Positions 1-20,000 of a stretch of DNA of 20,000 nucleotides are shown one piece after another. A model generated the notes under the pieces. It had not been told where the DNA came from. It saw only the letters and a program-made list of their open reading frames with translations, and did not search any database. The translations under genes and the position numbers were made by a program. The DNA comes from Psammoneis japonica (lineage: Eukaryota): NCBI GenBank assembly GCA_008632985.1, contig QPGO01000303.1:44792-64791 (forward strand), given 5' to 3'. The number at the start of each line of letters is the position of its first letter. The stretch's first letter is position 1.

Positions 1-1239
1 GATGAGGTGGATGACAAAGAAAGCAGCAGCAACAGAGAGCCTGCTGCAAATGTGCAAAGATTTGCTGAAATGTCAATGAGATGCAAACAGCGGCAAAGGA
101 TGCTGCAAAATGTCTTCATTGCAAGTCTTTTGTGAGACTCTCCAAGTCATGAAGGAAACTTTGGATGCTGCTGACTGTGCAGCAGCTGCAGCTTCAAAGC
201 TCTTCTCATTCAAAGATTTTGGCTTGTCATCAGTGTTTCCAGAGAGCCGCTGATGGTCACTTGTGTGTGGCTTTAACGTGATCCCCTTGGCAGCCAAGGC
301 ACCATTTCATGCCTCTTCTGTGGATCCCCATGCACCAGGAGTGGCCAGGACTGGAGGTTCAAGAGCCACCAATGCCTCTGGCAACTGAGCTGTGTGACTT
401 GCCAATGCAGTTTTGACACAGATCAGAAGGAATGAGAATGTGAAGAGATGTCTAGAGAGAAGCCAGCCAAGAGAGCTGCAAGCTCAACTCTTGATTTTTC
501 TTTGGGTGGGTGATTGTGCAGAGCTGCCCTTGATGTCAGCAGGCCCAAGTCAGCGCCCTTTCTTCTGCTGGGGCAACAGCAAACAGAAAGTCAGAGCAAG
601 TGGCAGCAGCAAATTGGTTGGTTCTTGGGGGCTCTCAAATCACCATTTGTCTTTCTCCCAAGTGTCTGGCAGTCTTGGGGCAGGGAAGAGTGTTTCTTCC
701 CCGGACACTGGCAAAGTTCAACTTTTCAATGTGCCAGTCAACACATCTCCAAATTCTTGGAGATGAGTGTGCACAATGTCAGGAGATCAACTGGAGCTCA
801 TTTGACCAGATGTGCCAACCCATGTGCATTGGGTGTGAGATGGACTTGTGAGCAAGTGGCTGTCCATCACATGCAAGCTGCGCACTGCTGTGCACTGCAC
901 ACAAACCAGACATGCAGCATGCGCGGCTTTAAGCTGTGCTGTGTGCTTGCTGTGAAAGCAGCACAAATGGCACATCACCTGAAGAAAATTGCTCAGATGG
1001 CACAGCATGTGAACCTTCCATTGCAGCAAAGGGGCTGCTGGATGCTGTGATCAACTGTGTGGAGGAGCCCAAGGTTGGGGTGTTGTGGACAAAGTCAGGG
1101 AGCAGCACTGTGGCACAACTCTTGGCCATCACCACCCATGATGTTGCTTCCTCACACAACAAGGCCACAGCCAGCCCTGCTTGAGTTTGTTGCTCTCAGG
1201 TGACTCATCTTTTTGCTTCTAAAGTTGGTTGGACAATTG

Positions 1240-2300
1240 GCAGGCCAGCGCTGCTGTGGTTTTGCCAGCCCACTTCCCCCAGCAACAAACATGCCAGGTG
1301 AATGGATGGCCCCCTTCATTGCCCAGCTCTTCATCTTGTGCACATTTGTTGCTCCAATGAAGCAAGGTGGACAAGCCTGCAACAACGCCATTTCCCAGCA
1401 CCACACAGACAAACCTGGCACCACACAGACAAACCTTTTGCATTGCAAGGAGCAGGTTGGGAGTGTTTTCTGATGTGATTCTCACAGAGAGCTCCATGGC
1501 CCGACCTGCTTGTGGTGTGTCTTGGGGGGCAGTGTTGGGCAGTTTGCATGGCTTGTGACTGGACCAATCACTGGCAATTTGCAGCTTGGCATCTGCAAGC
1601 AAGAAGGAAAAACACAGGGGGGCAGGATGCTCACTCTGTGACTTGCAGCAGAGTTGCTTTCAACCATGTGTGCACTTCTTGTGCCTTGCACATGGTTTCC
1701 ACTCATCACCAATGTGGCACCCAGTGCTGACAAGACACACATGAGATGAGCCAATTTCAAGAGAGCCCAACTTGCCATCAAGGCAATCAGGCCATTGTTG
1801 CCAGGCAAGGTGGCTGCTAAAAATTCAACCCCCCCCTGCTTTTCTTCTTTTCCCAGAAGGGCTGCAATTCCACAAGTCCTGAAAGTTGAGCCACTTGCCA
1901 ATGTTGATTTGCAAATGCATTGTGGAGTCTTTCATCAGAGCATGGGTGCAACATGCATGCTTCCTGGTGCCCACCCATGGAGGCAAGCTCATCTTCAAAT
2001 GAGGCACAGAGCAAACCCAAGCTGTGGCCATTCAAAGATTGGGCAGCTCCCAAGTGGCAGCAGATTTTGCATTTCTTCTTGCCCAATCCCAAACCATTGC
2101 ATTGAGAGATGAAACTTGAAGGTGCAGCAACTCAAGCACAAAAGCAAGAGCCCAGAATTTCCTCACATGCTCAAGGCTGAAGTCACCAATGTGCTCATGT
2201 GCTGATGAGGCAGTTGGCAAAAAATGCACCCCTCCATGTGTGGGGCCGCACCTGCTGGCACCAGCACATGCATTTGTCAACACAAGGCTTGCATGCTTCC
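1240..2300 (-). pseudogene. Decayed C5-cytosine DNA methyltransferase-like domain (copy B)
   Basis: Motif I 'LVLTNACAGAS' (~2290-2255) becomes AYAGAG if TG>TA and CA>CG are reverted. Then III 'HIGDF' (~2190), IV-like 'LLHLQVSS/QCNG' (~2130-2092), VI-like 'ASFEDE' (~2005-1988), IX 'GLSVWCWEMALLQACPPCF' (~1415-1365; compare LSVRE.A.LQ.FP..F, with tgg-gaa explained by cgg-gaa) and X-like 'AMKGAIHSPGMFVAGGSGL' (~1322-1265). The motif II region looks deleted. Confidence 0.45.
1398..1436. repeat. Tandem duplication, 20-bp period (GCACCACACAGACAAACCT x2)
   Basis: Exact 19-mer at 1398-1416 and 1418-1436. It frameshifts the putative MTase motif IX region. Confidence 0.95.
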
Positions 2301-2949
2301 ACAACAGTCTTGAAGTGAAGCTCATCATCAAGTCATTGGCAATGCACCCCACTTCAGGTTCAAGAAACAACCAAGCTGGCTGGCCAGTGCCTGAGAGCAT
2401 GGCTGCCAATGACACTGTGAGTTTCCAAGAGACAAGCCTGCAGACAATTTGTTGTTCAAGACAGTGCCCATGAAAGGGAAGGTGCAACCCTGCCCAGGTG
2501 CACCAAACTGCTTCACAGCTGCAATGAAGGTTCTTTTGCCAGAGCAGGGGTTGAAAAAAGAGCCAGAAACATCTTCAAAGGAAGCCAAGCGCCCCCCAGT
2601 TTACAAACACCAAGTCTCCAGCGACAATGTGCTTGAGCATGTTTCACCACCACAATGCTTTTGGTTGGCAACAAACAAGCCACGACCATTGCAGACAAAA
2701 AAGAGAGCTTTGGGAGTGGGCGCCTCTCCACAAGGCAAAAAGCCTTGACCAACTTTTCTTGGCAGGCACACAGTGTGCATTTCCTTGGCTGTGTGCTTCT
2801 TCTGGCTTGACTCATTTGTGTCCTGAATGATCATCTCACAAAACACAACCATGCAGGTGTTCCTTCAATGAATTAACTGCAAATGTTTTTGAACAGCGCT
2901 GCTCCCCCACAGTCTTTTGTTTGCTTTGACTGTGCATGATTTGAAATGC

Positions 2950-4000
2950 TCTTGTTCAAGGGCTTTGTGGTCATCTGTTGTTTTCTTGACAACGGGCTCA
3001 GAGAAACATCCCTTGCTGAAAAAAAAGCCTCCATGTCAGCCATTTGAGCTGCAATGCAGAGCATGTCTTTGGTGTTCAGCACATCATGTTGGGGCTCACA
3101 CCACCAGCATTGAATGCCTGGGAAATGCCTCGCTTTTCTGTGGTGTGAGTCAGCACATTTTTGAGGCCAATGGCAGCATCCTGTCTTGAGTGTGCAACAT
3201 TGAGAGGGTTTTGTTTGCCCAGTCTGCAAAACAACAAAAATTGACCACCTGATGTCTGCCTTTGCAGCCCTCATGATTGTTCGCACTGGCCATGATTGTT
3301 TGTGGCCATTGAACCCACCACAAATTGTTGGGGCTGGCCATGGCACAACAGCATCAAATTGCCAGAGCACTGCACCCATGTCACTTGATTTTTTGTTGAG
3401 CGCTGCACCCGTCACTTGATTTTTTGTTCTCAAACACCACGCAAACCTCCCTTGAGCTGGCAAACAACTCACCCAAGCTTTGTGCTGCAGACTCTCTCTC
3501 ACAAACACATTTTGCCAAGCAACTCAAGCATGGCAGGTGCTGCCACCTCTGCTCCTCAACCAAAACATCATTTGCACGTGCACATTGCCATTTGTCTTGA
3601 CGGCAGTCTTGTGCTCATGAGATGCTCCTGCTTCTGGGTGAACGAGACTGTGTGGGCACAATTGGCAAAAGAAGAAAATCTTTTTGACTCAAAGCAGGGG
3701 GGGTGTTGTGCAGCATGAACTTGCTCTTTTGACAGCCTCACACCAGCCAAAGAGCAGAATTTGGAAAAGACAGACTTTCTGTCAGTGTCTCTTGGCGTCT
3801 CCGCCAAGTCAATGATGACAAGCATTGACCTTGATGACGTCTCTGCATTGCAATTTGCAAGAAGTCTTGTTGCAACAGCATCTGCAGAGTCTCTTTCCAC
3901 ACATTTGCCAGGTGTGGAGACCAGTGTTGTGAGCAGCTCCAGCAGCAAGAAAAGAGCCGTGAGAACAACCATCTGGCTTGCGCAAATCTGACGTTTTGCT
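2950..4000 (-). pseudogene. Decayed C5-cytosine DNA methyltransferase-like domain (copy A)
   Basis: Motifs appear in canonical order across frameshifts: I 'VVLTALF/AAGAAHNTGL' (~3970-3920), II 'CVERDSADAVATRLLAN' (~3905-3850), IV 'VHAAQHPPC' (PPC at 3702-3694), VI-like 'VLVEE/EVAAPAMLELL' (~3570-3510), weak VIII-like 'LPAQGR' (~3460) and a TRD-like 'PAPTI' (~3338-3323). Boundaries are approximate. Confidence 0.5.
3365..3428. repeat. Imperfect tandem duplication, ~33-bp period
   Basis: GAGCACTGCACCCATGTCACTTGATTTTTTGTT is followed by GAGCGCTGCACCCGTCACTTGATTTTTTGTT. Confidence 0.9.
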
Positions 4001-4351
4001 TTGACCAAGTTGGCTGTCATTGTGTTTCATGATCACTTCTTTGGAAAGACCAGCGCAGCTGCACATGACACATGGAGAGAGAGTGCTCCTCAGAGAGCTC
4101 AGCAACAAAGAGGAAAGAAGCGCAGGCTTGAACCCGGCACAGTTGCTTTGCTTTGAGCCACAAAGGAGGGGGGAAAGTTCCCCAGAAAGGAAGTGAACCA
4201 AATCAATGCTTTGACATGGTCACCCATTTCCCACCATTGTTTCCATTGCTTTACAAAATTAACAAAATTGTTGGCAACAAACCAACACTGTGTGGTGTCT
4301 TGTGGTGGTCTCAAGGTGAGAGTAAAACAAGCTGTGCTCGGTGCTCGACAG

Positions 4352-4526
4352 NNNNNNNNNNNNNNNNNNNNNNNNNNNNNNNNNNNNNNNNNNNNNNNNN
4401 NNNNNNNNNNNNNNNNNNNNNNNNNNNNNNNNNNNNNNNNNNNNNNNNNNNNNNNNNNNNNNNNNNNNNNNNNNNNNNNNNNNNNNNNNNNNNNNNNNNN
4501 NNNNNNNNNNNNNNNNNNNNNNNNNN
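4352..4526. other. Assembly gap (175 N)
   Basis: Run of N. Confidence 1.
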
Positions 4527-4592
4527 CACTTTCTCTCCTCACTGGCACTGCCAGAGGACGACAAAACAAAAAGATCGATAAGGAAAAACCCA

Positions 4593-5930
4593 ATGCTGTC
4601 GATTTTCATTAGTTACCTGCTGGCAAACACGCTGTTTGTTCAAGGCTTCACGCTTTCGCGGTCAACGTCCCGCAACGGCGTCGTACCGCTTTCATCCGCG
4701 GCTTCAGATGACGAAGAAAAGCGAATGGAAATGGTTCGGCAACTTCAAAAGACCTTTTACAACTCTGCTGCTGATGAACAAGACAGACCGCAACTGGAAA
4801 AAGAGACTGGTCGAGTCACGAATCTTCCACTGTGGAGAGTCGGGTGGATTGAAGTTCCCGGACGAGCAAATTGTTTGAATGTGCACGAAGGTCACTACAC
4901 CAACATGTTTGAAAAAATCATTTCTGGACCAAAGCCATGGTATTTTGGTCACTTGCATCTGCCTGGGGGAACCAAAGCCGCCCGAACAGGTGAAAAGCGT
5001 TTTGAGCTCAAGAGCTGGCGGGACGAAATCCAAGACACGGATAGGTTTGATCAAGAGGAGCGATCGGCAGTTGTAGGGTGTTTAATGCGTATCACAGACT
5101 TTCGGCGACTTCAAGACGGACGGCTCACGATATTAGTTCATGCTCTGGAGCGATTTGTGGTGGATGAGGTTGTGGAATCCTTTCCACATGGTGTTGCTCA
5201 TGTACAGATCCTACCAGATACAAAAGACATGCCGACTAAGGTTGACGAGAATTTTGGCAAAATTGCCCGGGCAGATGCGGTAAGGCGATCCTTTCAATAT
5301 CATGATTACGAATGCGATTCAATAGAACTGCCACTGCCAAAAGATACAGAATACATGTCAACACAAGACGTGGGTGTGTATGGATTGAAAATTGCAAAAT
5401 GCTTGCCATTCGCCTTTTACTCCAAGAATGACACGTCTTTGGAAAGAATAGAACCCGTCAGTAGCCGCTATGACGAAGGTAATTGTAGTTTTGCAGGTGG
5501 CCAGCCGCTACTGGAGGAAAGATTGCAAGCGGACTTGGTCCTACGAAACCCTCCACCGCTTCCTGGTGTCAAGAGCCAAACGTCACATGACGCAGACGCG
5601 CTTGAAAAGTTCATCTGGTTGGCATTGGATGATTTTTGTCGAGTGTCCGATTTTGTTCTTCCAGAAGAAATACTGTGTCTGTTGCCTCCCGACATGGAAT
5701 ACCTTGACATGGGCCATCCAAAGCAGTGCTTGTCAGACAAGTACCCCAAGCAGCGCCGGCAGCGTAGACTGAGCTACCACTTGCCAAAATTGATCGAGAA
5801 CACAAACGTTGGCGCCGCGATTCCCATGCGGCAAGTCTTGTTGAACACACCGAGCACACAAGCAAGACTAGCGGCAGTGTTGGAACGCTTTCAGTTGATC
5901 AATGATGCCGTAATGGGACAATTTCAATAA
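4593..5930 (+). CDS. Lon protease N-terminal (substrate-binding, PUA-like) domain protein, probably plastid-targeted
   Basis: ATG at 4593, 445 aa. Hydrophobic signal peptide ending VQG-F, then an S/R-rich transit-like stretch (diatom ASAFAP-type bipartite presequence). Lon-N-like motifs 'LPLW...VPG...LNVHEGHYTNMFE', 'VGCLMRITDFRRLQDGRLTILVHALERFVV' and C-terminal 'RQVLLNTPSTQARL'. No AAA+ or protease domain. Confidence 0.8.
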   Translation: MLSIFISYLLANTLFVQGFTLSRSTSRNGVVPLSSAASDDEEKRMEMVRQLQKTFYNSAADEQDRPQLEKETGRVTNLPLWRVGWIEVPGRANCLNVHEGHYTNMFEKIISGPKPWYFGHLHLPGGTKAARTGEKRFELKSWRDEIQDTDRFDQEERSAVVGCLMRITDFRRLQDGRLTILVHALERFVVDEVVESFPHGVAHVQILPDTKDMPTKVDENFGKIARADAVRRSFQYHDYECDSIELPLPKDTEYMSTQDVGVYGLKIAKCLPFAFYSKNDTSLERIEPVSSRYDEGNCSFAGGQPLLEERLQADLVLRNPPPLPGVKSQTSHDADALEKFIWLALDDFCRVSDFVLPEEILCLLPPDMEYLDMGHPKQCLSDKYPKQRRQRRLSYHLPKLIENTNVGAAIPMRQVLLNTPSTQARLAAVLERFQLINDAVMGQFQ

Positions 5931-6226
5931 TGTTCGAAAAAACGAAAGAGTACGTCGTTAGAAACAATAGAGTAGATATCGAAATTATGTGAGCGAAAAG
6001 TTGGGTGGAAGGAGTATAGCACCAAAGATGGGGCTTCGCAACTATTGGGAACTAGGAGCATCTTTCTATCATGATATCATCTCTAGTATTATGATCAAAG
6101 TGTGTTCCCTCGTAAAAGCAACAACCTGCTCTCGAAAACCAAAACTGCAGGTCGGCACCCTCTGTGCGCCCAATGCAGTTCAAGCTAGCTACATGATAGT
6201 GATTGATGTCGCGCAGTAAGCCAAAT

Positions 6227-7771
6227 TCATTGGCCAGTCTTGGACTCTTCTTGTGCCAACTTGTCTTCCTCCTTGACGATCGCTGGCTCTTGGACCGCAT
6301 CTTGCTCTTTCTTGGACTGAATCTGCTTCAAGTAAACTCTTGGGTCAAGTTTTCCAGAAGCAATTTGCTCGGCGATTTCAACCGGCGCAGCATTGGCGGG
6401 GTCCTTGATGGTTTGGGAATGCGGTGCTTCTTGACTGAGTTTCGGTGGAGGTTCTTCTCCAACCTTGCTCACGTCTCGGGGTTTCCAGTACTCATCCTTT
6501 TTGTTTTCAAAGAACTCAACCCACGGTGCCCAGTGGTCCTTCTTGACGTACGACAGTGGCGGCGCCCCACGGCAGTCCACCACGTTCAGTAGCCGTTCGT
6601 CAGCCTTGAGAATGAGTTCTACACATTCAAAGCTCGGCTCGGCTGTCCAGCATGCGTCATGAAGTGGCGTTCTGCCAAAGTCATCCGTAACCTGCAGGGA
6701 GCAACCCGCGTCCAGCATAACCTTGAGAAGCTTGGCGTCTCCCCGTCGGCAGACCATGTGTACAGCAGATTCACCAAAGTTATTGCATGGATTCGGACTG
6801 AGACCGCAGTCGAGCATGTCTCTAAGAAGAGTTTCGTTGGAGGCGCGGATCGCCTGTATCACTTTGATGCCGTAGGATGCCTTTTGCAGAGGTGACGGTT
6901 TGCAGTAATAGCCACCCTCTAACGAACAGAACTTCTGATTCGAATACCCTCGTGAATCGATAATTTTGTCCAAGCACTTTTGCGGAGAAACCTCGGCCTT
7001 TTCAATAACCTGCAGAGCAAGCAGAGTGAAAAGCACAACTTTGTCAGACTTTGGCATACGAAACTTGTCTGTATCTGTTTACGCTATCGTACGTACCGCT
7101 GATGATGATAATGACCTAGGTATATCTGTTTTCCCACCCACAACTTTGCGATACTTGTAGCTACTCCCCGACAAGTCACTCGGTGCACTATTGACACGCG
7201 AACTGAGTCCCCCCTCGCTCGTGGTTTTGATTTTGTTTTGCTGTTCCACAATACCTTGAGCTCGTACCGTGGCTCGGCTCGCGGATGAATAAAAGCGTGG
7301 CTTGGAAGGTTGAGGCGCAATCTTTTCGGGTGGCAGTGTGAAACCTCCACTGGGAGCAAACGCAATCTTATTGGAAGTCCGCAGCAATGCTTCCGTGGCA
7401 GGTCGCTTCATGCCCGCTTTGGGAGAGCGAAAGGATGCCGTTTGATTTGAAGCGTTCAGTTGTTGCTTAGAAGCAAGTCGAGCCACTTGATTTTGTGGTT
7501 GCTGTTGTTGCTGTTTTGCGTTTTCTATTGTGGGTGGAGGTTGTCCAGCTGTCGTGACTGTGATTGGGTATGCTGTTGGTAATGTTGTGGATGTGTTGTT
7601 TGCGTGACTGATGTGAATTAACGTGGGCGAAGGCGTCACGGCTGGGATCTGAAACCCAGCGGCCTTTGCTTCCTCGGTGGGGCGAATCAAGTGTTGCGGA
7701 CCATTGTTGCTAGCATTGCTACCGGGAGCAGTCGCTGTAGTGCAAAAGAATGGTCCTGGTGCCGATGCCAT
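6227..7771 (-). CDS. Ankyrin-repeat protein, two exons (7771-7097 and 7009-6227), about 485 aa
   Basis: Ankyrin motifs 'NNFGESAVHMVCRRGD' and 'TDDFGRTPLHDACW' with a low-complexity P/T/Q-rich N-terminus. The two ORFs join in frame through a phase-0 GT-AG intron. Confidence 0.88.
7010..7096 (-). other. Spliceosomal intron, 87 bp
   Basis: Donor GCG|GTACGT at 7096, branch-like TCTGAC, pyrimidine tract, and acceptor TTGCTCTGCAG|GTT at 7010. Removal joins ...SSSA to VIEKAE in frame. Confidence 0.85.
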
Positions 7772-8038
7772 TTTGCTGTGTTGTTGTCCTTACAGATTAG
7801 AAAATTGTCTTCCCGATTGTGGTCTTTGTGTGCAATCCCAAAGCAGCTGCGATATGGTTGAAACTGAAGAATACAGATCCATCTGTGTGCTGCAGATGTT
7901 GTTGACAGTACTGGAGCTCGATCGCATGCAAAGAACATCGGGGGTGATGTGTTTTGTTGATCACGTCACATCAGATCAGCTGTGAAGGGCCAAAAGGCCA
8001 ACAGCAGGTCGATTTTGTTGCGACGTGGTCGCTGCGAC

Positions 8039-8069
8039 ACGTGTGTGTGTTGTCGTGTCACACACACGT
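8039..8069. repeat. Perfect 11-bp inverted repeat of (GT)n/(AC)n with ACGT ends, 9-nt loop
   Basis: ACGTGTGTGTG (8039-8049) and CACACACACGT (8059-8069). Confidence 0.85.
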
Positions 8070-9004
8070 AGGTATTACTTATGGTAAAATATCAAAGAAG
8101 GGCGATTCAGATGTCAATGTGTCCATGTCGATAATTAAATAAATCGATGTCCATGCGACGTGGCACGAAAATAGAGGGAAACGGAACTCGCTGAAAAATT
8201 TCCTACGTAGGTTTTACGTTAAAGCTGGTACGGGTGCATTTCGCATGCACTGAGACGGCCGGATGGCGTCACTCTAACGCGAGAAACAGCTGGGCGATAT
8301 CAATTGATTCCGTCATACTTTCGTAAAGAATAAAAAAGGGCAGTTACAAAGATACTTCAATCTTTGTGTTTCTGGGAATGTTTAAGGGTCAAGCGTCATA
8401 CTTTCTTTGTTTCTGTCGTTTCCGATGCAACACTTAGATCATTGGCGACACGAATTACATCACTGCCTCTTCTACAGTACAGTATCTTCTGTGTGTCTGC
8501 CGACCGGCCGCCGACACAAGTCCTGTATGTGGACGGGGGACACCCGCGCGCGTTCGATCCACCTCCGATGGCAGCGATTGACTGGCGATTGATGCCAACA
8601 CTTGGCGACATTCTACTCTCTAGCTAGCTCGAGCTTAGTACTGCTCCGACCGAGTTAGACTCGAGCTAGAGGGCCTACTGAACAAGTAAAGGAGTTGGAA
8701 ATACAGTAGTTCCTGTCCGCACTATCTCAGATTAAATAAAGCTCTTCCTTCATAAATGTAGTAGGGATCTTACTCTACTCTCTAGGCCCTACTAGCGACC
8801 ATGAAGTTGCTGCCTTCCCTGTCGCAGTCTTTTTAAAAACGATCAGCTCTAGCGGTGGTCCAAGAAAGAAGCAGTTGAATTGGTGGATCTAAAACAGTCG
8901 GCTCACCTATGGTTTGTAGACATGATTGCCATTATTTGAGATAATTTCAGTTTGCGTTTAGTATAAATTATAATTGTGTAGTTCCTGTAGACGTGTGAAG
9001 TTTC

Positions 9005-9652
9005 TCATGCAGCAATCGCCACTCCCTTTGATGTGTTGCTGTCTAAACTAACCATTTCCTGTTGAGTAGCAGTGCTCGATGCCTTCTCCATCATCCTCAT
9101 CATTGATGCATCAAGTCGGCTTCGACCTGGTGCTGGAGCAGTCAGGGAGCGTTGATCGGCCAATCCCATTTGGTTGGCAAATATTCTGGCGTTCTTTGAT
9201 AGCAATTGGGAGACTCTTGCCAATTGGTCGCTATTGACTCGGCCAAAGTGCTTTCGTTGAACTTCTTGATCATGAATGACAGCCTTGATAGCTTGCTGCT
9301 GCGAACGCTTTCTTTCTGAACCGTGCCTTCTGCAGCACCACATTTCTAAACCTCGTCGAGACACTAGGCGTGTCGTCCACTGCTCAAGAACTCGTTGCGT
9401 CCGTTGTCTTGACGTTGCTCTTGTGTTTCCAAAGGTATTGTCAAGGATGTTGCTACAGCTCGATTGTCTCGATTCCCGTGCGATCATTTGGGCCTGTAAC
9501 TTGAAAGTATCGTAATCTTCACTACTCCACCATGACTCGTCATCATCGAACTGTGTTCTACGAATGTCGCTCTCGATGTAAGTCTTTTCTTCTTGGAAGC
9601 GCACCCTGCATCGATGCGTTTGCGTTTCTTGTTCGTTATCTTGATTGCCCAT
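9005..9652 (-). CDS. Hypothetical protein of the diatom-type 'V.F...WW...Y...RGLE...A..MG..D' family
   Basis: ATG at 9652 gives 215 aa. Motifs RVRF, WWSSEDYDTFK, SRRGLE and 'QLARVSQLLSKNARIFANQMGLADQ'. There is a clear paralog at 19344-20000 and an upstream CCAAT box at ~9831. Confidence 0.8.
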   Translation of the reverse strand: MGNQDNEQETQTHRCRVRFQEEKTYIESDIRRTQFDDDESWWSSEDYDTFKLQAQMIARESRQSSCSNILDNTFGNTRATSRQRTQRVLEQWTTRLVSRRGLEMWCCRRHGSERKRSQQQAIKAVIHDQEVQRKHFGRVNSDQLARVSQLLSKNARIFANQMGLADQRSLTAPAPGRSRLDASMMRMMEKASSTATQQEMVSLDSNTSKGVAIAA

Positions 9653-9929
9653 GTTGACGGCTAACAAAAAAGGAAAGAGAAAGGAACTGATGGGACTGCT
9701 AAACAGTAAAGTGGTGTGTCGAAAAGGGGAAGGGGAAGAGATGAACGGTGAACAACGAGAAGTTGTTCTTTTGTCAAATACCCCGACGCATTCTCACACT
9801 CACTTCTCTTGGGCGTGACCCTCCTTTTAGCCAATCACATCTCGTGAAAAAATCGGGACAGATGACCAAAGAAGGGACATTTGGTAAGTATCAGATTGAA
9901 TGAGAAAACATGATTAGAAATCGCTCCCA

Positions 9930-10232
9930 GGTCACTTTCGACGTGAAGTGAGGGCACAAATACACAGCTGTAGGTATTGGCGGGAAAAAACGAATCCAAA
10001 CACGTTGGGTCACATCGGTATTTAACAAATTTTCAAAATTACTGGGGCATATATAGAATTTATTTAATGAAGGAGATAGTAAAGATTTCCCGCCATTTTG
10101 ATACGGCGCTGTTCGTGGTATCGACAAAATTTTTCTTCGTCAGCTATGTGGTTGGATTTATGCCCGCGGTCTTTTCATCTACCAAACCCTGTGTGTGTCC
10201 ACCTCACCGTTTTGGTCGCGGCAAAAGTGACC
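9930..10232. repeat. Degenerate long inverted repeat (possible MITE/foldback relic)
   Basis: Mirror blocks GGTCACTTT (9930)/AAAGTGACC (10224-10232), GTGAGG (9948)/CCTCAC (10202) and AATCCAA (9993)/TTGGATT (10152) are all centred near 10075-10081, around an AT-rich core. Confidence 0.4.
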
Positions 10233-10979
10233 GACACATTGATCTCTTGTTGGGACTCAATCTTCTCTTACTTGTACGGATGAAACCGAACAGTGTGATC
10301 AAAGACGCAGTGCCGCTTCCCCGAATTACAATGTCTCTTTTGATATGACATGTCCGAGTCCAGTCGAGATCTGGTAGTCCCGGTGGCTTCACGCCACACG
10401 ATGAAGTAAGCACACAGAATTGGGCGACCTGCACACAAGACGGTTGGGCCTGACGTCCAAAGTTCAACATCCTCATGCAGAAGAATGTTGGAGGCTCCGT
10501 TCAAAATCACGGTGCTTTGGTGCCAACCTCCAGCAGTAAGTAGGAACTAGAGAGTAGAGAGAGCGAGGCGAAAGGCACCACCCATCTGACCCGCGTCACA
10601 GAGAGTGCCTGAACAAAAGGCCAAAACTTACGAAAGCGAAAAGCGTGGTATCATAGCGAAAAATCAGATGATACGAACGGTGCTCTACCTACTATGACAT
10701 AACTTTTAGTATCCCTACTTACTGCTCTTCTTTAGCTACTAGTACCGTAGCTCTAGAGTAGAGTGTTGGAAGCAGCGCGACGATCACGGGACTCACCACA
10801 AACTGCTTTTCGTGGGCCGCGTCCACATCGCGCACACCGCGGGAGCGTCGACGACGCGACGACACGGACGCGATTGGAGATTGGAGCGCAGGCGGTGGAT
10901 GCGGTGCCGCAGCAATCAACAACAGCAACAGCCCAAGTTCAGACCACCGTACTTTTGCTCGTTTTAGGTCTCATTCACC

Positions 10980-13900
10980 ATGTTTGAGAAGACTCTGACA
11001 GATGTAGTCAAGGGCATTCGTGCCTCCAAGCGAGATACGGCTCTCTACATTTCTCAATGCATTGCCGAAATCAAGGTCGAAATCAACTCGACTGATCCTT
11101 ATGTCAAGGCGAACGCACTGCAAAAAATCACATTTCTCCAAATGATGGGGTACAGCATGAGTTGGGCCAGCTTTGCTTCCATTGAAGTCATGAGCTTTCC
11201 CAGATTTGCGCACAAACGAATAGGCTATTTGGCGGCGTCACAGGGCTTTACTCAAGATACCGATGTAATTCTCCTGACGACGAATTTACTCAAGAAAGAA
11301 CTTCGCGGAGCTGTCGGTGGGAGTATGAGGGGTGTGTATGAAGCTGGATTGGCGATCAACTGTCTGTCAAACATTGTCACAGAAGACTTGGCAAGAGATT
11401 TACTACCCGAAGTTACAAACCTTACAAAGCACCCTCAACCTTACCTGAGAAAAAAGGCGGTTTTGTGCCTCTTCAAACTGTTTATCAAGTACCCTCAAGG
11501 CTTACGCTTGACCTTCGCGAAGGTGCAGCAATGCTTAGATGATCAGAATGCCTCGGTTGTGTCATGCGCAGTCAATGTAATTACCGAGCTCAGTGACAAG
11601 AATCCCAAGAACTATCTGCATTTGGCCCCTGCCTTTTCCAGCTGCTTACATCGAGTAGTAACAATTGGATGCTCATCAAGGTGGTCAAGCTTTTAGGCTC
11701 GCTTGTTCAGGAAGAGCCGAGACTGGCGAGGAAATTGTTGGAACCGCTAGCAAACATTGTCAAATCGACTCAAGCAAAGTCACTTCTTTACGAAGCCGTC
11801 CATACCATTACGCTCTCCTTACCATATTGCAGAAAAGCCGACGGAACAATGCCGCCATCCGTTCCAGGCATCGTTACCCTCTGTGCTCAAACGTTACGCG
11901 AGTTTGTGGAGGAATCCGATCAAAATTTAAAGTATCTGGGGTTGGTGGGATTTGGATCGCTCATGGCGTCTCATCCAAAGGTTCTAATGGCACCGGATTA
12001 CCGCCCACTCATCCTGGCATGCCTCAGTGATGAAGATGTCACTATCCGCACCCGCGCTTTGGATTTACTAGGCGGAATGGCATCCCGAAAGAACTTGCGC
12101 GAGCTCGTTTCTCAGCTTGTCAAGCATGTCGAACTCGCGACTGGCGAATACAAGAATGATTTGGTTCTCAAGATTGTAGAAATGTGTTCTTCGGACAGAT
12201 ACGCCTTGCTGCAAGATTTTGCGTGGTATCTTGATATTTTGCTGGAACTAGGACACGAACGCGGTATTGACGTTCATGCCGAATTATTAGCCAATCAAGT
12301 ATCAAATGTCGCGCTGCGTGTCCTTCCGGTTCGAGCTTATGCCGTGCAACGAGGCATGGAGGTTTTGTATGAAGGCGAGAAATCAAGGAAAGTCCTCCAA
12401 GGCAATCTAGGAAATGCTGAAGAAGACGAGGATACTTTTGCAGCAGATAACGGACGTGGGAAGCATATAATGCCGGAAATACTTCCTTCTGTGGCGTGGC
12501 TTGTTGGAGAATACTCTGATTTAATTCGCGACGCCGACATAGACGAAGAAGGCATTGCCGCGATGCTTAAGACTTACAAGGGACTCTATCATGGGACAAT
12601 TGAATCTCTCTTGGCTCCATCCAATACCCAGGAACTTCAAACTACAACTCAAAGTGTCTATGTGCAAGCCGCAATGAAGGTATTTGCGGCTGCCACGGGC
12701 GATGGCAAGGTTTCTGGGAAAGAGCTAGAATGTTGCGTGGAGTGTCTATCGAAGTATTTGCCATTGTACATGCAGAGCACCAATGTGGAAGTGCAGGAAC
12801 GTGCGTTTACTTTGTACGAGCTGCTTCGCGCTGTCGACATTCTTTCGGACGGTTCTTTTGGCGCAGACATGCCCAATCTGGCTCTTCTAGGAAACAACGA
12901 AGAAGATTCTTCGAGTGACGAAGACAGCGCTGGCGGTGGCCTAGAAGGCGATTTGCTTGGAGTAGGATCGGGGTCCAGTCAGGGCCAGAACAAGAGCACA
13001 AAGAAGAAAAAGAGCGTAGCGGCTGGTGCATCTTCTTCTGTTTCCTCCAGGTGCCGAGCTGCGTCGTCCACATTGCAATATCTGCTCAAGCCAGAACCAA
13101 TGAAGCCTATTAGTGCCAAAGCTCAACGAAAGAAACGACAGGCGCCTATTGGCTTTTCAGCGGAAGTTTTAGATGCGCCGGTCAACATGGATGTGTTTGC
13201 CGACCTCTTGGAGGAGGAGAGGACGCATCGACCAAGTGGTGGAGGACTGGTTAGCATCGAGTCTGTGAGTTTTACCCAGCAACGACCTTTACGAAGCGCC
13301 GCAACCGCGACCCCGGCACCAAACGTTGGACAACCTTTTACTGCTGTACAGCCATCAACTGTAAGCGACGGCGTAGGCGGTAACACCTTTCCTTCCGGCT
13401 TCCAATCCACTACCGGGGGAATGGGAGAAGCGGGAACCCTTGCCCCTCAATTGAACCGTCCACCAAACCAGCATGGCCCGTTCTATCTCAATTCAGGAGG
13501 TGAAACTAACATGGATGTGGAATCCCGTGAGCAACAGGGCAACGTGTTTGGAGCCATCCAATTGGTCGACAGTGATGGAGACGAGGATCATGAAGTTAGC
13601 CCAAAAAAGAAAAAGAAGAAACAGCGTAAGAAGGACCGAAACCGGAAGCAAAAGAAGGGGGATGCAGCTACGACCCAGATAGGTTTGGAAGATTTTACAA
13701 TTCTCTCCATGACAGATACGTCTCAGAAACCATCAGCAGCCATGGATTATACTGTTTACGGAAGCGACGAGGAGGAGCATGGAGAAACGAACCATGCTCG
13801 TGGCTCTATTACGGGGCGTAGAGGAAGTGGGATTGTCAACAAGGAATTTGACTCCCTCTCAAAAATTGATTTGACTACACCATTGAGGGAGGACGAAGTC

Positions 13901-15049
13901 ATGCCGACGAGAGAGCACCATGTCGTGGCTGAGCGACCGCAGCCGGAAGCAGGTGGTGGAAGATCTTCCGACGCCAAGAAGAAAAAGAAGGAGTCCAAAA
14001 AGGCAAAGAAAGCCGCATCCAAGAAGCGCCACGGAAAATCAAAGGAAGAAACCGGCGCAACGGATTCTCAAGCGACAACGGGTGATCTGCTCGATCTCGG
14101 CATGTTCGCACCAACTACAGCTGCTCCCGCTACTTGCGCAACAAAAGAACCGGTAGCAATGCAAACTACGGACAACCCAATAAGTACAGCTTTTGACGAC
14201 TTGCTGGGATTGACGACGGAGTCTGAAAGCAACGTCGTTCCGCCAGTGTCTGCTTCCCGCGATGGTTTTGAATCGCTTGGTGGTTCATCTCCATCTCCGC
14301 TACCTGCATCCGCACTATCAGGTGCCATTCCGTCCACCAAGTCGTCGGGCAAGCATCCATGGTTGAAATGCACAGTCAAAGCATCCGGCGGTTCCGGTAT
14401 TGTCGATTGGGAGAAAGTGTCTGTCTACTCAAAAGTGTACCCGCACTCTGGAGGTGCTGCAGCCATGATCAAGATCAAAGTCGTAAACGAGATGGAAAGC
14501 GTCGCTTTGGAAAATGTCGTTATCAAGCTTAAAGGAAAGAAAACACAAGATATTGTGGTCGGCATGATTTCTCCGGGAGGAAAGGGGGAATCCTCAAAGT
14601 CGGGTCCCATTCCATGCGATGCACTTCAAGGATCGGCGACTGATATTCGGGGATCCATTGTCTCGACCACAGGTGATTCTTCTGTTTCGTTCAAGTTGAC
14701 TCTTCCGGCCACGCTTGGACTTGTTGCAATGCCCGGGTTGTCACAAGAATCCGTGCTTTCAGAGCTGACAACTGGTCAGTGGTCTTCGCACTCTGTGACG
14801 ATTCAAGCATCCTCCGCCGATGGAAAGCGAGTAAAGTCTATTGTCGGCTCCTTTCTTCAAGCTGCTGAAGTTGAGGGCGAAAGCAGTGATTCAATGTCGG
14901 GAACGTTTGCTGCAAGTTTGCCTGGATCTGCCGTGCAAGTGCGAGCGCTTGTCAAGGTGAAAAGCTCATCGGTAAAGGTGGACCTCAAGTGTACTGACGC
15001 GAGCTTGGGCAAGGCGGTGGCAAAGGATCTCAAAAAGATTGTCTTGTAA
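10980..15049 (+). CDS. AP3D1: AP-3 complex subunit delta (delta-adaptin); one apparent 1-nt frameshift near 11635
   Basis: Canonical N-terminus MFEKTLTDVVKGIRA, 'KRIGYLAASQ', 'LLTTNLLKKEL', 'NVITELSDKNPKNYL' and 'DQNLKYLGL'. Adding one T to the run at 11634-11637 restores the conserved 'APAFFQLLTSSSNNWMLIKVVKL'. A Lys-rich hinge and ear-like C-terminus follow. Confidence 0.95.
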
Positions 15050-15062
15050 AAGAAAGAACCGT

Positions 15063-16064
15063 TCAATCGTCTCTTTCCATGCACATCTCTTTAGGCAGCT
15101 GCCATTTCCCGGTAGCGTATTTCAACCGCATTCGCAGTACCTCAAGAAGCATAACTAAAGAAACACGAAAAGTTCCACCCGGTTCCTGTTCCAATTTTGA
15201 ACCCTTCTTGTCTTGCCACACAACGACGCGCTCCGCTACTGGCACTTTGAGACGCTTGGCCCGAAAAATCACTTCCACGTCGTGTGCCCACCTTGTGAGA
15301 TACAAGTTTTGATAGAGCATTTGAGCCGCACTTGCCGTCATGAGTTTGAATCCGCATTGCGTATCTCGCACACCTAAATTTCCACAACACAGCAGCACGG
15401 TTGTTCGAAAACCCCATCTTGTAATGGCACGAGATACGGACGTTCCTTGATAGCCGCGATCACCAACCACCATGGCTGGCTTTGTAAAGTCGCCCTGTAC
15501 AAGATCTGTCAAGTCTTGTAGCAAGTTTTCAACACACGAAATCTCGCCGCTCCCGTCTGCGTCAGCGACCAAAACAATGCCACCGCAGCCTTCATCCTGA
15601 TGTATAATGACTTCTTGAATCCCTCTAGCTATCGCCGCACCCTTTCCTCTATTCTTTTCCAAGCTTACAACTTGAATAGGTGTACAGGAACTGTTTCTTT
15701 TCGAACTGATTTTCTTTGCGACATTGACAGTTTGATCCGACGATCCATCACTCACAATCAACATTTGGCTAGTGAACTGAGGGTGTGTTTTTGCCTCATT
15801 CTTTTCGCCTCCAATCGAAAACTGATCTAGATAACTGGAATACCGCTGAATTGTTTCCGAAATCCGATCTTGTTCATTGTACGCTGGAAGTATGACGGTC
15901 AACCTCGGACAAGCATTTCCTTTCTGAAATGTACGTGTTGCCAGTCCTTCGACGCGAGGGCTTACAATAAAGCAAAACGATGCAAAGATCAACCCAAACT
16001 GTAACGATAATGTCATTACGCCTTTCCAGCATAGCACTGGTGAGGGAACAGGCCGATGCTTCAT
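15063..16064 (-). CDS. ALG5: GT2 glycosyltransferase, dolichyl-phosphate beta-glucosyltransferase (ALG5)-like
   Basis: 'LTVILPAYNEQDRI', 'VSDGSSDQT', 'NRGKGAAI', 'ADADG', 'RDTQCGFKL', 'RWAHDVE' and 'VVWQDKKGSKL', with an N-terminal hydrophobic segment. Start is ATG 16064 or 16016. Confidence 0.85.
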   Translation of the reverse strand: MKHRPVPSPVLCWKGVMTLSLQFGLIFASFCFIVSPRVEGLATRTFQKGNACPRLTVILPAYNEQDRISETIQRYSSYLDQFSIGGEKNEAKTHPQFTSQMLIVSDGSSDQTVNVAKKISSKRNSSCTPIQVVSLEKNRGKGAAIARGIQEVIIHQDEGCGGIVLVADADGSGEISCVENLLQDLTDLVQGDFTKPAMVVGDRGYQGTSVSRAITRWGFRTTVLLCCGNLGVRDTQCGFKLMTASAAQMLYQNLYLTRWAHDVEVIFRAKRLKVPVAERVVVWQDKKGSKLEQEPGGTFRVSLVMLLEVLRMRLKYATGKWQLPKEMCMERDD

Positions 16065-16172
16065 GACATGGACCGTCTTCAATCTCACATTTTATTAATA
16101 GCCATGCTGCCGAACGAGAAACCACACAGGAGAAACCGCCGGAATCGAATGCGCGCGCCTGATAACGCGAGA

Positions 16173-16197
16173 TGACGTCAGACTGGGTTTTCCCGCC
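16173..16197. promoter_or_regulatory. Candidate elements in the divergent promoter: CRE/bZIP palindrome TGACGTCA and E2F-like TTTCCCGCC
   Basis: TGACGTCA at 16173-16180 and TTTTCCCGCC at 16188-16197, between head-to-head genes. Function is inferred from the consensus match only. Confidence 0.4.
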
Positions 16198-16383
16198 ATT
16201 TCAGTCACGAACGTGACTTATGGCCCACCTGCGATCTTCGATCCTTTCGAATCAACACGCCATGAGCCTTGGAGCTTGACGGCAAACGACGACAGAGGTG
16301 AGAGAGAAGAGAGACATACCATAGACCCTTCTTGTCCTGTAACTCTACAAGTTCGCTACTTGAAAAAAGAATCGAAGTAGAAT

Positions 16384-19121
16384 ATGGCGCCAGTAGAAGA
16401 GGAAAACGAAAGTGTCGCCGCACAAGCAGCGACGAGAATCAGAATGCTTGCTCCCGGATTCTCCGCCTCTGAGCAATGACGAATCAGAGCAAGCTATAGA
16501 CGCCGACAAGAACAAATCTCAAGCTCTTCCAACAAATGATCCAGAAGCTACTGGCAATGAGTCATCAAAACGGACGCTTGTAGAGGCCACTGAGTTGAAC
16601 CAAGTTCTCCTGCTCCTGATCAGGCAACGAAGGAATCAAAAAGTGCTACACAGCATAAGTCAGATCAGACTTGTCCAGAGCCCATGGATTCTGAGGCTAC
16701 AAGCAACGCGTCATCGAAACGCACACTTTTGGATTTCTTTGGCTCTCCTACTCAAGCAACCAAAAAAAGACCCAGACAGGTACCCAAAGGCGTGCAACAA
16801 GAGGCTAAGGCAACAGAACGTTGGGAGAGCCCACGGATTCAGAGCCTGCAAGCAAGGAGCCGTGTCTCCTCCTTCTGATAAAGCAGTAAAGGAACCGGGA
16901 CAGGATTCTAAGGACACTGCTGGTAAAGAAGACAAGAATCCTGCATCCGCTGCTACAATTATTATTCCGAGTCCAATTGTTCCCGAGTTGGTCACGAGTC
17001 CATCGCGTGCCGCTTGGGTCACTCGACGCGATTGCCTGATTGTACGAAAAGACAAGTCCGCAAAGGAACATCGCACCAAGGCGGCTGCCTTTGATTTGGA
17101 TCAAACCTTGTTGCTATGGAGGTGTGCGGGGTGGCCATCCAAACCCGAGCATTATGAACTATGGTCTGCAGAGGTCATTCCCAAGCTACAGCAGCTCTCG
17201 GACGACGGATATCAATTGGTCATTTTCTCCAATCAAGGCGGCATCCGATCTGCGTTCAACGGAAAGACTGCGTCGCGTGCCAAGGGATTGATTGAATGGA
17301 TTGCGTCAAAGCTGAACAAACCATTGTTTGCGATTCTGAGTACAAAATCAAAGTCGGGGTATCACAAACCAAGTCCGCAAATGTGGGAAATCGTTGAGCA
17401 AGAATGCAACGGTGGAGTCCAGTTTGATTTGGAGCAGAGCTTTTATGTTGGAGACTCGGATGGCGAAGCGGACGGCAAGAACGATTCCTACCAAGAACAG
17501 GGTGTTGACAAGATGTTTGCCGAGAATGTTGGTAAATTGCGTAGTCAAGTTCTCCGGTTTCAGAATCCTGTACAGTTCTTTGGACGAGTGACTTGGGACG
17601 ACGTCAAGAGGCCAGGCTAGACGCGAAGCTGTCCAGCATGCCGTACGAGACTCCTCCGGAATCGGCATTGAAGACGCGAGCCGCTCTTTTAGGAGGCTAT
17701 CTTGAAGGAAATATCATGCTGATATTGTGTGGGGTTCAAGGCTCGGGAAAGTCCTATTTCTGTAAGGAACTCACCCGTCTTTCAAAGTGGGTGCATTTGT
17801 CACAAGACACGATTGCAAAAGGCAAGCCCGGCAAGCGAGAAAAGGTTGAGAAAGCGGCTATTGAGGCCTTGCAAAAGGGTGACTCGGTAGTAATCGATCG
17901 GATGCATTTGGATGTCCAGCAGCGAAACTACTTTCTAGAGGTGGCAAAAAATGCCGGCGACGTACCGGTGCACGTGTTGTGGCTCAATGCACCAAGGCAT
18001 CAAGTGGAAGAGAGGGTTCGATCTCGCACCGACCACCCCGGTGGAGTACAGGGAGAGCGCGGTGCAAAGATGGCAGTGTCCTTCATGGAGAAGCTCGAAG
18101 CCCCGAAGTATCAAGAAGGCTTTTCTTTGTGAGCATCGCTTCCAACCCAGAGCCGTTGCATCTTTCTGTCAACTCTACAGTCAGATGTGTCCAAAAGACG
18201 TGATTAGCTCAACTCCGGGCATGAAATCGCACTTTGAGTTGTCGCCGTACAAGGACGGAAAGTCTTCAGACGTACAGCTGCCATCTTTGTCACTTGGGAC
18301 GCAGAAAGTTGGAAAGCGTGTGGCGTCATCCGTCGTTTCACTCGCGCTTCAAAAAGGATTCCGTGCTGTCGACACAGCTCCCACCTATAACAACGAGACC
18401 GAAGTTGGTGGCGGATTGTCGAACCAAGACGGGGTAGTTGTCGTTGTGAAGGTCCCGAAAAGGGCGACGCAACCCTCGGATGTTCGTGACGAGATAATGT
18501 CAAGTTTGAAAAAGCTGCAATGCGAGAATGCTGACTTGGTATTGTTGCACTGGCCTTGTGACTTCATCGAGGCTGATTCTCTTGGAGCGTATGGAAGACT
18601 TTAGAGGAAATGGTTTCCGAAGGCATCGTCAAGCCTTGGGCGTGTCGAATTTCTCGGTGGGTGCCTTGCGATTTCTTTTGCCTCTATGCGAGTCTGTGAT
18701 GCCTGTCGTCAACCAGGTGGAGCGTCATCCACTGTTGCCGCAGTGGGAATTGCTAGACTTCTGCATCAATCACAATATTCTGATGCAAGCACACACTTGC
18801 CTTGGACAGGGCCGCGACGAATTGCTGCAGCATCCCACGATTGTCAAAGTCGCCACTAAAGCGAATCGCTCCCCGTCTCAAGTATTGGTTGAATGGAACT
18901 TGAAACAGAACGTGGCTGCCGTAGCGAAGTGTGCATCAGAGGAGCATATGCAAGAACTCCTGAAAGTGTTGACTGACGACGCGTCGCTTGATGTCCATGC
19001 TATGAAGGCGTTGGACGGTATTGGGACAAGCGAGGCGAATTGCTTACGGTTTGTTTCGCCGCCCTTCATGTACAAGCCGGACGCTCCTTACTCCTGGGGC
19101 GCACGAATGCCGAAAAAGTAA
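16384..19121 (+). CDS. Fusion of PNKP-type HAD DNA 3'-phosphatase + AAA_33 P-loop kinase + aldo-keto reductase, interrupted by several apparent 1-nt frameshifts
   Basis: Phosphatase: 'AAFDLDQTL', 'LVIFSNQGG', 'YHKPSPQMW', 'SFYVGD', 'DKMFAENVG'. Kinase: 'ILCGVQGSGKS', 'SVVIDR'. AKR: 'LGT', 'DTAPTYNNE', 'VKV', 'DLVLLHWP', 'LGVSNFS', 'VNQVERHP'. Frame breaks near 16435, ~16595, ~16830, 17585, 18120-18150, 18589 and 18633. The start at 16384 (MAPVEEENE) is tentative. Confidence 0.8.
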
Positions 19122-19343
19122 CGAAAGATTAGAGAAATATCTCCAAGAATAGAAATCGAGCCCCGAAGGGATAGTAAAACTTTGCACTCAAAGTTGGATA
19201 GGAGTTTGTTTTACATAATATGTTATTCGTTGAAGTCTGGACGGCATTCGCAAAAGTATTCTCAATTAGCACAGCTTTGCTGGTAGACGAGTAAACGTGG
19301 TCTTTCTCTCCCCTACACGTATTACTCGGTGTATACTACGTAG

Positions 19344-20000
19344 CTATGCCGCGATGGGGAATTCATCGTGTGATACTGATGATTCAGAGGGTTCTCTTTC
19401 AATGTCTTGAATAGCATTCTCGATGCCGCTGAAACTTCGTTCATCAATCACGGGAAGAATATCCAAGGTAGAGAGCTTTCCACGATTCAGCTTATCGCTT
19501 CTCAACATGGAGTTGGAATGTGCCGGATTTTTGACAGGCTTCAAGACAGCTGCGTTTGAAGCAATGCGATTCTGAAATTCTTTAGCCTTCTTTGAAGCGC
19601 TGTTTTGGGTCATGGAGAGCCTACAACGTTCTGCTTCGCATGCGTCAGCAGTGCCCATTCGTACTGCAAATTCTCGCGCGTTCTGTGTTAGGTGCGAGTA
19701 CACCTTCGCCAGATGTCCTGGATCGATATCTCCTGAGTTGCGCTGAACTTTTTGCGAATGGAAACACATCTTATCGAGTTTCTCCTTTCTCTGTCTCTTC
19801 GGGACCCATGTTCCAGGTTTGATTTTAGTTCCAGGCCTCGTCTTGAGAGGCGACACCAGCGATTGAGCGACCTTTGCTGATGGTGGGGATACTCCCTGAA
19901 TCTATCATTCAGCAACTGTCCTGCACCTAACTCTCTGAATCTTTTTCCACCATCTTTGCTTTCTGCCTTATAACAACATAGTCCTCATACGTCAACCATG
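19344..20000 (-). CDS. Hypothetical protein, paralog of the 9005-9652 gene; 5' end outside the window; two apparent frameshifts
   Basis: Pieced frames give WLTYEDYVVIRQKAKMV / RFRELGAGQLLND...RWCRLSRRGLELKSNLEHGSRRDRERRNSIRCV / FHSQKVQR...LAKVYSHLTQNAREFAVRMGTADA...IAA*. This is collinear with the 9005 protein, which also ends IAA. Breaks fall at runs 19942-19946 and 19762-19764. Confidence 0.75.

What the first reader, a model, noticed from the sequence alone, without database searches (positions are those of the whole stretch)
1..4351. Repeat block purged of TpA as well as CpG: possible undescribed repeat-targeted mutation process
Seen: about 8 CG and 3 TA in the first 1200 bp (hand count), a similar pattern to ~4200, a large TG/CA excess, almost no Tyr codons and nearly only TGA stops. 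Genes beyond the gap use CG and TA freely. Known: 5mC deamination gives CG>TG/CA, and diatom repeats are CG-methylated (DNMT5). That does not remove TpA, and fungal RIP (CA>TA) creates TpA rather than removing it. Inference: a second context-specific transition, TA>TG/CA (A>G after T), acts on silenced DNA, for example adenine deamination/modification or biased repair, and drives both dinucleotides to the same TG/CA sink. Reverting both changes restores MTase motifs (tgt>tat, gcc-agc>gcc-ggc, tgg>cgg).
Basis: partly seen in the sequence, partly recalled or inferred. Interest (0 to 1): 0.85.

Follow-up and report, generated by a model that had tools for sequence, protein, structure and literature searches.

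The report
Diatom DNA block purged of CpG and TpA
A non-coding stretch of more than 4 kb in a diatom genome has lost almost every CG and TA step and gained TG/CA instead; methylation can explain the CG loss, but no described process explains the TA loss.

Summary
Window 1-4351 has 37 CG (observed/expected 0.14) and 10 TA (0.04), with TG/CA at 1.82. The other 15.5 kb has CG 0.97 and TA 0.53. Read as purines and pyrimidines, the block looks like ordinary host DNA. Converting the neighbours' CG and TA to TG/CA reproduces its TG/CA excess exactly; converting CG alone does not. So both steps were most likely lost in place, by transitions. TA loss is the more complete and is uncoupled from CG loss: no TA in 3001-4240, while 15 CG remain in 3401-4240. 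A second variant in one sequencing run differs by CA<->TG doublets and CG->TG/CA changes, so decay is continuing. One other diatom contig of 80 loci has two short, unrelated patches of the same kind. Not supported: repeat status (only about two variants seen), methyltransferase motifs (at chance level) and a 6mA mechanism. No unmutated copy was found, so the direction of TA change is inferred. Best reading, confidence 0.45: region-restricted CpG decay plus a second, undescribed TpA-to-TpG/CpA process.

The parts
1..4240 (.). Core of the CG/TA-purged block; continues beyond the left end of the window
   Evidence: CG 35 and TA 7 against about 970 TG+CA. No Pfam family in six frames. No Rfam match above threshold. 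The R/Y 6-mer spectrum is host-like, r=0.876.
3001..4240 (.). Sub-stretch with no TA at all; in 3401-4240, 15 CG survive
   Evidence: Segment counts and a change point at 3401 (2dLL 11.3). This shows that TA loss and CG loss are uncoupled.
4241..4351 (.). Right edge, where composition relaxes towards normal
   Evidence: 3 TA and 2 CG against 24 TG+CA in 111 nt.
4352..4526 (.). Assembly gap (175 N) between the block and the first ordinary gene
1398..1436 (+). Perfect 20-nt tandem duplication, polymorphic in run X1
   Evidence: TRF, 2.0 copies at 100%. X1 has a variant lacking 20 letters at 1398 (table 4).
3365..3428 (+). Tandem duplication of 33 and 31 nt. The only substitution between copies is CA versus CG, and an AT indel splits a second CG.
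   Evidence: The surviving CG at 3401-3402 reads CA in the X1 variant.
4594..5930 (+). First ordinary gene after the gap (LON substrate-binding domain protein), with normal CG and TA use
   Evidence: PF02190, E=1.6e-12; composition.

Best explanation
The block is non-coding, low-copy nuclear DNA of a diatom. It may be a relic of mobile or silenced DNA, but its origin is not recoverable. Almost all of its pyrimidine-purine steps have been rewritten in place, by transitions, to TG/CA. Two separable processes are inferred. (a) CpG -> TpG/CpA, most simply by deamination of 5-methylcytosine in CG-methylated DNA. (b) TpA -> TpG/CpA, an A:T->G:C transition confined to the TpA step and to this region. 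At equilibrium it must run about 100 times faster than the reverse change (994 TG+CA against 10 TA); the figure for CG is about 27 times (994 against 37). What is shown: the composition, the conserved purine/pyrimidine pattern, and continuing CG decay between variants. What is inferred: that TA was once present and left by transitions, and that the region is methylated. The enzymology of (b) is unknown. Because TA is self-complementary, the change could start on either base. Candidates are adenine deamination by a deaminase that prefers 5'-T/U-A, thymine oxidation (5hmU/5fU type) that mispairs with G, or context-biased repair of T:G/A:C mismatches.
For: 1. Depletion: see the observation check.
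2. Transition signature: the YR share is 0.239 in the block and 0.237 in the rest. The R/Y 6-mer spectrum correlates 0.876 with the rest, inside the 0.61-0.92 range of 12 equal-sized pieces of the rest; Markov shuffles of the block give 0.54+-0.18.
3. Budget: converting 86% of CG and 96% of TA of the flanks to TG/CA gives CA/TG rho 1.83, against an observed 1.83. CG only gives 1.58. Predicted ACA and CCA frequencies are 27.8 and 26.5 per 1000, against observed 27.6 and 26.4.
4. Flanking bases of CA/TG fit a TA-derived origin best and a CG-only origin worst, with three different stand-ins for the ancestor. Chi2 for TA only / both / CG only: 5.7 / 13.7 / 30.3, 33.9 / 45.5 / 74.5 and 15.8 / 26.5 / 48.9.
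5. Uncoupling: TA is 0 in 3001-4240, while 15 CG persist in 3401-4240.
6. Continuing decay: run X1 holds a variant with 133 differing places, 100 of them transitions. Among the 40 listed are 5 CA<->TG doublets, 5 cases of window CG -> TG/CA, 1 window CA -> CG and 1 window TA -> TG. The internal duplication differs by CA versus CG.
7. Region-specific: TA rho is 0.51-0.53 at codon positions 2|3 and 3|1 of the neighbouring genes and 0.73 in intergenic stretches.
8. A process rather than a sequence family: locus L007, from a different diatom, has two patches with the same signature. They are 1-~400 and ~9320-9690; the lowest window has p=5e-8 among 11,551 windows. They share no sequence similarity with each other or with the block.
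Against: No unmutated copy or outgroup was found, so the direction TA -> TG/CA is inferred, not observed. Only 1 of the 40 listed differences is a TA/TG transition, and 93 of the 133 differences were not shown. The CA<->TG doublets could all descend from CG.

The ancestor stand-ins are mostly coding DNA. The block's GC excess (rho 1.38) is general: GCC is 1.36x and GCT 1.49x, not only GCA. GA/TC (0.88) and AT (0.75) are also off and are not explained. This weakens the flanking-base argument.

Methylation of the block was not measured. 79 of 80 other loci show no such patch. In the one diatom with mutation-accumulation data, the mutagenic dinucleotide contexts reported are CG, CC and TG, not TA (P. 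tricornutum; passages of PMC6604790).
Confidence: 0.45

Rival explanations
1. The sequence arrived already poor in TA and CG, as a mobile element, virus or other foreign DNA with this composition. Only ordinary CpG decay has acted on it since.
For: No ancestor is available, so this cannot be excluded directly. The block's GC, GA and AT dinucleotide values differ from the flanks in ways the conversion model does not explain.
Against: Read as purines and pyrimidines, the block is indistinguishable from host DNA. No homologue was found: Pfam 0 families, phage blastn none, the 216-aa ORF had 0 hits among 74 candidates, and phmmer of 1200 aa of one frame had 0 hits among 1.84e9 proteins. About 1000 TG/CA steps would regenerate TA by ordinary transitions. 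With only 10 TA present, the TA-free state must be very young or actively maintained. Unrelated patches of the same composition occur in another diatom. I know of no source genome with TA rho 0.04 (recalled knowledge, not a search).
Confidence: 0.15
2. Only the CpG loss is regional. The TA deficit is the genome's neutral mutational equilibrium, visible here because this is the only truly unconstrained DNA in a compact genome.
For: TA is already halved genome-wide: rho 0.53 overall and 0.51 at codon positions 3|1.
Against: The block's TA rho (0.04) is more than 10 times lower than at mostly synonymous positions and about 18 times lower than in the window's intergenic stretches (0.73). Mutation-accumulation lines of P. 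tricornutum, a different species with 146 substitutions, did not flag TA as mutagenic (passages).
Confidence: 0.12
3. CG and TA are kept out by selection because the stretch has a function. Examples would be an RNA protected from UpA-cutting nucleases and CpG sensing, or DNA that must avoid methylation or nuclease sites.
For: Joint CpG and UpA shortage is known in many viral RNAs (recalled). L007's second patch lies directly downstream of a stop codon, a position like a 3' UTR.
Against: There is no RNA family match and no conserved relative. At more than 4.3 kb it is far longer than diatom UTRs (recalled). The depletion is much stronger than in any selected RNA I know of (recalled). Variants differ by 2-5% with indels, so constraint on the primary sequence is weak.
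Confidence: 0.12
4. Artefact: a contaminant or mis-scaffolded contig joined across the N gap.
For: A 175-N gap separates the block from the genes.
Against: Inside the same contig the composition relaxes towards normal at 4241-4351. The R/Y spectrum is host-like. An independent run holds 80% of the block's sampled words plus a diverged second variant.
Confidence: 0.03

Closest known systems
CpG decay of CG-methylated repeats (5mC deamination); diatom transposons are CG-methylated through DNMT5 (PMC9998398, passages)
   Same: CG -> TG/CA on both strands with no strand clustering. Surviving CGs are polymorphic between variants.
   Different: It does not touch TpA. Here TA is purged more completely than CG, and independently of it.
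Repeat-induced point mutation (RIP) of fungi; diatom DNMT4 is related to fungal RID and its function is unknown (PMC9998398, passages)
   Same: Regional, dinucleotide-specific transition hypermutation of non-genic DNA.
   Different: RIP turns CpA into TpA and so creates TA. Here TpA/ApT is 10/209 = 0.05 and (CpA+TpG)/(ApC+GpT) is 994/466 = 2.1 (counts), the opposite of RIP indices (thresholds recalled). There are no strand-coordinated runs (z=-1.1), and duplication as a trigger is not shown.
Very-short-patch repair in E. coli, held to deplete CTAG by correcting T:G mismatches to C:G (recalled, not read here)
   Same: Net TA -> CA/TG through context-biased mismatch correction; a repair route to TA loss.
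   Different: It is bacterial, tied to the Dcm site context and genome-wide, not regional. No such eukaryotic activity at TpA is known to me.
5-hydroxymethyluracil made by TET/JBP enzymes in dinoflagellates; it silences transposons and in C. cohnii preferentially replaces T in TA and TC (PMC11572971, passages; not confirmed in B. minutum, PMC11071213)
   Same: A thymine modification with a reported TpA preference, linked to silenced repeats. Oxidised thymines can mispair with G (recalled), which would give T>C at TpA.
   Different: A different lineage. No mutational footprint is reported in the passages read, and the presence of 5hmU or TET/JBP in this diatom is untested.
A-to-I deamination by ADAT/TadA-type enzymes with a 5'-U preference (recalled); predicted stramenopile-specific deaminase-SAM-tudor proteins and LmjF36.5940-like deaminases (PMC3239186, passages)
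   Same: Would give A>G after T. Candidate enzymes exist in stramenopiles.
   Different: The known substrates are RNA. The predicted stramenopile enzymes are uncharacterised. Editing of a retro-copied RNA would leave strand-clustered changes and retroelement genes, and neither is seen.

Membership tests
CpG decay of methylated DNA | CpG deficit balanced by TpG/CpA excess on both strands | tested here: met
   CG rho 0.14, TG 1.82, CA 1.83. However, the excess needs TA conversion as well to be explained.
CpG decay of methylated DNA | The region carries 5mC | not testable with these tools
   No methylation data are available for this organism here.
CpG decay of methylated DNA | CG sites hypervariable between copies or alleles | tested here: met
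   5 of the window's 37 CGs read TG or CA in X1 among only 40 of the 133 differences listed. There are also 5 CA<->TG doublets.
Fungal-type RIP | C>T at CpA, producing TpA excess | tested here: not met
   TA rho 0.04; TpA/ApT 0.05.
Fungal-type RIP | Strand-coordinated runs of mutations | tested here: not met
   Runs test on the order of TG versus CA: 480 runs against 497.5 expected, z=-1.11. Many rounds of mutation could erase such runs.
Fungal-type RIP | Triggered by duplication | tested here: inconclusive
   There are two variants at about 34-50x word depth in X1, which could be alleles or two copies. No genome is held to count copies.
Transposable element or repeat | Transposon protein domains or terminal repeats | tested here: not met
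   Pfam 0 families in six frames. There are no long direct or inverted repeats and no tRNA-like part. The element, if it is one, is cut by the window's left end.
Transposable element or repeat | Many copies in the genome | tested here: inconclusive
   Summed contig depth is 42-111 across the block with no baseline depth for comparison. No whole genome is held.
Hyperedited retro-copy (ADAR/APOBEC type) | Retroelement identity and strand-clustered A>G or C>T | tested here: not met
   No reverse transcriptase or integrase; no clustering.
   No Pfam hit at E<=1. Motif counts equal Markov expectation.

The most novel reading that the evidence does not exclude
Some diatoms have a region-targeted hypermutation or genome-defence process with two arms. 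One removes CpG. The other, so far undescribed, removes TpA by A:T->G:C transitions. This would be a 'reverse RIP' that drives both self-complementary pyrimidine-purine steps into TG/CA. The TpA arm would be run by an unrecognised DNA-acting enzyme: an adenine deaminase with 5'-T preference, a thymine dioxygenase, or a context-specific mismatch glycosylase.
Probability: 0.25. Interest if true: 0.9.

Novelty: new variant of a known kind. Interest (0 to 1): 0.7.

Why it matters
Regional, dinucleotide-specific hypermutation is known for cytosines (CpG decay, RIP, APOBEC). I found no such process directed at TpA and running from A:T to G:C; five literature searches turned up none. If the TpA arm is real, it points to an unknown DNA modification or repair activity in diatoms, a major group of marine primary producers. 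It would also give a simple computable signature, (CG+TA)/all-YR below 0.1, for finding its targets genome-wide. It could explain how compact diatom genomes inactivate invading DNA. If instead the block reflects selection or an odd source element, it is still the most extreme joint CG/TA avoidance among the roughly 620 kb of eukaryote DNA examined here.

Tried and rejected
- Whole genome of the window: none is held, so copies could not be counted or aligned.
- Homology searches on the block found nothing usable. Pfam on six frames with X at stops gave 0 families at E<=1. Rfam gave only one sub-threshold match, snoR1 at 20 bits against a 49-bit gathering score. There are no tRNAs. blastn against phages found nothing. 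The ORF 2873-3523(-) scored no hit among 74 candidates. phmmer of one 1200-aa frame against 1.84e9 representatives gave 0 hits; the other five frames were not searched this way.
- The 216-aa ORF is about what chance gives when TGA is the only common stop (my estimate from the TGA frequency).
- An R/Y-degenerate 50-nt pattern of the block gave 0 matches in metagenome contigs.
- blastn of the block against the 80 loci and against the rest of the window gave only chance-level hits.
- R/Y period-3 signal does not separate genes from non-genes in this genome, so it cannot show a coding past.
- Sequencing runs: 3 listed, 1 holder and no RNA holder listed. Runs X2 and X3 laid nothing.
- Earlier scan notes: none for this genome or this sequence. 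The notes found by words describe the opposite pattern, CA/TG-purged phages, and do not bear on this case.
- Literature searches for TpA/CpG co-depletion in diatoms or in RIP-like contexts found nothing relevant. The 'TpA' hit in PMC4504042 is the word 'Tpase'.
- Rejected: a degraded CAG/CTG or TG microsatellite. CAG/CTG is below its dinucleotide-based expectation (227 against 273), and GC rather than GT/AC is the enriched RY step.
- Rejected: a maximum-entropy equilibrium under a CG/TA ban. By hand calculation this predicts a YR share of 0.207 and all RY steps at 0.83; the observed values are 0.239 and a GC step at 1.38.
Full report
**Observation.** The window is 20,000 nt with one N run at 4352-4526.
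- Positions 1-4351 hold 37 CG and 10 TA, against 482 TG and 512 CA. Observed/expected ratios are CG 0.14, TA 0.04, TG 1.82 and CA 1.83.
- The remaining 15,474 nt have CG 0.97, TA 0.53, TG 1.19 and CA 1.13.
- Fisher tests of CG or TA against TG+CA, block versus rest, give p=3e-79 and 1e-64.
- Tyr codons are 0.03% of six-frame codons, against 1.96% in the rest. The + strand has 7 TAA, 1 TAG and 104 TGA.
- The block runs off the left end of the window. A contig of run X1 continues leftwards with 30 further letters free of CG and TA (table 7).
- At the right end, composition relaxes inside the same contig: 4241-4351 has 3 TA and 2 CG against 24 TG+CA.

**Setting.** The flanking genes are ordinary eukaryotic genes: a LON substrate-binding domain protein, an ankyrin protein, AP-3 delta adaptin, a family-2 glycosyltransferase, a polynucleotide kinase 3'-phosphatase and an aldo/keto reductase. 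The AP-3 delta ORF has 461 relatives at E<=1e-20. The best is 50% identical, and every source-named hit I noted among the 120 listed is a diatom. The host is therefore a diatom without a close relative in the protein collection. No whole genome is held for the window.

**What the block is not.**
- Six-frame translation with X at stops matches no Pfam family at E<=1.
- One 1200-aa frame has no hit among 1.84e9 representative proteins; the other five frames were not searched this way.
- The longest ORF (216 aa) has no homologue among 74 candidates. Its length is about what chance gives when TGA is nearly the only stop.
- There is no Rfam match above threshold, no tRNA, no similarity to phages and no long internal direct or inverted repeat.
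- 'Repeat' is not established. Run X1, the only holder, has 0.80 of the sampled words. It shows the window's variant plus a second one; of 38 laid contigs, 21/8/5/4 fall in the likeness classes >=99 / 95-99 / 90-95 / <90%. Word depth is about 34-50 per variant and there is no baseline. These could be alleles or two copies.

**Evidence that CG and TA were lost by transitions in place.**
- The share of pyrimidine-purine steps is the same in the block and the rest, 0.239 and 0.237.
- The purine/pyrimidine 6-mer spectrum of the block correlates 0.876 with the rest. That is within the 0.61-0.92 range of 12 equal-sized pieces of the rest and above Markov shuffles of the block, 0.54+-0.18. Transitions are the only substitutions that keep this pattern.
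- Converting 86% of CG and 96% of TA of the flanks at random to TG or CA gives CA/TG rho 1.83, exactly as observed. Converting CG alone gives 1.58 and leaves TA at 0.44.
- Predicted ACA and CCA frequencies, 27.8 and 26.5 per 1000, match the observed 27.6 and 26.4.
- The bases flanking CA/TG fit a TA-derived origin best and a CG-only origin worst, with three different stand-ins for the ancestor.
- This last argument is weakened by a general GC excess (GCC 1.36x, GCT 1.49x) and by low GA/TC and AT, none of which the model explains.

**Two processes, not one.** From 3001 to 4240 there is no TA at all, yet 15 CG survive in 3401-4240. TA is thus purged more completely than CG, and independently of it.
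- Surviving sites are context-biased. GCG/CGC makes up 45% of residual CG, against 25% in the rest, and TCG/CGA 12% against 30%. Residual TA is 65% TTA/TAA, with no ATA/TAT.
- TG and CA alternate at random along the block: 480 runs against 497.5 expected, z=-1.1. There is no sign of processive single-strand events such as one round of RIP or APOBEC clusters would leave.
- If the block is at equilibrium, the counts imply that exit from TA is about 100 times faster than entry, and exit from CG about 27 times (counts).

**The process is recent or continuing.** X1's variant differs from the window at 133 places, 100 of them transitions. Only 40 were listed. In context these include:
- 5 CA<->TG doublets, each implying independent decay of one ancestral CG or TA in both lineages;
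- 5 window CGs that read TG or CA;
- 1 window CA that reads CG;
- 1 window TA that reads TG (position 1819);
- 2 window TAs changed by transversion.

The tandem duplication at 3365-3428 differs between its copies by one CA/CG substitution and by an AT indel that splits a CG. None of this polarises a TA change, which remains the main gap in the evidence.

**The effect is regional.** In the neighbouring genes, TA rho is 0.53 and 0.51 at codon positions 2|3 and 3|1, and CG is 0.92 and 0.96. Intergenic stretches have TA 0.73 and CG 1.05. The block's deficit is more than ten times stronger.

**Elsewhere.**
- An R/Y-degenerate pattern of the block found nothing in metagenome contigs.
- Using an AP-3 delta alignment, I fetched 80 eukaryote loci, 599,919 nt in all.
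- No 500-nt window of 5637 falls below a (CG+TA)/YR share of 0.132; the block's windows are 0.008-0.082.
- One locus, L007, carries two short patches of the same kind. The first, at the contig end, has CG 2, TA 5, TG 36 and CA 32 in 1-300, fading by about 450. The second, at about 9320-9690, is intergenic and lies just after an ORF that ends at 9256. The lowest window has p=5e-8 among 11,551 windows.
- L007's AP-3 delta is 67% identical to a protein that its source names Pseudo-nitzschia multistriata.
- The two patches share no sequence similarity with each other or with the block. That favours a process over a sequence family.
- The other 79 loci show nothing comparable. Many of them are short, or are not from diatoms.

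**Mechanism.**
- The CpG arm is most simply 5mC deamination. Diatom transposons are CG-methylated through DNMT5, and many diatoms also carry DNMT4, a relative of fungal RID whose function is unknown (PMC9998398, passages).
- The TpA arm has no described counterpart that I could find.
Eukaryotic 6mA sits at ApT on active genes, not on transposons, appears weakly mutagenic, and P. tricornutum carried only 5mC (bioRxiv 10.1101/2024.10.28.620566, passages).
- Three leads remain, none tested:
  - Thymine oxidation. TET/JBP-made 5hmU silences transposons in dinoflagellates and was reported to prefer TA and TC in C. cohnii (PMC11572971). This was not seen in B. minutum (PMC11071213).
  - Uncharacterised stramenopile deaminases (PMC3239186), together with the 5'-U preference of ADAT/TadA enzymes (recalled).
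  - Context-biased T:G repair, as proposed for CTAG loss in E. coli (recalled).
- Mutation-accumulation lines of P. tricornutum flagged CG, CC and TG contexts, not TA (PMC6604790). Any TpA process is therefore regional or lineage-specific.

**Verdict.** The repeat status, the silencing, the adenine chemistry and the methyltransferase relic are not supported or could not be tested. The rivals are an already TA-poor source element (0.15), a genome-wide neutral TA bias (0.12), selection (0.12) and artefact (0.03).

Noticed in passing
window 10980-15049 (+): The AP-3 delta adaptin gene is read as two overlapping ORFs, 10980-11696 and 11669-15049, each matching one part of Adaptin_N. This points to a short intron or a frameshift near 11670-11696.
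   Followed up: no
window 17951-19121 (+): The aldo/keto reductase is likewise split into two overlapping ORFs, 17951-18604 and 18528-19121. An intron is the likely cause.
   Followed up: no
window 7251-8000: Strongly strand-asymmetric TG excess: 64-75 TG against 20-27 CA per 500 nt. It lies in and beside ORF 7079-7771(-), which has no Pfam family.
   Followed up: no
window 1398-1436 and about 3631-3703: Structural polymorphism inside the block in run X1. One variant lacks one copy of the perfect 20-nt duplication. A joint 3703->3631 with 6 extra letters suggests a roughly 72-nt tandem duplication variant (tables 4 and 5c).
   Followed up: partly
L028 about 1700-3100: A long array of imperfect repeats of about 120 nt, apparently coding, which gave a mild TG/CA excess. 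It is not a purged block.
   Followed up: partly
L006 6901-7411 (contig end): A CG-only depleted stretch with TA at normal level, 0-3 CG and 11-12 TA per 300 nt. It is a useful contrast that shows what CpG decay without TA loss looks like.
   Followed up: no
L071 2951-3309: TG-rich stretch at a contig end that looks like a microsatellite, with 67-77 TG against 7-12 CA per 300 nt.
   Followed up: no
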